The notes under the pieces were generated by a model that was not told where the DNA came from, ran no database searches, and was given only the letters and a program-made list of their open reading frames with translations. 60,277 nt of DNA from IMG/VR virus record IMGVR_UViG_3300042475_003740, positions 1-60,277 of that record; one strand, 5' to 3'. Origin of the DNA: a virus. Lineage: Duplodnaviria; Caudoviricetes. Both the position numbers and the translations under genes were made by a program. Positions 1-60,277 of the stretch are shown here, in pieces (the first letter of the stretch is position 1; every line of letters starts with the position of its first letter).

Positions 1-1
1 C

Positions 2-277
2 GCTCGATTGCTCGCCGTAGCCCGAGCTGCGCTGCAGCCGGGTGCACTGTACATGAACGACTGGCACACCTGCGAAACGACCCACTGCATAAGCGGCTGG
101 GCTGTTCATCTGGCCGGTGAAGTTGGCCGCGTGCTTGAAACAGCAGTTGGCGTTCACATGGCTGGTTTGTATCTGCTGGGGGTGGAGGCGGCTGGGCATT
201 TCTATGACACCAACAAGGAGGCTACGAAATACCTGCAAAGCGTGATTGATGCGGCTGGTGTGGAGGTGGGGCCGTGA
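2..277 (+). CDS. C-terminal fragment of a probable pentapeptide-repeat phage protein (5' truncated by the window edge)
   Basis: Frame is open from base 2 (ARLLAVARAAL...). The DWHTCETTHCISGWAVHLAG motif resembles the C-terminal domain of phage pentapeptide-repeat proteins. Confidence 0.6.
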   Translation, partial: ARLLAVARAALQPGALYMNDWHTCETTHCISGWAVHLAGEVGRVLETAVGVHMAGLYLLGVEAAGHFYDTNKEATKYLQSVIDAAGVEVGP

Positions 278-318
278 GTTAGGCAGGCTGAAATCTCTCC
301 TAGTCCCAACAACTAATC

Positions 319-552
319 ATGTTTTCCTACAAAGAAACCCGCACTGGTCCTGACTACTCGCTGGCCTACTCAGCGCTGGCGCGACGCATGGCAGCGATTG
401 ATGCATTGCTCAACGGCTGCGTTCCGCCGAGCATTGCCCGCGCCAGAGATGAAGTCAAGGCGGCGATGAAGTCAATCAACGCCATGGAAACGACCCAGAT
501 TGTCATTCCCCTACAAGATGAGAACACCACCACGGAGATCAACCATGACTGA
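319..552 (+). CDS. hypothetical protein
   Basis: 77 aa ORF with ATG start; stop overlaps the next gene start. Confidence 0.55.
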   Translation: MFSYKETRTGPDYSLAYSALARRMAAIDALLNGCVPPSIARARDEVKAAMKSINAMETTQIVIPLQDENTTTEINHD

Positions 553-1648
553 CCCGATCCGCGCCGCGCTGGAGCGGCTGGTTGGACTGCACAATGATGA
601 TGGCGCCTGGGGCCTGCATTGGGACGACGCCATTGCCGATGCCCGCGCCGCCCTGGCCGATGAGGCGGATGGACCGGCTGTGCCCGAGGGCAGGGAACCG
701 GCCTCCGTCGCTGGGGAGCCTAGCGATGAGGATCTGTGGGGGTTGGATCAGTTGGAGGAGTCGTGGAACGCTCAGGCCGACGCGGCCAACAACTGGAACG
801 AGTTGGGCCTCGATGAAATCATTGTCTGGGCGCAGCGCCAGGCCCTTTCCCGCTGGGGACATCTCGCTACCCCGGCAGCGCCGGAGGTGAAGCCGGTGGC
901 ATACCTCAAGGAATGGCGCAGCCCCGACGTGAGGCGGCGCGTTGATTTGTCGGCTCAGTGTGAAGCTTGGTTGGAAAACTATCATCCAACTATCACTCCT
1001 TTGTTTGCCCACCCCGCCCCGCCCGCCGAGGGGGAGGTGGGGACGTTGGTGGCCTGGCTCGTAGGGCAGGCCATACGCGCCGCTGATGCCGATCAGTCGA
1101 AAGACGCCGGGATGCTGACCTGGGCTGCTCAGGTCATTGGCGAACGAGTGGATGAAGATGCCATCACCCCACCCCCTGAGGGGGAACGACGCTGGACCGA
1201 AGGCATCTGCGGTGATGGCGCAGCCATTCTTTTTGATGGAGCGATGGTTCCTGTCGATGAGGTTGTTCGAACGCTGAATCACCGCTGTTTGCAGCCTCCA
1301 GCCGAGGGGGAGGTGGGGGAGTTGGTGGAGTGGTTGCGCAAAAACGCCAAGGAATGGGGGGATCTTGGCGAATACTCCGAAGGTGCCAAATGCCACCGCA
1401 TCGCCGCCCTGCTCCAGCAGCTGTCCGCGTCCGCGCCGGCTGCTGTGCCGGTGGCGGTGAGTGAGCGGTTGCCGGACCTGTCGCCAAGTGCTGGCGATTT
1501 CAACACTTCAGGGCTGCTCTGGTGGTTTACGCCGCGACTTGGTTGGCGACTTGGATCAAGGGAATCGATTGACTGCATTCCGTTTCCGACCCACTGGCTC
1601 CCCTTCCACGCCCTGCCGTTCCCCGCGCCACAGGAGGCCCAGCCATGA
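545..1648 (+). CDS. mosaic phage early protein with internal PPAEGEVGxLVxWL repeats and a C-terminal DUF551-like domain
   Basis: Likely start ATG 545 (MTDPIRAALERL). Repeated PAEGEVG blocks. C-terminal VSERLP...WW...THWLP motif. Confidence 0.7.
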   Translation: MTDPIRAALERLVGLHNDDGAWGLHWDDAIADARAALADEADGPAVPEGREPASVAGEPSDEDLWGLDQLEESWNAQADAANNWNELGLDEIIVWAQRQALSRWGHLATPAAPEVKPVAYLKEWRSPDVRRRVDLSAQCEAWLENYHPTITPLFAHPAPPAEGEVGTLVAWLVGQAIRAADADQSKDAGMLTWAAQVIGERVDEDAITPPPEGERRWTEGICGDGAAILFDGAMVPVDEVVRTLNHRCLQPPAEGEVGELVEWLRKNAKEWGDLGEYSEGAKCHRIAALLQQLSASAPAAVPVAVSERLPDLSPSAGDFNTSGLLWWFTPRLGWRLGSRESIDCIPFPTHWLPFHALPFPAPQEAQP

Positions 1649-1899
1649 CCTGCCCCCTTCAGCTCGACCCCACCACCCAGGCCGCCATGGAGCGGCTGCG
1701 CACGCAACCCCCTACCAGCGACCAGGGTCGCCTGATGCCGCGCCCGACCCATCGGGAACTATGGGAATTGTTTGATGCGTATTCAATTTTTTATGGAGAG
1801 GAAAAAGTAATGTTAAGCGGCAGCTTTATTGCTGCTGTGGAGAAGCTGCTGGCGGGGAGGGGCGGCAGCGTGAGCGTCCAACCCGGAAAGCTGCCGTAA
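1645..1899 (+). CDS. hypothetical protein
   Basis: ATGA overlap with the upstream gene. Confidence 0.55.
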   Translation: MTCPLQLDPTTQAAMERLRTQPPTSDQGRLMPRPTHRELWELFDAYSIFYGEEKVMLSGSFIAAVEKLLAGRGGSVSVQPGKLP

Positions 1900-1914
1900 C
1901 GACGCGTCGCATCG

Positions 1915-2055
1915 ATGGCCACCAAGGCCAAAGCCGGATCCGCCGGCACCGTCCGCAAGGAGCCGGTGCCGAAGACCACCAGCCAGGGCCAGGGCACCCG
2001 CAGCCGGCCGGAGCGTCGCGGTCGGAAGCACCTCGTGGGGCAAGGCAAGGGATGA
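1915..2055 (+). CDS. small basic protein (46 aa, MATKAKAGSAGTVRKEPVPKTTSQGQG...GQGKG)
   Basis: Below the ORF-track cutoff. Preceded by GGAAAGCT at 1885; ATGA-coupled to the next ORF. Confidence 0.55.
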   Translation: MATKAKAGSAGTVRKEPVPKTTSQGQGTRSRPERRGRKHLVGQGKG

Positions 2056-2231
2056 GCCGCTGGATCGCCGATCGCCAGCCCACCGCCGAGGACGCCGACC
2101 TGCATGGCATGGTCCGGTGGGGCCCGCTGCGGCCCGGCCTGCTGATGCCTTGGATCGATGTGCGCCCCGGTGAGCAGTGGGCTCACACCACCGCCTGGCA
2201 ACCACCTGCGGAGGCACCGGAGCATGGATGA
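2052..2231 (+). CDS. hypothetical protein (59 aa, MSRWIADRQPTAEDADLHG...)
   Basis: Coupled ORF. Shares WIxxRxPTxEDADxxG with the C-terminus of 43758-44102. Confidence 0.55.
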   Translation: MSRWIADRQPTAEDADLHGMVRWGPLRPGLLMPWIDVRPGEQWAHTTAWQPPAEAPEHG

Positions 2232-2625
2232 TCAGCCAATCAGTCTCATCAACCTGGTCGACCGCCTGGGGAAGCTCGATGGCCTGTTGATGGGCCTGCA
2301 GCTCAGCATCAACCAGGGCCAGGCGCAGACAAGCGCTTTCATGGCTCGCGTCGAACGGCTGGAGGCCCGGCAGGTGGAGCTGGAGCGAAACATGATCACC
2401 CGCGACGACATCAGCCAGCTGGTGGCGAAAGTCGACAAGCTGGGTAACAGCGACGCCAGGACGCAGGGTGGCCGGGCCGTCGCCACGTGGTCGGCGTCAG
2501 CGCTAGCAACGTGGGCGGCGATTGCCATCTCCGTGTTGGCCCTGTTGTCCACCGCCGTGCAGCGCGAACGGATCCAAGGCCTCCAGCCGCGACCGGCTCC
2601 TACGTCGGCGCCGTCTTCCCGCTGA
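2224..2625 (+). CDS. coiled-coil protein with a C-terminal transmembrane helix (holin/XhlA-like architecture)
   Basis: Start MDDQPISL. Heptad-rich region followed by hydrophobic ALATWAAIAISVLALLS. Confidence 0.6.
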   Translation: MDDQPISLINLVDRLGKLDGLLMGLQLSINQGQAQTSAFMARVERLEARQVELERNMITRDDISQLVAKVDKLGNSDARTQGGRAVATWSASALATWAAIAISVLALLSTAVQRERIQGLQPRPAPTSAPSSR

Positions 2626-2887
2626 ACGCCTCGCAAAGTTCATCCTGATACGGCTGCAGCAGCGCGGTCTCAGTTCCACGCGTGCCGTAGAGCTTCACCG
2701 GCGAGCCCGGCCTCACCTCGGCCTTGCCGCCACCCAGCGGCTTGGCATCGACACCGATCAGGCCGTGCAGCATCCCGGCAGCAGCAGCCATGGTGCCGGC
2801 TGGCAGGATCTGAAACTCTCGCCCCCAGACGTGGCCGCCGCCGGGCACCTCGTAGAGGCTCATTTGGCTCCAGGCGATTGAAGTCAT
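2600..2887 (-). CDS. hypothetical protein
   Basis: Start MTSIAWSQ overlaps the stop of the upstream ORF. Confidence 0.5.
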   Translation of the reverse strand: MTSIAWSQMSLYEVPGGGHVWGREFQILPAGTMAAAAGMLHGLIGVDAKPLGGGKAEVRPGSPVKLYGTRGTETALLQPYQDELCEAFSGKTAPT

Positions 2888-3111
2888 ACCCCTGGCTCGG
2901 TTGATTCCGACGGCCCCCGGCAAGGCACGTGGGGCCCACGGGTCGGCGGCTCGATGCCGCGGCTGACGCACAGGGCATGAAATGCAGCCATGGCCTTGGT
3001 GCCGCTGCGGTCCTCAACACACAGGCCGGCGCCGCAGACGCGCCAGATCGGCTGCCCCTCGCGGATGATCACCTCTTGGGTCGGCAAGGCGCGGAATTCA
3101 TCCATGCCCAT
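2884..3111 (-). CDS. hypothetical protein
   Basis: 75 aa ORF, divergent from the integrase. Confidence 0.5.
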   Translation of the reverse strand: MGMDEFRALPTQEVIIREGQPIWRVCGAGLCVEDRSGTKAMAAFHALCVSRGIEPPTRGPHVPCRGPSESTEPGV

Positions 3112-3392
3112 AGCTTGCCAGCCGCCCCGGCATGCACGCCTGGTGCACTACCGCCGAAACCCGCCGCCACCACAGGGCTGAGAATACGACATCCGGGAGA
3201 TTAACGAGAATCTTTACGCTGCAGTCCTGGCCTGCCGTCTCGCCGAAAACGCCCGCCCTGACGCCGATCTGGCTTGAGCCACCGGAGCGCCCCAGGTGAC
3301 AGGAAGGGACAGGAAGGGACAGGGGATCGGCTAGAAATGCACGGCCCGTGCATCGGGCGCCACCACACCGCCCGCAGTTTTCGTATTCGCCC
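3112..3392. other. candidate attP region
   Basis: Intergenic stretch just upstream of the integrase. Contains AGATT-n6-AATCT (3198-3213) and tandem 10-nt GACAGGAAGG repeats (3298-3325), resembling core and arm sites. Confidence 0.35.
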
Positions 3393-4427
3393 ATGGCCAG
3401 CGTCACCGCCCAGCGCGGCCGGCTGTACCTGCTCGCCAAGGCGCCGCGGCGCGACGGGCAGCCGGGCCTCCAGCAGACCCGCATCGCCCTGCGCCTCGAC
3501 GACACTCCGATCAACCGCCGCACCGCTGCCAAGCAGCTGCAGACCCTGGAGCGCCAGCTGGCCACCGGTGCGTTCGAGTGGGCCTACTGGCTGGATGAGC
3601 AGACCAGCGGCATCACCTGGCGCGAGGCGATAAACCGGCTGTACCGGGCGAAAGTGGTCCTGGGCCGCACCGGGGAGAGCACCTGGCAGGTCAACTACCT
3701 CGGCCGCCTGCGGCAGATCCCACCCACCAGCGCATGCACCACCGCATCGATGGCCGCCGCGCTGCAGCGCTACGACCGGGGCAGCTGCAGCTACAAGGAG
3801 CTCTTCTACCTGCTGCGGCACGTCGCCCGGCTGGCAGCGGTGCCGTTCCCTGAGGTGCCGCTACCCACCTACAACCAGGCCGCCCTGGTGGCGGTGCCCA
3901 CCGATGCGCAGATCATCGCCTGGGTGGAAACGGCGCCGAACCCATCGGCCTGGTACTGGGGGATGATGGCCACCTACGGGCTCAGGCCCCATGAGATCGA
4001 GGGCGCGGCGCTGATCGATCGGGACTACTGCCAGGTGCAGGAGGCCAGCAAGACCGGATTCCGCACGGTGGTACCACTGCCCCGTGAGTGGGTGGGCCGG
4101 TTCGCCCTGCACGATCGCCGCCTGCGGCCGGGCCTGGCGCAGCGGCCTGATGCAGTGTCGAAGTGGCTCTCGAAGGAGCTGCGCAAGCTGGCCCTGTCCT
4201 GGCGCCCCTACGCCCTGCGGCACGCCTACGCGGCTCGGCTGTGGAGCACCGGCGGCAGCCGGTTGGACATCTACACCGCGGCGCGGCTCATGGGCCACAG
4301 CCCGCTGCAGCACACGAGGACTTACCGGGCGCACATCCAGCCCCACCAGGTAGCAGAGGCGGCGGAGCGGGCGTTAGGGGGTGGGCACCACCGCCGCGAC
4401 ATTCACCCGCACCACCCGCCGACCTGA
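3393..4427 (+). CDS. int: tyrosine recombinase (phage integrase)
   Basis: YGLRPHE (Arg I), YALRHAY, LMGHS and the TRTY catalytic Tyr. N-terminal arm-binding-like segment. Confidence 0.9.
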   Translation: MASVTAQRGRLYLLAKAPRRDGQPGLQQTRIALRLDDTPINRRTAAKQLQTLERQLATGAFEWAYWLDEQTSGITWREAINRLYRAKVVLGRTGESTWQVNYLGRLRQIPPTSACTTASMAAALQRYDRGSCSYKELFYLLRHVARLAAVPFPEVPLPTYNQAALVAVPTDAQIIAWVETAPNPSAWYWGMMATYGLRPHEIEGAALIDRDYCQVQEASKTGFRTVVPLPREWVGRFALHDRRLRPGLAQRPDAVSKWLSKELRKLALSWRPYALRHAYAARLWSTGGSRLDIYTAARLMGHSPLQHTRTYRAHIQPHQVAEAAERALGGGHHRRDIHPHHPPT

Positions 4428-4577
4428 CCCCACTGGCGCCAGGTCAATCAGTTCCCGGCCCCAGCGCCAGCGGCTGCGGCGGTTCGCGTCAGCTTCAGCC
4501 ACCAGGCGCTTGATGTGCCGGTCGGACACCCCCAGCGCTTCGGCCGCCTCGGGGATCGTCAGCAGCATCCGGGTCAT
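4374..4577 (-). CDS. xis: excisionase-like HTH protein
   Basis: LLTIPEAAEALGVSDRHIKRLV, an HTH_17-type motif; convergent with int. Confidence 0.75.
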   Translation of the reverse strand: MTRMLLTIPEAAEALGVSDRHIKRLVAEADANRRSRWRWGRELIDLAPVGSGRRVVRVNVAAVVPTP

Positions 4578-5029
4578 CAGCTCCCCTCCTGATACATCGA
4601 GCAGTCCCGTGCGAAGAACGACCCCTCCTCGATCGGGTCGGGGAAGCCCATTCCGCAGTGATCTGCCCGCCAGTGCCAGCACCGCTCACACCGGGGCCCA
4701 TCGGCATCTGGTGGCAGGTGCCCGTAGGGCAGCAGGTTGCGGTAGGCCAGCCCTGCCCTGATCTGGCGGATCAGCTCCGGGCCGCATTCGCGCCGGCGAG
4801 CCTCTTCTGCGTTGGTGAGCCCTGAGCGGAGGATCTCGCGGACTTCGCTGGCATTAAACCGGGGCCGCTTCGGCTGCAGGTCCTGATAGATGTCACCAGC
4901 GCGGATCTGCCGGATCAGCTCACGGCTGCAGCCGTGCTCCCGCGCCAGCGCCGCATTGGTGGCCGGTGACCCCACGATCTCCTGCACCGTCTCTGCGTCG
5001 AATCGGCGGCCACATGGCGGTTTCCTCAT
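4577..5029 (-). CDS. protein with two tandem HTH-like repeats and a C-terminal Cys cluster
   Basis: Two copies of RFxAxxVxEI...TNA...C.RELIRQIRAG, then CERCWHW...C...C. Confidence 0.65.
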   Translation of the reverse strand: MRKPPCGRRFDAETVQEIVGSPATNAALAREHGCSRELIRQIRAGDIYQDLQPKRPRFNASEVREILRSGLTNAEEARRRECGPELIRQIRAGLAYRNLLPYGHLPPDADGPRCERCWHWRADHCGMGFPDPIEEGSFFARDCSMYQEGS

Positions 5030-5535
5030 CCCAGGCTCTCCCGGACGCGCATGTCTCCCTGGTACCGGCCCGTTTCGGCGTAGGTGCGCAGCGGTCGCTC
5101 CTCCAGGCGGCTGAACACCAACTGGCCAATCCGCATCCCGGGCCAGATCGCCACGCCATGGAGTTGGCGGCTGTTGTGCAGCTCCAGGGTCAGGCGCCCC
5201 CGGTAGCCGGGGTCCACCCAGCCAGCCATCAGGTGCTCGATGCCCTCCCGCCCACGGCTGGACTTCAGCACAAACTGAGCCGTCAGATTGCCAGGGATGG
5301 TGATGACCTCCAGGGTGCAGCCGAGCACGAACTGCCCCGATCGCATCCAGTACGGATCTTCTTCTCCGTGCGCGTGAAACGGATACCGAACCATGTCGCG
5401 GCTTTCCGCGCCTTCAATCAGCAGCTCATCGCCTAGCCGAACGTCCAGGCTGGCGGGGTTGATCAGGGCCTCATCGAAGGGGTCGACCATGCCGCAGCGG
5501 CACAGCTCGGCAATCTGAAAATCAGCGAGGTTCAT
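5026..5535 (-). CDS. dcd: dCTP deaminase
   Basis: INPASLDVRLG, KSSRGREG, AGWVDPGYRGRLTLEL, GMRIGQLVF and GRYQG motifs. Confidence 0.92.
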   Translation of the reverse strand: MNLADFQIAELCRCGMVDPFDEALINPASLDVRLGDELLIEGAESRDMVRYPFHAHGEEDPYWMRSGQFVLGCTLEVITIPGNLTAQFVLKSSRGREGIEHLMAGWVDPGYRGRLTLELHNSRQLHGVAIWPGMRIGQLVFSRLEERPLRTYAETGRYQGDMRVRESLG

Positions 5536-5855
5536 TGAAAAGAGCACTCCACCAGGCGGGCGCCCGGCTCTGCGGCGGCCAGCGCTTGCCGCACCGCTTC
5601 GTGGTGCGATCGAGCAGCCAGGAACACCCGCGTCAGCGGCCGCCCCGGTACCAGCATCGTCACCCGGTACTCTCGCCCCGCGGCATTGCCAGGGGGCTGC
5701 AGGATGCGGCTGATCCGCTCAAGGCCGAGCACCTCAACACCCGGCCGCTGGCGCCGAATCGCTGCCCGGTAGTCGCGCTTGCCCCAGTCGGAGGGGCCCA
5801 CCAGGTCTTCGGTGTGCTCTTCCCCGAGAGCGTTGCGGTAAGTGAAACGCATCAT
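5532..5855 (-). CDS. hypothetical protein
   Basis: Coupled ORF. Its YRV...PGRP...AARS domain resembles the next gene. Confidence 0.55.
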   Translation of the reverse strand: MMRFTYRNALGEEHTEDLVGPSDWGKRDYRAAIRRQRPGVEVLGLERISRILQPPGNAAGREYRVTMLVPGRPLTRVFLAARSHHEAVRQALAAAEPGARLVECSFQ

Positions 5856-6076
5856 CCCCGTGCCCCCACCATCACGCCGAGGGCCTGGGGGTGGCGAGCT
5901 CGAAGAAACCGCTCCGCCTGCCGCCTTGATGCGGCCCGGATCGAGCCGCGCATGGGCCGGTTGCCGGGGAACACCACCCGATAGGGCCAGAGCTTGGCGC
6001 CGGGCTCCGTGGTCATCGTGATCCCTTCGCCTGTTTCGACGAGGGTTTCATCTCTGGTGAGCAGTCCGTAATTCAT
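5852..6076 (-). CDS. hypothetical protein
   Basis: Start MNYGLL; contains WPYRVVFPGNRPMRGSIRAAS. Confidence 0.55.
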   Translation of the reverse strand: MNYGLLTRDETLVETGEGITMTTEPGAKLWPYRVVFPGNRPMRGSIRAASRRQAERFLRARHPQALGVMVGARG

Positions 6077-6201
6077 GGGAAGGTTCCTGTGGTTGATTTG
6101 CTTGCCATTCACTACACCAGCTCCAGCTGTTGACGGTGGGCCAGGGCGGCGGCATGCGATGGCACGACATCCGCTCATCGTCTTTGCCGCAAAAGCGGCA
6201 G

Positions 6202-6432
6202 CTAGCGCAAGTGGTGAACATTCCGCTCTAGTTGATGTAACTGTTGCTCCCTGTGCAGCGTGTAACCGCACAGCGCCCCGGCGCAAAACAGGAACACGGT
6301 GATCAGTGCTCCGCGACGGGCATCGGCCTTGGCAGCAGCTGCAGCACGTCGCTTTTTCGCTCGATGCGCTGCAAGAGAAATAACAGCAACATAATCATCA
6401 CTGTGCTTCGGATTGTTGTAGTTTTCCCGCAT
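6202..6432 (-). CDS. small membrane protein
   Basis: Hydrophobic GALITVFLFCAGALCGY; coupled to the upstream ORF. Confidence 0.45.
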   Translation of the reverse strand: MRENYNNPKHSDDYVAVISLAAHRAKKRRAAAAAKADARRGALITVFLFCAGALCGYTLHREQQLHQLERNVHHLR

Positions 6433-6791
6433 CACACCAGCTCCTTGCCGCTCATCGACGGCAGGCCCCACCCGCCGGTCAGGTCACCCGCATCGGCGGC
6501 ATTGCGGAGCACGGCGGCGACCAGCTCAGCCTGGCGGGCCAGTTCGAGGGCGAACTGACGGGGCAGGGGCTGGCCTTCGTCGTGAGCGTTGTCGTTCACT
6601 GCGCTGGCGATCGCCTGTGTGGCGTCAAGCAGGCCCACCAGGAGGGGAACCAGCGGCTCATTCCTGGCCCCAGCCGGCAGGATCACCCACGGGCCGGGGT
6701 TGCGGGGCAGAGCCGCCCGGGCGGCCTGGAGGATCGTGTCGGACAGGGCGCCTTCGCACTGGAGGGCGGGGGCGGGGATGGTGGCGGTCAT
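6432..6791 (-). CDS. hypothetical protein
   Basis: ATG after a CCA-rich leader; 119 aa. Confidence 0.6.
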   Translation of the reverse strand: MTATIPAPALQCEGALSDTILQAARAALPRNPGPWVILPAGARNEPLVPLLVGLLDATQAIASAVNDNAHDEGQPLPRQFALELARQAELVAAVLRNAADAGDLTGGWGLPSMSGKELV

Positions 6792-6827
6792 GGTGGTGTT
6801 GTGATTGTGAAAGCGGAATGGAGGTGG

Positions 6828-7904
6828 TCAGTGGATCTTGCCCCAGTCGACCTGAATGGCCGGGTGCAGGGTGCCGTTGGCGATGGCGGCAGCAACCGAC
6901 GCGGGCGTCATGCCGTTCATTGCGATCGTCAGCTCGCGCTGCAGTTTTCTGGCAAGAGCCTTGCGGGCTTGCTGCACCTTTGCTTCGGCGTCGGCTCGCG
7001 CCCGTCCGGATCGCATCTGCTCGGCTAACCGCTCCGCTTCCCGGCGCTCGGCCTCGGCTGCGCGTCGCTCTGCGTCCTCCTGCGCGTGGCGAGCCGCTTC
7101 GGCCTCCGCCAGTGCCAGCGCCTCACGAGCGGCCGCAGCTTCACGCTCGATCCGTGCCTGTTGCTCAGATGCACGCTGGCGCTCTTCGGCTTCCCGGCGA
7201 ATCCGAGCTTCTTGCTCGATCGCTTGGGCAGCGGCTCGCCGGCGCTCCTGCTCGATCGCTTCCTGGCGGATGCGCTCTTGCCTTTCCTCTTCTTCCCGCC
7301 GGGCCTTTTCGGCTCGCAGGGCCTCCAGCTCGGCACGTTCGGCCTCCTGGGCCCGCAGGGTGTCCCGTAGCCCCAGCAGATGCTCGATCGCTTCCTGCAG
7401 GCGGTTGGCGCCCGCTACAGCGAACTCCTCAAGTGCAGTGGCGTCGATCGCCTCCAACTCCGCCAGCCGTGCTTCCGCCTCGTCGGCGGTGGCGACGCTT
7501 TCGGCTAGCTGAGCGATGCGGTCCAGCACTGCGCGGTGAGCATCGACGCGGGCCTGCTCCTCCGCCTCGATCGCTTTGATCGCGGTTTCGTGAGGCTCGA
7601 TCAATCCCGCCACGGATGCCTCAAGGGTTTTCGCCGCTTCGTCAACGGCGCGACCGCGTTCCAGGTGAATGGCTTTCGCGTCCTTCCTGGCCCGCTCAAT
7701 GCCGCCCTTCAGTCGCCGCAACTGGGCAACCCAGGAGCGAGCGGCCTTGTTGTCGTGCGTGTCGCGGTAGTTAAAGGCCTTGCTTTCCGCATCCTGCGAT
7801 GCGATGGCGATGTCTGCCGCCAGCGCTTCCCATCGGGTGAGCGCCGTGGTCTCGGCAACGGGAGCGATAAGGCTTTCGGTCGACATGGTGGTAGTTCCGG
7901 TCAT
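6828..7904 (-). CDS. long coiled-coil protein (DUF1351-like)
   Basis: Start MTGTTTMS after GGAGG. Contains IERARKDAKAIHLERGRAVD and an E/A/R-rich helical C-terminus. Confidence 0.7.
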   Translation of the reverse strand: MTGTTTMSTESLIAPVAETTALTRWEALAADIAIASQDAESKAFNYRDTHDNKAARSWVAQLRRLKGGIERARKDAKAIHLERGRAVDEAAKTLEASVAGLIEPHETAIKAIEAEEQARVDAHRAVLDRIAQLAESVATADEAEARLAELEAIDATALEEFAVAGANRLQEAIEHLLGLRDTLRAQEAERAELEALRAEKARREEEERQERIRQEAIEQERRRAAAQAIEQEARIRREAEERQRASEQQARIEREAAAAREALALAEAEAARHAQEDAERRAAEAERREAERLAEQMRSGRARADAEAKVQQARKALARKLQRELTIAMNGMTPASVAAAIANGTLHPAIQVDWGKIH

Positions 7905-8101
7905 GATTCCTCCAGTGGTGGACCCCAGAGCCAGCACGGCGGCTCTGAGCAGAACAGATGGTCGGGGCTGGGCTTGCGGCCGGGGGAGCGGCCGCGGATC
8001 GGCTTCACCCAGGCAGTCAAGCGGCTGCTCCAGATGTGCCCCCGGGGCCCGGTGGGCGGCTCGGGGGCTTGGATGCCGGCGGGGTCGTAGAAGTCGCCCA
8101 T
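7901..8101 (-). CDS. hypothetical protein
   Basis: MGDFYDPAG..., coupled at both ends. Confidence 0.45.
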   Translation of the reverse strand: MGDFYDPAGIQAPEPPTGPRGHIWSSRLTAWVKPIRGRSPGRKPSPDHLFCSEPPCWLWGPPLEES

Positions 8102-8241
8102 CAGCGCCCTCGCAGCATCGATGGGTTGCGCTCGGCAGCCGTGAGGCACTCCTCGCCAGGGTCGGGCTCGTCGTCGCCCTCGAGCGGGTCTTCATCCCAG
8201 AGCGACTCGAAGTAGCTCGGCTCGTCGTCGTCGAAAGGCAT
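8101..8241 (-). CDS. small acidic protein (MPFDDDEP...LTAAERNPSMLRGR)
   Basis: First gene after a promoter/operator at about 8270-8298; CCA-rich leader. Confidence 0.5.
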   Translation of the reverse strand: MPFDDDEPSYFESLWDEDPLEGDDEPDPGEECLTAAERNPSMLRGR

Positions 8242-8269
8242 GGGTGGTGGTGTGGTGGTGGACTTCTGC

Positions 8270-8298
8270 ATCCTACCGGATCGATTGCGAAACTGCAC
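8270..8298 (-). promoter_or_regulatory. early promoter (-10 TAGGAT) overlapped by a palindromic operator
   Basis: The minus strand reads GTGCAGTTTCGCAATCGATCCGGTAGGAT, nearly identical to the element at 37735-37763. Confidence 0.55.
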
Positions 8299-8470
8299 CG
8301 CCCCCCGACGGCTTGCCGATTCCCGGCAGCCTGGATCGGTGGGTTGCTGCCCCTGCCGCACTGCGGTGGCAGGGGTTTTCCTTCCTGTTGCGAAGGGTTA
8401 CACTGATCTCAGCTCACAGGGGTGGTTCCCTGCGGGCCGACACAGCACCTTCGTGTCCTGTGTGGTGGCC

Positions 8471-8486
8471 GGGGGCTTCGGCCCCC
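8471..8486. terminator. GC hairpin GGGGGC-TTCG-GCCCCC
   Basis: Perfect stem with a UUCG tetraloop, just downstream of the nuclease stop codon. Confidence 0.6.
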
Positions 8487-8497
8487 CAACCGCCGCA

Positions 8498-8854
8498 TCA
8501 TCCCTTCGCCCACGGCACCGCATGACCGGCTGCCACCAGGGCATCCGCCAGTAGGACTCCGTCGGCACGACGGATGATCGCCACCCAGCGGCCGAAGCTG
8601 TCCTGGAGCAGCGTTTCGGCGGCGACCGGCTCAGCGGTCAGCCACGCTTCGGCGAATTCCCTGGCGGCCTGGCCGAGCACACGGGAGGCACCCCTCATCT
8701 CCGGGCAGTCGATCCCGGAAACCCGCAGGCGCCAGCGCCAGGTGGGGCGGCAGTTGAAACCAACGTCCCGACTCAAGTTGGCCACAAAAGTATCACCATC
8801 AATCATGCGCTCCATTGCGCAGTCATAGGTAAAAACTGGAACAATTATGCTCAT
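8498..8854 (-). CDS. thermonuclease (SNase-like) family protein
   Basis: IDGDTF, LRVSGIDCPE and DSFGRWVA motifs. Confidence 0.85.
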   Translation of the reverse strand: MSIIVPVFTYDCAMERMIDGDTFVANLSRDVGFNCRPTWRWRLRVSGIDCPEMRGASRVLGQAAREFAEAWLTAEPVAAETLLQDSFGRWVAIIRRADGVLLADALVAAGHAVPWAKG

Positions 8855-8902
8855 GCCATTAACGCCAGCAACGATTCGGCTCGATCTGTTCAGTAATGCT
8901 GC

Positions 8903-9259
8903 TCATGTGGGCAAACCAAGTGGGGAAGAAGGCAGCAGCGATATGAACTCTTCCCACGGCACTACCAGCACCGTTGCCGCCAACTCGTTTGGAAGGTGAC
9001 CAAAAACATGTCGCATGATCCCATAGGGCGGCAGAGCCTCAGTCAAAATATCTGCGCCAATCCCCCAGTGAATTTCGCCTTCCACGGAGACCGGCTGAAG
9101 GCAATGCTGCCAGCCGGGTGGCTTGAAAGTGTCTTGCGCCGCCATGGCTGCTTCGTATGTTGGCTGTGGCACAAGCAACGCGAATGCCTTAGGATTGAAC
9201 TCCTCTACCGGCGGCAGCGCTCCACCACCAGCCGCCAAGATGTCAGCTAGCGTAGTCAT
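8903..9259 (-). CDS. hypothetical protein (possible tail fibre accessory)
   Basis: Coupled to the upstream structural gene. Confidence 0.55.
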   Translation of the reverse strand: MTTLADILAAGGGALPPVEEFNPKAFALLVPQPTYEAAMAAQDTFKPPGWQHCLQPVSVEGEIHWGIGADILTEALPPYGIMRHVFGHLPNELAATVLVVPWEEFISLLPSSPLGLPT

Positions 9260-10140
9260 GGAATCACCGCCGCGAAGGCTGTAAATAAATCTGCTCTGCG
9301 TCCATTGAGAGCGGAGACTTGAGAAGCCGTTAAGCCGTCTCCAATATGATAAAATGCAATTCTTGCCGAACTGAACCCAAAGGTTTCAGTAGTTTCTGCG
9401 GAAGCGCCAGTTGCGCTTCCTAGCGCACAAAAAACACCAACCGGATGATCTGAAGGTGTTGAATTGTCTGTATCTAAATTGACATCAAAACTTCCATTGA
9501 TATATCTTGCAGGAGTTTGTCCTGTAACTCTAGTGGCAATATAATGCCCAGAGCCTAAAATGTTAGCTGCAGTAGGACTACCCCAGCCTGCGCCATTGAT
9601 ATAATCGTCACAGGGTAGATAGTGCCGTGTATAAATGCCTGCTCTAAACACACCCATGGGACGACCACTATTCAAATTTGATGTGCCAAACAATCCCAAA
9701 TGTAGATTTTCGCCTGTGGTATATTGGGAGATTTTATAATTAGTGTTAAGGTACTTGCTAAGGCCATCTCCCACCAGCCCAGTCTTGCGGTCGTAATCAC
9801 CGCTGACGAAGTTGTAGTTGGTCGGCGCAGGCATATCTGCTGCGATTGGCGTCAGAGCCCCTGAAAGCGTCCGCGCCCCTGCCATGAGACATCCCGCCTT
9901 GACTGTGCTTGCCGCTTGCGCCAGCACGTTGCTGCTCACCCCTAAACTGCCATCGGCAACCATGCCTTGCAGGCAGATATTGAAGCCATCGGTGACGCCG
10001 CGCTCCAGGCCTTGAGTATTTCCGGCAGTTACATCCGCAGCGGTTACACGATCAAGATAGTCTTGCACATAACTAGGATATAGCAATCGACTGCCGCCTG
10101 ACAGTCCTAAATATCCAATGCGGCCAACGGCGCCGATCAT
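9256..10140 (-). CDS. putative receptor-binding/virion protein with a beta-rich (LamG-like) C-terminal domain
   Basis: APTNYNFVSGDYDRKTGLVGDG junction followed by a low-GC, beta-rich C-terminus. Confidence 0.6.
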   Translation of the reverse strand: MIGAVGRIGYLGLSGGSRLLYPSYVQDYLDRVTAADVTAGNTQGLERGVTDGFNICLQGMVADGSLGVSSNVLAQAASTVKAGCLMAGARTLSGALTPIAADMPAPTNYNFVSGDYDRKTGLVGDGLSKYLNTNYKISQYTTGENLHLGLFGTSNLNSGRPMGVFRAGIYTRHYLPCDDYINGAGWGSPTAANILGSGHYIATRVTGQTPARYINGSFDVNLDTDNSTPSDHPVGVFCALGSATGASAETTETFGFSSARIAFYHIGDGLTASQVSALNGRRADLFTAFAAVIP

Positions 10141-10865
10141 CAGAGCACCGCCGTCACGTTCAAATGGCCATCCGTGGTGTCACGAATCACCCGAAAATGC
10201 GTCACCCCGGCAGGAATCCGCATATGGAATCGCTCACCGGCTTCTAATGCAAGCTGCCCAGCTGCAACGCTAGCCGCGATAACATCGCTAGCTCCAAACC
10301 TTATGAAACACCGACCCGCTGACGAAGCATGAAACATCACCTCTCGGCTGGCGCCAAGCGTTGGCAGCGCCACGGCTGCGGAGCTAGTTGATGTAAATGC
10401 TTGGCGAAGGCTGCTGGCCGTGTCGTAGGCCCTTGTATTGTTGCCGAAGGAATCAGTTGCTGACGCTGTGCTCAGCACCGGCACAGCCCCGCCGCTCAGG
10501 GCCGGCAGCTTGCTATCGATCGACTCCAGCTCCGCCAGCTGCAGCGCCTGGTTGGCGGCCGTCGCGTCGCCACCACCCCCACCACCCCCACCGCCGCCTT
10601 GCCCGTCGTCGTACTCGATGAACAGCCTGTCGCTGTCAGCCATCCCTGCGGTGCTGACCACCAGCGTGAGCACCGGCGAGGCGTAGGTCGCGCTGCTGAG
10701 GTAGCCGTCGCCGCTCTCAGCCGTCGGGTCGAACAGCACCACCCCACGGGTCAGGTTGGTCACCTTGAGGATGTGGCTGATGCTCGCAGGCACCGTGGTG
10801 GCGAACGAGATCGTCCGGTTCACGGCCGAGAACGTCGCGTGAGCTGGTGTGAGTACTCTGCGCAT
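10140..10865 (-). CDS. virion structural protein (fibre-like, poly-Gly linker)
   Basis: Late motif at 10888-10895; GDATAANQ motif and a G10 linker. Confidence 0.6.
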   Translation of the reverse strand: MRRVLTPAHATFSAVNRTISFATTVPASISHILKVTNLTRGVVLFDPTAESGDGYLSSATYASPVLTLVVSTAGMADSDRLFIEYDDGQGGGGGGGGGGDATAANQALQLAELESIDSKLPALSGGAVPVLSTASATDSFGNNTRAYDTASSLRQAFTSTSSAAVALPTLGASREVMFHASSAGRCFIRFGASDVIAASVAAGQLALEAGERFHMRIPAGVTHFRVIRDTTDGHLNVTAVL

Positions 10866-10885
10866 GGCCGCTACCGTCTACAGGT

Positions 10886-11026
10886 TCAGCTTTCCGGCTT
10901 CGGCGCCACCCGGCGCTTCGGCTCAGGTTTCGGCTCAGGTTTCGGCTCAGTCGCCACAGGCGCACCCATCGCGGCCTGCATCTCCTCAACCGTCACGCCC
11001 TGGGGCATCGCAAACGAGGTCATTGC
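10886..11026 (-). CDS. small protein with EPKP repeats
   Basis: MTSFAMPQG...EPKPEPKPEPK...PES; 12-bp tandem DNA repeat. Confidence 0.45.
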   Translation of the reverse strand, partial: AMTSFAMPQGVTVEEMQAAMGAPVATEPKPEPKPEPKRRVAPKPES

Positions 11027-11046
11027 TCGATCCTCAGAAATGTTGA

Positions 11047-11065
11047 GGGGCCCCGAAGGGCCCCG
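11047..11065. terminator. hairpin GGGGCCC-CGAA-GGGCCCC after the capsid operon
   Basis: Perfect GC stem just downstream of the 11073 stop. Confidence 0.55.
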
Positions 11066-11072
11066 GTGGTGA

Positions 11073-11531
11073 TCAGTTCGCAACCTGCAGGCTGATCGTG
11101 TTCACGCCGGCAGGGGCGTTGGCATCGGCGCCAGCGTTGGCGCGGATCGCCACCACGCGCACGTCACCCGAGGTGATCGAGGCGCCGGTGGCAGCCAGCG
11201 CACGTACCTGCGCACCGCTCAGCGCGATCTCCTGGATGCCGGGGGCACAGGTGACCAGGGCGATGGTGGCGTAGTGGCTGTTGTTCACGGTCCCCCCTTC
11301 GGGGACGTGAGCCACCTGGACGGTGTACTGGCCGGCAGCGCTGGCATTGCCGTGCGCGACCAGCTTGAAGGTGTCCTGAGCCTCAAGGCGAGTGTTCAGG
11401 ATCTGGGCAGCACCCGTACGGGTGCCAGCGGCGCGGCCTCGAGCGCCAGCAGCGACAGCACCCACCAGGACGGTGGCTGCGTCGATCAGGTAGCCCCTGC
11501 GGGGGGCGAGGCCGGTGGAGCGAGCTCCCAT
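11073..11531 (-). CDS. capsid decoration / minor capsid protein
   Basis: Small Ala/Gly-rich beta protein directly after the major capsid gene. Confidence 0.6.
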   Translation of the reverse strand: MGARSTGLAPRRGYLIDAATVLVGAVAAGARGRAAGTRTGAAQILNTRLEAQDTFKLVAHGNASAAGQYTVQVAHVPEGGTVNNSHYATIALVTCAPGIQEIALSGAQVRALAATGASITSGDVRVVAIRANAGADANAPAGVNTISLQVAN

Positions 11532-11561
11532 GGTTTGGTCCTCAGAGAATCAGGGGATAGA

Positions 11562-12503
11562 TCAGGCGACGACAGCCGCGTCGGTGATGTTGTAGAGGCG
11601 GGCAGCGGAGCGGCCGTTCATCACGGCGAGGGCGGTATAGAACTCGATCCGGGTGCGATCGACCGGCGCATCCGGCACCTCGCCCAGGGCGCGAACCGAC
11701 ACGCCGAACTGGCCGCGGGCACGACCCTGGATGGCGGTGGTGAGCAGGTCACCAAACGACACGCAGTAGATCGAGGTGGTGGCGCCACCAGTAGGCGCAC
11801 CGCCGGCCGTCTCGGTGAACGGCATGATCTGCTGGTTCTGGGCGTTGGCGTCAACCACCACGATCGGCGTGTCGCCGTAAGTGGTGACGCGGCGGCCGAA
11901 CTCGCTCTGTTCGTAGTTGATGAAGCCGCCGATCGAGGAGTTGCGGCTGGCAGCGTTGAGGCGCCGGCGCATCTTCTTGTTCATGATCAGCACCTTGCTG
12001 CCGCCCTGCGCGTCACAGGCATCGATCAGCTCATCAAGCACGGTCAGCGACAGGGCGCCGCCGGCGTTGACGGCCTGCGAGCTGCCAACCTGCACGCGAC
12101 GGCGGAGGCCGTCGAACGCACGGGGGTTGGTGCTCTCATCGCCGTTGATCACATGGTCCTCGAAGGTCATCCGCATCGAGCGGACCTTCATCTGCACCTG
12201 GTCGGCAATGGCCTGTTCGCCGCGCATGTCGATCACGGCGGTGTCTACATCGACCTCGGCCCCCATGATCTTGAGGCGCTCAGCCTGAGGGTTGAGCACG
12301 CCATAGGTGGCGTCGAGGGTTTCGTTGATGCCACGAAAGCCAACTGCAGGCAGTTCGCCTTCCTGGTCGTAGAAGATGCCTTCTCCCTCCACATCGCGGA
12401 AGGGAATAATGCTCATGAGCTCGCCTTCGCTCAGCTCACGGATAACGGCGAGGCGGGCCGGATCGCGTTCGGATTTGGCCGCCTCCAGAAGGGTAAGGCC
12501 CAT
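11562..12503 (-). CDS. major capsid protein (HK97 fold)
   Basis: LTLLEAAK, LPAVGFRGINE, INGD...FDGL, LDELIDA and VLIMN; follows the scaffold gene. Confidence 0.85.
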   Translation of the reverse strand: MGLTLLEAAKSERDPARLAVIRELSEGELMSIIPFRDVEGEGIFYDQEGELPAVGFRGINETLDATYGVLNPQAERLKIMGAEVDVDTAVIDMRGEQAIADQVQMKVRSMRMTFEDHVINGDESTNPRAFDGLRRRVQVGSSQAVNAGGALSLTVLDELIDACDAQGGSKVLIMNKKMRRRLNAASRNSSIGGFINYEQSEFGRRVTTYGDTPIVVVDANAQNQQIMPFTETAGGAPTGGATTSIYCVSFGDLLTTAIQGRARGQFGVSVRALGEVPDAPVDRTRIEFYTALAVMNGRSAARLYNITDAAVVA

Positions 12504-12603
12504 CGGGATACCTGGGAATAGGGGTCTGCTGGTGGCGTCACGCCGGGGCGGACCACATCACGTGGTCCGTGTCGCAGTCAGCAGACCCGTTCCCTTTAAG
12601 CCG

Positions 12604-13395
12604 TTACCGGCGCCGTGCGAAGGCGTCCTTGAACAGCTGGCCCGTGGGCACCTTCGAGAGGTCCGCGGTGTTGTTCACCCGCCCATCACGGCCGCCACGG
12701 GCACCGCCTCCGGAGCCGTATTCCGGCTGGAAGTGCATACCGTGCACGGGATCCTTGCGGAGCTTGGCGAAGTGCTCGCGCAGGGTGATCCGCTTGCCGG
12801 TCTCGGGATCCAGTGCCGGGCTGCCGTCGGCGTCGAGCAGGTAGAGGCCGTTTTTGTCCTCGGCGTAGCTGGTGCCGAAGACTTTCCAGATGTAGTCGAA
12901 CGGCGTGCAGCCGTCGATCTCGCTGGCGTCGGTGGAGCCCTTGCTGGCGAGGAACTCCCGCTCCGCCTTCACCCGCAGCGCCTCCCGCTCGGCGGCGGTG
13001 GCCTTGCTCTGCAGCTCACCGGTGAGCCGGGCCAGCTGCTCCTGATACTTCCGCTCCTGGTCAGCCAGGCGGGAGTTGATCTGCTGCTCCAGTAGCTGCC
13101 GCTGGTGCTCGGCAGCGTCAGCCTTGGCCTGGGCCTCGGCCAGCAGCTGAGGGTTGACCTGCCCCACCTCCTTGAGCTGAGCCTCCAGCTGGGCGGCGCG
13201 GGCGGCGTTCTGCCGGTTCAGCTTCCGCTCGGCCTTTAGGGCACGCAGGAGGCCGTCGGCATCGGTGAGCTGTTGATCGTCGCCGGTGGGGTCGGCGTCA
13301 CCGGAGCCGCCGCCTCCATCGGGTTCGTTGTCGGGGTCGGGGGTGACGGTGTTGAAGATCTCCCGCAGCAGCTGGCGGTACAGGTTGGTGGGCAT
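12604..13395 (-). CDS. capsid scaffolding protein
   Basis: Acidic N-terminus, LKAERK coiled coil and F..EYGSGGG tail; directly upstream of the capsid gene. Confidence 0.75.
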   Translation of the reverse strand: MPTNLYRQLLREIFNTVTPDPDNEPDGGGGSGDADPTGDDQQLTDADGLLRALKAERKLNRQNAARAAQLEAQLKEVGQVNPQLLAEAQAKADAAEHQRQLLEQQINSRLADQERKYQEQLARLTGELQSKATAAEREALRVKAEREFLASKGSTDASEIDGCTPFDYIWKVFGTSYAEDKNGLYLLDADGSPALDPETGKRITLREHFAKLRKDPVHGMHFQPEYGSGGGARGGRDGRVNNTADLSKVPTGQLFKDAFARRR

Positions 13396-13442
13396 GGCAT
13401 CACGCCGAATTGCCCCGTAGTTTTCCGATCGCTTCTCGGTGG

Positions 13443-13604
13443 TCAGCGCCGCCGCGCATCATTCAGCGCCTGTCGGATCACCCGCGCTCGTGCCTCCCGA
13501 TCCTGCAGCCGCTGGCGATTGGCCAGGGCCACCAGGGCGGAGAGCTCCACGGCGGCAGGGCGATCAGGAACGACGACGAACTGATCGGGGCGATCGGCGG
13601 TCAT
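13443..13604 (-). CDS. small hypothetical protein
   Basis: MTADRPDQF..., ATGA-coupled. Confidence 0.5.
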   Translation of the reverse strand: MTADRPDQFVVVPDRPAAVELSALVALANRQRLQDREARARVIRQALNDARRR

Positions 13605-15040
13605 GGTGGAGGTGCGAAGGTGAGGTCTTGCTCCGTGAAGCCCAGCGCCAGGCACATGGCGCGGCAGTAAGCATGATCAAACCAGTCCCAGGTGGGGTGA
13701 ACGTTGAATCTGTAGTTAATTGTGTATCCTCCTAGCTCATCAGGATCGTAGTTTGCGTTGCTTTCGTCAAGTTCATCTCTGATGACAGGAGCAGCCGGAT
13801 CAACCCTGAAGCGAAGCGCAGGTGATGCTTTGAATTGATCTACTATATCTGTTTCATACATATAATACAATAAACGCTGCTGATTTCCGTTTTCGTAAAA
13901 CCCTTTTACGGTAGAGTTTGCGCCTACTGTGTCTGTGCGTAGTTTTTTCCTCGCAGGATCAAACGTCTTAAGTTCGTTTTCGGTGACGAATGGCGTTATG
14001 TCATTAGCTACGCAATATCCATAAAGCGACTCGAAAGCATCTGGAGCGGTGGGTAGTTCAATATAAGAAGTAACATAGTCACCATTGAAGCGTGTAGGTC
14101 CTGGGGTGAAAGTTCTGTCTGCTCCCGGTCCGTCAAATTCAAATAAGTAATCCTGAAGACCAGTGCCTTCAGCGTCTTCCTTCCATGATTCCATAATGTC
14201 CAGCAGTGTCCCTTGAACGGTTATCTCCTTGATCTCAGCAGGAGAGCATAGAAACGCAACAGGTTCGTGCTCAGTTCTAATTGGTGTGTAATTTATGAAG
14301 GTGTCTGTGTCTTCAAGCACTTGAGTGTATAGGCTCTCGATGTCGTCTTCTTGGTAAAAAGATTGCCACACTCCAGTCTCCTCATTGTAGGCTTGTATAA
14401 CACGAAACCGACTCTGTTCATTAGTGCCGCTTGAAGTGCCAACAAAACCTATCACGACAATAGATTTATCTTTGCCTGCGGGAAGTGTAAAGACGATGTC
14501 ATCAAAATTGTTTTCAACCACAACAGTATCGGAGTAATTCTTGTATTCTCTAAGCTGAATAACTCTTTGCGTTTGCGGATCTGTTACCGTGTAGGGCTCG
14601 CCTTCCACCTGTTCGCTGCTTATCCTGTCTTCCGTAGCAAAAAGCAGCCCATATGTTTTTGTTAATGAAGCATTGCGCTTCCCTGTCCATATCTTTATTT
14701 TGCGTTCAACAGGAGTCTCCTTGTCATACCCAAAGCTGTAGCTCAGCTCATACTTTGTCTCATACGACACTGTGGCATGGGCAAGCTGCTTGCCAAAGCG
14801 CCTGGCGAACGTCGGCGGGATCGGCTCGAACTCCGGCACCGCTCCCTTCCACGGATCTCGGCCACCAGCCGCCCGGCTGATCTGCGACTCCGCAAACCGC
14901 AGCGCATTGCGGGCAACGCGGGCCGCGCTGCGTTGCGCCGTTCCGTCCTGATTCCTGGCATCAAGCGCCGCTCGATTCGCTGCCTGCAGCGCCCTGGAGG
15001 CCTCCAGCACATCCGCTGGCGTTCGGATGCGGATCTCCAT
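13601..15040 (-). CDS. tail protein with a low-GC variable core
   Basis: Likely start MEIRIRTP at 15040; lies in the tail operon. Confidence 0.6.
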   Translation of the reverse strand: MEIRIRTPADVLEASRALQAANRAALDARNQDGTAQRSAARVARNALRFAESQISRAAGGRDPWKGAVPEFEPIPPTFARRFGKQLAHATVSYETKYELSYSFGYDKETPVERKIKIWTGKRNASLTKTYGLLFATEDRISSEQVEGEPYTVTDPQTQRVIQLREYKNYSDTVVVENNFDDIVFTLPAGKDKSIVVIGFVGTSSGTNEQSRFRVIQAYNEETGVWQSFYQEDDIESLYTQVLEDTDTFINYTPIRTEHEPVAFLCSPAEIKEITVQGTLLDIMESWKEDAEGTGLQDYLFEFDGPGADRTFTPGPTRFNGDYVTSYIELPTAPDAFESLYGYCVANDITPFVTENELKTFDPARKKLRTDTVGANSTVKGFYENGNQQRLLYYMYETDIVDQFKASPALRFRVDPAAPVIRDELDESNANYDPDELGGYTINYRFNVHPTWDWFDHAYCRAMCLALGFTEQDLTFAPPP

Positions 15041-15042
15041 GA

Positions 15043-15489
15043 TCAGCCCGGGAAGCTCACGATGTCGTCGGTATGCAGGCTGACCCGGTAGATCCGTGGC
15101 TGCCCCGGCGACAGCGCGACGTTCGGCGTTTCCGTGAAGATCCCGGCCACGTGAGTGTCCCAGGTAGTGGTGCCGCTCACGGTGGTGCCCAGCACCAGGT
15201 AGGCGGTGTTCCACGTCAGGCCCACACCTCCAGAGCTGGCCGTGATGGTTGCCACCTGCTCAGGTGACCGCCAGTCGCCGGTGTCGCTGCTGTAGCCACC
15301 AGCCGGAACCGTCCAGATCACCCGCGCATAGCCGTTGCCGCTGATCTCCACCGCATCCCATGCCGCCGTAGTGCTGGCCTTGGTGAGGCTGCCAGGGTTC
15401 TGAGCGCAGCAAAGCCTGGCGGTGCGCCCCTGGTAGGCAGCGGTGTAGACGCGTCCGAGCTCGGCGTTGCTCCACTCAAAAGCGGCCAT
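15043..15489 (-). CDS. tail protein
   Basis: EISGNGYARV motif; late motif upstream. Confidence 0.65.
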   Translation of the reverse strand: MAAFEWSNAELGRVYTAAYQGRTARLCCAQNPGSLTKASTTAAWDAVEISGNGYARVIWTVPAGGYSSDTGDWRSPEQVATITASSGGVGLTWNTAYLVLGTTVSGTTTWDTHVAGIFTETPNVALSPGQPRIYRVSLHTDDIVSFPG

Positions 15490-15529
15490 GTTTCCTGCTG
15501 CTCTGCTTGTCGCCTAGCTTTCCGTGCGC

Positions 15530-18274
15530 CTATCCGTAGAGCAGCTGCAGCACCGGCCTGCCATCGGCTTCACCGGATGATTCAGTGGCGCTGCTGGTGA
15601 TCGTGTAGCAACCGGCGGCATCAGTGCGGCTGAAGTAGAACGACCCATCGCCGGCACCATTGAAGAGGGTTCCGATCTCCGGGTACGGCGGCGGATCTTC
15701 ATCCTCCTCGTCGGGGAACACCAGCGCATCGGCCTGGCACCAGGCCCACACCAGAGCGAAGTTGCCACCAGTCCACTCGATCGGAGTGTCAAAGATGAAC
15801 TCATTAAATGGTCCGCTATTTGAACCTGTGAATGTCTGCGAAGCCGACGAATACACCTCTGTGAAGGTTCCGCCGTTCGTGCCGCTACTATTCACTCCCA
15901 CCGCGTTGGTGGTGTTCTTGGCTCCGATCTTGTAATTAGGGAATGGCTGATTATCTGGTGCTCTGAACACACGGAACCGGATTCCGTAGATCGTTGCATT
16001 TTCAGCCCCATCACATGCCAGCGACATCTCAGCAGCGCTGTAGGTTGCTTGCATGATCGTGCGTCTATACAGACCGCTAATCGGGTTCACGTCGTAGACA
16101 TACTCTCCAATCGAATCAATGATGTAATCTTCACCCCACACTCCTTCGGAATCAATCTCACCGGGCACATCATCGCCAGCGCCAACTCGCACGCCACCGC
16201 CGATCTCCACCACTGGCAGGAAGGTTTCTACGCTGATCATCCCGCCGCATCGAACGCCACCACGCAGCGGAATGGCCTCATTCCAAGGCTGCACGATCAC
16301 CGAGGGGTTGATCGTCGCCCGTGGTGTTGTCGCCGTGGTGGTCGGCAGGCTGGCGAACAGTGCGGTCTGATCCGGCGCCAGCGGGTTGAAGCCGCCGGGA
16401 ATGTTGATGGCGTTGGCGGGCCTCGGGTTGGCATTCGTGGTCACGGCGACAGTGGCAGGCAGGCTGCTCAACCCCGGCGGCAGGGGAAACCATGCGCTGC
16501 CCACCGTGCCATCGATCGCACCCCAGAACAGCGTGTCGGTGCTGCAGACGATGCCATCGGCGCCGATCGTCCAGGTAGTGCCGTTGACGCGCAGGGCGGC
16601 GGTGCAGCCGTTGAGGCGCAGATACAGCAGGCTGAACGGAGCGGCCGGCGTGTCGAGCGGCGCCAGCTGCAGGCCGAACCCATTGCGATGGGCCAGTAGC
16701 AGGCGGTTTTCCAGGCGGGCGTAGCTCAGGGCCTGCTGCTCCGCGTTGGCTGCCACCACCGAGTAGGTGGGTGAGCCGCCGCCGCTGACCTGGATTCGGT
16801 CGTCGCTCACGTAGGGCGGCGAGAGCTCGATCGCCGCTTCTGCCGCCGGAGAGCCCAGTGCCCAGGTGGTCTTGGTGGTCTGTTCGGTCGTCGGCTCCCT
16901 GAGCAGCGCCTCGCGGTTGCGCTCCTGCTGGCCTGGTCGTCTCTGCAGACCGAACTCCCGCTCTGTTCTGATCCTGGTGTTGCTGCCGTAGGGCACCAGG
17001 CGGCTGGCGTAGCCGATCAGATCCTGCAGCGGCTCCTCTGCTTCGCGCAGGCGGGAGATGGCGTCAGCACCGAACGGAGTATTAATGTAGGCGGTGGCGG
17101 CAATCGTCTTGGTCAGGGTGATGCCGGATGCGCTGTTTTTGTCGTAGTTGACGACTCGCCAGGCGGTGGTCTGGTTGCCGCCGCGAAACTCTGCGTGAGG
17201 TCCGTTCTTGCCGCATGCGGCGGCGATGTCACCGCTTGGCGTCCATTCGGTGGTGGATTCGCGCACTACACGGCTGTAGTCTTCGCTGTTGCGATCAACG
17301 AAACCGCTGACATAGGAGAACGTTGTTTCGGTGTAGCGGGTGCCATTGAGCTGGTTTGTTGTTTCAGTTCTGCGCCGCACACGATCGCCCCCGTCGTATG
17401 ACGTTTCGGTGATGCTCACGTCGTTGTAGATAATGAACTCCTTCACCGTGTTTCCGCCTGCATCGGTGTAGGTGTGGATCGACTGCACACCGCCGCCGAT
17501 CACAACCTCCCGCTCCCAGTTGCGCCGCCTCACCTCGTCGTCGCTCAGGTTGCTGGCCGGTGCCACCAGCTTGTGGCTGATGTAGCGAGCGAACACCGCC
17601 TCGCCTGGCAGGTCGCCCACGCTGCTGGGGGTGAGGTCGATAATCTGTCCCCTTGTCACCAGCGGGCCGATGCCCACCTCCTGCTCGAGGGGGATGAACT
17701 CCACCTGCTCCGCGCCATTGATCCAGCAGCGGTATCGCTCCGATGCGGCGATCCGCCCCAGCTCCTCGACATAGCCAGCCGATAGGTCCCACTCATCCTC
17801 CAGTCGAGCGATCGTGAGCGGGATCGCTCCCGCGGCGGTAAGGCCCAGGGCGTCGAGGATCTTCTGCGTCACCCAGGCAGCTGTGATCGGCAGGGCTGCC
17901 ACGCGCCGCACCGACTCAGCCACGGCGGCGTTCTGCTCGGCCTCCTGCAGGTTGCTGGCTGGCGGCTTGCGGTTCTCGTAGAGGGCGAACAGACATCCCA
18001 CGCTGACGGTGGTGATGTTGCGCAGCGGATCAGCGGTGGAGCTCAGCACTCGCAGCCGCCGCGGCACCCGGGCGATCCATGCCTGCCCGTCGCTGTAGGC
18101 GAAGCTCACCGGCGTGCCGACCGTCGGCCGGTAGATGCCAGCGAGCGTCACGGTCCCCCTGGTGGTGATGACCCCGGCGGCGCCCTGGATGTAGCTGTCG
18201 GCGATGGTGGCGGGGCTGTCCGGGGCCAGCGGGCCGAGGTTGCACCATGCCCAGTGGCGGGTCTCAATGCTCAC
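15530..18274 (-). CDS. large tail tip / baseplate hub protein
   Basis: 914 aa, second gene after the tape measure. Confidence 0.7.
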   Translation of the reverse strand: MSIETRHWAWCNLGPLAPDSPATIADSYIQGAAGVITTRGTVTLAGIYRPTVGTPVSFAYSDGQAWIARVPRRLRVLSSTADPLRNITTVSVGCLFALYENRKPPASNLQEAEQNAAVAESVRRVAALPITAAWVTQKILDALGLTAAGAIPLTIARLEDEWDLSAGYVEELGRIAASERYRCWINGAEQVEFIPLEQEVGIGPLVTRGQIIDLTPSSVGDLPGEAVFARYISHKLVAPASNLSDDEVRRRNWEREVVIGGGVQSIHTYTDAGGNTVKEFIIYNDVSITETSYDGGDRVRRRTETTNQLNGTRYTETTFSYVSGFVDRNSEDYSRVVRESTTEWTPSGDIAAACGKNGPHAEFRGGNQTTAWRVVNYDKNSASGITLTKTIAATAYINTPFGADAISRLREAEEPLQDLIGYASRLVPYGSNTRIRTEREFGLQRRPGQQERNREALLREPTTEQTTKTTWALGSPAAEAAIELSPPYVSDDRIQVSGGGSPTYSVVAANAEQQALSYARLENRLLLAHRNGFGLQLAPLDTPAAPFSLLYLRLNGCTAALRVNGTTWTIGADGIVCSTDTLFWGAIDGTVGSAWFPLPPGLSSLPATVAVTTNANPRPANAINIPGGFNPLAPDQTALFASLPTTTATTPRATINPSVIVQPWNEAIPLRGGVRCGGMISVETFLPVVEIGGGVRVGAGDDVPGEIDSEGVWGEDYIIDSIGEYVYDVNPISGLYRRTIMQATYSAAEMSLACDGAENATIYGIRFRVFRAPDNQPFPNYKIGAKNTTNAVGVNSSGTNGGTFTEVYSSASQTFTGSNSGPFNEFIFDTPIEWTGGNFALVWAWCQADALVFPDEEDEDPPPYPEIGTLFNGAGDGSFYFSRTDAAGCYTITSSATESSGEADGRPVLQLLYG

Positions 18275-19041
18275 GCCGCCCCCCGGATCTTCAAAAGGGA
18301 CAGGCTTACGTCGTAGACGATGCTCACCACCCCGCCGTTGCGTTTCTGCCTGGCCTCAGGCTGCAGGCCCCCGGTGGGGAACCAGATCCCGGCAGCTGGC
18401 GTGGCGGCCACGGTGGTGCTGAACCACGTCCTGAGGTTGGCAAGGTTTGCCGCCGTCACCCAGCCCCGCACCTCCCGCCGCTCGATTGCCACCAGCGGGC
18501 CGGTGATCACATGGGCGCCAGCAGGTGAGAGGTTCGGTGCTGGGGGCGGCTCCAGCACATCAGGCTGAGCTGTGAGATTGATCACAGCGGTCCCCAGGGT
18601 GATGGTGCCCAGCGACAGGGCCTCGTACTCCTCCTCCGCTTCCTCCAGGTCGCGCAGCAGGATCGCAAGCGCTTGGCTGGCATCCACCAGGGCGATGGTG
18701 GTGCGCAGGTAGCCGCCGGCCGCCGGGGAGCTCACCACGTCGTTGAACCACGCCGCCCGGTTCGTCCATGCGAACCCTGGCCCGGTGGCATTGACGGTGG
18801 CGGTGGCCCCCACCACCCCGGTGCGCTCTGGTGGCTCCTGCACCAGCCGGGCGGCATTCCAGGCCGCGTACAGCGTCTTGACGGTCGCCAGCTGCGATGG
18901 CCGCAGCAGGGTGGAGAAGGTCAGCGTCTCGGCCACCTTCCCCCGCCTGGCGTCGGTGGCGTCGTAGCCATGCGGGTACTCGAGCAGCTCGGGCACGGTG
19001 AAGGTGGTGCCCCCGTAGGCGATCGTCGGGGCGGCCGGCAT
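18271..19041 (-). CDS. distal tail-like protein
   Basis: Position immediately after the tape measure gene. Confidence 0.55.
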   Translation of the reverse strand: MPAAPTIAYGGTTFTVPELLEYPHGYDATDARRGKVAETLTFSTLLRPSQLATVKTLYAAWNAARLVQEPPERTGVVGATATVNATGPGFAWTNRAAWFNDVVSSPAAGGYLRTTIALVDASQALAILLRDLEEAEEEYEALSLGTITLGTAVINLTAQPDVLEPPPAPNLSPAGAHVITGPLVAIERREVRGWVTAANLANLRTWFSTTVAATPAAGIWFPTGGLQPEARQKRNGGVVSIVYDVSLSLLKIRGAA

Positions 19042-22000
19042 CAGATCCCCTGCACGCTGCGCAACAGGCCGGCGTTGCTGGGCATCACCACCTGCAGGCT
19101 CATGTCCTTCCGCCGCAGGGCCGAGATTTCCATGCGCAGCGCCGCGATCTCCCGCTCCAGGTTTCCGGTGCGGATGCTGCCGGCTGCCATGGGCCGATCG
19201 AAGGCGCCGGCATCCTTGAGGCGACCGGTCAGGCCAGCCGGTAGCACGGTGCCGCGAGCCGGGGGACGCCAGAGGCCACGGGTGGGGGCATTGATGAGCG
19301 ACAGCCGGCCACCAGAGAGGAGGGCCTCCTGCCCCAGCTCGTTCACCCGGTAGGCGGTGCCGGGCTCCACCGGACCACCAGACCAGCGAGCCTGGGGCGT
19401 GGCAGCGATGCGCTGCAGGGTGTCGAGCAGGGCCTGGGCGTTGGTGTTGGCATTGGCGTAGCCGGTGGCAAGGTCTGCGCTGGCCTGCGCGGCAGACGCG
19501 CTGGCGGATCCGATTTCCTCGACGGTGGTGAGGATCTGCACCGTCTGGCCTGCAGCGGAAACAAACCCGGCGCTTACCTGCTGGACGCTGGCGGCCACGT
19601 TGCTGGTCGCCCGGGCGGATTCGTCGAGGCTGTTGAGCGAACCACTCACGGACTGCTCAAACCCCTGCGCTGCCGCCTGTGCCCTGAACCCATTGGCGGT
19701 GGTCTGCTGCTGGGCCAGCAGGGCCTGATTCTGCAGGCCGAACACCGCGCCGAGGGTCTGCAGGCGGCCCGCTTCGGCCTGCTGCTGCTGCTGAGCGAGG
19801 GCGAGGGTTTGGCGCTGCAGCTGAACCTGCTGCTGCACATTGGCCCGCTCGCTGGCCGTGAGGCTCGGATCGAGGGCCTGCCCCTGCAGCCCCAGTAGCC
19901 CCTTCCTGGCCTCCAGCACAGCACCCGCCGCTGCCCGCTGCGCTGATTGCGCGTCGAGCAGCTCCTGGGCCTGCTTGAGCTGCAGCACCTTCCGCTCCAG
20001 CTCGAACCGCTGAGCGGCGGCATTGATCTGGGCCTCCAGGGCCCGGCGGTCGAGGTCTGAGGCGCCGCGCTTCAGGCCAGCGATGTTCTCCTCCTGCCGG
20101 CGGATGGCATCAGCCCCGGCGCCGCGCTGCTGCAGCCGCTGCAGCTCAGCCTCTGCGCCCTGGATGGCGAACTGCTGCCGGGCGCGATCGACGCCGAACA
20201 GCGACTCAGCCAGCCCCTGCTGCGCCTGCTGCAGCGCCAGCTGGGCGTCAAGCACCTGCTGCTGTGCCCGCAACCTGGTGGTGGCCACCTGATCAGCGCG
20301 ACCTTCGATGTCGAGGGCGGCCTGAGCCACCTGCAGGCGACCCTGCGCCAGCGTCAGCGCCTGCTGCCGGCGCTCCACCTCTACCTTGGCCCCCTCGGCT
20401 TCGAGCTTGGCGATCTCCAGTACCTTCTGAGCGCGGGCGGATTGGGCGGTGAGGATCTCTTTCTGGTTGTTGGCGCCGCTGCCCCTGGCTGCTTCCAGCT
20501 TGCCGATCAGGTCGTCCAGCCCGCTGATCTCCTCCCGCAGTCCCCGCGTCCGCGCCTGCCTGAGCCTGGCATCGGCGTCGACCTGGGCGAGCTTCCCATC
20601 GGTGATGCGACCGGTGAGTGCAGCCTCAGTCCGCAACAGGTTGATCTGCTCCTGCTGGCTGGAGGTGGCGTTGAGCTTTTGCTGGGCCTGAGCCTGTTCC
20701 TCCAGGCGTTGGGTGATGGCTTGGGCGGCGGCGGCTCGTTGCAGTTCCTCGCTCTTAAGATCTCTATTCTGCCTCCTGTAGGCAATTGCGAGCTGCTCAA
20801 ATATCCCCAGGACTCGCTCGTACCCTTCGCCATCGATCTTAAATGCACCGCTTATAGGATCTTGCGGTAGACGTGCGAGCCTTGCTGCATTCTCGAAGGT
20901 CTTTTTGTAGACTTCATCACCTAAACTGTATTCTTTCCGGATATTGCGCAAGTTCCCGATAAGGCCAGCCGCGTCATTGCCGAGAGACCCTATACTGCTT
21001 GACAGGCCAAGCTGTACGCCTTCCTGTTGAAGTTTCAGCTCATCAATCGCCAGCGTGAGCTGCTTGACCGTGGCCGTGACGAGCGGCAGCAGGTTCTGGC
21101 CGAACGAAACCTGCAACTCTTCCCATGCGTTGGTGAACCGCTGCAGGTTCTGCGCCGCCGTTGGCATCCCCGCCGAGCCCTCCGTCAGCTCGTTCAGCCC
21201 CTTGGTGAACGCGGGGAAGAACTTGTTGGCCGACAGCTGACCGGTCTCCACCAGCTTGATCAGCTCCTTGGTGCTCAGCCCCAGGCCGCGGGCGGTGGCG
21301 GACAGGGCGATCGGCAGGCGTTCCCCGAGCTGCTGACGGAGCTCCTCCATGCTGACGGTGCCTTTCGAGGCGATCTGCTGCAGCGCCAGGAACGCGCCGT
21401 TCACCTCATCGTTCGACAGGCCCAGTGCCATCCCCGCCCGTGAGACGGACTTGAACAGCTCCTGCTGCTGATCGAGTGGCACGTTCGCCGCGGTGGCGGC
21501 AGCCGTGAACCGCCCATAGCTGCCCACCAGGTCGCGGAACGACAGGCCTAGCTCATCACTCACCCCCCGCACAAACCCCAGCGCCGCGCCGGCACCCTGG
21601 GCGCCGAGGGTGTTGGTGAGCCGGCGGGTTGCGGTCTCCAGCTGGATCGCCTGCTGAATCGAGCTGCGGAAGAACTGCGTCACCGTCAGCCCGACGCCGG
21701 CCACCCCCAGCGCACCCAGCGCACCCTGCACCAGGCCGACCCCCCGGGCCGCCAGACCGCCAGCATCCCCGGCCTTTCGCAGCTCCCGTTCAACGCCCCG
21801 GATCTCTCGTTGCAGCTCGCGGAACCGGCGGGAGCCGATCGCTACCTCGCCGATCTGATTGTTGAGCTCCGCCAGCCGAGAGCGGAGCGCCACCACGCTG
21901 CTGGGATCAGCGTTGATCAGCAGGCGGCGGCGGTTCAGTGAGTCGAGCTGCCCCTGTACCTCCAGGATGCGGCGCTGGATGACCTCCACCCCCTCGCCGC

Positions 22001-22532
22001 TGGTGGTGCGCGACTGAATCCGCTGCAGCCGGCTCAGCTCCTGGCTCAGTCCCTGAGCGGTGCCGAGGTTGGGGCGGAATGCTCTGGCGGCCTGCGCCGC
22101 ACGGCCGAGGGCCTGCTCGACGCCCCGGATCTCCCGCTGCAGCTGCTTGAAGCGCTCGCCGCCGATGGCCACGCGGTTCAGTTCGCCGTTCAGCTCATCA
22201 AGCCGGGAGCTGAGGGCCAGCACGCTGTTGGGATCGGCATTCAGGATGATGCGGCGGCGGTTGATGCCTTCGATCAGCTGGCTGATCTCTCTGATCCTGA
22301 CGCCCGCCTTCTCGAATGCGGTGCTGTCCACTGCCACACGGGTCTGCCGGCGCTCCAGGCGGGCCAGCTCCTGCTGCAGTGCTGCGAGGCTTCTGTTGCT
22401 GAACCCCCGGACCCCCTCGTCGATTCCCTTCCCGATCGCCTGGCCCGACTGCTGTGCCCGGCGGTCCAGCTGGTCGAATCCCCGGAGCAGGTCCTGGAAG
22501 TCGCCCCCGACCCGGAACTCGTATGCGCTCAT
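19041..22532 (-). CDS. tail tape measure protein
   Basis: 1163 aa, helical; LQQIASKGTVSMEELRQQLGERLP tape-measure domain; C-terminal GGPV...YRVNELGQE. Confidence 0.92.
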   Translation of the reverse strand: MSAYEFRVGGDFQDLLRGFDQLDRRAQQSGQAIGKGIDEGVRGFSNRSLAALQQELARLERRQTRVAVDSTAFEKAGVRIREISQLIEGINRRRIILNADPNSVLALSSRLDELNGELNRVAIGGERFKQLQREIRGVEQALGRAAQAARAFRPNLGTAQGLSQELSRLQRIQSRTTSGEGVEVIQRRILEVQGQLDSLNRRRLLINADPSSVVALRSRLAELNNQIGEVAIGSRRFRELQREIRGVERELRKAGDAGGLAARGVGLVQGALGALGVAGVGLTVTQFFRSSIQQAIQLETATRRLTNTLGAQGAGAALGFVRGVSDELGLSFRDLVGSYGRFTAAATAANVPLDQQQELFKSVSRAGMALGLSNDEVNGAFLALQQIASKGTVSMEELRQQLGERLPIALSATARGLGLSTKELIKLVETGQLSANKFFPAFTKGLNELTEGSAGMPTAAQNLQRFTNAWEELQVSFGQNLLPLVTATVKQLTLAIDELKLQQEGVQLGLSSSIGSLGNDAAGLIGNLRNIRKEYSLGDEVYKKTFENAARLARLPQDPISGAFKIDGEGYERVLGIFEQLAIAYRRQNRDLKSEELQRAAAAQAITQRLEEQAQAQQKLNATSSQQEQINLLRTEAALTGRITDGKLAQVDADARLRQARTRGLREEISGLDDLIGKLEAARGSGANNQKEILTAQSARAQKVLEIAKLEAEGAKVEVERRQQALTLAQGRLQVAQAALDIEGRADQVATTRLRAQQQVLDAQLALQQAQQGLAESLFGVDRARQQFAIQGAEAELQRLQQRGAGADAIRRQEENIAGLKRGASDLDRRALEAQINAAAQRFELERKVLQLKQAQELLDAQSAQRAAAGAVLEARKGLLGLQGQALDPSLTASERANVQQQVQLQRQTLALAQQQQQAEAGRLQTLGAVFGLQNQALLAQQQTTANGFRAQAAAQGFEQSVSGSLNSLDESARATSNVAASVQQVSAGFVSAAGQTVQILTTVEEIGSASASAAQASADLATGYANANTNAQALLDTLQRIAATPQARWSGGPVEPGTAYRVNELGQEALLSGGRLSLINAPTRGLWRPPARGTVLPAGLTGRLKDAGAFDRPMAAGSIRTGNLEREIAALRMEISALRRKDMSLQVVMPSNAGLLRSVQGI

Positions 22533-22951
22533 AGCACCTCCGCATAGGTCGGGTTCGACCAGGTGACGACCGTCTGATCCATCACGCCGATCCCGCTACC
22601 GGGTGCGTCACCCTGCTGTGAGGCGGTGGCCCCGGGCAGCAGCAGCAGCACCCGCTGCGTCAGGGCCTGCAGGGTGGCTGCAGCGCCCCAGCCCACCAGG
22701 TAGATGCGCCAGGTCGGGTTCGGCGAGACGCCATCCTGCATGGTCTGCGGGGCGAACCCAGGCACCCGGGTGATGGCCACCTCGATCCCGTTGCTGACGG
22801 TGCCCTCCGGCAGCTTCTCGTTGGCTGCGAACGCCCCGATTGCCGCCCGGACGGTGCCGTTGGGCAGGGTGTAGGTGCCCAGACCGGCGCTGATCACCGG
22901 ATCAGCCGCCAGCAGGTCGTAGATCGCTTCAGCGGTGGCGGGGAGGGGCAT
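22529..22951 (-). CDS. tail terminator-like protein
   Basis: AIYDLLAADP N-terminus; tail operon position. Confidence 0.6.
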   Translation of the reverse strand: MPLPATAEAIYDLLAADPVISAGLGTYTLPNGTVRAAIGAFAANEKLPEGTVSNGIEVAITRVPGFAPQTMQDGVSPNPTWRIYLVGWGAAATLQALTQRVLLLLPGATASQQGDAPGSGIGVMDQTVVTWSNPTYAEVL

Positions 22952-23003
22952 GCCTCAGCTTTCCGCCCCACCCCCGGCAAACTTCCCCAACCGCCGCGAG
23001 GCC

Positions 23004-23204
23004 ATGCCTGAGGAACTCCCGCTGCATGAGCAGCTCCGCAACCACCAGTGGCGGCAGATGATCGAGACGGCTGGCCCCGGCGACACCGACAACCTCAAGC
23101 GCATCGCCCTGGCGATCCTCGACTACTCCGTCACATCCCGCCTGTTCGCCCTGCAGGCTGCCGCCGCTGGGCTGCCCAGGCAGCAGAAAGCCCCGACCGC
23201 CTGA
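23004..23204 (+). CDS. small hypothetical protein
   Basis: MPEELPLHEQL...; GGCAAACT motif 28 nt upstream. Confidence 0.5.
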   Translation: MPEELPLHEQLRNHQWRQMIETAGPGDTDNLKRIALAILDYSVTSRLFALQAAAAGLPRQQKAPTA

Positions 23205-23231
23205 GCAGCCGGGGCCCTGCCTACCCGGTGA

Positions 23232-24071
23232 TCACTTCTCGATCTGGTAGGGGCCGTAGCCGGCGATCGAGCTGTTGTACTTGATCACCGAGCCGGCCTC
23301 GCTGGGCTCCTCAAACGAGGGGAAGCGCCCGTAGCCGTAGCAGACCTGGTTCACGCCCTGGGGGCCAGAGCGGGCGTATTTGAGCATCAGGCCCTGGTCC
23401 ACCTTGTGCTTGGAGCCGAACCGCATCAGCCAGTAGGCCGCGTCGCTGAAGTTGGTCTGACCGGCAACGCTCCAGCTCACGCTCTGGCTGGTGGAGGCCG
23501 ACTTGTCGAAGCCGGCGGCCTCATCGTCGTAGACCACCAGGCTGTCGGTGTTCTCGCCCTCGTTCGGGCTGCAGTTCTGCAGGCCCAGCAGGCGTACCGG
23601 GGCGTCGGTCCCGTCGAGCTTCAGCGCGCCCGACATGGCGGTGCCGGCGGTGACAGCGGCGCTGGTGATGCTGCCGGCGTGCGCGAACGTGAGGGTGAAC
23701 GGCGTTGAGGTTGTCACCGCCGTCACGGTCTTCACGCCGTTCAGCGGGGCAGCGGTGCCGGTGAGGCCCTCCACCACGATCACCGAGCTGTTGGCGATGC
23801 CGTGGGCCGCCGCGAAGGTCAGCGTCGCGGTGCCGGTGGCTGCCTCCACGTTGGTGATGGCCTTGGGCACACCGGAGAACAGCTTGAAGTCGGTGCCGGT
23901 GCCGTACTGCACCACCCGGTTGGTGTTGGGCATCAGGGTGGTGTTGTCGATGAACTTGCTTGCACCCAGACCGCTCTGCGGCACCAGGGTGGCAAGGTCA
24001 ACCACGTCCTTTTTGATCACCTGGAAGAACAGCTTGAAGCCAAAGCCAAGGTGATAATTCTCGACAGCCAT
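23232..24071 (-). CDS. major tail tube protein with an inserted beta domain
   Basis: Tail-tube-like C-terminus (SVSWSVAGQ...YGYGRF...IKYNSSIAGYG); insert ATLTFAAAHGI. Confidence 0.7.
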   Translation of the reverse strand: MAVENYHLGFGFKLFFQVIKKDVVDLATLVPQSGLGASKFIDNTTLMPNTNRVVQYGTGTDFKLFSGVPKAITNVEAATGTATLTFAAAHGIANSSVIVVEGLTGTAAPLNGVKTVTAVTTSTPFTLTFAHAGSITSAAVTAGTAMSGALKLDGTDAPVRLLGLQNCSPNEGENTDSLVVYDDEAAGFDKSASTSQSVSWSVAGQTNFSDAAYWLMRFGSKHKVDQGLMLKYARSGPQGVNQVCYGYGRFPSFEEPSEAGSVIKYNSSIAGYGPYQIEK

Positions 24072-24168
24072 GGAATGCAGGAAGATCCGTCATTCCCAGC
24101 AGGCCCGGAGCGGGTAAGCCGCCCCCACGGCTTAGGAAACCTTGGGGCATCCCCACCAGATCCGGCCT

Positions 24169-24489
24169 GTGCCCTGCTATCCCCGCGGTGTCTGCCACGT
24201 GCCGCAGAACAAGCGCAAGCCGTGGCAGGCCCGCGTCTGGTATCGCGGCCGGTACTGGAGCCTGGGCTACTTCGACAGCGTGATCGCCGCAGAGATCAGG
24301 GTGAATCGGGTGTATCGGGAGATTCAGCAATGGTCAGCTGAGCAGCTGCCGCCGCCCACACTGCACTCGAGGATTCGTCGGTGGGAACAACAAAACGCCC
24401 CACCACCAGCGGATCCCCCGGCCAGCGAAACTCCCGCACCTGACCCGATGCCGTGTCCTCTGCCACCAGGAAACCCCGCCAGCCGGTAG
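24169..24489 (+). CDS. AP2-domain-like DNA-binding protein
   Basis: YPRGV...KPWQARVWYRGRYWSLGYFDS..AA matches the AP2 pattern; GGAAACCT at 24135. Confidence 0.55.
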   Translation: MPCYPRGVCHVPQNKRKPWQARVWYRGRYWSLGYFDSVIAAEIRVNRVYREIQQWSAEQLPPPTLHSRIRRWEQQNAPPPADPPASETPAPDPMPCPLPPGNPASR

Positions 24490-25548
24490 CGGTGGGGCTG
24501 GGCGCCAGCAGGATGGCATCGTCAGCGACCAGGGCCAGCCGTACCGGCGGCGGATGATCGCGGCCGACGGGCTCCAGTACATCGAAGAACGCCATGGCGA
24601 ACGGCGGGAACCGCTCAACGTCGAGCAGCGCGAGCATGGCGGCACCGGCGGCCGGCGGCGGGCCCTGGCTGGCCTGCTGCTGGCGGAACAGATACAGGTC
24701 GTCCAGTGACGGGATCTGCCCGGCGTTGGTGGCGTTGACGGCCACCAGGCGTTGATGGAGGAAGGCGATCGGCTGCTCCTGGAGGTGCAGCAGGTTCAGC
24801 CGGTCCTCTTCGCCCCGGCGGATCGCTTCGAAGGTGTAGTCGATCGGCGTGAACGCGAACCGCTCGGGGCTGAAGGCAGGGTCGGCGGGCCAGAGGGTGC
24901 GGGCTCGCCAGAAGATGTCGGCCCAGTCGATGCCTCCACCGTCACCTCCATCGGCGGGGGCGGCTCCGCGGCGGGCGGCGGCGCGAGCTTTCCCAGGTCG
25001 GCGATCATCCCCTCCACGATCTCCTCGGTGCTGCGCTGCGGGATGCCGTGGTCGCGCTCATCATCAAGGAAGGTGGCGAGCGCCGCGATGATCGGCTGCG
25101 GCAGCTGGGCCTCGGTGTCGGCATCGCACCAGCCGCTCTGGCCTGCGACGCGGAAGCGGACGGCAGCGGTGGCCTTGCGGATCTGCTGTTCCTGCAGCTC
25201 AGCGGTGAGGCTGCATTCAGCGGCGGCGATCAGGCGGCCATGGCGGAGCATGGCCCGGCGCTCAGCAGCGGTGAGCGTCGCGGTGCCCGGCAGCATCCGG
25301 GAAGTGAGGATGCGCACGGCAGAGGATTCGGCCTGAACGTCCTCGAAGCCGTCACCGATCAGCGCATCAGCCAGCAGGCCCGCTTCAGCGTTGAAGGCGT
25401 GCTGGTACCGGTGGGCGGCGATGTGGATCACCTCCCCGGCCAGCAGGGCGCCGCGGATCGGTAGCTCGATGGTCACCGGCTGATCGCCGACCGTCGTCTC
25501 GATGACACGGGTCTGCGGATCGCCCTGGGCGAAGGGGAACGGCGGCAT
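24296..25548 (-). CDS. tail assembly chaperone G (24796-25548) and -1 frameshift product GT (to 24296)
   Basis: Slippery GGGAAAG at 24988-24994 (D-L-G-K). The -1 frame is open through IDWADIFW... into the 24296-24745 ORF. Confidence 0.75.
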
Positions 25549-25569
25549 GGTGCCGGAGGTGGTGGGGGT

Positions 25570-25769
25570 GCCTCAGGTTTCCGGCTGTCAGCGGTGGGCC
25601 CGCATGTACCCCAACCATCAGCCGCCGCGACGGTCTCCCCCCGCGCGAACGCCTCGATCACCCAGCTACCGGTGCCGATCGGCACACCGGTGCGGAAGTT
25701 TGCGGGCGCCGCCACCGGCTGGGGGATCAGCAGCCGCAGGTTGGCGTAGGGGGCGAAGTCGGTGGGCAT
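25570..25769 (-). pseudogene. deleted remnant of the head-closure and tail-completion gene pair
   Basis: 25641-25769 is near-identical to 27593-27721; 25570-25617 is similar to 26706-26753. Confidence 0.75.
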
Positions 25770-26686
25770 CAGCGGCGGCGGCGGCGAGGAGTCGGATTCC
25801 TGCTGTAAAAGTCCTCAGCCTTTCTTAGTGTTCGGATGCTCTTTTCCATTTTTGCTACTTTTTTCATCGCAGGGCTGTTGCGACGAAGATCCTTGCCGCT
25901 CAAATTGCCAATGGCTTCAGTACGTCTTGCGCCAAGCGCCGTCGCTTTTGTTGCCGCTCTGTCGGCTCTTGTAAATTGCTTTCTTGCGCCGCGTGACGGA
26001 CCGAGCCTTGATTGTCCGCTGAAATTAAATTTTGAGCCGCTTCTAACCTTATCGACTCCGTCAAACAAGTTTCTTTGTTGAGAAGTTCGATACCTGATCT
26101 TCAGGGAGCCCTGCTTAAGCATCGGGCCATACGAGCCAGGGGCTTCTCTCCCTGTTTCGATCAGTTTCCGAGCCCTTTCCCTTTGTGCTGCCGTCGCCTG
26201 CTTCCGAGTCCGCCCTGTGGCGGCGATAGAAGTCGCCCCCGCCTTCGTCCCCACCGGCTTCCGCTTCTGCCCGGCAATCCGTTTCTGAGCCCTCTCCAGC
26301 CGTTTTTGCGCGTTCTCGGCCGGCGCCGGCTTGCCGTCCCAACTGCGAGCCCCTTTGTTCAGCCCGGCCTTCTGACGACGCTCGATGTTCTTGCTTGTGG
26401 CGTTCTGGAGTCTCGCCGTCTCCACGTCGCTCTTGCGGATCATCCCCGCCCCTGCCAGCCGCACCGGGCCCTTGGCCACCACCTTCCCCCGCCGCTTCCC
26501 ACTGGCCGTCCTGAGCCGTCCCCCGCGAGCGGTAGCACCGTCACCACCAACGCTGGTGATCCTGCCGGAGTTGTCCCTGGTCAGGCGGTTCTTGCCGCGC
26601 TTCACCATCCTGGTGGCGGGCCTGCCGCTGCCACCACCACCAGAGGCGAACCGACCTCTGTTGTCCCTCTTGTAGGTGCGAGCCAC
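25769..26686 (-). CDS. highly basic R/K-rich protein (MARTYKRDNRGRF...)
   Basis: RDxxGRF repeats and extreme positive charge; late motif upstream. Confidence 0.7.
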   Translation of the reverse strand: MARTYKRDNRGRFASGGGGSGRPATRMVKRGKNRLTRDNSGRITSVGGDGATARGGRLRTASGKRRGKVVAKGPVRLAGAGMIRKSDVETARLQNATSKNIERRQKAGLNKGARSWDGKPAPAENAQKRLERAQKRIAGQKRKPVGTKAGATSIAATGRTRKQATAAQRERARKLIETGREAPGSYGPMLKQGSLKIRYRTSQQRNLFDGVDKVRSGSKFNFSGQSRLGPSRGARKQFTRADRAATKATALGARRTEAIGNLSGKDLRRNSPAMKKVAKMEKSIRTLRKAEDFYSRNPTPRRRRR

Positions 26687-26723
26687 GGCGAAGCGTCAGT
26701 GCGTTGCCTCAGGTTTCCGGCTG

Positions 26724-27236
26724 TCAGCGGCGAGCCCGCATGTAGCCGAGCCAGACGTTTTGGAGCCGCTCGCCGAGGTTGTAGACCTGCACGCCGGGGA
26801 CGTTCTCCTGCCCCATCACGGCGCGGGTCCAGGGGCGGGCGGGGAGGTGCACGCGGCGGGCTTTCCTGTTGCCCCAGGGATAGATCATCGCCCCCTCATG
26901 CACGGCGGTGGCATAGTCAGCCGACCAGGCGAAGGTGGCCTCGTACGGGCCGCTCATCCGCCAACTGCCGGTCTGGCGCAGGTTGCCCGAGTCGATGATG
27001 TTGCGGGGGCTGCCGCCACGGATGCCCTCGCCCCTGTTGTAGCTGGCGATCTTCTCCGCCAGCGTGGCGCCGTTCAGCTTCCGGGTCGGCAGGTCGCGGG
27101 GCCACTGCCAGGCCTTGGCCGTGAAGCTCTGCTGAAACGCCCCGTTCAGCTCTGCCATCACCACCCTGGTGGCTGCCCGTGCCGCCTGCTCAGCCTGTAC
27201 CCGGAGGCTGCCGGTGACGGTGACGCGGGTGCTCAT
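26724..27236 (-). CDS. tail completion protein (HK97 gp10-like)
   Basis: IIDSGNLRQ, YATAVHEG and PARPW motifs. Confidence 0.7.
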   Translation of the reverse strand: MSTRVTVTGSLRVQAEQAARAATRVVMAELNGAFQQSFTAKAWQWPRDLPTRKLNGATLAEKIASYNRGEGIRGGSPRNIIDSGNLRQTGSWRMSGPYEATFAWSADYATAVHEGAMIYPWGNRKARRVHLPARPWTRAVMGQENVPGVQVYNLGERLQNVWLGYMRARR

Positions 27237-27721
27237 GCTGCTACCTGCAGCTCGACGGTGATCGCATCGCCGAGCACCTCGCGCAGCTCTGCGCCGATCC
27301 CACCAGGGCCGTAGCTGCCGGCCAGGCCCAGGATGGTGGCCTCCCCCTGCTGACCACTGGCCGCGATCGTCGGCAGGCTGGGCAGCACCCCGAGGAACCC
27401 CCGGCCGCCCATCCCGGTGAGCAGCCCCGCGGGGGCCAGGCCGGTGTCAGTCCAGGTGAATGCCGAGCGGGCCGCCAGCCAGGAGGTGTTTGCCGGCAGG
27501 GTGGCCCAGGCGGTGATGTAGCCGGCGAGGGTGCGCACGCTCGGGTCGATGCTGGGCAGGGGAGCGCCGGGCGTGCCGGCAGCCTGCTGGGCCCGGGCGA
27601 AGCACTCGATCACCCAGCTACCGGTGCCGATCGGCACACCGGTGCGGAAGTTCGCGGGCGCCGCCGCCGGCTGGGGGATCAGCAGCCGCAGGTTGGCGTA
27701 GGGGGCGAAGTCGGTGGGCAT
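27233..27721 (-). CDS. putative head closure protein
   Basis: Position between the adaptor-like and gp10-like genes. Confidence 0.5.
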   Translation of the reverse strand: MPTDFAPYANLRLLIPQPAAAPANFRTGVPIGTGSWVIECFARAQQAAGTPGAPLPSIDPSVRTLAGYITAWATLPANTSWLAARSAFTWTDTGLAPAGLLTGMGGRGFLGVLPSLPTIAASGQQGEATILGLAGSYGPGGIGAELREVLGDAITVELQVAA

Positions 27722-27724
27722 GGC

Positions 27725-28225
27725 TCAGCTCCGCAGCAGCCGTGCATCCCCGCCATCCCCGTCGTAGGGCTTGATGCCGAGGGTCTGGAAAATCTTCCGC
27801 TTCAGATCCGCCACCCGGGCGTGGAGCACCCCACCTGCGGTGGAGTCGCCGCGGGTGCCGGCCTGGTAGGCGACCTTCAACAGCGAGCTGTCCCACTCGA
27901 GCACGTCCGCCTTGGTCTGCCGGTCCTGGCGGGTGAGGGTGACGCCCGGCGTGGGGCCTTCGTAGCTCTGGACGTTGCCGAGGTGGGCGGTGCCGTTTGA
28001 CACCTTCGTCGCCCAGCTGGCCTCCAGGGTTTCCACCTCATCGATCCAGGCCTGCACCTGGGTGACGGTGACGGCCGACACCTCCGCAACGCGATTCATG
28101 ATCGCGGTCAGCTGCGTCAGGTTGTAGGCCGACAGGGGCCAGAGCGCATACCCCCGGATTAGCTCCCGGTCGTTCTTCGGGCTGGTGCGCCAGGCGGCAT
28201 TGAGGGCAGGGATGGTGGCCGGCAT
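27725..28225 (-). CDS. putative head-tail adaptor protein
   Basis: KADVLEW motif; first gene of the neck operon; late motif upstream. Confidence 0.55.
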   Translation of the reverse strand: MPATIPALNAAWRTSPKNDRELIRGYALWPLSAYNLTQLTAIMNRVAEVSAVTVTQVQAWIDEVETLEASWATKVSNGTAHLGNVQSYEGPTPGVTLTRQDRQTKADVLEWDSSLLKVAYQAGTRGDSTAGGVLHARVADLKRKIFQTLGIKPYDGDGGDARLLRS

Positions 28226-28295
28226 CGTCTGGCGCGGGGCGTTGGCTCAGGTTTCCGGCCCTCACCGGAAACCTCACCACAGCAGCACCCTGGGG

Positions 28296-28706
28296 ATGGC
28301 CCGAACCTACCGACGCGACGGCAGAGGCCGTTTCAGCTCCACCGGCGGATCGCTGAAAGCCCGCTCCAGTGCCAGGGCCAGCCGCCAGAAGCTCGCCGCG
28401 GCACAGGCTGCCGGGAAGCCCGCCGCCTCGATCCGGGCGCAGAAGGGTGCCGTCACTCGCACCACCAAGGCGGCGAAGGCTGCGAGGGTTGAGAACCGCC
28501 GGACGCTGGGGGCGAAGCGCTCCGGGGTGGTGGCGAAACCGAAGGGCCTGAAGCCCGGCGCACTGGCCGCCAGCCAGGCACGGAAAGCCGCACGTCGGCA
28601 GCCTCCTGCTGCAGTTCGTGCGCTGGCCAGGGCCGGTGCCGCCACGTTCGTCGCCGGGCAGATGGCGCGGGCGCGGGTTGACCGGATGCTGCGGCGCCGC
28701 CGCTGA
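28296..28706 (+). CDS. highly basic protein (MARTYRRDGRGRF...), paralog of 25769-26686
   Basis: Shared N-terminus; GGAAACCT at 28267. Confidence 0.7.
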   Translation: MARTYRRDGRGRFSSTGGSLKARSSARASRQKLAAAQAAGKPAASIRAQKGAVTRTTKAAKAARVENRRTLGAKRSGVVAKPKGLKPGALAASQARKAARRQPPAAVRALARAGAATFVAGQMARARVDRMLRRRR

Positions 28707-28742
28707 CCCGGAAACCTAAGCCGCCCCCCACCCACCAATCCC

Positions 28743-28955
28743 ATGCCCTCCCCCGTCACCGCCGTCGGCCGCCTGCTCCAGCCCCGTAACGGCGAGCCGC
28801 GCCGCCATCGAGTGATCGCTGTGGCACCCAGCGGCAAGGTCCGCACCGTGATCGATCGGGAGGTTCAGGCGCCGGTCGGATGCCCACCAGAGGCGTGCGG
28901 TCAGCCATTGCCATCGCCCCCCGCCCACTGCTCAATCCACACGTCCGGCTGGTAG
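28743..28955 (+). CDS. small hypothetical protein
   Basis: GGAAACCT at 28710; ATG start. Confidence 0.5.
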   Translation: MPSPVTAVGRLLQPRNGEPRRHRVIAVAPSGKVRTVIDREVQAPVGCPPEACGQPLPSPPAHCSIHTSGW

Positions 28956-29578
28956 CGGTTGCCCTCCAGCCACAGCTCCTTCAGCTCCGATGGGCTGTAG
29001 GCCGCGCCACCCGCCAAGACACGGAACAGGGAGCCGCCGCCACGTCGGTGCAGGTCGGCAAACTCCCGTTCCGGGTCGAGGCCCTCGCGCTCGATCCGCT
29101 CCCACACCTCGCGGCGCCAACGGGTAGAGAGGGCCGCCGCCTGGCGGGTGGACATCTGCGGCGGGCGCTGGATCGTGAACAGCAGCGGCACGGGGCGCAC
29201 GCCGGTGTAGCAGGCCCAGAGTTCCAGCGGGCCCCACGCCGGGCAGTCGTTGTCGCCGATCGGTCGGCCCAGCTCCAACTGACGCAGCAGGGTTGGATCA
29301 CCAGGGTGGCCCCAGTCCTGTTCGGCGGTGCGGCGGTTCAGCTCTGCCAGCTGGAAGAACGCCCGCTGCCGCAGCTCGCCCGCCTTGCCTTGCTCGATCA
29401 CCGAGAGGTTCCCGTAGGAGATCGCCAGCTCTGGCATCCCCACGGCCTTGGCCCAACTGCAGAGGGTGTACTGGGTCCAGTTGTTCCGCTTCCGCCAGTT
29501 CAGCAGCATGGCGCCGAACGCCAGGCGGGCTTCCGGCTGGCGGGCGATGAAGTCGTGGTAGGCGGTGGGGCTAGGCAT
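28901..29578 (-). CDS. XRE-family HTH transcriptional regulator
   Basis: FGAMLLNWRKRNNWTQ...ISYGNLSVIEQGK. Confidence 0.65.
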   Translation of the reverse strand: MPSPTAYHDFIARQPEARLAFGAMLLNWRKRNNWTQYTLCSWAKAVGMPELAISYGNLSVIEQGKAGELRQRAFFQLAELNRRTAEQDWGHPGDPTLLRQLELGRPIGDNDCPAWGPLELWACYTGVRPVPLLFTIQRPPQMSTRQAAALSTRWRREVWERIEREGLDPEREFADLHRRGGGSLFRVLAGGAAYSPSELKELWLEGNRYQPDVWIEQWAGGDGNG

Positions 29579-31372
29579 CTTCGCCCCCCTGCTGAAACTG
29601 CGGCAGCCACTCCCCCTGCTCATCAGTGAACCCCGCCTCGCGCAGGAACTGCCGGGCGGCTGCGGCATCCCCCGCCAAGGCGCGGTCGAGCAGGGTGGGG
29701 GCGGTGAGGTCGGCGGCCAGCTGCTCCAGCCGGTCTTGGGGGATGGCGTAGAAGCTCTCTGCGTCTTGCTCGGTGGCTTTGATGTGCAGCAGCACCTGGG
29801 CCAGGCCGTGGCGGATGGAGAAGCCGCCGTCCCACTTCGTGGCGCCCTCGTTGAACTCATCGATGAGGCGTTGGGCACGGGTCATGGGGCGGCCCATAGC
29901 TCGGCGGCGATGGCGAAGAATTTATTTCGCGCAACTTCTAGCGCTAGATCGGCTTCAAACTTGCTGGGCTTCAAAAACAATTCATCTTCCAGCACTACCT
30001 GATCCGCAGCAGCACGCAAAGCGGCGGCGGCGATGTCGCGGGTCAGCGGTTCACGGAAGGGGTCGAACGCCAGGCTTGTTGCCTCACGATCGATCGCGCG
30101 GTTACAGGCATCCAGCACCGCCTGAGCAGCGGGGGACAGCGGCGGGCGGTTAGGAGTGGTGGGGTCAGGCATGGGGTGCCTCGGGGTTGACGTGGGCGGG
30201 CAGGCAGCAAACTGTATTTACTACTGATCCTGGGTGATCAAGTATCCATTTTCCGTACTGTTGAAACCAGCAGCGGCCGTCCTCATCGCAATAACCCTCC
30301 CGTTCCCATGGGGAGTATTTAACCCAGCTCAGTCCAGGAGTATCAAGCAACTGTTTGAGCGTGAGTGGCTTGCTGCTGGTCATTTGGCCTCCGGCGAAAG
30401 CTGCCGCAGCTTGACGGCCGTGATCTTGTCCCCGTCGCTGGCAAAAGCGACGGCCTGCTCTCTGGTGTCAAACACGGGAATGAAGCGCTGTGGCCCCCCT
30501 GGTGGTGCTGCCATCGGAATCCCGCCGGCCTCTATACCTTCCCAGGCAATCGCACGCATTACGGCGTAACCAATGGCGGGGTCACGCGACATGCCAGCCC
30601 CCGTCACAGTCGTAACTGATCAGGCTCAGCCAGTCCGGCATGAACGGATCGTAGGCCTGCTCGAGGATGGGGCGGAGTTCAGAGGATGAAACCTCAATCG
30701 CTCCGCTTTCGGTGCGCCACTGGTGAAGCGTCTCACCGGCGCCCCAAAGTATGCCACTGAGGGTTCGCTGAAGAATGTCGTCAACAGTTGGAGCGGTCAT
30801 TGATGGTGATGGCAATGGGACAGTTGCCGCGATCGGCTCGCGGCGGGCCAGGGGGTCAGCGCTTCGGAGCCGACCACGTTTCATGGATCTTGGGATCGCT
30901 GGATCCGGTGATGGCTAGCAACCGGGCATCGAGCTCGCGGTTGGCGCGTGCGCCAAGGGCCTTCATCTGAACCTCGATCTTGCGGAGTTCTGCGGTGGTC
31001 ATCGGGCTGGTGGTGTGCGGTGGGACGGTGCCGCGATGGGCTCGCGGCGGGCTGTGACGCTCAGGCCAGCGCCAGCGCAATCAGCTCCCGCTTCGGGAGG
31101 TTCCGGCGCACGCCGGTGAGCTGCTGCAGCTGCCGACGGGTGAGGGCCTGCAGGTCTGCGGGAACCGGACGCGGCGCGACCGGGGCGGACCCCACCAGCA
31201 GGTGGGCGTAGGCGCGGCCCAGTCGCTCACTGAGCCCCGGCAAGGCATCCCAGCCCCGGCGGGTCAGCCGGCCTGCCAGCAGGGTGAGCACGATGGCGAC
31301 CTGAAGGGCATGCCAGGCGGTGGCGCGGACCTCGGCCCAGTCGATCTGCCGGGTGATGGCGGTGAATTCCAT
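29571..31372 (-). CDS. operon of short coupled hypothetical early genes (about 29571-29885, 29882-30172, 30165-30383, 30380-30592, 30582-30800, 30856-31002, 31061-31372)
   Basis: Overlapping start/stop codons. LSPAAQAVLDA...AAALRAAADQV motif in 29882-30172. Confidence 0.55.
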
Positions 31373-31437
31373 GGTGGTGGCGTGGTGGTGGCATCAGGCC
31401 TGCGCCTGATGGGATTAAGCATAGCACTTATCCGGTC

Positions 31438-31451
31438 CGGTTGCGCAACCG
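31438..31451. promoter_or_regulatory. perfect palindromic operator CGGTTGCGCAACCG
   Basis: Perfect 14-bp palindrome upstream of a minus-strand -10 TATGCT; variants recur at other early promoters. Confidence 0.6.
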
Positions 31452-31453
31452 CA

Positions 31454-31648
31454 TCACGCCAGCCGGCTCAGCCACAGCCTTCCCCCGCCGCTGATCGAGG
31501 CGTGGAGGGACAGGGCCACCTTGTGCGCCTGCGCCTCCGGCAGCTCGATTGCCGCATGGCGCAGCGCCTGCCTGGTGGCGTCCTCGTCGCGGGCTGAAAC
31601 ACAGGCATGCGCCAGCAGGAAAGCGGCCAGGTCGTCGGGTAGTTCCAT
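31454..31648 (-). CDS. hypothetical protein
   Basis: 64 aa ORF next to an operator copy at 31649-31666. Confidence 0.45.
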   Translation of the reverse strand: MELPDDLAAFLLAHACVSARDEDATRQALRHAAIELPEAQAHKVALSLHASISGGGRLWLSRLA

Positions 31649-31697
31649 TGCAGATGCGCAACTGCATGCCTATTGTGGCGGTTCCCACCAGGATTTC

Positions 31698-32123
31698 ATG
31701 TCTGAAACCACCCCGCTCACCGGCGCCGCGCTGCTTGCTCGTGTCGAGGAGCTGAAGCCTGCGCCCGAATCCGAGGTCGCCATCGCCTGCGGCTACGTGA
31801 GTGAAGCCAGCAAGGCCCGCCTGTCGGCGTTCAAGGATGCCCTGCTCGATGCCCATGGCCTCGGCTTCGGCAAGGCGCCGAAGGCCGCCCGCCGCGGCAA
31901 GCCGTTGTCGTTCTGTGTCACCACCAACGCCAAGTCGGGGAACATCCTCCTCGCCGGTGGCTATGCGGCGCTGATCGGCATCGAGCCCGGCGGTCAGGTA
32001 GTGATCGCCCACCAGGGCAACAGCCTGGTGATCACCCCGGCCGGTGTGGCCGTAGCCGATGAGGCGCCCCTGGTGTGCCCCGCGCCGGCAGCGACCTACG
32101 ACGCGGTGCCGGTGGCGGCTTGA
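31698..32123 (+). CDS. cyanobacterial-type AbrB family transcriptional regulator
   Basis: LTGAALLARVEEL...ACGY...FKDALLDAHG...RRGK...GNILLAGGY...GIEPG matches the cyAbrB pattern. Confidence 0.8.
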   Translation: MSETTPLTGAALLARVEELKPAPESEVAIACGYVSEASKARLSAFKDALLDAHGLGFGKAPKAARRGKPLSFCVTTNAKSGNILLAGGYAALIGIEPGGQVVIAHQGNSLVITPAGVAVADEAPLVCPAPAATYDAVPVAA

Positions 32124-32185
32124 GGCATGCAGGCCCGCCCGGAGCCTTGATCCGGGCAATCAATCCACTGCACCCCCAGCCACAC

Positions 32186-32407
32186 GTGAAACTTCCTCCT
32201 CTTTCCGAGTCTGATTTCGATGCCATTATCAACATCAATTCTTGGCTAGCTACCGGAGTCCAGGTCACTGCAGTCGCGCTTAAGTTTGCGCACATCATTG
32301 ACTGGTCCTGGTGGCTTGTGATGCTGCCCACCATTGGCGCACTGTGGGTTGTAATGCTGCTAACCATTGCTATTGCTATATGGCTTGCGACTGCTGAGCA
32401 GTCCTGA
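32186..32407 (+). CDS. small membrane protein
   Basis: ALKFAHIIDWSWWLVMLP hydrophobic motif; low GC. Confidence 0.5.
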   Translation: MKLPPLSESDFDAIININSWLATGVQVTAVALKFAHIIDWSWWLVMLPTIGALWVVMLLTIAIAIWLATAEQS

Positions 32408-33595
32408 TCAGTCAAACAACGGCACGCTTTCCTCCAGCGGTTTCGGGTTCTGCGGATACAGCCGCTTCTCTGATGCCGTAGGCGTGCGCAGGGCTCGGGC
32501 CAGATCGGCTCGGGCCTTCTCCATGTCCGGCCCCCGCTCGATCAGCCGCTCCAGCTGAGCACCGAGCGCATCCTTCTGGTCGCCGTCCTTCGCCCGGTCC
32601 ACCTGCCCCCGCAGCACCTTCACCCGCTCCTGGTGCTGACCCTCCGCGTAGGCCTCCACGCCCCGCTCGTGCTCAGCCTGCCAGCGGTCGGCATCGAGGA
32701 GGGTGCGGCGCAGCTCCGGGTCGCGCTCCTGCACGGCTTCATCGGGGACGGGAGTAGCTACGCATCGGCATCTCGGATGCCAGGGGATTGGCACCCGATC
32801 CACCGGGTACACCCGCCCATTCCTGCTCGCACACGTCGGGCACACCCGCTCATCGTTGCTGGCCAACACCCGCACGTAGGCGAAGCCCTCCTCCCTTGCA
32901 CGCATCAGAGCGCCCTGGCTGTAGGCGGTCGCCAGCTCGGTGCGGGCGATCAGCGCCGCACGCTGCTCCAGCCCCAACCGGCGGGTGATGCCGTTCGGAT
33001 CCCTTGCCCCGCGCAGCGCCTGCCGGATCGACACCTCCAGCCGCTTCGGGCCCCACCCCCTGGTGGCACCCTCGCCGACGATCTGCGCCAACTGGTCGCG
33101 GAATCGTGCCGCCTCGCCCTGGATGAATGCCGAGGTGTTGAGCGTTGCGGCGCGAATCGCCAGCGGATCAGCACCGGTGAACGGCACCGCAGCATCGGGC
33201 CGGCCCACCAGGCGGAGCAGGTCGGTGCCGAGCTGCCCGCCGAGCCGGGAGGCCTCCCGCAGATCTCGCTCATAGCCAGACGACCAGACGCGGATTTCCT
33301 CCTCCGTCAGGAACTGCTGCGCATCGCGCAGGATGGCCCTGTACTTCGCCGTGGCCTCAGCTGCCGAGTAGCTGCCAGGCCGGCGGATCGACTGGCCCGC
33401 GGGGTCGAAACCCTGCGGGCCGAGGTCTTCGAGGTAGAGGGCGTAGCTGCGCCGAAGCGACCGCAGTACCCCCTGCATCGATCGCCGGATGGTGGCGATG
33501 ATGTTCGCGCTGGCGCGGCGCTCCAGGCCATCCAGGGCATGGCTGTAGTCGTCCGCGACCCCGACGAGACGCCGGGGCCCTGGGGCCTGGGTCAT
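32408..33595 (-). CDS. minor head protein (SPP1 gp7 / Mu gpF family)
   Basis: RAALIARTE, DERVCPTC and PWHPRCRC motifs. Confidence 0.88.
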   Translation of the reverse strand: MTQAPGPRRLVGVADDYSHALDGLERRASANIIATIRRSMQGVLRSLRRSYALYLEDLGPQGFDPAGQSIRRPGSYSAAEATAKYRAILRDAQQFLTEEEIRVWSSGYERDLREASRLGGQLGTDLLRLVGRPDAAVPFTGADPLAIRAATLNTSAFIQGEAARFRDQLAQIVGEGATRGWGPKRLEVSIRQALRGARDPNGITRRLGLEQRAALIARTELATAYSQGALMRAREEGFAYVRVLASNDERVCPTCASRNGRVYPVDRVPIPWHPRCRCVATPVPDEAVQERDPELRRTLLDADRWQAEHERGVEAYAEGQHQERVKVLRGQVDRAKDGDQKDALGAQLERLIERGPDMEKARADLARALRTPTASEKRLYPQNPKPLEESVPLFD

Positions 33596-33750
33596 TCGTC
33601 GTCGCCTTCGTCCTCATCACCGGCGGCGAGCACGTCGGCCTTGACCTGCTCGATCACACCCAGCAGCTCGAAGGTGCTGAGCGGATCATCGAGGGCCACC
33701 TGCTCGGCGATGGTCTCGTGGATGGCTTCGTAGAGGGTTTCGGCGGACAT
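33592..33750 (-). CDS. small acidic protein (MSAETLYEAIHE...)
   Basis: 52 aa; late motif at 33777-33784; ATGA-coupled. Confidence 0.55.
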   Translation of the reverse strand: MSAETLYEAIHETIAEQVALDDPLSTFELLGVIEQVKADVLAAGDEDEGDDE

Positions 33751-33774
33751 GGTGGGGGGTCGGTGGGGGACGGC

Positions 33775-35262
33775 TCAGCTTTCCGGCTCCTCCAGCTCCT
33801 CCCCCTCCTCCGGCGGCAGGCCGCCCAGGTCATTCAGCCCCACCTCCTCCGCCGGCTCCGGCACCTCCTCCGCCAGGCGCTCCAGCTCCTCCTCCACGCT
33901 GGTGGTGACCTTCAGCCTGCCGGCACGCTGCAGCTCCTCGATCGCGCTGCGCTGGCTGATCAGCTCGACGCCGCCGGCCAGTTTCTGCAGCTGATCCACG
34001 TCCGCCGCCTCCATCGGCCGCTCGTAGATCGAAGCGCTCATCGCCAGGCCCGCGTCAGGGTCGAGGGTCTCGCCGGTGAACAGCACCCACAGGGCCATGA
34101 GCGACTGCATCACCGAGGATTTCCGCTCCGCGATGCGGGTGATTGCCGATTCGGTCTGCGCCCCCTCCATCCCGGCCTGCGTGGCCGTCTTCGTCCCGCC
34201 GGAGTCGCCGTAGAGAAACCCGAGGGTCTGCCGAGCGATCAGCTTCTCGGTCTCGGCGATCTGCGCCCGCTGCTCCGCCAGGCTGGTGGCGCTGGGTTCG
34301 GCGAAGGCAAACGAGCCGCCGGGCTCCAGGTCGATGATCGTATTTGGCCCGATCACCGCGTCACGGCGGTTCTGCCCTGGCGCCGGCGGCACTGCTCCAA
34401 TTCGCACCGGCACCGGCATGGCGCACTTGTGAGTCTTCTCGCGCAGGTCCGACGACTCGCGGAAATGGGAAAGGCAATGCTCCACCACCTGCCGCAGCGG
34501 CAGCTCCCCCCCGCCGAAGTCCGCCTCGTCACTCGGGTACCAGACCACCGGCACCACCGGCAGCGGCTGGCGGTTCGCGCCGAGGATCGGCACGTCCTCA
34601 CCCACTCGGGTGGCCACGAGGTCATTAGAGGCGTTCCGCTCGATCAGGTAGATCCGCTGAAACCCCCGGCCCACCATCCGGTAGCGGGGGACGGTCTTGA
34701 CGCCAAAGTCGCCGTCGGGTTCCTCCTCCATCTCCAGGAAGATCACCCACTCCAGTTTCCCGTCGCCGGTAGTGCGCCAGTTGAGCATTTTCGAGCGGCG
34801 GCGATTCACCAGGTAGGGCCGCACGCCGGTGGCCACCTCCACCCCGGCGTTGCCGGACTCGTTCGGCGGCATCTCCACCTGCAGCGCCACGCCGCCGTCG
34901 CGGAGCATCGCGGCGTCCACCTCCATCCACCAGGCCTTGAGGGAGTTGCCCTCCCCGTCGATGCTCGACGAGGCGGCCTCCATCGTGGCCGGCGGGTTGG
35001 CGAGGCTGAACTTGGACAGCACGCCCGCGAAGGCATGGATCGATGAGCGGAAGAAGTCGGTGAATACCGCCCGATCAAGCCGGGCCTTGTAGGCGTCGTC
35101 AGGCTCAGCAGGTTCCTGCGGCAGGTAGGAGGCCTTCACCCCGCGCAGGCACTGGAAGGCGTCGTAGGCCCGCCGCAGATCCTCCGCCAGATCCCGCAGT
35201 GCCGGGTGCTGGTAGCTGGGAAGGCTCGGGTCATCTACGGGGTGGTCGAGATCGGTCTGCAC
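33775..35262 (-). CDS. portal protein (DUF4055-like)
   Basis: YLPQEPAEPDDAYKARL, IDGEGNSL and KTATQA motifs; precedes the gp7-like gene. Confidence 0.88.
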   Translation of the reverse strand: MQTDLDHPVDDPSLPSYQHPALRDLAEDLRRAYDAFQCLRGVKASYLPQEPAEPDDAYKARLDRAVFTDFFRSSIHAFAGVLSKFSLANPPATMEAASSSIDGEGNSLKAWWMEVDAAMLRDGGVALQVEMPPNESGNAGVEVATGVRPYLVNRRRSKMLNWRTTGDGKLEWVIFLEMEEEPDGDFGVKTVPRYRMVGRGFQRIYLIERNASNDLVATRVGEDVPILGANRQPLPVVPVVWYPSDEADFGGGELPLRQVVEHCLSHFRESSDLREKTHKCAMPVPVRIGAVPPAPGQNRRDAVIGPNTIIDLEPGGSFAFAEPSATSLAEQRAQIAETEKLIARQTLGFLYGDSGGTKTATQAGMEGAQTESAITRIAERKSSVMQSLMALWVLFTGETLDPDAGLAMSASIYERPMEAADVDQLQKLAGGVELISQRSAIEELQRAGRLKVTTSVEEELERLAEEVPEPAEEVGLNDLGGLPPEEGEELEEPES

Positions 35263-35372
35263 ACGCTGCGCCGGGACTGGGCCTGTGGCTCAGCTTTCCG
35301 GTCGCAGAAGGCCCGGCCGTGAACCGCCTCAGGGACGGACAGGGGACCGGGATCTGTCGCTGTTGAGTGCAA

Positions 35373-35447
35373 TCACCAGGGCAGGGCTCGAACCTGCATC
35401 GGCCTGCAGCGGCAGACCCGTCCTATCCAGTTGGCTCGGACCTGGTG
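35373..35447 (-). ncRNA. tRNA-like RNA with non-canonical D and anticodon arms
   Basis: CACCAGG/CCTGGTG acceptor stem; T-arm GCAGG-TTCGAGC-CCTGC; D-loop-like AACTGGATA. Confidence 0.5.
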
Positions 35448-35451
35448 GGGG

Positions 35452-35745
35452 TCACCACTTCACCCGATCCGCCCAGTAGGCGGCGCTGAGCTTCCCCTTG
35501 GCGATGTTCGCGGCATGCCTGGCCTTGAACGCTGCCCGCCGGGCCTTGGCCGCCTTGCCCTCGCCCTCCCGCCTGGGGCTGCCCTGGATGCCCTGCTGGC
35601 CGAAGCGGATCACCTGGTAGCGGCCACCATCGGCAGCGAGCACCACGTGGCTCTTGGTCGGGTGCTTCGGTGTGCGCTTCGGCTTGTTGACGCCCTCCAG
35701 CCCGAGGCGCTGCAGGTTGGCTTTGACACGTGCGGGGATGGCCAT
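35452..35745 (-). CDS. conserved basic phage protein (KPKRTPKHPTKSHVV...IRFGQQG...SAAYWADRVKW)
   Basis: Recognisable widespread phage motif; late motif 13 nt upstream of the ATG. Confidence 0.75.
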   Translation of the reverse strand: MAIPARVKANLQRLGLEGVNKPKRTPKHPTKSHVVLAADGGRYQVIRFGQQGIQGSPRREGEGKAAKARRAAFKARHAANIAKGKLSAAYWADRVKW

Positions 35746-35798
35746 GCCACAGGTTGCCGACCCACCAGGGAATGGCAGGCCGGTGGTGGCGGCGGGGG

Positions 35799-36554
35799 TC
35801 AGGCGATCGGGGTGAAGGTGTAGCGGTAGGACCGCGGCAGGGCATGCTCATGCCGGTGGTTGGGGCTGAGGTCGCCCAGCACCCCCATCACCTCTGCGGT
35901 GATCACCTCATGCCAGATCATGGCCGCGCCACGCTGGCTGGCGGCGACCACGTGCACCCCCTTCGAGAGCCGTGGGGCGGGCCCGGCCACCGACTCGAGG
36001 AACCAGCCATCCATCCACACCGCGAACGCGGGTGAGATCCACCGGGCGAGGTCGATGGCAAGGCGGGGGTGAATCCAGGTGCCGCGTAGGTGGTTGGGGC
36101 CGGCGGTGGTGGCGTGGATGAGCGTGGCGGGATTCTGCGGTGACCCGTCGATGGGTGACCGCAGATCTGCGGTGACCCCCAGATGCGAGGCCAGCGCAGT
36201 GATGTACTCCTGCGTCCGGGCCGAGCGGGCATAGGTGAACCACTCCCGGGCGTTCGCCTTGCACATCGCCGTGGCATTCACGAACCCATCCGCCTCGCGC
36301 CGCTGGATCGCCGTGCCCTGCCAGAAGCGCTCCTCGGTGCCGGGGGCGGGCGGCAGGGTCCAGGCTGCGGGGAGGTCATCCTCCTCGAGGATGGTGGCCT
36401 GCACCACGGCCAGGCCAGGGTCAGCCTCGGGGGCGCCACGACGGCGGCGCTGGTAGGCACGCATGGAGCAGCGGCTGCTGCACCACCTGGCAGACGGGTT
36501 GCCGGCCCAGAACTCAGTGCCGCAGCACTGGCATGTCTTGTGGATGCTGCGCAT
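35799..36554 (-). CDS. KilA-N domain protein with an N-terminal Cys cluster
   Basis: DGFVNATAMCKA and GTWIHPRLAIDLARWISPAFAVW. Confidence 0.88.
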   Translation of the reverse strand: MRSIHKTCQCCGTEFWAGNPSARWCSSRCSMRAYQRRRRGAPEADPGLAVVQATILEEDDLPAAWTLPPAPGTEERFWQGTAIQRREADGFVNATAMCKANAREWFTYARSARTQEYITALASHLGVTADLRSPIDGSPQNPATLIHATTAGPNHLRGTWIHPRLAIDLARWISPAFAVWMDGWFLESVAGPAPRLSKGVHVVAASQRGAAMIWHEVITAEVMGVLGDLSPNHRHEHALPRSYRYTFTPIA

Positions 36555-36557
36555 GGC

Positions 36558-36743
36558 TCAGGCCTCCACGAACGCGAGGGTCAGCTCAGCCAGCTCCGGC
36601 CGGTGGCGGAGCACTTCGGCCACAGCGGCCTGTGCCTCGGCCGTGGTGTCGAAGTCGTTGGGGTAGCCCAGCTCCCAGAGGGCGCGATCAATCGCGTCCG
36701 CGAAGGGGCCGCCGTCCCACGCGGGGGAGACGAGGGTCTTCAT
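36558..36743 (-). CDS. hypothetical protein
   Basis: MKTLVSP...; -10 TATGAT upstream. Confidence 0.5.
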   Translation of the reverse strand: MKTLVSPAWDGGPFADAIDRALWELGYPNDFDTTAEAQAAVAEVLRHRPELAELTLAFVEA

Positions 36744-36946
36744 TGTGATTTCAGTCAGAGAACCGCCCGGCACCTCTGCCGGACATGCGGATCATAGCCC
36801 AACGGAAAGGGGCCAGCCAGTGGCCAGCCCCTCGCCGGTGAAACCGGGCCTTCGGTACGGTTTCAGGCCAGCGTCTCTGGGGCGCCAGCCACCGCGCCCG
36901 CCCTTACGGGTAGGGCCGACCCGGCGGGGTCAGGCTACCGGCCGAC

Positions 36947-37183
36947 TCAGCCAGGCAGCCTCTCCAGCCGATCGTCCAGCACCAGGGACCGCTCACCGCT
37001 GGTGACCTTGGCGATGGTGACGACAAGGCTGATGAGGGCGCCCTCGCTGATCGCTGCGAATGCTTCGCGGGACTCAGGGCTGCGGCACTCGCAGCGGATC
37101 GACACTGGCCCAACCGTGATGGTGAACTCCTGCTCTGCGGTGCCGACGTTGCTGGCGCGGCCCACCAGGGTGATGCTGTCCAT
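36947..37183 (-). CDS. hypothetical protein (OB-fold-like)
   Basis: MDSITLVGR...; operator copy at 37217-37234. Confidence 0.5.
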   Translation of the reverse strand: MDSITLVGRASNVGTAEQEFTITVGPVSIRCECRSPESREAFAAISEGALISLVVTIAKVTSGERSLVLDDRLERLPG

Positions 37184-37209
37184 GGTGATGGGTGGTGGCT
37201 CCCGGCACT

Positions 37210-37713
37210 CTACCGCTGCGGTTGTGAAACCGCACCTGCTCCTTCCGAACACTGCGCCACCAGCCCGGCCTCCAGGTAGCGGTACTGCACGTTATGGCTC
37301 AGGGTATTGGTGCGGGTGTCGTAGGTGATCAGCACGTTCCGGCAGTGGCGCTCGGCCGTGGTGCTCCGCCGCACGTACTCCCCGCCGCTGCAGGTGATCA
37401 TCCCGGCATCGCTCACGGTCGGCCGCTGGGCCTCGAACCCGGAGAACCGCAGCAGCTCGGGCAGGCGGCCGGCCTGGTAGCCGCGGGCGTGCTCGTAGTT
37501 GGCGAACCGCTGCAGCCCGGCGCAGGTCGCCGCAGCAGCCAGCGGCGCCGGGGCGCTGCTGGAGGGCGGCAGCTCAACCGACAGGAGCTCAGCCGGGCGT
37601 GGCACGGGCTGGAACTGAAACTCCGCTGGCGGAGGGGGCTCGGGCGTCAGAGCTCGATGGCCGAGCAGTAGCAGCAGGGCTCCGCCGGCGGCCAGGAGGA
37701 TGGAATGGCGCAT
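37210..37713 (-). CDS. exported or membrane-anchored protein
   Basis: N-terminal hydrophobic signal ILLAAGGALLLLLG; four Cys. Confidence 0.6.
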   Translation of the reverse strand: MRHSILLAAGGALLLLLGHRALTPEPPPPAEFQFQPVPRPAELLSVELPPSSSAPAPLAAAATCAGLQRFANYEHARGYQAGRLPELLRFSGFEAQRPTVSDAGMITCSGGEYVRRSTTAERHCRNVLITYDTRTNTLSHNVQYRYLEAGLVAQCSEGAGAVSQPQR

Positions 37714-37767
37714 GGTGTGGTGGTGGCTATTTGCAGCATACCGATACGGTTGCGAAACTGCACCGGT

Positions 37768-38619
37768 TCAGGCCACCAGCAGACCCAGCTGCAGCGCTGC
37801 CGCATCCAGTGCCTTCCGGCTGCGACCGCGGGGGCGGCGGGGCTCCAGGCCCTTGCGATCGAGGAACTCCTGCTCCAGCCGCTCACGGTCGGCCTTTCGC
37901 TCAGCGGCGCTCACATCCCGCACGCGCACCGCCAACGGACCCACAGCCACCAGCACCTCCGATGGCCGACGGCCCTGCAGGTGATGCTGCAAGCACCGGT
38001 GAAACTGCTGCATCGGCCCGGCGGGGTAGGCGCGGCGGCGGGGGGCCTCCCACCAGGCCAGCAGGGTGATGCGGTCGCCGTGGTGGATGCCGGCCCAGGC
38101 CTGCCGCACCATGGCCTGCAGCGGCGCCAGGCGGTTCACCTCCGGGTCAGCCTGTTTGTAGCCATCGGCGCCGTGGATGTCGTCGAGGTTGGAGGTGCCG
38201 CACATGGCGGCCAGCATCTCCTGCAGCTCACCGGGGCTCAGCCCGCACTGCTCCGCAACGTCCTGGGCGCTGCAGTCGGGATCAGCCATCAGCCGCTGCA
38301 CCTTCCCCCACTGCTCCCGCCAGCGACTGGGGAACTTGATGGCGTGGCCCCGGTCGCGGAACCAGTGGAGGATTTCCCCCGCGATGAACGGCACCACGAA
38401 GGTGGATAGCCGGTAGGGGCGACCGTTGGCGGGTTTGAGCCGATCGGGGTCGTACCGGCGGCAGCCGCGGATGAGCCCCACATAGGCGATGGCCTCGAGG
38501 TCGTCGTAGGGCTGGCCGGTGCGACGGTGAAACTTCCACGCCTGCTGCCGCGCCAGGCCCAGGTTGGCGGTGACCAGGGCCTCGCTGTGTTCGGTGGGGG
38601 CGGGGAAGGTGGCGGTCAT
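37768..38619 (-). CDS. RNA polymerase sigma factor (SigF/SigB-like, group 3)
   Basis: NLGLA...YDDLEAIAYVGLIRGCRRYDP...LSTFVVPFIAGEILHWFRD (region 2). Confidence 0.9.
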   Translation of the reverse strand: MTATFPAPTEHSEALVTANLGLARQQAWKFHRRTGQPYDDLEAIAYVGLIRGCRRYDPDRLKPANGRPYRLSTFVVPFIAGEILHWFRDRGHAIKFPSRWREQWGKVQRLMADPDCSAQDVAEQCGLSPGELQEMLAAMCGTSNLDDIHGADGYKQADPEVNRLAPLQAMVRQAWAGIHHGDRITLLAWWEAPRRRAYPAGPMQQFHRCLQHHLQGRRPSEVLVAVGPLAVRVRDVSAAERKADRERLEQEFLDRKGLEPRRPRGRSRKALDAAALQLGLLVA

Positions 38620-38626
38620 GGGTGGG

Positions 38627-39887
38627 TTAGGGTCTCAGTGGCCGAATGACCCACGGCCCGAACCGCAGGCAGCTCTTGCCGTGACGCTCGCTGAACAGCA
38701 GGCGATGGCACCTGGAGTCCTTCCACATCAGTCCAAAGCCGAACAGGCGGAACCATCGCCAACCTGGCTCGCCCTCAAAGCAGAACCATGGGAATCGCTG
38801 CCGCATCGGCATGCGGTCCCTCAGGGATCGCTCGACCTCGGGTGGTGCCCACCAGAGGCGAGTTCGTTCGGTGCCGGAGGCACTGGGGAGGTCGTCGATC
38901 TCGGCCAGGGTGAGCGGGCGGGATGGAGTGTCGTGGTCGAGCATGGGTTCAGGTGGGGGCGAGGAAGGTGGCGGTCATGGCAGCTGCTCCCGCTCAGCAG
39001 CAGAGCGACGCGGCAACTGCTCGAGGTCGCCGTTCCAGACAGGCCTGGGCACCACCCGCAGCGGTGCTGGCCAGAAGCCGTGGCGAAGAGGAAAGGCTAT
39101 TTCGTAGTGGTAGGACGTTGAGATCCTGAACCACCGAATACCAAGGAACAAGTAACTGTCACTGCATGGGTCCGGCCGCCAATAAAAACCGCCGAACCAG
39201 AACCACGACGATAGATGCCTATTTCTGATCACTTCGCCGGTCTTCGGGTTGCAGGAGCTCACGTGCAGGATCCGGCGGCCGGTCGCGTCGTAGACCTTGG
39301 CGCCGAAATCAAAGGTGCCCCAGGACTCCTTGGGGTAGAGCATGGTCATCACTCCACCTCTTTGTCCGGATAGATGCTCGCAGGCAGCACCTGGACGCTG
39401 CCGGGGAGCCAGTGGGTTTCACCCCGCACCGGTTCGCTGCCCCAGGTCCAGAGCCAGTGATGGTCTTGCCAGCGGCCCCACCAGCAGCAGTCGCTGTGGT
39501 AACCGCGGAGGTCGGCGCCGCTCGGCTGGAGCTCGGACAGGGGGATGGGCCTTTCGATGTTGGTAGGACGAAACGGCCTCGGCGACCAAGGCGTAAAGTC
39601 TTCGTCTGTCGCAGCGGTGGCCGCGTCTCTACCACGGAACGGCCAGAAGCGGCGGAGGATGGTGTTCATTGTGCGCATGACTCCTTGACGCGGTGGGCGG
39701 CGGTCTTGGCAATAGCTTTCATCTGCTGTCGAGTGACCGGGTTCACGTCGGACGCGATCTCCAGCAGGGCTGTATAGGCCTCGCCAAGCGCATCCCATCG
39801 ACGCAGCTCGCGCTCGGTGGCAGGCAGCCACACTGGCACCAGGCGCTGGGCCTGCAGGTATCGACGGAAGCGGCGGAGGGGGTTCAT
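38627..39887 (-). CDS. run of short hypothetical genes (38627-38944, 38975-39352, 39349-39669, 39666-39887)
   Basis: Coupled, Trp-rich ORFs; 39349-39669 carries a DUF551-like THWLP motif. Confidence 0.5.
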
Positions 39888-40291
39888 GACATCACCTCCC
39901 CATCTTGCTCCATCCCGATGTCATACACCTGGCTGGTGAGGCGGAGGGTTGCCATGGTCAACACACCAACGGCAGCCGTCGCGGACACGTCGGCCAACCT
40001 GAGCAGCTCGCTCAGGTCGACCATCAGCCGCTGCTCCGGTGTCAGCCCGTTGGCCTCGTAGGCGTCAGCCTGGCGGGCCACAACGTCTTCCCGGAGAATC
40101 TGCAGCCCAAGCAACGGCAGCAGCAGGTCGATGATTTCATTCCTGCCGATAGCTGCGCTGGCCTCGCAGCAGTCGTAGGTTTCGCTCTCTTGGCGATCAC
40201 TGCTGACCTTCACGGTGTCAGGCTCTGACCACTCCTGGCTCAGCAGCCAGTCGCAGACTTCAGGGTGTGGAAGGTGTGGGTCGCGTTTCAT
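39884..40291 (-). CDS. hypothetical protein, paralog of 40288-40671
   Basis: RDPHLPHPEVCDWLL N-terminus. Confidence 0.6.
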   Translation of the reverse strand: MKRDPHLPHPEVCDWLLSQEWSEPDTVKVSSDRQESETYDCCEASAAIGRNEIIDLLLPLLGLQILREDVVARQADAYEANGLTPEQRLMVDLSELLRLADVSATAAVGVLTMATLRLTSQVYDIGMEQDGEVMS

Positions 40292-40671
40292 GGTGACGGG
40301 TGGGTGGTGAGTGAGTGTGGGACATGCTCTGACATCTCGCACACCCGCGCGTGCTCGTGTTCGCGCTTGCGACTCAGCGTGTCGTCCAGCGATGCAGCAC
40401 GCTTTTGATCCAGGGCGATACGTCGCGCCGTCCGATCCTCATGCAGCAATGTCAGCGCCTCGTCGCTCAGGAAGACACGGGCGATCTCGTCCGCGCCGAT
40501 TGCCGTGTGTGCCGTCTCATAGTCGAACAGCTCGGACTGAGTGATCCCGTGAGGGGCGCCATCTGGGTAGAGGATCAGTGTCTTCGGGATGCAGCCAGAC
40601 CACCGATGTTCAAGTAGCCAGTCGCAAACCTCAGGCGGCGGAAGATGGGGATCTCTGGAATAGGTCATCAT
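40288..40671 (-). CDS. hypothetical protein, paralog of 39884-40291
   Basis: RDPHLPPPEVCDWLL N-terminus. Confidence 0.6.
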   Translation of the reverse strand: MMTYSRDPHLPPPEVCDWLLEHRWSGCIPKTLILYPDGAPHGITQSELFDYETAHTAIGADEIARVFLSDEALTLLHEDRTARRIALDQKRAASLDDTLSRKREHEHARVCEMSEHVPHSLTTHPSP

Positions 40672-40685
40672 GGTGGGTAGGTGAA

Positions 40686-42254
40686 TCACCGAAACCCCGG
40701 CGTCGTGGACAACCGGCGCTGGCGTGGTTTGAACGTGTCGCTGTCAGCGAACGGATCCGGCGGCGGTGCACCGGAACCGTGGCCGTAGTGAACGGTGCTG
40801 ACGCGCATGGGGCCGGTGCCCTGGGCGTAGTTGACGGCCTGGGTGAGTGAATCCACCAGGTCGTCGTAGGTGTCGCCGGGGAACTTCACCAGCTGGCTGG
40901 TGAGCACCGGCGTAAGGGGGTGGTTGCGGGGGAACCACACGCGGCCTTGATTGAACTCCGGCGTCGCAGCATTGGCCCTGGCCACCTTCCCGCCGATGGG
41001 GTTAACGGCATGCACGATGAAGCCGGCGGCAGCTCGCTTGAGCGTGGAGATCACGGCGCTGCCGTTGGCCTTGTCCTCGATCAGCAGCTCACCAAAGGCC
41101 CACGGCTTCCACTTGCCGGCGATCAGGTCCATGGTGCCGGAGAAGTCCAGGCGCTCGTTCACCAGGTCCAGCAGCCACAGGCCTGAGGCGTCCTGGCCCC
41201 AGTTGGTGAACCCCACCATGTCGGAACCGGCGGTGTCCTTGAAGGTGCAGTCGATCGAGGCGATGATCCGGGTGAACTGCCTGGGTAGTGCGGGGTCGCC
41301 TTCGCCTCCGTAGAACCGGAACATGTTCCGGCTGAAAACCGTCCCCTTGTCCGGCGTCGGCCGCTGCTGATACAGCGCCGCCCAGTCCCGGGTCGGGGTG
41401 TTGAGCTGCTTCCGGCGTGCCCAGTCCGCATCGAACCGATCGGGGTCGAGGGCCTCACCAGGCTGGCGGTCGTCCGGCTCGCGGGTGCAGAGCGCCGGCA
41501 GTGCCACCTGGATCGGTTCGGCAATGATCGGCATGTTGATCACGTGCCAGGGTTCGGCAGCATCGCCGTGGCCATCGCGCTCAAGCTCCTCGACCTGCTG
41601 CAGCAACCAGCCGATCAGGTCGGCCTCGGTCCAGCGGGTGTGGGTGATGAGCTTGCCGGCGCCGGGTTCTTCCCGGGTGTTGAGCACCGTGCTCCACCAG
41701 TCGTAGAGCTGGCGGCGGTAGGCGGCAGATTCCGCCTCGGCCCGGTTCTTGATCGGGTCGTCAACGTTGAGGAAGTCCGCCGGCAGTCCGGTGCCCTTAC
41801 CGACGCCTGCACCCCAGAACCCACCAAGGGAACCTGCAACCTTCCAGCGGCCCTTGCCTGCTGAGCTGGGGTCGAGGGCACCACCTGAGGCGACGAAGTA
41901 ATCCCTGGCCGCCTGGCCGAACTCCTCGGCGAGGGTCTGGGTGTGGGCGCCCTGGCCCCAGGTGCGGTGGGGGAAGCGGCGGAGGAAGTAGCTGGGGAGG
42001 AACCGGCTGAAGATGGTGGACTTGTAGTGCCGCGGCGGCAGCATCAGCAGCAGCCGGGGGAGGTCACCATCGGCAACACGCTGGCCGATCTCCACCAGGC
42101 GGGTGGTGTGCCGGGTGAAGGGGAACGCGGGGTAGACGGCGGCGATGTGGTCGCCGAAGGAGCGGGTGTAGGGGTCTGCAGCGGCGGGAGAGGCAACGCG
42201 GGCGGCGAGCTCCAGTGCCGCCATGCGTGATTCGAGCGTGGCGGCGGTGCTCAC
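40686..42254 (-). CDS. terL: terminase large subunit
   Basis: MLPPRHYKST Walker A, NVDDPIK Walker B, THTRW, IEDKANGS and YDDLVDS; GTG start at 42254. Confidence 0.93.
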   Translation of the reverse strand: MSTAATLESRMAALELAARVASPAAADPYTRSFGDHIAAVYPAFPFTRHTTRLVEIGQRVADGDLPRLLLMLPPRHYKSTIFSRFLPSYFLRRFPHRTWGQGAHTQTLAEEFGQAARDYFVASGGALDPSSAGKGRWKVAGSLGGFWGAGVGKGTGLPADFLNVDDPIKNRAEAESAAYRRQLYDWWSTVLNTREEPGAGKLITHTRWTEADLIGWLLQQVEELERDGHGDAAEPWHVINMPIIAEPIQVALPALCTREPDDRQPGEALDPDRFDADWARRKQLNTPTRDWAALYQQRPTPDKGTVFSRNMFRFYGGEGDPALPRQFTRIIASIDCTFKDTAGSDMVGFTNWGQDASGLWLLDLVNERLDFSGTMDLIAGKWKPWAFGELLIEDKANGSAVISTLKRAAAGFIVHAVNPIGGKVARANAATPEFNQGRVWFPRNHPLTPVLTSQLVKFPGDTYDDLVDSLTQAVNYAQGTGPMRVSTVHYGHGSGAPPPDPFADSDTFKPRQRRLSTTPGFR

Positions 42255-43156
42255 GCGACGGCCTCCAGCAGGCTGGGTTGGCTGCTGCCAATGCACGCGG
42301 GCGACAACCACAGCCGCTCCCGGCGCCCATTGGTGGGGTTGACGCTGTAGCCAGCCCCCCCGCCTGCCTTGCCCTCGGTGACGCTCCACCCGTGGGCCAG
42401 CAGGGCATCGTGTTCAGTGTCGTAGCCGCAGAGGATCACGCGCAGCTCACGCGGGGCGGTCAGGCACCAGGCCCGCACGGCTTCGGCCACGCCCTCGGAC
42501 GATTCGGCGTAGAGATCACCAGAGGTGGCGTAGGGCGGATCCAGGAAGATGGCCCGCGTGCCATCGCCGCCGGTGCCGCTGCGGGTGACTGATGGCTTGA
42601 CCACCCGCTCCCATGGCCCGCAAGTGATGCGCACCCGGCGGAGTCGATCGGCAAGCTGCCGCATGTAGCCCTCAAGCTGGCCTTTCCCCGCGTCCCCCAG
42701 GTGCGGCAGCTTGCGGAGGTGGCCATCGACCACCCGCCATGGACCCGGCCCAAATGGGTCGCCGATGCCGCAGGCCAGCACATACAGCCACCAGCCAGCC
42801 GCCTTGGCGTCGTGCGCTTCGGGATCACCCTCCAGCCATGCCACCAGGTCGGGCGTGCGGCGCTGCTGCAGCCAGGCCAGCCGGGCGTGATAGTCGATCT
42901 CGGCCACAGGCCCCCAGGCCGCTGCAGCTACGGCGTCAGGGCTGAGCTGGATGGCCCGCCAAGCATTGACCAGCCAGCCGTCAGCATCGTTCAGTGTCTC
43001 AACCCGCCGGCCGGTAAACGGCGGCCGGGCCAGCAGCACGGCAGCCGATCCGGCAAACGGCTCGACATAGCCGGCGGGATCACCCAGCGCCTGCCGGATA
43101 CGCGGCGCGGCGCGACGCTTGCCACCGAAGTAGGGGAAGGGAGCGGCGAGGGTCAT
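42251..43156 (-). CDS. DNA adenine methyltransferase (Dam/D12 class)
   Basis: FPYFGGK, YVEPFAGS and FLDPPY motifs. Confidence 0.9.
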   Translation of the reverse strand: MTLAAPFPYFGGKRRAAPRIRQALGDPAGYVEPFAGSAAVLLARPPFTGRRVETLNDADGWLVNAWRAIQLSPDAVAAAAWGPVAEIDYHARLAWLQQRRTPDLVAWLEGDPEAHDAKAAGWWLYVLACGIGDPFGPGPWRVVDGHLRKLPHLGDAGKGQLEGYMRQLADRLRRVRITCGPWERVVKPSVTRSGTGGDGTRAIFLDPPYATSGDLYAESSEGVAEAVRAWCLTAPRELRVILCGYDTEHDALLAHGWSVTEGKAGGGAGYSVNPTNGRRERLWLSPACIGSSQPSLLEAVA

Positions 43157-43222
43157 GGACGGCGCTCCACCGATGCATCCGCCAGGGTGCGCATCACCTC
43201 CAGGCAGTCGCCGTGGTGGAGG

Positions 43223-43696
43223 TCAGGCATCGGCTGCCTGCGCCCCCAGCCCCCTGGCCTGCATCTGCAGCAGCAGGGTGTGTTCGAGGTCAGCCGGGAG
43301 CCCTGCAGCGGCGACGGCCTCCAGGACAGTGGCGACGGTCTTGCGCTCGGTCTTGCGCTCAGCGGCGGCGTCGCTGAAGTGGTCGCGGAGCCGTGGGTGA
43401 TGGGTTAGGAGCCAGGTGGCGGCCCAGATACTTGGGGATTCAGCCGTAGCGAGCTTGTCCAAACCGGATAGTAATTGTTGACATTTTTCGGCATCCGCTA
43501 AAGAGATGGCTTCCCGAAATTGATACTCCAAGCTGTCTTCACCTAATTGCTCGGCATTCTTGATCCAATAGCTTGCGGTTGATCTGCCAACGCCAAGACG
43601 AGCCGCCATCAACGCAACCGGCAGACCTTCGGCTGCGATCTCGCGGGCCTTTGCCACCAGCTCTGGTGTCAGCTTCGAGGGCCTGCCAGCCGGCAC
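43223..43696 (-). CDS. terS: terminase small subunit
   Basis: GRPSKLTPE HTH and WAATWLL; upstream of terL. Confidence 0.7.
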   Translation of the reverse strand: MPAGRPSKLTPELVAKAREIAAEGLPVALMAARLGVGRSTASYWIKNAEQLGEDSLEYQFREAISLADAEKCQQLLSGLDKLATAESPSIWAATWLLTHHPRLRDHFSDAAAERKTERKTVATVLEAVAAAGLPADLEHTLLLQMQARGLGAQAADA

Positions 43697-43757
43697 GGGG
43701 ATCAGCGCAGCGATCGGGTACAGCTTAGGACCAAACCGGTGCGATTGCACAAGCGGA

Positions 43758-44102
43758 TCAACCAGGATGCCAGGGAGTGCCGGGGTAGACGGACGCCCAT
43801 TGGACATGGATGGGTTGGCGACGTTCGCCTGGCACCGGGGGCGTCAGTATCTGCACCTCGCCGTCTTCATCCGCATCCTCGTACGTCGGCACCCTGTGCG
43901 TGATCCAGTCGGGCCCAGGAGCCACCTTCGGCGCTGCAGGGGTGGCTGAGGGCTGTGGCGGCCCCTGCATGCCCCCGCCAGCCTCCAGTGCGTCAGCGAT
44001 GCGATCGAGGGCCTGGGCGATGAAGAGAGCGCCGATGTCGAGATTTGTGAATCCTGCGTTGCGGAAGTGTTGAGCGGTGGCGGTCAGATCTTCGAGTGCC
44101 AT
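43758..44102 (-). CDS. hypothetical protein
   Basis: MALEDLTA...; C-terminal WITHRVPTYEDADEDG. Confidence 0.55.
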   Translation of the reverse strand: MALEDLTATAQHFRNAGFTNLDIGALFIAQALDRIADALEAGGGMQGPPQPSATPAAPKVAPGPDWITHRVPTYEDADEDGEVQILTPPVPGERRQPIHVQWASVYPGTPWHPG

Positions 44103-44169
44103 GGCTAGCGATGGGGTGCGGTGGCCACCACAGGATAACCGATCGGTGCGGATGGGCATCTGAACCGGG

Positions 44170-44459
44170 GTAACGCCTGTTACGCAAGCGTAACGGGGGG
44201 CGTAACACCCGAAACCCCGCGCCACCGCTACGTTCTTGGGTGCACTGTTACAGTAGTTACACCTAATTTCAGATATAGATAGAAGGGGGGGTAGTAAGAG
44301 CGCAACACCACAGCACAACACTTTCCCTTTCTCTTAGGGGCTATTCCCCCGCAAAACCGTAACGGGTAACGCATTCCACCAGATCGCAGTCAGGCACAGC
44401 GATCTGACCCGTTACCGGCGCGTTACAGCACCCTGTTTTCGTTACGCCTGAGGCGTTAC
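44170..44459. repeat. putative replication origin with 12 GTAAC/GTTAC iterons
   Basis: Non-coding, directly downstream of the primase-helicase; AT-rich core and a CAGATCGC/GCGATCTG inverted repeat. Confidence 0.7.
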
Positions 44460-47074
44460 AGGCCCCGGATTGGCAGCGAGACGGCCCGCGACACATCACC
44501 CAGCCCGCGGAACCGCACGACACCTGCCTTGGCGGCTCCAGGCAGCCGACTGAGCACCGTGCTCCAGCTATGGGCCCATGGCGTTTCAGCCAGCACCCGT
44601 CCGATCCCGGTGGCGGTATTGCTGATCAGCAGCCGATCGCCATCCACCCGAATCCCGATCCGGCCAAGGTGCGCAGCTGCCTGGGTGCTGCTGATCTCCA
44701 GTGATGTCGCGCCGGCGGCCGGATTCGCCAGCTCGACAAGCTCCCCGATCGTCCGCTGGTAGCCGTTGCCTCGATCCCCTTCAACGCGGATCTGATGCTG
44801 GAGTAGCACCTGAATGCAGCGCTGCTCATCAGGGGTTTCCGCAGCCTCGCGGTAGGGCTCCCAGTCGTTGCCGTCGATCAGGCTGTAGGCGTCGTCGATG
44901 GTGGCCGGGTGGCTGTTCATCAGTGACCAGGCGCCGGCCAGGAGGGTGCCGTACTGATCGCCCTGTCGCTGGCTGTCGAAGCGATCAGCAGCAGCCCGGC
45001 GGAACACCGCGACCGACTCGCGGATCACGGGGATCAGCTGCACGGAGCGAAGCAGGAGCCGATGGCCGGCCTCGGTGGTGATCGTCTCGGTCAGATCTCG
45101 GTCGAGGGCGTTCCAGTGAGCGATGCGGTCAGCCTTCGGCATGTGGCTGGGGTTCCGCAGGGTGAGCTGCGCAAAGCGGCTCTGATCGGCGCCTTGCTTG
45201 AGGGCGGTGCTGATCGAGCAGAGCAGGAACATTGAGCGGATGGTGAACCGCTGCGCGGCGCCGTCAGCCCCGCCCTTGCCGATCACCCCCCGGCCGGAGC
45301 TCGAGGCGACGCGAGCAAGCGCGAGGATGTTCTGAATCCGTTCGCGGTCGCTGCGCTCGTTTGATTCTGCCTCGTCGAAGACCACCGGCAGAGCATCAGC
45401 ACGGAGCTCTTGGCGGATGAACGCCTCGGTGGTGTTGCCCTCCGGCCAGATCGCCAGCGAGTCGAGGAGGGTGCCGAGGAATCGATCGAGGATGGCTGAT
45501 TTCCCGCTGCCAGCGGACGCGGTAAGCCAGGCGTGGGGCCGCCAGGTCAGTGCGCCGCAGATCGGCGCCAAGGCAGCCCATCCGCCAAGCAGCAGACCGG
45601 AGGCGGGTACCTCCCAGTGGAAGCGCGACGCGATGTCAAGGATCTCGGCGCCCTCCTGATCCGTGAGCGGCGACAGGTCGCTCGGCACATCGATCGAAGC
45701 GAGGCGCTGGTAGTTGAAGCGGGATGGCGGCGGGGTCATCACCGAGTAGGTGTCACCGTCGACGATCAGCCGATCACCGAGATGCAACACGGAGCGACCC
45801 TGATCCCACCAGGCACCGCGGCCACGGATCCGATCGGGGGAGTAGACGCCTACCGCGGCCTGCTGAGCGAAAAGAGAGGAGATAGCCGATTGCCAATCGG
45901 CGCCGGTTTTGCTGGGGTAGACGGCCTGCCAATACTGAATGAGGGCAATCCGCAGCAGGTTGGTGGACGTGTGCCCAGGGCCGGTGAGTCTCATGACCTG
46001 ACCGGTGTTGTGGGGCTGGTAGTAGTAGGAGTCCCCGTCGAACCCCAGGCAAGCAAACGGCGCCCCGGGCAGGCTGACGGGCGGATCGGCGGGCGGTGCG
46101 GCCGGCGGGTCAGGTTCGGGCTCTGGTGGTAGCGGCGGGAGCTCTACCAGGCCATCAGCCAGCACCTTGGCGGCCTGCTTCGGGGTCCAGCCGAACGCTG
46201 CGGCATCAGCGAGGTCGAACTTCGGCGGCGCCTCGGCCGGCGGCTTGAAGATCGAGACGGTGCAGCCAAGCTGCAGGAGCTTCGGGCCGAGCTTGGCCAT
46301 GCAGTTCCGACCGGGGTCGTCGTTGTCCGGCCAGAGCACCACGGTGCGGCCGGCGAGGGGCGACCAGTCGGTGTGGCGGACGCCGCCGGTGCCACCGCAC
46401 CAGGCAGTGACCACGTGGCCGGGGAAGAGATCGGCGCCGGCATCAGCGACCTTCTCCCCCTCGGTGATGAGCACCGGGTCGTCCGTGCGCTCCGCCAGAT
46501 CAGGGAGGCGGTAGAGGGGTCTGGGTGCAGGCCACTCGGAGGTGAAGGGATCGCTCTTGCTGGGGAAGTGCCAGCCACCGTCGAGCCAGGTGCGATGGAT
46601 GAACAGCTTGCCCTTCGGGGTCTCGATCCGCTGAATCCAGAACAGCTGCCGCCCATCGGTGTCGCGGTAGCACCACTGCGCCACGGCGCGGCCAAGGTCT
46701 GGCGCGGCAGCATCAGCCGGTGGGGTATCGGGTATGCGGTGGGGCTTGCCGGCGGGCTTGACCCGGGGCGGAGCTGCATCAGATGGCAGGCCGAGCTGCT
46801 GCTCCACCCTCCGCAGCGCCTGCTTCAGATCCCAGCCGGTGCAGCGCATGAGCAGGTCGAGGCCGGACATGGCGCCGCCCTGGCGGTCCTTGCCGCCGCA
46901 CTGGTTGCAGTAGCAGCCGCCGGGGCCGTCGTCGCGGTCCCACCGGTAGCGATCGGTGCCACCACAGGCCGGGCAGGGTTGGTGCTGATCAGTGAGCTGC
47001 TCTGCCGTCAGGCCAGCAAGGGACTGCAGCAGCTCTGGCCAGCGGCCGGCTGCCTGCTCAAGAGTTGTGGCCAT
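44456..47074 (-). CDS. primase-helicase (Zn ribbon + TOPRIM + P-loop helicase)
   Basis: HQPCPACGGTDRY...CNQCG, ITEGEK, WPDND, ASAGSGKS and VVFDEAE. Confidence 0.9.
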   Translation of the reverse strand: MATTLEQAAGRWPELLQSLAGLTAEQLTDQHQPCPACGGTDRYRWDRDDGPGGCYCNQCGGKDRQGGAMSGLDLLMRCTGWDLKQALRRVEQQLGLPSDAAPPRVKPAGKPHRIPDTPPADAAAPDLGRAVAQWCYRDTDGRQLFWIQRIETPKGKLFIHRTWLDGGWHFPSKSDPFTSEWPAPRPLYRLPDLAERTDDPVLITEGEKVADAGADLFPGHVVTAWCGGTGGVRHTDWSPLAGRTVVLWPDNDDPGRNCMAKLGPKLLQLGCTVSIFKPPAEAPPKFDLADAAAFGWTPKQAAKVLADGLVELPPLPPEPEPDPPAAPPADPPVSLPGAPFACLGFDGDSYYYQPHNTGQVMRLTGPGHTSTNLLRIALIQYWQAVYPSKTGADWQSAISSLFAQQAAVGVYSPDRIRGRGAWWDQGRSVLHLGDRLIVDGDTYSVMTPPPSRFNYQRLASIDVPSDLSPLTDQEGAEILDIASRFHWEVPASGLLLGGWAALAPICGALTWRPHAWLTASAGSGKSAILDRFLGTLLDSLAIWPEGNTTEAFIRQELRADALPVVFDEAESNERSDRERIQNILALARVASSSGRGVIGKGGADGAAQRFTIRSMFLLCSISTALKQGADQSRFAQLTLRNPSHMPKADRIAHWNALDRDLTETITTEAGHRLLLRSVQLIPVIRESVAVFRRAAADRFDSQRQGDQYGTLLAGAWSLMNSHPATIDDAYSLIDGNDWEPYREAAETPDEQRCIQVLLQHQIRVEGDRGNGYQRTIGELVELANPAAGATSLEISSTQAAAHLGRIGIRVDGDRLLISNTATGIGRVLAETPWAHSWSTVLSRLPGAAKAGVVRFRGLGDVSRAVSLPIRGL

Positions 47075-47078
47075 GCCG

Positions 47079-47267
47079 TCAGGCCGTGGCCGCTGCGGTG
47101 CTGCGTGTGGGCCCCTGCCGCTCCATATCGCGGCGGATCAGCTGCCGGACATAGGCGGCCCTGCTGCAGCCCTCGTAGCTGGCCTGGGCGTCGAGGTGGC
47201 TGACGTGCTCCAGGGGCAGCTCAAGGGTGATGGTGGTCTTGCCGTCAGGTGTGGGCCAGCTGGGCAT
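47079..47267 (-). CDS. ribbon-helix-helix (CopG-like) regulator
   Basis: TITLELP...LDAQA...SRAAYVRQLI. Confidence 0.75.
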   Translation of the reverse strand: MPSWPTPDGKTTITLELPLEHVSHLDAQASYEGCSRAAYVRQLIRRDMERQGPTRSTAAATA

Positions 47268-47544
47268 GGTGCGGTGGCGGTTCAGGTTCGCAGTGTAGCG
47301 GTGCAGATGCGGATGCGAAACGCTATGATTCGCTGGCCACCACCACCCCCCTGCTCCATGCCGATGCCAGCCACTGCCCGGACCAGGTGGTGGGTGCCCT
47401 GCCCCTGGAAGGCGGGGAGTGGCCTCTCGGCTGATCACGGTCCCGTTGAGGACTGCCGCTGGCTCCAGGCTCGTGCTGTGCCGTCAAGGGCGGCAGTAAG
47501 CCGGGGCGGTGCGGGGTGGCAGCTATGAAGCCACCACACCACCC

Positions 47545-47811
47545 ATGACCCCCACCCTCCCCACCCCAGCCGAGGAGCTGGAGATCCGCCAGTACTCAGA
47601 AGAAGCCTGGCGGTTTACCTGGGCGAACTGCACCGAGCTGTCGCCGAAGCAGGCATTCATCGAAGGGCACTACCTGGCGTTCTGGTGCGGAATCATGGCG
47701 TGCCGCAAGACGCGGCTGGAGGTGAAGGACAGGATCGAGCGGCTGGAAACAGCCCTGAGCCTGTCGCTGCTGGCCCTGGTGGCGGCGATCGCATGGGGGC
47801 TGGCGCGATGA
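47545..47811 (+). CDS. small protein with a C-terminal TM helix
   Basis: CCA-rich leader; LSLLALVAAIAWGL. Confidence 0.55.
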   Translation: MTPTLPTPAEELEIRQYSEEAWRFTWANCTELSPKQAFIEGHYLAFWCGIMACRKTRLEVKDRIERLETALSLSLLALVAAIAWGLAR

Positions 47812-47854
47812 CCCCCACCCTCCGCCCGTACCAGGCACAAGGCGTTGCGCTCAC

Positions 47855-47975
47855 GACAAAGGGGGCCGAAGCCCCCTCTGCTGACAAGCCATGCCCAGGC
47901 GTGCCCAACCTAACCAATCTAAGCGGTACCGGGCCCCGTCCCGCCAGGCCTAACCACGACCGCCAGCAGGCGACC
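47855..47975 (-). ncRNA. candidate guide RNA: 15 phased GGY-NN pentamers with its own -10 box and terminator
   Basis: TATACT at 47986-47981; pentamers at 47955-47881; hairpin AGGGGGC-TTCG-GCCCCCT followed by TT. Confidence 0.7.
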
Positions 47976-48001
47976 CATTCAGTATATCGCACCACAAGAC
48001 A

Positions 48002-49387
48002 TTGACCACAATCCTTCGCCCCCGCCAAGTTCAAGCCTTGGCTGATCTGCGACTGGCCTATGCGCAAGGCGCCAGGGCACCAATTCTGGTGGCGCCTACC
48101 GGATTCGGCAAAACCGCAACGGCCGCTGAAATCGTCCGCCAAGCCGTCGCTAAGGGCCGAAAGGTGTGGTTCCTGGCTCACCTGCGGGAGATCCTTGACG
48201 ACACGTCCGCCCGGTTGACTGCTGCGGGCATCAGCCACGGGCAGATCCGTGCGGGCCGATCGTCGGACTACTCAGCGGCGGTGCAGATTGTTGCCGTTCA
48301 AACTGCTGTACGTCGCCCGCGGCTGCCGAGGCCGGATCTGGTGATCATCGATGAATGCCATCTGGCGGTAGCCACCAGCTACCAGAAGGTGATGGCCGCC
48401 ACCGGCTGGCCGTTGCTGCTGGGTCTGACCGGCACTCCGCAACGGCTGGATGGCCGGGGCCTGGGGGAGGTGTTCGACCGGCTGGTGCTGACCTGCGGCA
48501 GCGCGGAACTGATCGAGGAGGGCCTGCTGGCACCGGTGCGGCTATTCGAGCCACCGGGGCTGGACCTGTCGGGCCTGCGCAGCCGTGCGGGAGAGTTTGA
48601 TCAGGGCCAGGCGGGCGACTTGCTGTCGAAGCCGGCGGTGGTTGGTGATGCGCTGAGCCACTGGAAGCGGTTGTGCATCGGCCGGCGCGGCGTGGCGTTC
48701 TGCACCACCGTTGCGCATGCCCATGCGGTGGCCGAGCAGTGGCAGCAGGCCGGATTCCGCGCGATGGCGGTGCATGGCGGCAGCGATGACGCGGAGCGTC
48801 GCGAGGCGATCGTTGGGCTGCGGGCCGGGCGCCTGGATCTTGTTGCTTGCGCTCAGCTCTGGATCGCCGGTGTTGACGTGCCGGAGATCGACGCGGTGAT
48901 CTGGCTGCGGCCGACGCAGAGTCTGACGGCATGGCTGCAGGGGATCGGGCGTGGGCTGCGGATTGCTCCGGGGAAGCGCGACCTGATCATCCTGGATCAC
49001 GTCGGCAACCGCGCCAGGCTGGGTCACCCGCTGGAGGTGCATGACTGGACGCTGGAGGGCCGGCAAAAGCGACAGCGCGAGGCGACGCTATCGGTGAAGA
49101 TTTGCCCCTCCTGTTTCAGCAGCGTGGCGAGCCGGTTGCCCGAGTGCCCGGAATGCGGCCATCGCTTCGTGGCGGAACGCCGTGCGCTTGAGCATGTGGA
49201 TGGTGAGCTTGTGGAAGTGGATCCGCTGCAGCTGCAGCGCGAGCAGCGCCGCGAGCAGGGCGAGGCCACCACCCTGGAGGCCCTGATCGATGTGGGCAAG
49301 CGTCGGGGGATGAAGAACCCCCGCGGCTGGGCCCGGCATGTCCTGGCTGCCCGGCAGGCGAAGGGTCACTGGGCGGGGGTGGCGTGA
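48002..49387 (+). CDS. SF2 DEAD/DEAH-like helicase with a C-terminal Zn finger
   Basis: LRPRQ, APTGFGKT, IIDECH, LTGTP, QGIGRGLR and CPSC...CPECG. Confidence 0.92.
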   Translation: MTTILRPRQVQALADLRLAYAQGARAPILVAPTGFGKTATAAEIVRQAVAKGRKVWFLAHLREILDDTSARLTAAGISHGQIRAGRSSDYSAAVQIVAVQTAVRRPRLPRPDLVIIDECHLAVATSYQKVMAATGWPLLLGLTGTPQRLDGRGLGEVFDRLVLTCGSAELIEEGLLAPVRLFEPPGLDLSGLRSRAGEFDQGQAGDLLSKPAVVGDALSHWKRLCIGRRGVAFCTTVAHAHAVAEQWQQAGFRAMAVHGGSDDAERREAIVGLRAGRLDLVACAQLWIAGVDVPEIDAVIWLRPTQSLTAWLQGIGRGLRIAPGKRDLIILDHVGNRARLGHPLEVHDWTLEGRQKRQREATLSVKICPSCFSSVASRLPECPECGHRFVAERRALEHVDGELVEVDPLQLQREQRREQGEATTLEALIDVGKRRGMKNPRGWARHVLAARQAKGHWAGVA

Positions 49388-50127
49388 CTCTCCGCATGAT
49401 CGACACCTTCAGCGGCATCGGCGGCTTCTCGCTGGCGGCACGCTGGCTAGGCGAGATCGAGACGGTTCAGTTCGTGGAGCGCGAGCCGTACTGCCAGCGG
49501 ATCCTTCGTAAGCACTGGCCCACTGTCCCTATTCACGATGACATCTGCACCTATGAACCCGAGCCCGGTTCAGCCGACATTGTTTGCGGTGGATTTCCCT
49601 GCCAGGACTTATCGATCGCAGGGCAACGTCGTGGCCTTGGACATGACACCCGTTCCGGCCTGTTCTATCAGCTGCTCCGAATCGTTCGCGTGGTACGACC
49701 ACAGTTCGTCGTCATGGAAAACGTGGCGGCAATACTTGACGGGCACCTGGGAGCCGTGGTCGGAGCGCTGGCCGCGAATGGGTATGACTGTGAATGGGCA
49801 TGCGTATCAGCTGCCGATCTTGGAGCTTGGCACGTACGTGATCGGTGGTGGGCAGTTGCCTACCCCGAGTGCTACCGAATACAAGGGCACCTGCCGGACG
49901 CGATTTCGTGGCAGCGAGGACTCACGGATGTCACGTTTAGTGGAAGGGTTGAGAGTCTGCTCTACGGACCCCCAAGTGGCTCACCCCGATTCCGTGGAGA
50001 TCCTGATGGGGTTCCCGACTGGATGGACCGCCTGAAGGCCTTGGGCAATGCGGTGGTGCCGCAGGTGGCGATGGTGCCGCTGGCCAGGGTGCTGGAGCTG
50101 GACCGGCAGTTGGGGGCGGGGCCATGA
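49384..50127 (+). CDS. DNA cytosine-5 methyltransferase, alpha chain (lacks motif IX)
   Basis: FSGIGG, GGFPCQ, ENV, HVRDR and RLKALGNAVVP motifs. Confidence 0.9.
   Translation: MTLRMIDTFSGIGGFSLAARWLGEIETVQFVEREPYCQRILRKHWPTVPIHDDICTYEPEPGSADIVCGGFPCQDLSIAGQRRGLGHDTRSGLFYQLLRIVRVVRPQFVVMENVAAILDGHLGAVVGALAANGYDCEWACVSAADLGAWHVRDRWWAVAYPECYRIQGHLPDAISWQRGLTDVTFSGRVESLLYGPPSGSPRFRGDPDGVPDWMDRLKALGNAVVPQVAMVPLARVLELDRQLGAGP
49538..50035 (+). CDS. overprinted methyltransferase beta chain carrying motif IX
   Basis: Alternative frame nested in the MTase; LPTPSATEYKG and HPDSVEILMGFPTGWT. Confidence 0.7.
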   Translation: MTSAPMNPSPVQPTLFAVDFPARTYRSQGNVVALDMTPVPACSISCSESFAWYDHSSSSWKTWRQYLTGTWEPWSERWPRMGMTVNGHAYQLPILELGTYVIGGGQLPTPSATEYKGTCRTRFRGSEDSRMSRLVEGLRVCSTDPQVAHPDSVEILMGFPTGWTA

Positions 50128-50185
50128 TCAGACCCCCACCAACTCCAAGCCATCTTCAAATTTTCTCCAAATTAGGAGTTAACCG

Positions 50186-50266
50186 ATGAACGACTGGTCT
50201 GTCACCGTTTTCTGCTGCACCGTCGTTATCTGCCTAACCCTCATCGCAATTTTTGGCAATGGCTAG
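50186..50266 (+). CDS. 26 aa hydrophobic peptide (MNDWSVTVFCCTVVICLTLIAIFGNG)
   Basis: AGGAG Shine-Dalgarno upstream; stop overlaps the start of the RAMP-like gene. Confidence 0.4.
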   Translation: MNDWSVTVFCCTVVICLTLIAIFGNG

Positions 50267-50888
50267 CCCATCTACGACCATGCAGGTGGTCATCACACCG
50301 CCAAACTTCCAACGCCTTGCCATCAACATCAAGGGCACCACTCCGCTGGTGATCAACCGCTTCAGCGCGAAAGCCATGCAGATGATGCGCAAGGCCCAGG
50401 AAACCGGTAGTGCTTCAAGGTCGCGCAAGACACGTGAAGCTAAGGATTTTGATGCGTTGTTCGAGGGCGCCAAGCACATCAGCGACGACGGATGGGAGGG
50501 CATCCATGCCGCCGCGTTTCGCAACGGTGCCATCAGTGCATGTCGCGCCTGCGGGTTCAAGATGACCCACGCCAAGCTGGCCTTCACGGTTGAGCAGGAT
50601 GGCTTCGACCGTGTAGACGGAGCCCCGCTGGTCAGGCTGACAGAGGGCGAGGCTGAGCAGTGGGTAGCTCCTACCAGAAATGCCACCGGCGTGATCGATC
50701 TACGGTGCCGGCCGATGTATCGAGAATGGGGTGCAACACTCAGGATTCGCTATGACGCCGGCATGCTCACCGGCGATGATGTCGTGAACCTGGTGGCGCG
50801 GGTCGGGCTGCAGGTTGGCATCGGCGAAGGTCGGCCGGACTCGAAGATGAGCGCCGGGCTTGGCTTTGGCTTGTTTGAGATCGTGTGA
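50259..50888 (+). CDS. stand-alone RAMP/Cas7-like RNA-binding protein
   Basis: IKGTTPLVI (first strand), GIHAAAFRNGAI (equivalent to IPGSSLKG) and the C-terminal Gly loop VGIGEGRPDSKMSAGLGFGLFEI. Confidence 0.7.
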   Translation: MASPSTTMQVVITPPNFQRLAINIKGTTPLVINRFSAKAMQMMRKAQETGSASRSRKTREAKDFDALFEGAKHISDDGWEGIHAAAFRNGAISACRACGFKMTHAKLAFTVEQDGFDRVDGAPLVRLTEGEAEQWVAPTRNATGVIDLRCRPMYREWGATLRIRYDAGMLTGDDVVNLVARVGLQVGIGEGRPDSKMSAGLGFGLFEIV

Positions 50889-50900
50889 TGGAGATAATCA

Positions 50901-51076
50901 GGCACGGCTGGCTAGGTAAGGCGGCGCACGGGGACGCGAGGTGCGCCATCGCAGGCAAGGCTAGGCGAGGCACTGCCGGACCTGGTGAGGCCAGCCATCG
51001 CTGGCACGTCAAGGCGCGGATTGGCCGGGTAAGGCCATGCAGCGTCGGCAGACTAAGGGGACGGAAGCGTCCCCTT
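50901..51076 (+). ncRNA. candidate guide RNA array of phased GGY-NN pentamers (three 44-49 nt units) plus a terminal hairpin
   Basis: 27 pentamers (17 begin GGY) punctuated by four 4-mers; GCCATCGCWGGCA recurs at 50945 and 50994; hairpin AAGGGGACG-GAAG-CGTCCCCTT. Confidence 0.75.
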
Positions 51077-51097
51077 CCCACTTAACCCCAAATCACC

Positions 51098-51616
51098 ATG
51101 GCCAATTATCGATTCACCAACGATTACAAAGAGTTCGATGATGAGGCGATTGACGCACAGACCGCCGGCGAGGAGCTGAAGCGCATTCATGCCGAGCGTG
51201 GCAAGTTGACCGCCAAAGATGTTGTCGATGAATCGCGGCCTGATGATGCGCCTTTGCATCCTGCATTTGAATGGAGGGATCAGGTTGCCGCCGAGGAGTA
51301 CCGGCAGATTCAGGCGTTGAACCTGATCAAAGTTGTAGAGGTGATCCAGCCCGCCGCCGACGAGCAAAAGCCGGAGCCTGCTTACGTGAAGGTGGCCAGC
51401 AAGCCGGCGCTCTACGAGCCGCCTGCCAAGGTGGTGAAGACGCCACAGTTATTCGAGTCGGCCTTTCTGCAAGCATGCGAGCGCCTCAGGGCCGCAGAGC
51501 GAGCGATGGAGCAGCTTCAGGAGATTGCCAAGCGTGAGCGGCCTGGCGCGTTCAGGCAGTGCGGCAAGGCCGTCTACGTGCTGCGCCAGCTGCAAACGAT
51601 GCTGCCGAGCCGGTGA
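51098..51616 (+). CDS. conserved phage protein, putative partner of the RAMP-like gene
   Basis: GEELKRI...LTAKDVVDESRP..APLHPAFEWRD..AAEEYR motif; directly after the array. Confidence 0.7.
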   Translation: MANYRFTNDYKEFDDEAIDAQTAGEELKRIHAERGKLTAKDVVDESRPDDAPLHPAFEWRDQVAAEEYRQIQALNLIKVVEVIQPAADEQKPEPAYVKVASKPALYEPPAKVVKTPQLFESAFLQACERLRAAERAMEQLQEIAKRERPGAFRQCGKAVYVLRQLQTMLPSR

Positions 51617-51682
51617 GCGCCCGCGCCCTCCCGGAAACCTCCAGCCACAGGGCTCGCCCTGACCCACCGGCAACCCACCACC

Positions 51683-52960
51683 ATGCCTCTCAAGCCCTTT
51701 GCCAAAGGCCACGACCCCGTAGCGCTGGCGGCAGCGCTGGCGATCACCGACCGTGTTGCCAGGCAGGCTGCCATGGACGCCTTGCCTCGACCCGGCGCCA
51801 GGAAGTTGATCGATCCCCAGGCCGGTATCGGCGCCTTTCCGGCCCCGCGCCTGCGCATTGCTGTGCCTGAGGATGAGAGCGCCGAAACCGCCGCCGAACT
51901 GCTCGAAGTGGCTGGCGCCGCGTTGCTTAGGGATGTTCCGCTTGAGGCGATCAATATCCACCCCCTTGCTAATCGGCTGGCGCAGATCCTGGCGGAATTT
52001 GCCGTCGAGGGAACCTTTAGCACTAGCGCCAACCTGACGGCACAGCTTTGCCGGCAGCATGGTGCAGACGGCTTATTTCGAATCCATGCAGGCAGGCGGG
52101 GCCCGCGACTTGGCGCCCTGTTGGCGGCCAACGTCCCGTCAGGCTGGGGTGCGCCGCTGAGCTTTGCCTCCCGTCGGCGGTTGGGCTCGTATGGAGCGAC
52201 GGCTGACGAATGGGCTGCGCTGCAGCGGGGCAACGTGCCGCGACCTCAGTCGCTGAGTCCGCATCCCGAGCCAATCGCCACCGGCCGCGATATTGCCAGC
52301 CTCGCTGATCAGGATCCGCCGATCGAGATCCCTGATCTGATTGCCCGCCTGCTGCTGGCGGCCGGTGCGTCGTATTCCAGCCGGTTTGCCACCAGGCCAA
52401 ACGAGGTGCCGTTCGTCAGGAATGGCGGCGCTGTCGATCTGCAGTGCTCGATAGCAGAAGCGGCCGCCCCTGCGATGCGTTGCGCGTGGAAGTTGAAGTT
52501 CTTCGGCGCCCGCCGTCAGCGGCCGGAGGAGCTGTGGCCCCGCGCCATTGCTGGTGAGCTCCACCCGTCATTTCGTGAGCGGGGGCAATGGATCATCGAT
52601 CAGATTGGCGACTTCCTGCCGATGGCCTACGCCCCAGGGAGCCCCCTGCACAGCGATGATCCAAGCGGGCATGCCGTTTTGGCGGGTGTGGGCTTCACGT
52701 TGCTTAAGGCTTGGTTTGCTGATGGCCCCGTGCCATCGCTGGGCCTCGTTCGCCTCCATGAGGAGTTGGATTTGATGGCCAGCCATATGAGCTGGGGCCG
52801 AATCTGGGCTGGGATCCATAGCCCGTCATCCGTGCGTCGTGGCCTGGAGCTGGGGCAGCACTTTGCAATTCAGTTGCTCAATCGCCAGAAAGCCGAGAGC
52901 CCGACAGTGCTGGGCAATACAAGTTTCCTGAGCTATAGCGGGCAGATGCTTACTGTTTAG
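51683..52960 (+). CDS. vanadium-dependent haloperoxidase-like protein (PAP2 superfamily)
   Basis: AWKLKF...RRQRPEE, GSPLHSDDPSGHA and GRIWAGIH motifs. Confidence 0.75.
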   Translation: MPLKPFAKGHDPVALAAALAITDRVARQAAMDALPRPGARKLIDPQAGIGAFPAPRLRIAVPEDESAETAAELLEVAGAALLRDVPLEAINIHPLANRLAQILAEFAVEGTFSTSANLTAQLCRQHGADGLFRIHAGRRGPRLGALLAANVPSGWGAPLSFASRRRLGSYGATADEWAALQRGNVPRPQSLSPHPEPIATGRDIASLADQDPPIEIPDLIARLLLAAGASYSSRFATRPNEVPFVRNGGAVDLQCSIAEAAAPAMRCAWKLKFFGARRQRPEELWPRAIAGELHPSFRERGQWIIDQIGDFLPMAYAPGSPLHSDDPSGHAVLAGVGFTLLKAWFADGPVPSLGLVRLHEELDLMASHMSWGRIWAGIHSPSSVRRGLELGQHFAIQLLNRQKAESPTVLGNTSFLSYSGQMLTV

Positions 52961-53214
52961 CGGATGCGATTTCTTTCTAGCTTAAGTCGCAGTTCTTCAA
53001 GTTCGGCATCTTGCCGCTTGTCAACTGCGTCTTTTTCTTCTTGCTGCTTGCATAATATGGCTAGGATTTCGTTAGTTTTTGCCTGTTCAATAGCTACTTG
53101 AACCAGTTTAGCCCTGATTTCATTGCCGCCGTTGATATAGTTCCCGGCGATGGCCACCGCGATTCCTGCGCCTACACCAGCGGCCCACGGTCCGAGGCGC
53201 ATGGAATCGTTCAT
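52957..53214 (-). CDS. membrane-anchored coiled-coil lysis-associated protein
   Basis: N-terminal TM segment and coiled coil; coupled to the endolysin. Confidence 0.55.
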   Translation of the reverse strand: MNDSMRLGPWAAGVGAGIAVAIAGNYINGGNEIRAKLVQVAIEQAKTNEILAILCKQQEEKDAVDKRQDAELEELRLKLERNRIR

Positions 53215-54488
53215 CGCTGCACCACGATCGCCCAGCCGCTGCCGGGGCCTTCGATCATCCACCGGCGGCCGAAGTTCTTGCGGCTGTAGCGGCAGAATCT
53301 GGCGGGCTTTGGCAGCGTGGCACCCGTCACCAGGTCAGCCTCTCCAAGGGGATCGTGAACAATGACGTGGGTAGCGTCGTAGCCGACAACGATCAGCCAG
53401 TGGCCATCACCAGCCGGCGCGTCAACCGGCCCGCGGTGCAGGTAGCCGCAGGGCACCGGAAAGCCGGCGTCGATGCTGCGCTCCAGTGTGGAGAAGTCGG
53501 CCCGTTTCGTGAAGTCCGCTTGCACCTCATACGACCCCAACGCCTGCACCTGGGCAATCGCGCTGGTGGTATCGCCGAACTGCCTGACCCTGGCCAGGTA
53601 CTGGTCGTCGCCGTTGGGTCCGTGAAGGATGCCGGGCCTGAGGCACGCCAACAGCATGGCGCAGGAGCTGCTGAAGCACATCCGCCGCGCCTGGTCGGTG
53701 GCGCTGTCGAGCTGCGCGAAGTACGGCACCGGCAGGGGGTTACGGCTCCCTGCCGCTGGCGGCACCACCAGCACCGGCTGTTGCACCTGCATGCCCATGG
53801 GGATCGCCGCCACGGCCCGCTGGTAGCAGGCCTCTCGATCGGCCAGGCCGTTGGCCGGATCGCGGCCGTTCACCCTGGCCGACACCTTTCGCACCGTGGC
53901 CCCCGCATCCACCAGGGCATTGATGCCGTTCTGCTGCCACCACAGCCCCGCGGATGTGAACGGATACCTGGCTGCGACGTAGGCGGCACCGGTCATCACG
54001 CCGGGATCTCCCACGGCATCAGCCAGCCGCTGGTAGTTGAAGCGGCCGGTGATCTGCAGCACCCCGGCCCCCTTGAACCGCGGCCCATCACCACGCTGGG
54101 TGTTGCCCAGGTCCGCCCGACCGTTGTAGGCGTCACCGGAAGCGAGCTCCAGCATCCACCGGAGTCCACCGCTTTCGTGCGCCACCTGCGCGAGGAAGTG
54201 CCGGATGCGGGCGGTGGTGGTGATGTCGAACCGCCGGAGGCAAGCGTTCAGATCGACCAGCTGCTCAGCCGTGGGCGCCCGACCGAACACGGCGGTAGCC
54301 TGGGCCATGCTCACCATGTCGTCGGTGCCCGGCTTCGGTGGCACTGCTGAGATCCAGATGCTGCCCAGCTCGCCATCGTTCGCCAGCGCCCCGGGCGGCA
54401 GGTGGGCCTCCACCGCCTCCCAGAACGCCCGGTGATGGGAGAGCTGCAGATCGCTGTGTCGTACGCAGTCCAGTAGGCGGCGAGTCAT
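53211..54488 (-). CDS. endolysin: GH19 + C39-like peptidase domains
   Basis: HFLAQVAHES, FKGAGVLQITGRFNY and NGLADR (GH19); PYFAQ..CFSSSCAM..GHWLIVVGY..HDP (C39). Confidence 0.9.
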   Translation of the reverse strand: MTRRLLDCVRHSDLQLSHHRAFWEAVEAHLPPGALANDGELGSIWISAVPPKPGTDDMVSMAQATAVFGRAPTAEQLVDLNACLRRFDITTTARIRHFLAQVAHESGGLRWMLELASGDAYNGRADLGNTQRGDGPRFKGAGVLQITGRFNYQRLADAVGDPGVMTGAAYVAARYPFTSAGLWWQQNGINALVDAGATVRKVSARVNGRDPANGLADREACYQRAVAAIPMGMQVQQPVLVVPPAAGSRNPLPVPYFAQLDSATDQARRMCFSSSCAMLLACLRPGILHGPNGDDQYLARVRQFGDTTSAIAQVQALGSYEVQADFTKRADFSTLERSIDAGFPVPCGYLHRGPVDAPAGDGHWLIVVGYDATHVIVHDPLGEADLVTGATLPKPARFCRYSRKNFGRRWMIEGPGSGWAIVVQR

Positions 54489-54766
54489 GGCAGATCAGGC
54501 CCGGTGCGCCACCGGTCGGCGCCGTCGGTGGCGGGTGCGTTGTCCTCGGGGCGGCGCAGGGCAGGGTTGAGGGTGTTGAAGCCGGCCTTCCAGCCGACAG
54601 CGGCACCACCTCCTGCGCCAAACCCGATGCCCATCAGGCTGCCGCCGGTCATCCAGCAGCCATCAAAGGTGGCGCCCTTGTTGAACCGGCAGTCAGCGAT
54701 GTAGGCCGCACCGACGACCACGCTCAGCGATGCAGCGGTCATCACGGGGGCGAGGGCAGCCTTCAT
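54485..54766 (-). CDS. holin-like membrane protein
   Basis: Two hydrophobic segments; coupled upstream of the endolysin; late motif at 54788-54795. Confidence 0.55.
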   Translation of the reverse strand: MKAALAPVMTAASLSVVVGAAYIADCRFNKGATFDGCWMTGGSLMGIGFGAGGGAAVGWKAGFNTLNPALRRPEDNAPATDGADRWRTGPDLP

Positions 54767-54833
54767 GGGTTCGCGGCGTGTTCCCCCAGCTTTCCGGTCG
54801 GCATGATGGCGGTGCAGATCCGCAACCGCACTG

Positions 54834-55184
54834 ATGGCTACTGAGCAGCAGATTCAGCAGCAGATCCGCCTGGCATGCAGCACCGGTCCCGCCAGGCTGT
54901 GGCGCAACAACGTCGGCCGCCTGCTCGACCAGCACGGCCGAATGGTGACGTTCGGCCTGTGCCCCGGCAGCAGCGATCTGATCGGCTACCGGACGGTCAC
55001 CGTCACTCCTGAGATGGTGGGCCAGGAGCTAGCGGTTTTCACCGCGGTGGAGGTGAAGTCGGCCACTGGCAGGGCCACCAAGGAGCAGACGGCCTTCATC
55101 GAGCACGTGCAGCAGGCCGGCGGCAGGGCGGGAATCGCCCGATCAGTGACGGAAGCTGTAGCGATTGTTACCGGGCACCATTGA
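54834..55184 (+). CDS. VRR-NUC domain nuclease
   Basis: EQQIQQQI, GSSDLIG and VEVK...EQTAF motifs. Confidence 0.88.
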   Translation: MATEQQIQQQIRLACSTGPARLWRNNVGRLLDQHGRMVTFGLCPGSSDLIGYRTVTVTPEMVGQELAVFTAVEVKSATGRATKEQTAFIEHVQQAGGRAGIARSVTEAVAIVTGHH

Positions 55185-55242
55185 AAGGCAATCAATACGG
55201 TTCAGAATGAAAATCACAGCAGGCGCCCACCCGGGTATTCCG

Positions 55243-56052
55243 ATGCCGTTCAGCAATAGCCCGGAGGAACCACCGCCACCGATCCGAGGCCGCTCTGAGC
55301 CGTTGCGGCTGGCCACTGAGCGGCATGAGCATGGCACCGAACACCTGGCGGCCATGCTGAACCACTGGCTGGGGCGCAGTGGCCTCAGCCATGACCAGCT
55401 GGTGGCCATCGCGGCCTGGGCCCTGGGTGAGCAGGGCCTCCTTGACTCCACGGTGATCAGCCGGATTCGCAACGGCAGGCAGGTGCGCGGCGCCAACTGG
55501 CGGCACGTCGACGCCCTTTCGGCAGCGAACGAGGCGATCTGGGTCTGGCAGACAGGCGGTGAGCGCAAGGCGTGGGCGAAGTTCGGCCCGCACAGCGGCT
55601 GGGGCATCCGTGACCAGTGGCTCACCGATGCCTGCTGGCTGGAGGATCCTGACCAGCCCGACCAGCCGTTGCGCTTCAACCGAGCGATGGAGGTGCTCGC
55701 TGGCTACCTGGAGCTGCCCTACCTCAGCGCCGCATCCCTGAGCCCTGCTGAGGCTCGCCGGCTGAGCGATGGCCTTTCAGCCCTGCTGGAGGAACTCATT
55801 GTCGAGCGAGGCTGGGGCCCGAAGCGCGGCAGCGATGAGCTGATCGATGCCTACCCGGTGGAGGACAAGGCCCGCCAGCGCCGGCTGAAGGCCCTGATCG
55901 TCGGTGACACCACGCTCAGCCGGGAGGAGCTCGAGAGCGAGATGCACGCGATCGCCGAGGTGATTCGAGTGGTGCGGGGCCTCAAGCAGGGCAGCTACGG
56001 CCCGGAGCAGCTGCGGGCGGAGTTGCGGACTGATCGCCGGCCTCTGTCCTGA
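55243..56052 (+). CDS. putative HTH regulator (repressor candidate)
   Basis: MLNHWLGRSGLSHDQL...STVISRIRNG, an XRE-like segment similar in layout to 28901-29578. Confidence 0.55.
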   Translation: MPFSNSPEEPPPPIRGRSEPLRLATERHEHGTEHLAAMLNHWLGRSGLSHDQLVAIAAWALGEQGLLDSTVISRIRNGRQVRGANWRHVDALSAANEAIWVWQTGGERKAWAKFGPHSGWGIRDQWLTDACWLEDPDQPDQPLRFNRAMEVLAGYLELPYLSAASLSPAEARRLSDGLSALLEELIVERGWGPKRGSDELIDAYPVEDKARQRRLKALIVGDTTLSREELESEMHAIAEVIRVVRGLKQGSYGPEQLRAELRTDRRPLS

Positions 56053-56270
56053 TCGCCTGGTAGAGGGGGCCGTGGCCGTCGAGGTAGAGCTCGATCGGCT
56101 GCCAGTCGCGGTCCGGCACGTGGGTGAGCATGCGCCAGGCGGCGTCGGCCTCGGCGTGGTTGGCAACGTGGATCCGGATCATGCTCAGGCAAGCCAGTGG
56201 GGAGGTTTTAGTACGCCCGTACCACAAGCTGGCGGCAAATTGCACGTATTGCAAGTGGCGGAACGCGATG

Positions 56271-56296
56271 CGGTTTTGCAACCGCTACGGTATGAT
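56271..56296 (+). promoter_or_regulatory. early promoter (-10 TATGAT) with operator CGGTTTTGCAACCG
   Basis: Same architecture as the 8270 and 37735 elements. Confidence 0.6.
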
Positions 56297-56322
56297 GCGA
56301 CAAGCCACCACCCACCACCACC

Positions 56323-57417
56323 ATGGCATTCATCAAGGCCACCAAGGAGGCGGCCAAGCTCCGAGCGGCGATCTTTGGCCCGTCTGGAGCCGGCAAGACC
56401 TTCACCAGCCTGCGCCTTGCTACCGGCATCGGCGGCAAGATCGCTCTGATCGACAGCGAGCGCCGCACCGCCAGCAAGTACGCCGATCGATTCGACTTTG
56501 ACGTATGCAACCTGGAATCAGGCGAGCACCGCGTTGCTGACTACGTGAAGGCGATCCGTGAAGCCGGGCAAGCCGGCTACGACGTGCTCATCATCGACAG
56601 CCTCACCCACGCCTGGCAGCAGCTGCTGGCCGAGGTTGACGCCCTGGCCAAGGCCAAGTATCGGGGCAACACCTGGTCGGCCTGGAGCGACGGCACCCCG
56701 CTGCAGCGCTCACTGGTCGACGCAATCCTCGACTTTCCCGGCCACGTGATCGCCACCATGCGATCGAAGACCGAATGGACGACCGAGGCCAGTGGAAACG
56801 GCAAGTCGGCGCCGAAGCGAGTCGGCCTCACCCCGGAACAAGGCAAGGGCATCGAGTACGAGTTCGACATGCTGTTCGAGCTGTCGACCGAGCACATCCT
56901 CACCGTGATCAAAGATCGATCCGGGAAGTTTCAGGATCGCTGCATCACTGATCCGTCCGAGGCCCTTGGCTCTGAGATGGCCGCCTGGCTTGACGATGGC
57001 GCCAAGCCGATGCCCGTGACCGAGCAGATCCGCGCCAAGGCCCGCGCCGTGGGGCTGACCGCATTCGGCATGCAGGCCCTGCTGGTGCAGTGCAACAGCG
57101 CTCAACCCCTGGAGGCCATGGCCGCCAAGCTCCAGGCCCAGATCCTGAACCAGGCACTGAACAGCCCCGCCGCTATCCAGGCCTGGAATGCAGGGCAAGA
57201 CAGCCGCACCGGGGAGGCCCTGGGGGTGCAGGCTGAGGAGGCTGTCGACATGCCTGAGCGGGCGCCGGCGGCAGCGCTGGCCGTGAACTCCACGCAGGAA
57301 GCACTTGGGGACGACCTGCACGACAACGGCTTCCTGCCTGACGACCCCGACGAGCAGGACGACCCCGACGACCTACCGGCAGCCTGGTCCCTACCGGCTG
57401 ACGCTGCCGCTGCCTGA
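56323..57417 (+). CDS. Sak4-like AAA ATPase (recombination)
   Basis: GPSGAGKT, IDSE, LIIDSLTHAW and EYEFD; adjacent to ssb. Confidence 0.85.
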   Translation: MAFIKATKEAAKLRAAIFGPSGAGKTFTSLRLATGIGGKIALIDSERRTASKYADRFDFDVCNLESGEHRVADYVKAIREAGQAGYDVLIIDSLTHAWQQLLAEVDALAKAKYRGNTWSAWSDGTPLQRSLVDAILDFPGHVIATMRSKTEWTTEASGNGKSAPKRVGLTPEQGKGIEYEFDMLFELSTEHILTVIKDRSGKFQDRCITDPSEALGSEMAAWLDDGAKPMPVTEQIRAKARAVGLTAFGMQALLVQCNSAQPLEAMAAKLQAQILNQALNSPAAIQAWNAGQDSRTGEALGVQAEEAVDMPERAPAAALAVNSTQEALGDDLHDNGFLPDDPDEQDDPDDLPAAWSLPADAAAA

Positions 57418-57443
57418 TCCGCTTTCACAACCGCACTATTCCG

Positions 57444-57905
57444 ATGAACCTCGTTTCCCTAATTGGCCGCGCAGGCCGTGATCCTGAACTTCGTTATTTT
57501 GAAAGCGGCACGATGGTCGCCAATCTTTCCCTAGCGGTCAACGCTTACAAGCGTGACGAAGCTCCGGATTGGTTCAACCTGGAAATCTGGGGCAAGCAGG
57601 CCCAGATTGCGGCCGACTACGTGCGCAAGGGCAGTCAGTTGGCTGTCTACGGACGGATCAACCAGCAAAAATGGACCGATCGCGCCAGCGGCGAAGAGAA
57701 GTCAAAATGGGTTGTGACCGTTGATCGGCTGGAGCTGCTGAGCAGCAAGCGCGACAACGAAGGCGGGGAACATCAGTCGCAACCGCAAGGCCAGGGCCGG
57801 CCTGCCCCGAAGCCCGCCCCCACCAAGCCCGCCGCTGCCGCCACCCCCGGCGGCTCAGCGTGGGAGTCAAGTGGCCCCATCAGCGAAGAGGAGGTGCCCT
57901 TCTGA
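57444..57905 (+). CDS. ssb: single-stranded DNA-binding protein
   Basis: LIGRAGRDPELRYFESG, PDWFNLEIWGK and an acidic EEEVPF tail. Confidence 0.95.
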   Translation: MNLVSLIGRAGRDPELRYFESGTMVANLSLAVNAYKRDEAPDWFNLEIWGKQAQIAADYVRKGSQLAVYGRINQQKWTDRASGEEKSKWVVTVDRLELLSSKRDNEGGEHQSQPQGQGRPAPKPAPTKPAAAATPGGSAWESSGPISEEEVPF

Positions 57906-58204
57906 TGGACAACCTCACCGCCCTGCGGGAGATGCTCGATCGGATCCTGGCCGAAGCATCCCACGACCTCGACGCCCAGACGGCTGCCCGTGCGGCGGCC
58001 CTGGACGTGCGGGAGCGGGAGCTCGCAGCAGCGATGGAGCTGATCACCGTCGACAGCGCTACGCGCACCGGCTGGCGCCAGTCGGCGGAGCATCGCAGCC
58101 AGCAGGTGCTGACGCTGATTGACGCGCAGCTGGAGTATTTCAGCCCCAAGTCCGTTACCGCCACCGTGCTGCAGACCTTGCGGCGGCAGGTGGCCGAGCT
58201 GTGA
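57905..58204 (+). CDS. hypothetical protein
   Basis: TGATG-coupled to ssb. Confidence 0.6.
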   Translation: MDNLTALREMLDRILAEASHDLDAQTAARAAALDVRERELAAAMELITVDSATRTGWRQSAEHRSQQVLTLIDAQLEYFSPKSVTATVLQTLRRQVAEL

Positions 58205-58401
58205 CCCATCGCCCTGATCCCATGACCCTGAACCTGCCGAACTTCCGCCAGCCCCCTACACCCGCCGCCTACCGGCTGGTGCCACTGGGCTATCTGCAGC
58301 AGCTCGATCGGCGGCTGGCCACCATGCGCATCCTGCTGTGGGCGGTGCTGGCGTCTGTTGCCTTTGTTGCCTTGCTCACCTTGGTGGTGGGGGTGAAATG
58401 A
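58201..58401 (+). CDS. small membrane protein
   Basis: C-terminal hydrophobic helix. Confidence 0.5.
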   Translation: MTHRPDPMTLNLPNFRQPPTPAAYRLVPLGYLQQLDRRLATMRILLWAVLASVAFVALLTLVVGVK

Positions 58402-58664
58402 CAGCCATCCGAATCCCCATTCGTCGTTTCGTTGCCCTGCGGCCTGCGGTTCGTGATCGCACCCTGCTCGACTACCTCGATTTGGCAGTGCTGGCGCCTG
58501 AGCCTGGCCGCCTGCGCACTGACGAACTGTGCAAGCGCTGGCGCTGTAGCCAGCCCACCGTCAGCCGCCGGCTGGCAGCGGTCAACGCGGCGGGCCTTGC
58601 TGAGATCAGCAATGGCCACGGCGCCTACGCCGTCCACTGGCTCGATCGGTTGGAGGTGGCGTGA
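58398..58664 (+). CDS. winged-HTH protein
   Basis: ELCKRWRCSQPTVSRRLAAVNAAGL. Confidence 0.65.
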   Translation: MTAIRIPIRRFVALRPAVRDRTLLDYLDLAVLAPEPGRLRTDELCKRWRCSQPTVSRRLAAVNAAGLAEISNGHGAYAVHWLDRLEVA

Positions 58665-60115
58665 TGTTCAACCCCGACTTCTACCCCACCCCGCCGGAAG
58701 TAGCGGCCGAGATGCTGGACCCGCTCGACCTGCGGGGCAAGACGGTGCTGGAGCCCAGCGCTGGCAGCGGGAACCTGGTGCGCGAGTGCCTGGATCGTGG
58801 CGCGGCGGAGGTGCTGTGGTGCGAGAAGGAACCGCGGCTGCGGAACATGCTCACCAGCCTGCGAGGCGGTTACTACCTGGGGCACGACTTCCTGCAGGTA
58901 GAGGCCCACCAGGTCAGCCACGTGGATCTGATCGTGATGAACCCGCCGTTCTCGGCGGATGAGGCCCACATCCTGCACGCCTGGGAGATCGCCCCGCCGG
59001 GGTGCGAGATCGTGGCCCTGTGCAACTGGGCCACGGTCAGCGACTGGCGCGGCAACCCGTATACCAGCAGGCCCGGCACCCGGCTGCAGCAGCAGCTGAG
59101 CCATCTGATCGAGGCCTACGGATCGAAGGAGCCTCTCGGGGAGTGCTTCACCACCGCCGAGCGGCCCACCAAGGTAGCCGTGGGGCTGGTGCGGCTGACG
59201 AAGCCAGGCAGCCGGCCTGGTGGTGATGAGTTCGAGGGGTTCTACCTCGGGCCAGATGAGATCGAAGCGCAAGGCGAAGGGCTGATCCCCTATCGCCGCA
59301 GCCGGGACATTGTGAACCGCTACGTGGAGGCCTGCCGCATCTACGACCAGCAGGTGGAGGCCGGCACCCGTCTGCGGGGTGTGCTGGATGGCTTCTTCGG
59401 CCAGGAGCTGGGCCTGCAGGTCACGATCGAGGGTGCACCGGTGACACGCAACCGGTTCAGGAAGGATCTGCAGAAGGCCGCTTGGAAGCACGTCTTTGCT
59501 GAGTTCCTACCGGCGCAGCTGGCCACGTCACAGCTGGCCAAGGACATCAACGCCTTCGTAGAGAAGCAGAGCCGGATTCCGTTCACCGAACGGAACATCT
59601 ACCGGATGCTGCAGATCGTCGCCGGCACGCAGGAGCAGCGGGTGGACCGTGCGGTAGAGCAGGCGATCGACACGCTGACCCGCCACACGGCCGAGAACCG
59701 CTACGGCGTGGAGGGCTGGGTGACGAACTCGGGCTACATGCTGAACCGCCGGTTCATTCGGGCCTACATGGCTGAGGTCTGCTGGTCGGGCAAGGGTGTG
59801 AACGTGAAGAGCTACGGCAGCCAGGCGGATGAGATCCAGGATCTGATCAAGGCGCTGTGTTTTATCACCGGCCGGAACTACGCCGAGGTGGGCCAACCCA
59901 CTAAACCTGCCGATGGTGTGTTCTGGCCGGGTCAGTGGTACGAGTGGGGCTTCTTCCGGTTTCGTGCCTACAAGAAAGGCACCGTCCACTTTGAGTTCAA
60001 GGACGAAGAAGTCTGGGCCGCCGTGAATGCCCGCTACGCCCGCATTAAGGGCCAGGTGCTGCCGGAGCAACACCGCCGGCCGAAGCAGCGCAGGCGGCAT
60101 GAGGTGGCGGCATGA
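58661..60115 (+). CDS. N6-adenine-type DNA methyltransferase with a DUF4942-like C-terminus
   Basis: FYPTP, VLEPSAGSG and MNPPF; C-terminal FFRFRAYKKGTVHFEF. Confidence 0.85.
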   Translation: MMFNPDFYPTPPEVAAEMLDPLDLRGKTVLEPSAGSGNLVRECLDRGAAEVLWCEKEPRLRNMLTSLRGGYYLGHDFLQVEAHQVSHVDLIVMNPPFSADEAHILHAWEIAPPGCEIVALCNWATVSDWRGNPYTSRPGTRLQQQLSHLIEAYGSKEPLGECFTTAERPTKVAVGLVRLTKPGSRPGGDEFEGFYLGPDEIEAQGEGLIPYRRSRDIVNRYVEACRIYDQQVEAGTRLRGVLDGFFGQELGLQVTIEGAPVTRNRFRKDLQKAAWKHVFAEFLPAQLATSQLAKDINAFVEKQSRIPFTERNIYRMLQIVAGTQEQRVDRAVEQAIDTLTRHTAENRYGVEGWVTNSGYMLNRRFIRAYMAEVCWSGKGVNVKSYGSQADEIQDLIKALCFITGRNYAEVGQPTKPADGVFWPGQWYEWGFFRFRAYKKGTVHFEFKDEEVWAAVNARYARIKGQVLPEQHRRPKQRRRHEVAA

Positions 60116-60207
60116 CCACCATCACCGGCACCTGGTATCCGCCCAGCTTCGGCACCGGCGGATTCCTGCATGAAGGCCAACTGTTCATCAACCCACCCTT
60201 TCGCACC

Positions 60208-60277
60208 ATGAGCACCGACACAATCACAGCCGATGACCTGGCACTGCACGCGCAGTGGCTGAGTGATTCGAGCACGG
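60208..60277 (+). CDS. N-terminal fragment (MSTDTITADDLALHAQWLSDSST...) of a probable pentapeptide-repeat protein
   Basis: LxLHxxWL is typical of the segment just before pentapeptide repeats; runs off the window end. Confidence 0.55.
   Translation, partial: MSTDTITADDLALHAQWLSDSST

Follow-up and report, generated by a model that had tools for sequence, protein, structure and literature searches.

The locus and its carrier

The stretch of DNA analysed here, in the following called the window, is a complete virus record of 60,277 bp with a GC content of 65.5%. It encodes an integrase, a major head protein, a tape measure protein, a portal protein, the large terminase, a sigma factor and several methyltransferases, hence it looks like the genome of a temperate tailed phage. 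The same phage sequence (47400-51200) was found in lake-water metagenomes from several studies; in six of the 24 listed sequencing runs, half or more of the sampled words are present, and none of these 24 is an RNA run. Variant contigs occurred only around 49330-50060, i.e. at the 3' end of the helicase gene and in the methyltransferase gene, and the array region was free of differences in all four runs examined.

The locus of interest is a gap of 190 bp in the replication module. Upstream of the gap lie the primase gene (44456-47074, minus strand), a small HTH-like gene (47079-47438, minus strand) and a small ORF (47509-47811, plus strand). Downstream of it follow an SF2 helicase gene (48002..49387, plus strand; ResIII 2.8e-20, Helicase_C 1.1e-10, phrog_16 8.9e-86) and a C5 methyltransferase gene (49384-50127). 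The gap itself holds an array of GGY-NN pentamers on the minus strand. Further downstream, the plus strand carries a gene for a small RAMP protein, another array of this type, here called the first array, and a conserved neighbour gene.

A phased GGY-NN array on the minus strand

The guide region of the array (47881..47955, minus strand) comprises 15 in-phase pentamers, read from 47955 to 47881. Ten of the 15 start with GGY upon direct reading, and a repeat caller reports 14 units, also with ten GGY starts. The two-base spacers form the string TA CT GG GG CC AC TT TT TA TG AC TG AT TT AG, which is A or T at 18 of its 30 positions. All these details had been given in a preliminary description of the locus and turned out to be exact on re-reading. 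Five of the 15 units are without GGY, and the longest perfect GGYNN run is three units long (units 1-3 and units 9-11).

While the minus-strand array reaches a phased count of ten GGY starts per 15 units, the runner-up on both strands of the window attains only 7/15 (37139-37213, plus strand), and the region of the first array gives 6 in the same count. When the whole window was shuffled 300 times with its dinucleotides preserved, the maximal phased count was 5 in 22, 6 in 230, 7 in 45 and 8 in three cases, and a count of 10 was found in none (0/300). Hence, the array is beyond chance. A low-complexity run that arose accidentally in GC-rich DNA could be suspected, as shuffles of this GC-rich window alone produce phased counts of up to 8; however, this explanation is close to refuted by the complete lack of shuffles at 10 and by the same grammar that follows Vipr genes at 72 of 106 related loci (see below). 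The preliminary description had named a permutation test as the check for chance GGY runs and had seen in the common grammar of two arrays an argument against chance, which is borne out by the shuffles as well as by the related loci. The array is genuine and far from random, and, judged by grammar and context, it represents a vrRNA gene as found in a known type of system.

Two other runs were noticed in the window, one at 2106-2140 (plus strand; seven units, six with GGY) within a coding frame and one at 1674-1625 (minus strand; ten units, just six with GGY). Both look like chance.

Promoter-like site, leader and 3' tail

Ahead of the array, a putative sigma-70-like promoter of the form TGGTCA-16 nt-TATACT is situated at 48008..47981 on the minus strand, which matches the consensus at 9 of 12 positions and is the sole promoter-like site that a consensus scan finds in 47400-48200 (shuffle mean 0.1). 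Its -35 hexamer overlaps the first helicase codons on the opposite strand, and its -10 hexamer TATACT at 47986-47981 is present as it had been described before. Judged from the position of the -10 hexamer, transcription would start near 47974 and produce a predicted 5' leader of approximately 19 nt (47956..47974, minus strand). One more in-phase GGY unit, GGTCG at 47975-47971, occurs in the leader region.

On the other side of the array, a presumed terminator forms the 3' tail (47856..47880, minus strand), which is composed of CAGA, the previously noted hairpin AGGGGGC-TTCG-GCCCCCT (47877-47860) and TTGT, so that the array end reads GTCAG-CAG ahead of the hairpin. The hairpin is present in the minimum-energy fold of the predicted RNA. 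It is not flagged by a terminator scan of 47400-48200, because its T run is short and the T-run rule of the scan is not satisfied. Deduced from the promoter-like site and the hairpin, the predicted RNA would be approximately 119 nt long. Its fold as a whole is not unusual, since 13 of 200 shuffles fold as well or better (z -1.72); such an unremarkable fold is consistent with a repeat tract that is coated by protein and ends in a hairpin, but proves nothing.

As claimed in the preliminary description, the end of the minus-strand array resembles that of the first array: GTCAG precedes the hairpin here, GGCAG (51047-51051) followed by ACTAA and the hairpin GGGGACG-GAAG-CGTCCCC (51057-51074) is found there. 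Its sequence GTCAGCAGA-GGGGGC..GCCCCC-TTT is also similar to the final tails of the related loci L064-L083, which read GGCAGCAGAAU-GGGGGC..GCCCCC-UCAUUCC and share with it CAGCAGA plus the GGGGGC hairpin. A covariance model made from 11 tails of the L064-L083 type gave 7.8 bits for the minus-strand array, which is not significant (E 0.9, rank 7/30), and its match to the first array is not significant either (E 7.3). Moreover, the CAGCAGA-hairpin tail pattern occurred at nine unrelated phage loci of the viral collection, none of them with an array (0/9), hence the search for this pattern revealed no second copy of the element. Given the model E value of 0.9 and these nine array-less loci, the tail is compatible with membership among the vrRNAs but is not diagnostic for it. 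The top match of the tail model in the window, at 16251-16286 (plus strand; 18.2 bits, E 8.6e-4), has both tail flanks without a hairpin and is probably due to chance, because the region looks coding.

A Vipr homologue with arrays in many relatives

The presumed protein partner of the predicted RNA is encoded at 50253..50888 (plus strand; the start may also be ATG 50259 or 50280). The product of 211 amino acids is a small Cas7-like RAMP protein that belongs to PHROG 4652, annotated as 'unknown function'. A profile of 22 homologues matched the 'SUSP1 Vipr protein' (PDB 36pp_D) with an E value of 3.7e-6 over query residues 22-197, and the Vipr of the related locus L010 matched the window in tblastn with an E value of 9e-7. 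The gene product is homologous to Vipr and has a Cas7-like fold; its gene is situated 2.3 kb from the minus-strand array. A 26-codon hydrophobic ORF (50187-50267, plus strand; MNDWSVTVFCCTVVICLTLIAIFGNG) lies just 5' of this gene and overlaps its start.

VIPR systems consist, according to the preprint that introduced them, of a Vipr RAMP protein and vrRNAs of approximately 100 nt, each with 9-16 YNNGG repeats and a 3' tail (bioRxiv 10.64898/2026.04.26.720920). Seven types of VIPR have been published. The combination of a GGY-NN array with a RAMP-like protein therefore leads to this known system. The preliminary description had assumed a separate RNA of about 120 nt that acts in trans with a RAMP-like protein; this idea is now supported by analogy, since VIPR works in such a way and the protein is a Vipr homologue with the appropriate fold. 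In the accompanying structural preprint, one Vipr protomer is reported to bind per repeat, with GGY contacted by H17, D177, R138, W178 and R179, and with W178 stacking on G2 (10.64898/2026.04.26.720927). The SUSP1 G-loop residues D177, W178 and R179 align to E192, G193 and R194 of our protein, i.e. Asp is replaced by Glu and Trp by Gly, while Arg is kept. The whole G-loop (residues 189-195) is invariantly GIGEGRP in the Vipr clade of this phage. Hence, GGY recognition may differ in detail in the GIGEGRP clade, because Gly occupies the position of W178 and Glu that of D177.

Directly 3' of the vipr gene lies the first array (50889..51097, plus strand), which is degenerate and ends with the GGCAG and hairpin mentioned above; the repeat caller finds eight units with six GGY and seven units with five GGY. 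It is followed by the conserved neighbour gene at 51098..51616 (plus strand; phrog_15946, 2.3e-16), a candidate accessory gene. Its homologues, with the motif PLHPAFEW.D, come after the array at 42 loci from many clades, and the phrog_15946 gene might be an accessory (vap) gene of this VIPR type. For its product, neither a Pfam match nor a significant PDB match was obtained. PADLOC gave no match for five proteins, a protein atlas search returned only unnamed viral clusters, and neither an Rfam family (gathering thresholds; CRISPR families included) nor a tRNA was detected in the window.

Relatives of the 211-aa Vipr homologue were collected from 64 viral loci and 42 loci of genome collections. 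In nearly all of them a GGY-NN array follows directly 3' on the coding strand, often as a (GGC-NN)n tract that is nearly perfect and 100-450 nt long. For counting this link, we considered loci with a tblastn E value of at most 1e-20 and at least 200 nt of downstream sequence (n=106), while shorter flanks or reversed matches were dropped. A phased count of at least 9/15 was present within 800 nt downstream of the Vipr homologue at 72 of the 106 loci, and one of at least 8 at 79 of them. The arrays of the relatives have 9-14 GGY units among 15, and the first array of the window is a degenerate member of the same set. Very long near-perfect (GGC-NN)n tracts were observed after vipr at L055 (3620-3960), L085 (3696-3897), L105 (3265-3392) and L047 (2502-2830), all on the plus strand; they are interrupted every 8-11 units by ACCGCA or ATCGCA, which amounts to a one-base phase shift, and may represent multi-guide arrays with a short punctuation mark in place of a long tail. 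The Vipr homologues from the genome collections are mostly located on MAG contigs, and since these are scattered over many phyla, no host can be named.

Probable insertion of the array at the helicase start

In related phages, the start codon of the helicase gene overlaps the stop codon of the preceding gene and the junction reads (A/G)TGACCC.ACCCTCCGCCCC.... The window shows this arrangement at 47808 (ATGA), where it continues for 42 bp only. This short segment (47808..47849, plus strand; MTPTLRPYQAQGVA) is the leftover 5' end of a different helicase allele, with an ATG that overlaps the stop codon of the ORF 47509-47811. With an identity of 96% over 23 nt, it matches the helicase starts of L030-L032 and L043-L044, which belong to a more distant helicase group; its identity to the start of L022 is 84% over 37 nt. 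The real helicase start is the TTG at 48002 (MTTILRPRQVQAL). Immediately ahead of it, and hence wedged between the remnant and the intact helicase gene, sits a cassette of approximately 152 bp that comprises the hairpin, the array, the leader and the -10 hexamer.

From the ATG of the remnant, a putative open frame of 65 codons crosses the cassette (47808..48005, plus strand; same frame as an ORF at 47685-48005). Since the TGA of the bridging frame overlaps the helicase TTG (TTGA), the series of stop-start overlaps remains unbroken. Stub and bridging frame (47808-48005, plus strand) look like a recombination scar that preserved translational coupling.

Among 45 helicase-anchored related loci, a minus-strand phased count above 6 was never found (0/45), and no arrays were seen in 16 inspected upstream regions of related helicases. 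Near Vipr genes, an opposite-strand phased count of at least 8 occurred at 1 of 106 loci. Hence, the cassette looks like a recent insertion or recombination joint and not like an ancestral feature. A blastn search with 47400-48300 against the phage collection gave no match. Contigs without any difference over the cassette were found in four lake-water runs from four studies (X3, 47582-48709; X5, 47560-48327; X4, 47400-48000; X2, 47827-48707), therefore the cassette is not an assembly error.

The position between the primase and helicase genes also calls for another explanation, namely that the element acts in cis, either as an antisense RNA or as a DNA element such as a replication origin or a control site of the helicase gene. 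It is indeed placed within the replication module directly before the helicase, and it is antisense to a plus-strand message that crosses the cassette, which is bridged there by the 65-codon frame. However, the inspected related phages lack such an element before the same helicase, none of the 45 helicase loci has a minus-strand count above 6, and the fold of the whole RNA is as unremarkable as stated above. To our knowledge, a GGY period of 5 nt has no role in origins, which also counts against this explanation. We regard a cis-acting element as highly improbable.

Predicted target in an HNH gene of a second Vipr subfamily

According to the first VIPR preprint, the NN pairs read double-stranded DNA with one base skipped per pair; either strand can be read and no PAM is required. 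Natural targets were accepted there at an NN match of at least 80% (10.64898/2026.04.26.720920). The gapped search that had been proposed in the preliminary description, in which one free base follows each NN pair, is identical to this published rule. We scanned both strands with the NN pairs joined by one wildcard base, and the mismatch-tolerant scanning covered approximately 1.3 Mb in all. In a set of 823 kb, the best match of 23/30 (77%, below the 80% cut-off of the authors of the preprint) was obtained at homologous sites in L010 and L038. None of 100 shuffled guides scored 23 on this set. On an enlarged set of 1.05 Mb per strand, 23 was reached by none of 400 base-shuffled and none of 400 unit-order-shuffled guides, the maximum of which was 22, hence the match is non-random. 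Skips of 0, 2 and 4 bases gave 19, 20 and 19 on the enlarged set, and a skip of 3 gave the trivial self-match only. It must be mentioned that G-rich wrong-phase guides also score 23-24/30, so that a target score is meaningful only against composition-matched nulls.

The matched gene codes for an HNH-like protein (Pfam HNH E 0.0016, which is below the cut-off for assignment) and is situated upstream of, and overlapping with, the gene of a second Vipr subfamily. This subfamily has the G-loop GIGDWRP and matches the SUSP1 Vipr with an E value of 1.8e-28. The skipped bases coincide with the third codon positions of ...LQVHHKNAGPPNY..., the region of the HNH catalytic histidine. The same site is the best match at all 47 of 47 further HNH loci, with 19-23/30, and at all 47 a Vipr of the second subfamily comes directly after the HNH gene. 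Over 29 unique sites, the mean major-allele frequency is 0.924 at the read positions versus 0.677 at the skipped ones. The match is unevenly distributed along the guide: units 1-12 match 21/24 (87.5%, a post hoc trim), and units 13-15 match 2/6. Of the five units whose GGY is broken, four (units 4, 7, 8 and 12) have NN pairs that still match the target. No exact match to units 1-12 or to units 3-12 was found in the viral collection. The window itself contains no self-target at 80% or more, with a best self score of 18/30, and no HNH homologue was found in it (best E 0.5). The helicase of L010 is 77% identical to that of the window, which makes a carrier of the L010 type a plausible competitor.

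With 76 well-formed guides of relatives, the one-base skip had no advantage over a skip of 0 bases, a skip of 2 bases or shuffles in the sequences scanned (at least 0.85 in 0, 2, 5 and 2 of the 76), an outcome that is uninformative about the code. In the reverse direction, 72 guides of the rival subfamily reached at least 0.8 against the window in 10 cases versus 33 of 360 shuffled guides, i.e. without excess. Taken together, the HNH gene may be the real target of the minus-strand guide, an assignment that we hold for possible but somewhat short of probable.

The loci with the HNH-vipr arrangement are L010, L038 and L110-L156. At those whose downstream region was inspected, among them L010 (2083-3085, 3300-3800) and L038, the second-subfamily Vipr is followed by short vrRNAs, each of which ends in a conserved CACGGAG-hairpin-CCCTG tail. 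One vrRNA tail of L010 contains CTGATGAG, a hammerhead core word.

The location of the best match within the operon of a rival raises the question whose Vipr would use the RNA. It could be a decoy or hijacker, loaded by the second-subfamily Vipr of the rival and turned on the rival's own HNH-vipr operon. Such a strategy has a precedent in the solo vrRNAs, which, as far as described in the respective preprint, use the Vipr of another element; solo vrRNAs of satellites redirect the SUSP1 Vipr (10.64898/2026.10.15.759431). However, the CACGGAG-hairpin-CCCTG tail of the rival type is absent near the array, and its sole match in the window lies far off at approximately 6011 (reverse-complement position 54267). 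Loading by the rival Vipr is therefore mildly disfavoured. Furthermore, the phage has a Vipr of its own. Hijacking of the rival protein thus appears improbable to us.

Proposed function of the predicted RNA

The region 47856-48008 on the minus strand is very likely of vrRNA origin, and it probably belongs to the phage's own VIPR system as a stand-alone vrRNA gene. We also consider it slightly more likely than not that the predicted RNA is expressed and used by the Vipr of this phage. The promoter at 48008-47981 would drive an RNA of approximately 119 nt with a short leader, the 15 GGY-NN pentamers and a terminating GC hairpin. In analogy to the solved SUSP1 complex, each pentamer would be bound by one protomer of the Vipr encoded at 50253-50888, with the GGY hidden and the NN exposed. 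If the one-base-skip code also applies in the Vipr clade of the window, the exposed pairs would read double-stranded DNA in the pattern NNxNNxNN and silence transcription at such sites. As the most likely target, we propose the catalytic-motif codons (QVHHKNAGPPNY) of the HNH gene that forms an operon with the different Vipr subfamily in related lake phages, and the RNA would represent a weapon against the VIPR locus of a rival phage.

The main alternative to a functional guide gene is that the element was brought in by recombination as a vrRNA, lost its function and is now eroding, with the NN match to the HNH gene as the fossil of a former target. Several observations are consistent with decay. 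GGY is kept in only 10 of 15 units, and the first array is degenerate, too (6/8 and 5/7 versus the 9-14/15 of the relatives). The best target match amounts to 77% with 2/6 in the last three units, and the cassette is conserved in no relative, neither at the 45 helicase loci nor at the 106 Vipr loci. Perturbation of the GGY motif is reported to abolish silencing in the first VIPR preprint, which, however, also describes internal degeneracy as frequent in real vrRNAs (10.64898/2026.04.26.720920). Moreover, the promoter-like site and the hairpin are intact, the sequence is identical in four other metagenomes, and the NN pairs of the broken units still fit the target. Therefore, we consider a decaying remnant rather unlikely and prefer the stand-alone vrRNA gene.

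The vrRNA gene could even be seen as part of a more general scheme, in which the 152-bp unit of promoter, guide and hairpin represents a self-contained, exchangeable vrRNA cassette that recombined into a conserved helicase start, left the 42-bp stub and the open bridging frame behind, and arms one Vipr subfamily against the HNH partner of another. This scheme is speculative and, taken as a whole, we would not expect it to hold. If true, such cassettes would be a possible route by which phages pass VIPR guides around, there would be a cross-type conflict of VIPR versus VIPR in lake phages, and guides would tolerate that one third of their GGY anchors is broken.

VIPR was described only in 2026, mainly from the coliphage SUSP1 and a Pseudomonas prophage, and the locus extends this picture. 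New details are that the vrRNA gene is dispersed and on the opposite strand in a phage that has not lost vipr, that the carrier is an uncultured temperate lake phage, that the target is predicted in an accessory nuclease gene which accompanies another Vipr subfamily, and that a clear insertion scar gives a hint to the movement of guide genes. The locus would also be a cheap test case for the tolerance of guides to GGY degeneracy, and one for the validity of the one-base-skip code in a distant Vipr clade without the stacking tryptophan in its G-loop.

Comparison with known systems

In TRAP attenuation, the RNA carries 11 (G/U)AG triplets with spacers of 2-3 nt and winds around a protein ring. 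The predicted RNA resembles it in that a triplet plus a two-base spacer gives a period of 5 nt with one subunit per triplet. In contrast, the fold of the protein is unrelated, and in TRAP the triplets are the signal, whereas the spacers are without information. A TRAP-like ring-binding RNA had been taken into consideration and was dropped when the Vipr homology appeared.

Class 1 CRISPR systems, in which a Cas7/Csm3 filament forms on the crRNA, are distinguished from the locus by several features. CRISPR repeats or other cas genes are lacking here, the guide is non-contiguous, and each step amounts to 5 nt, of which three bases are hidden, versus 6 nt with one flipped base in CRISPR.

The closest correspondence exists to the characterised VIPR examples, for which the preprints give phage SUSP1 and a Pseudomonas fulva prophage (10.64898/2026.04.26.720920, 10.64898/2026.04.26.720927); a further preprint reports that 99 VIPR-like clusters with a period of 5 nt were recovered (10.64898/2026.10.21.760802). 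Like in these examples, the locus has GGY/NN pentamers whose number is within the range of 9-16, a predicted RNA of approximately 100-120 nt with a structured 3' end, and a Cas7-like protein nearby. It is also phage-borne, has vrRNA genes both beside and apart from vipr, and its predicted target is wobble-aligned and belongs to a rival mobile element. In SUSP1, one vrRNA is said to be situated upstream and three downstream of the genes (10.64898/2026.04.26.720920). Compared to SUSP1, the Vipr homologue is distant (profile E 3.7e-6) and has Gly at the position of W178, the tail of the array is a plain hairpin instead of a pseudoknot tail of approximately 40 nt, GGY is present in only 67% of the units, and the main arrays of the Vipr clade of the window are long, with the 100-450 nt seen in the relatives. 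The published calling rules are at least four YNNGG units (10.64898/2026.04.26.720920) or a run of at least four units above a conformity threshold of unstated value (third preprint, 10.64898/2026.10.15.759431). The minus-strand array, with its longest perfect run of three units, has a cumulative conformity of 10 of 14-15 units.

Solo vrRNAs have been described from satellites and from phages without vipr, where they are often aimed at rival vipr genes or vrRNAs and at wobble-aligned active-site codons (10.64898/2026.10.15.759431). The predicted gene of our phage shares with those of the F5 satellites and the VIPR-null SUSP1-like phages that it is a single vrRNA gene with putative signals of its own, away from the vipr operon, and that its predicted target lies in a rival VIPR operon at wobble-aligned active-site codons. 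It differs from them in its carrier, which is an uncultured lake phage and not a phage of Enterobacteriaceae, and in its predicted target, which is the HNH neighbour gene of another Vipr subfamily and not a vipr gene or a vrRNA. Finally, since the phage retains its own vipr, the minus-strand RNA should be regarded as dispersed rather than as truly orphan.
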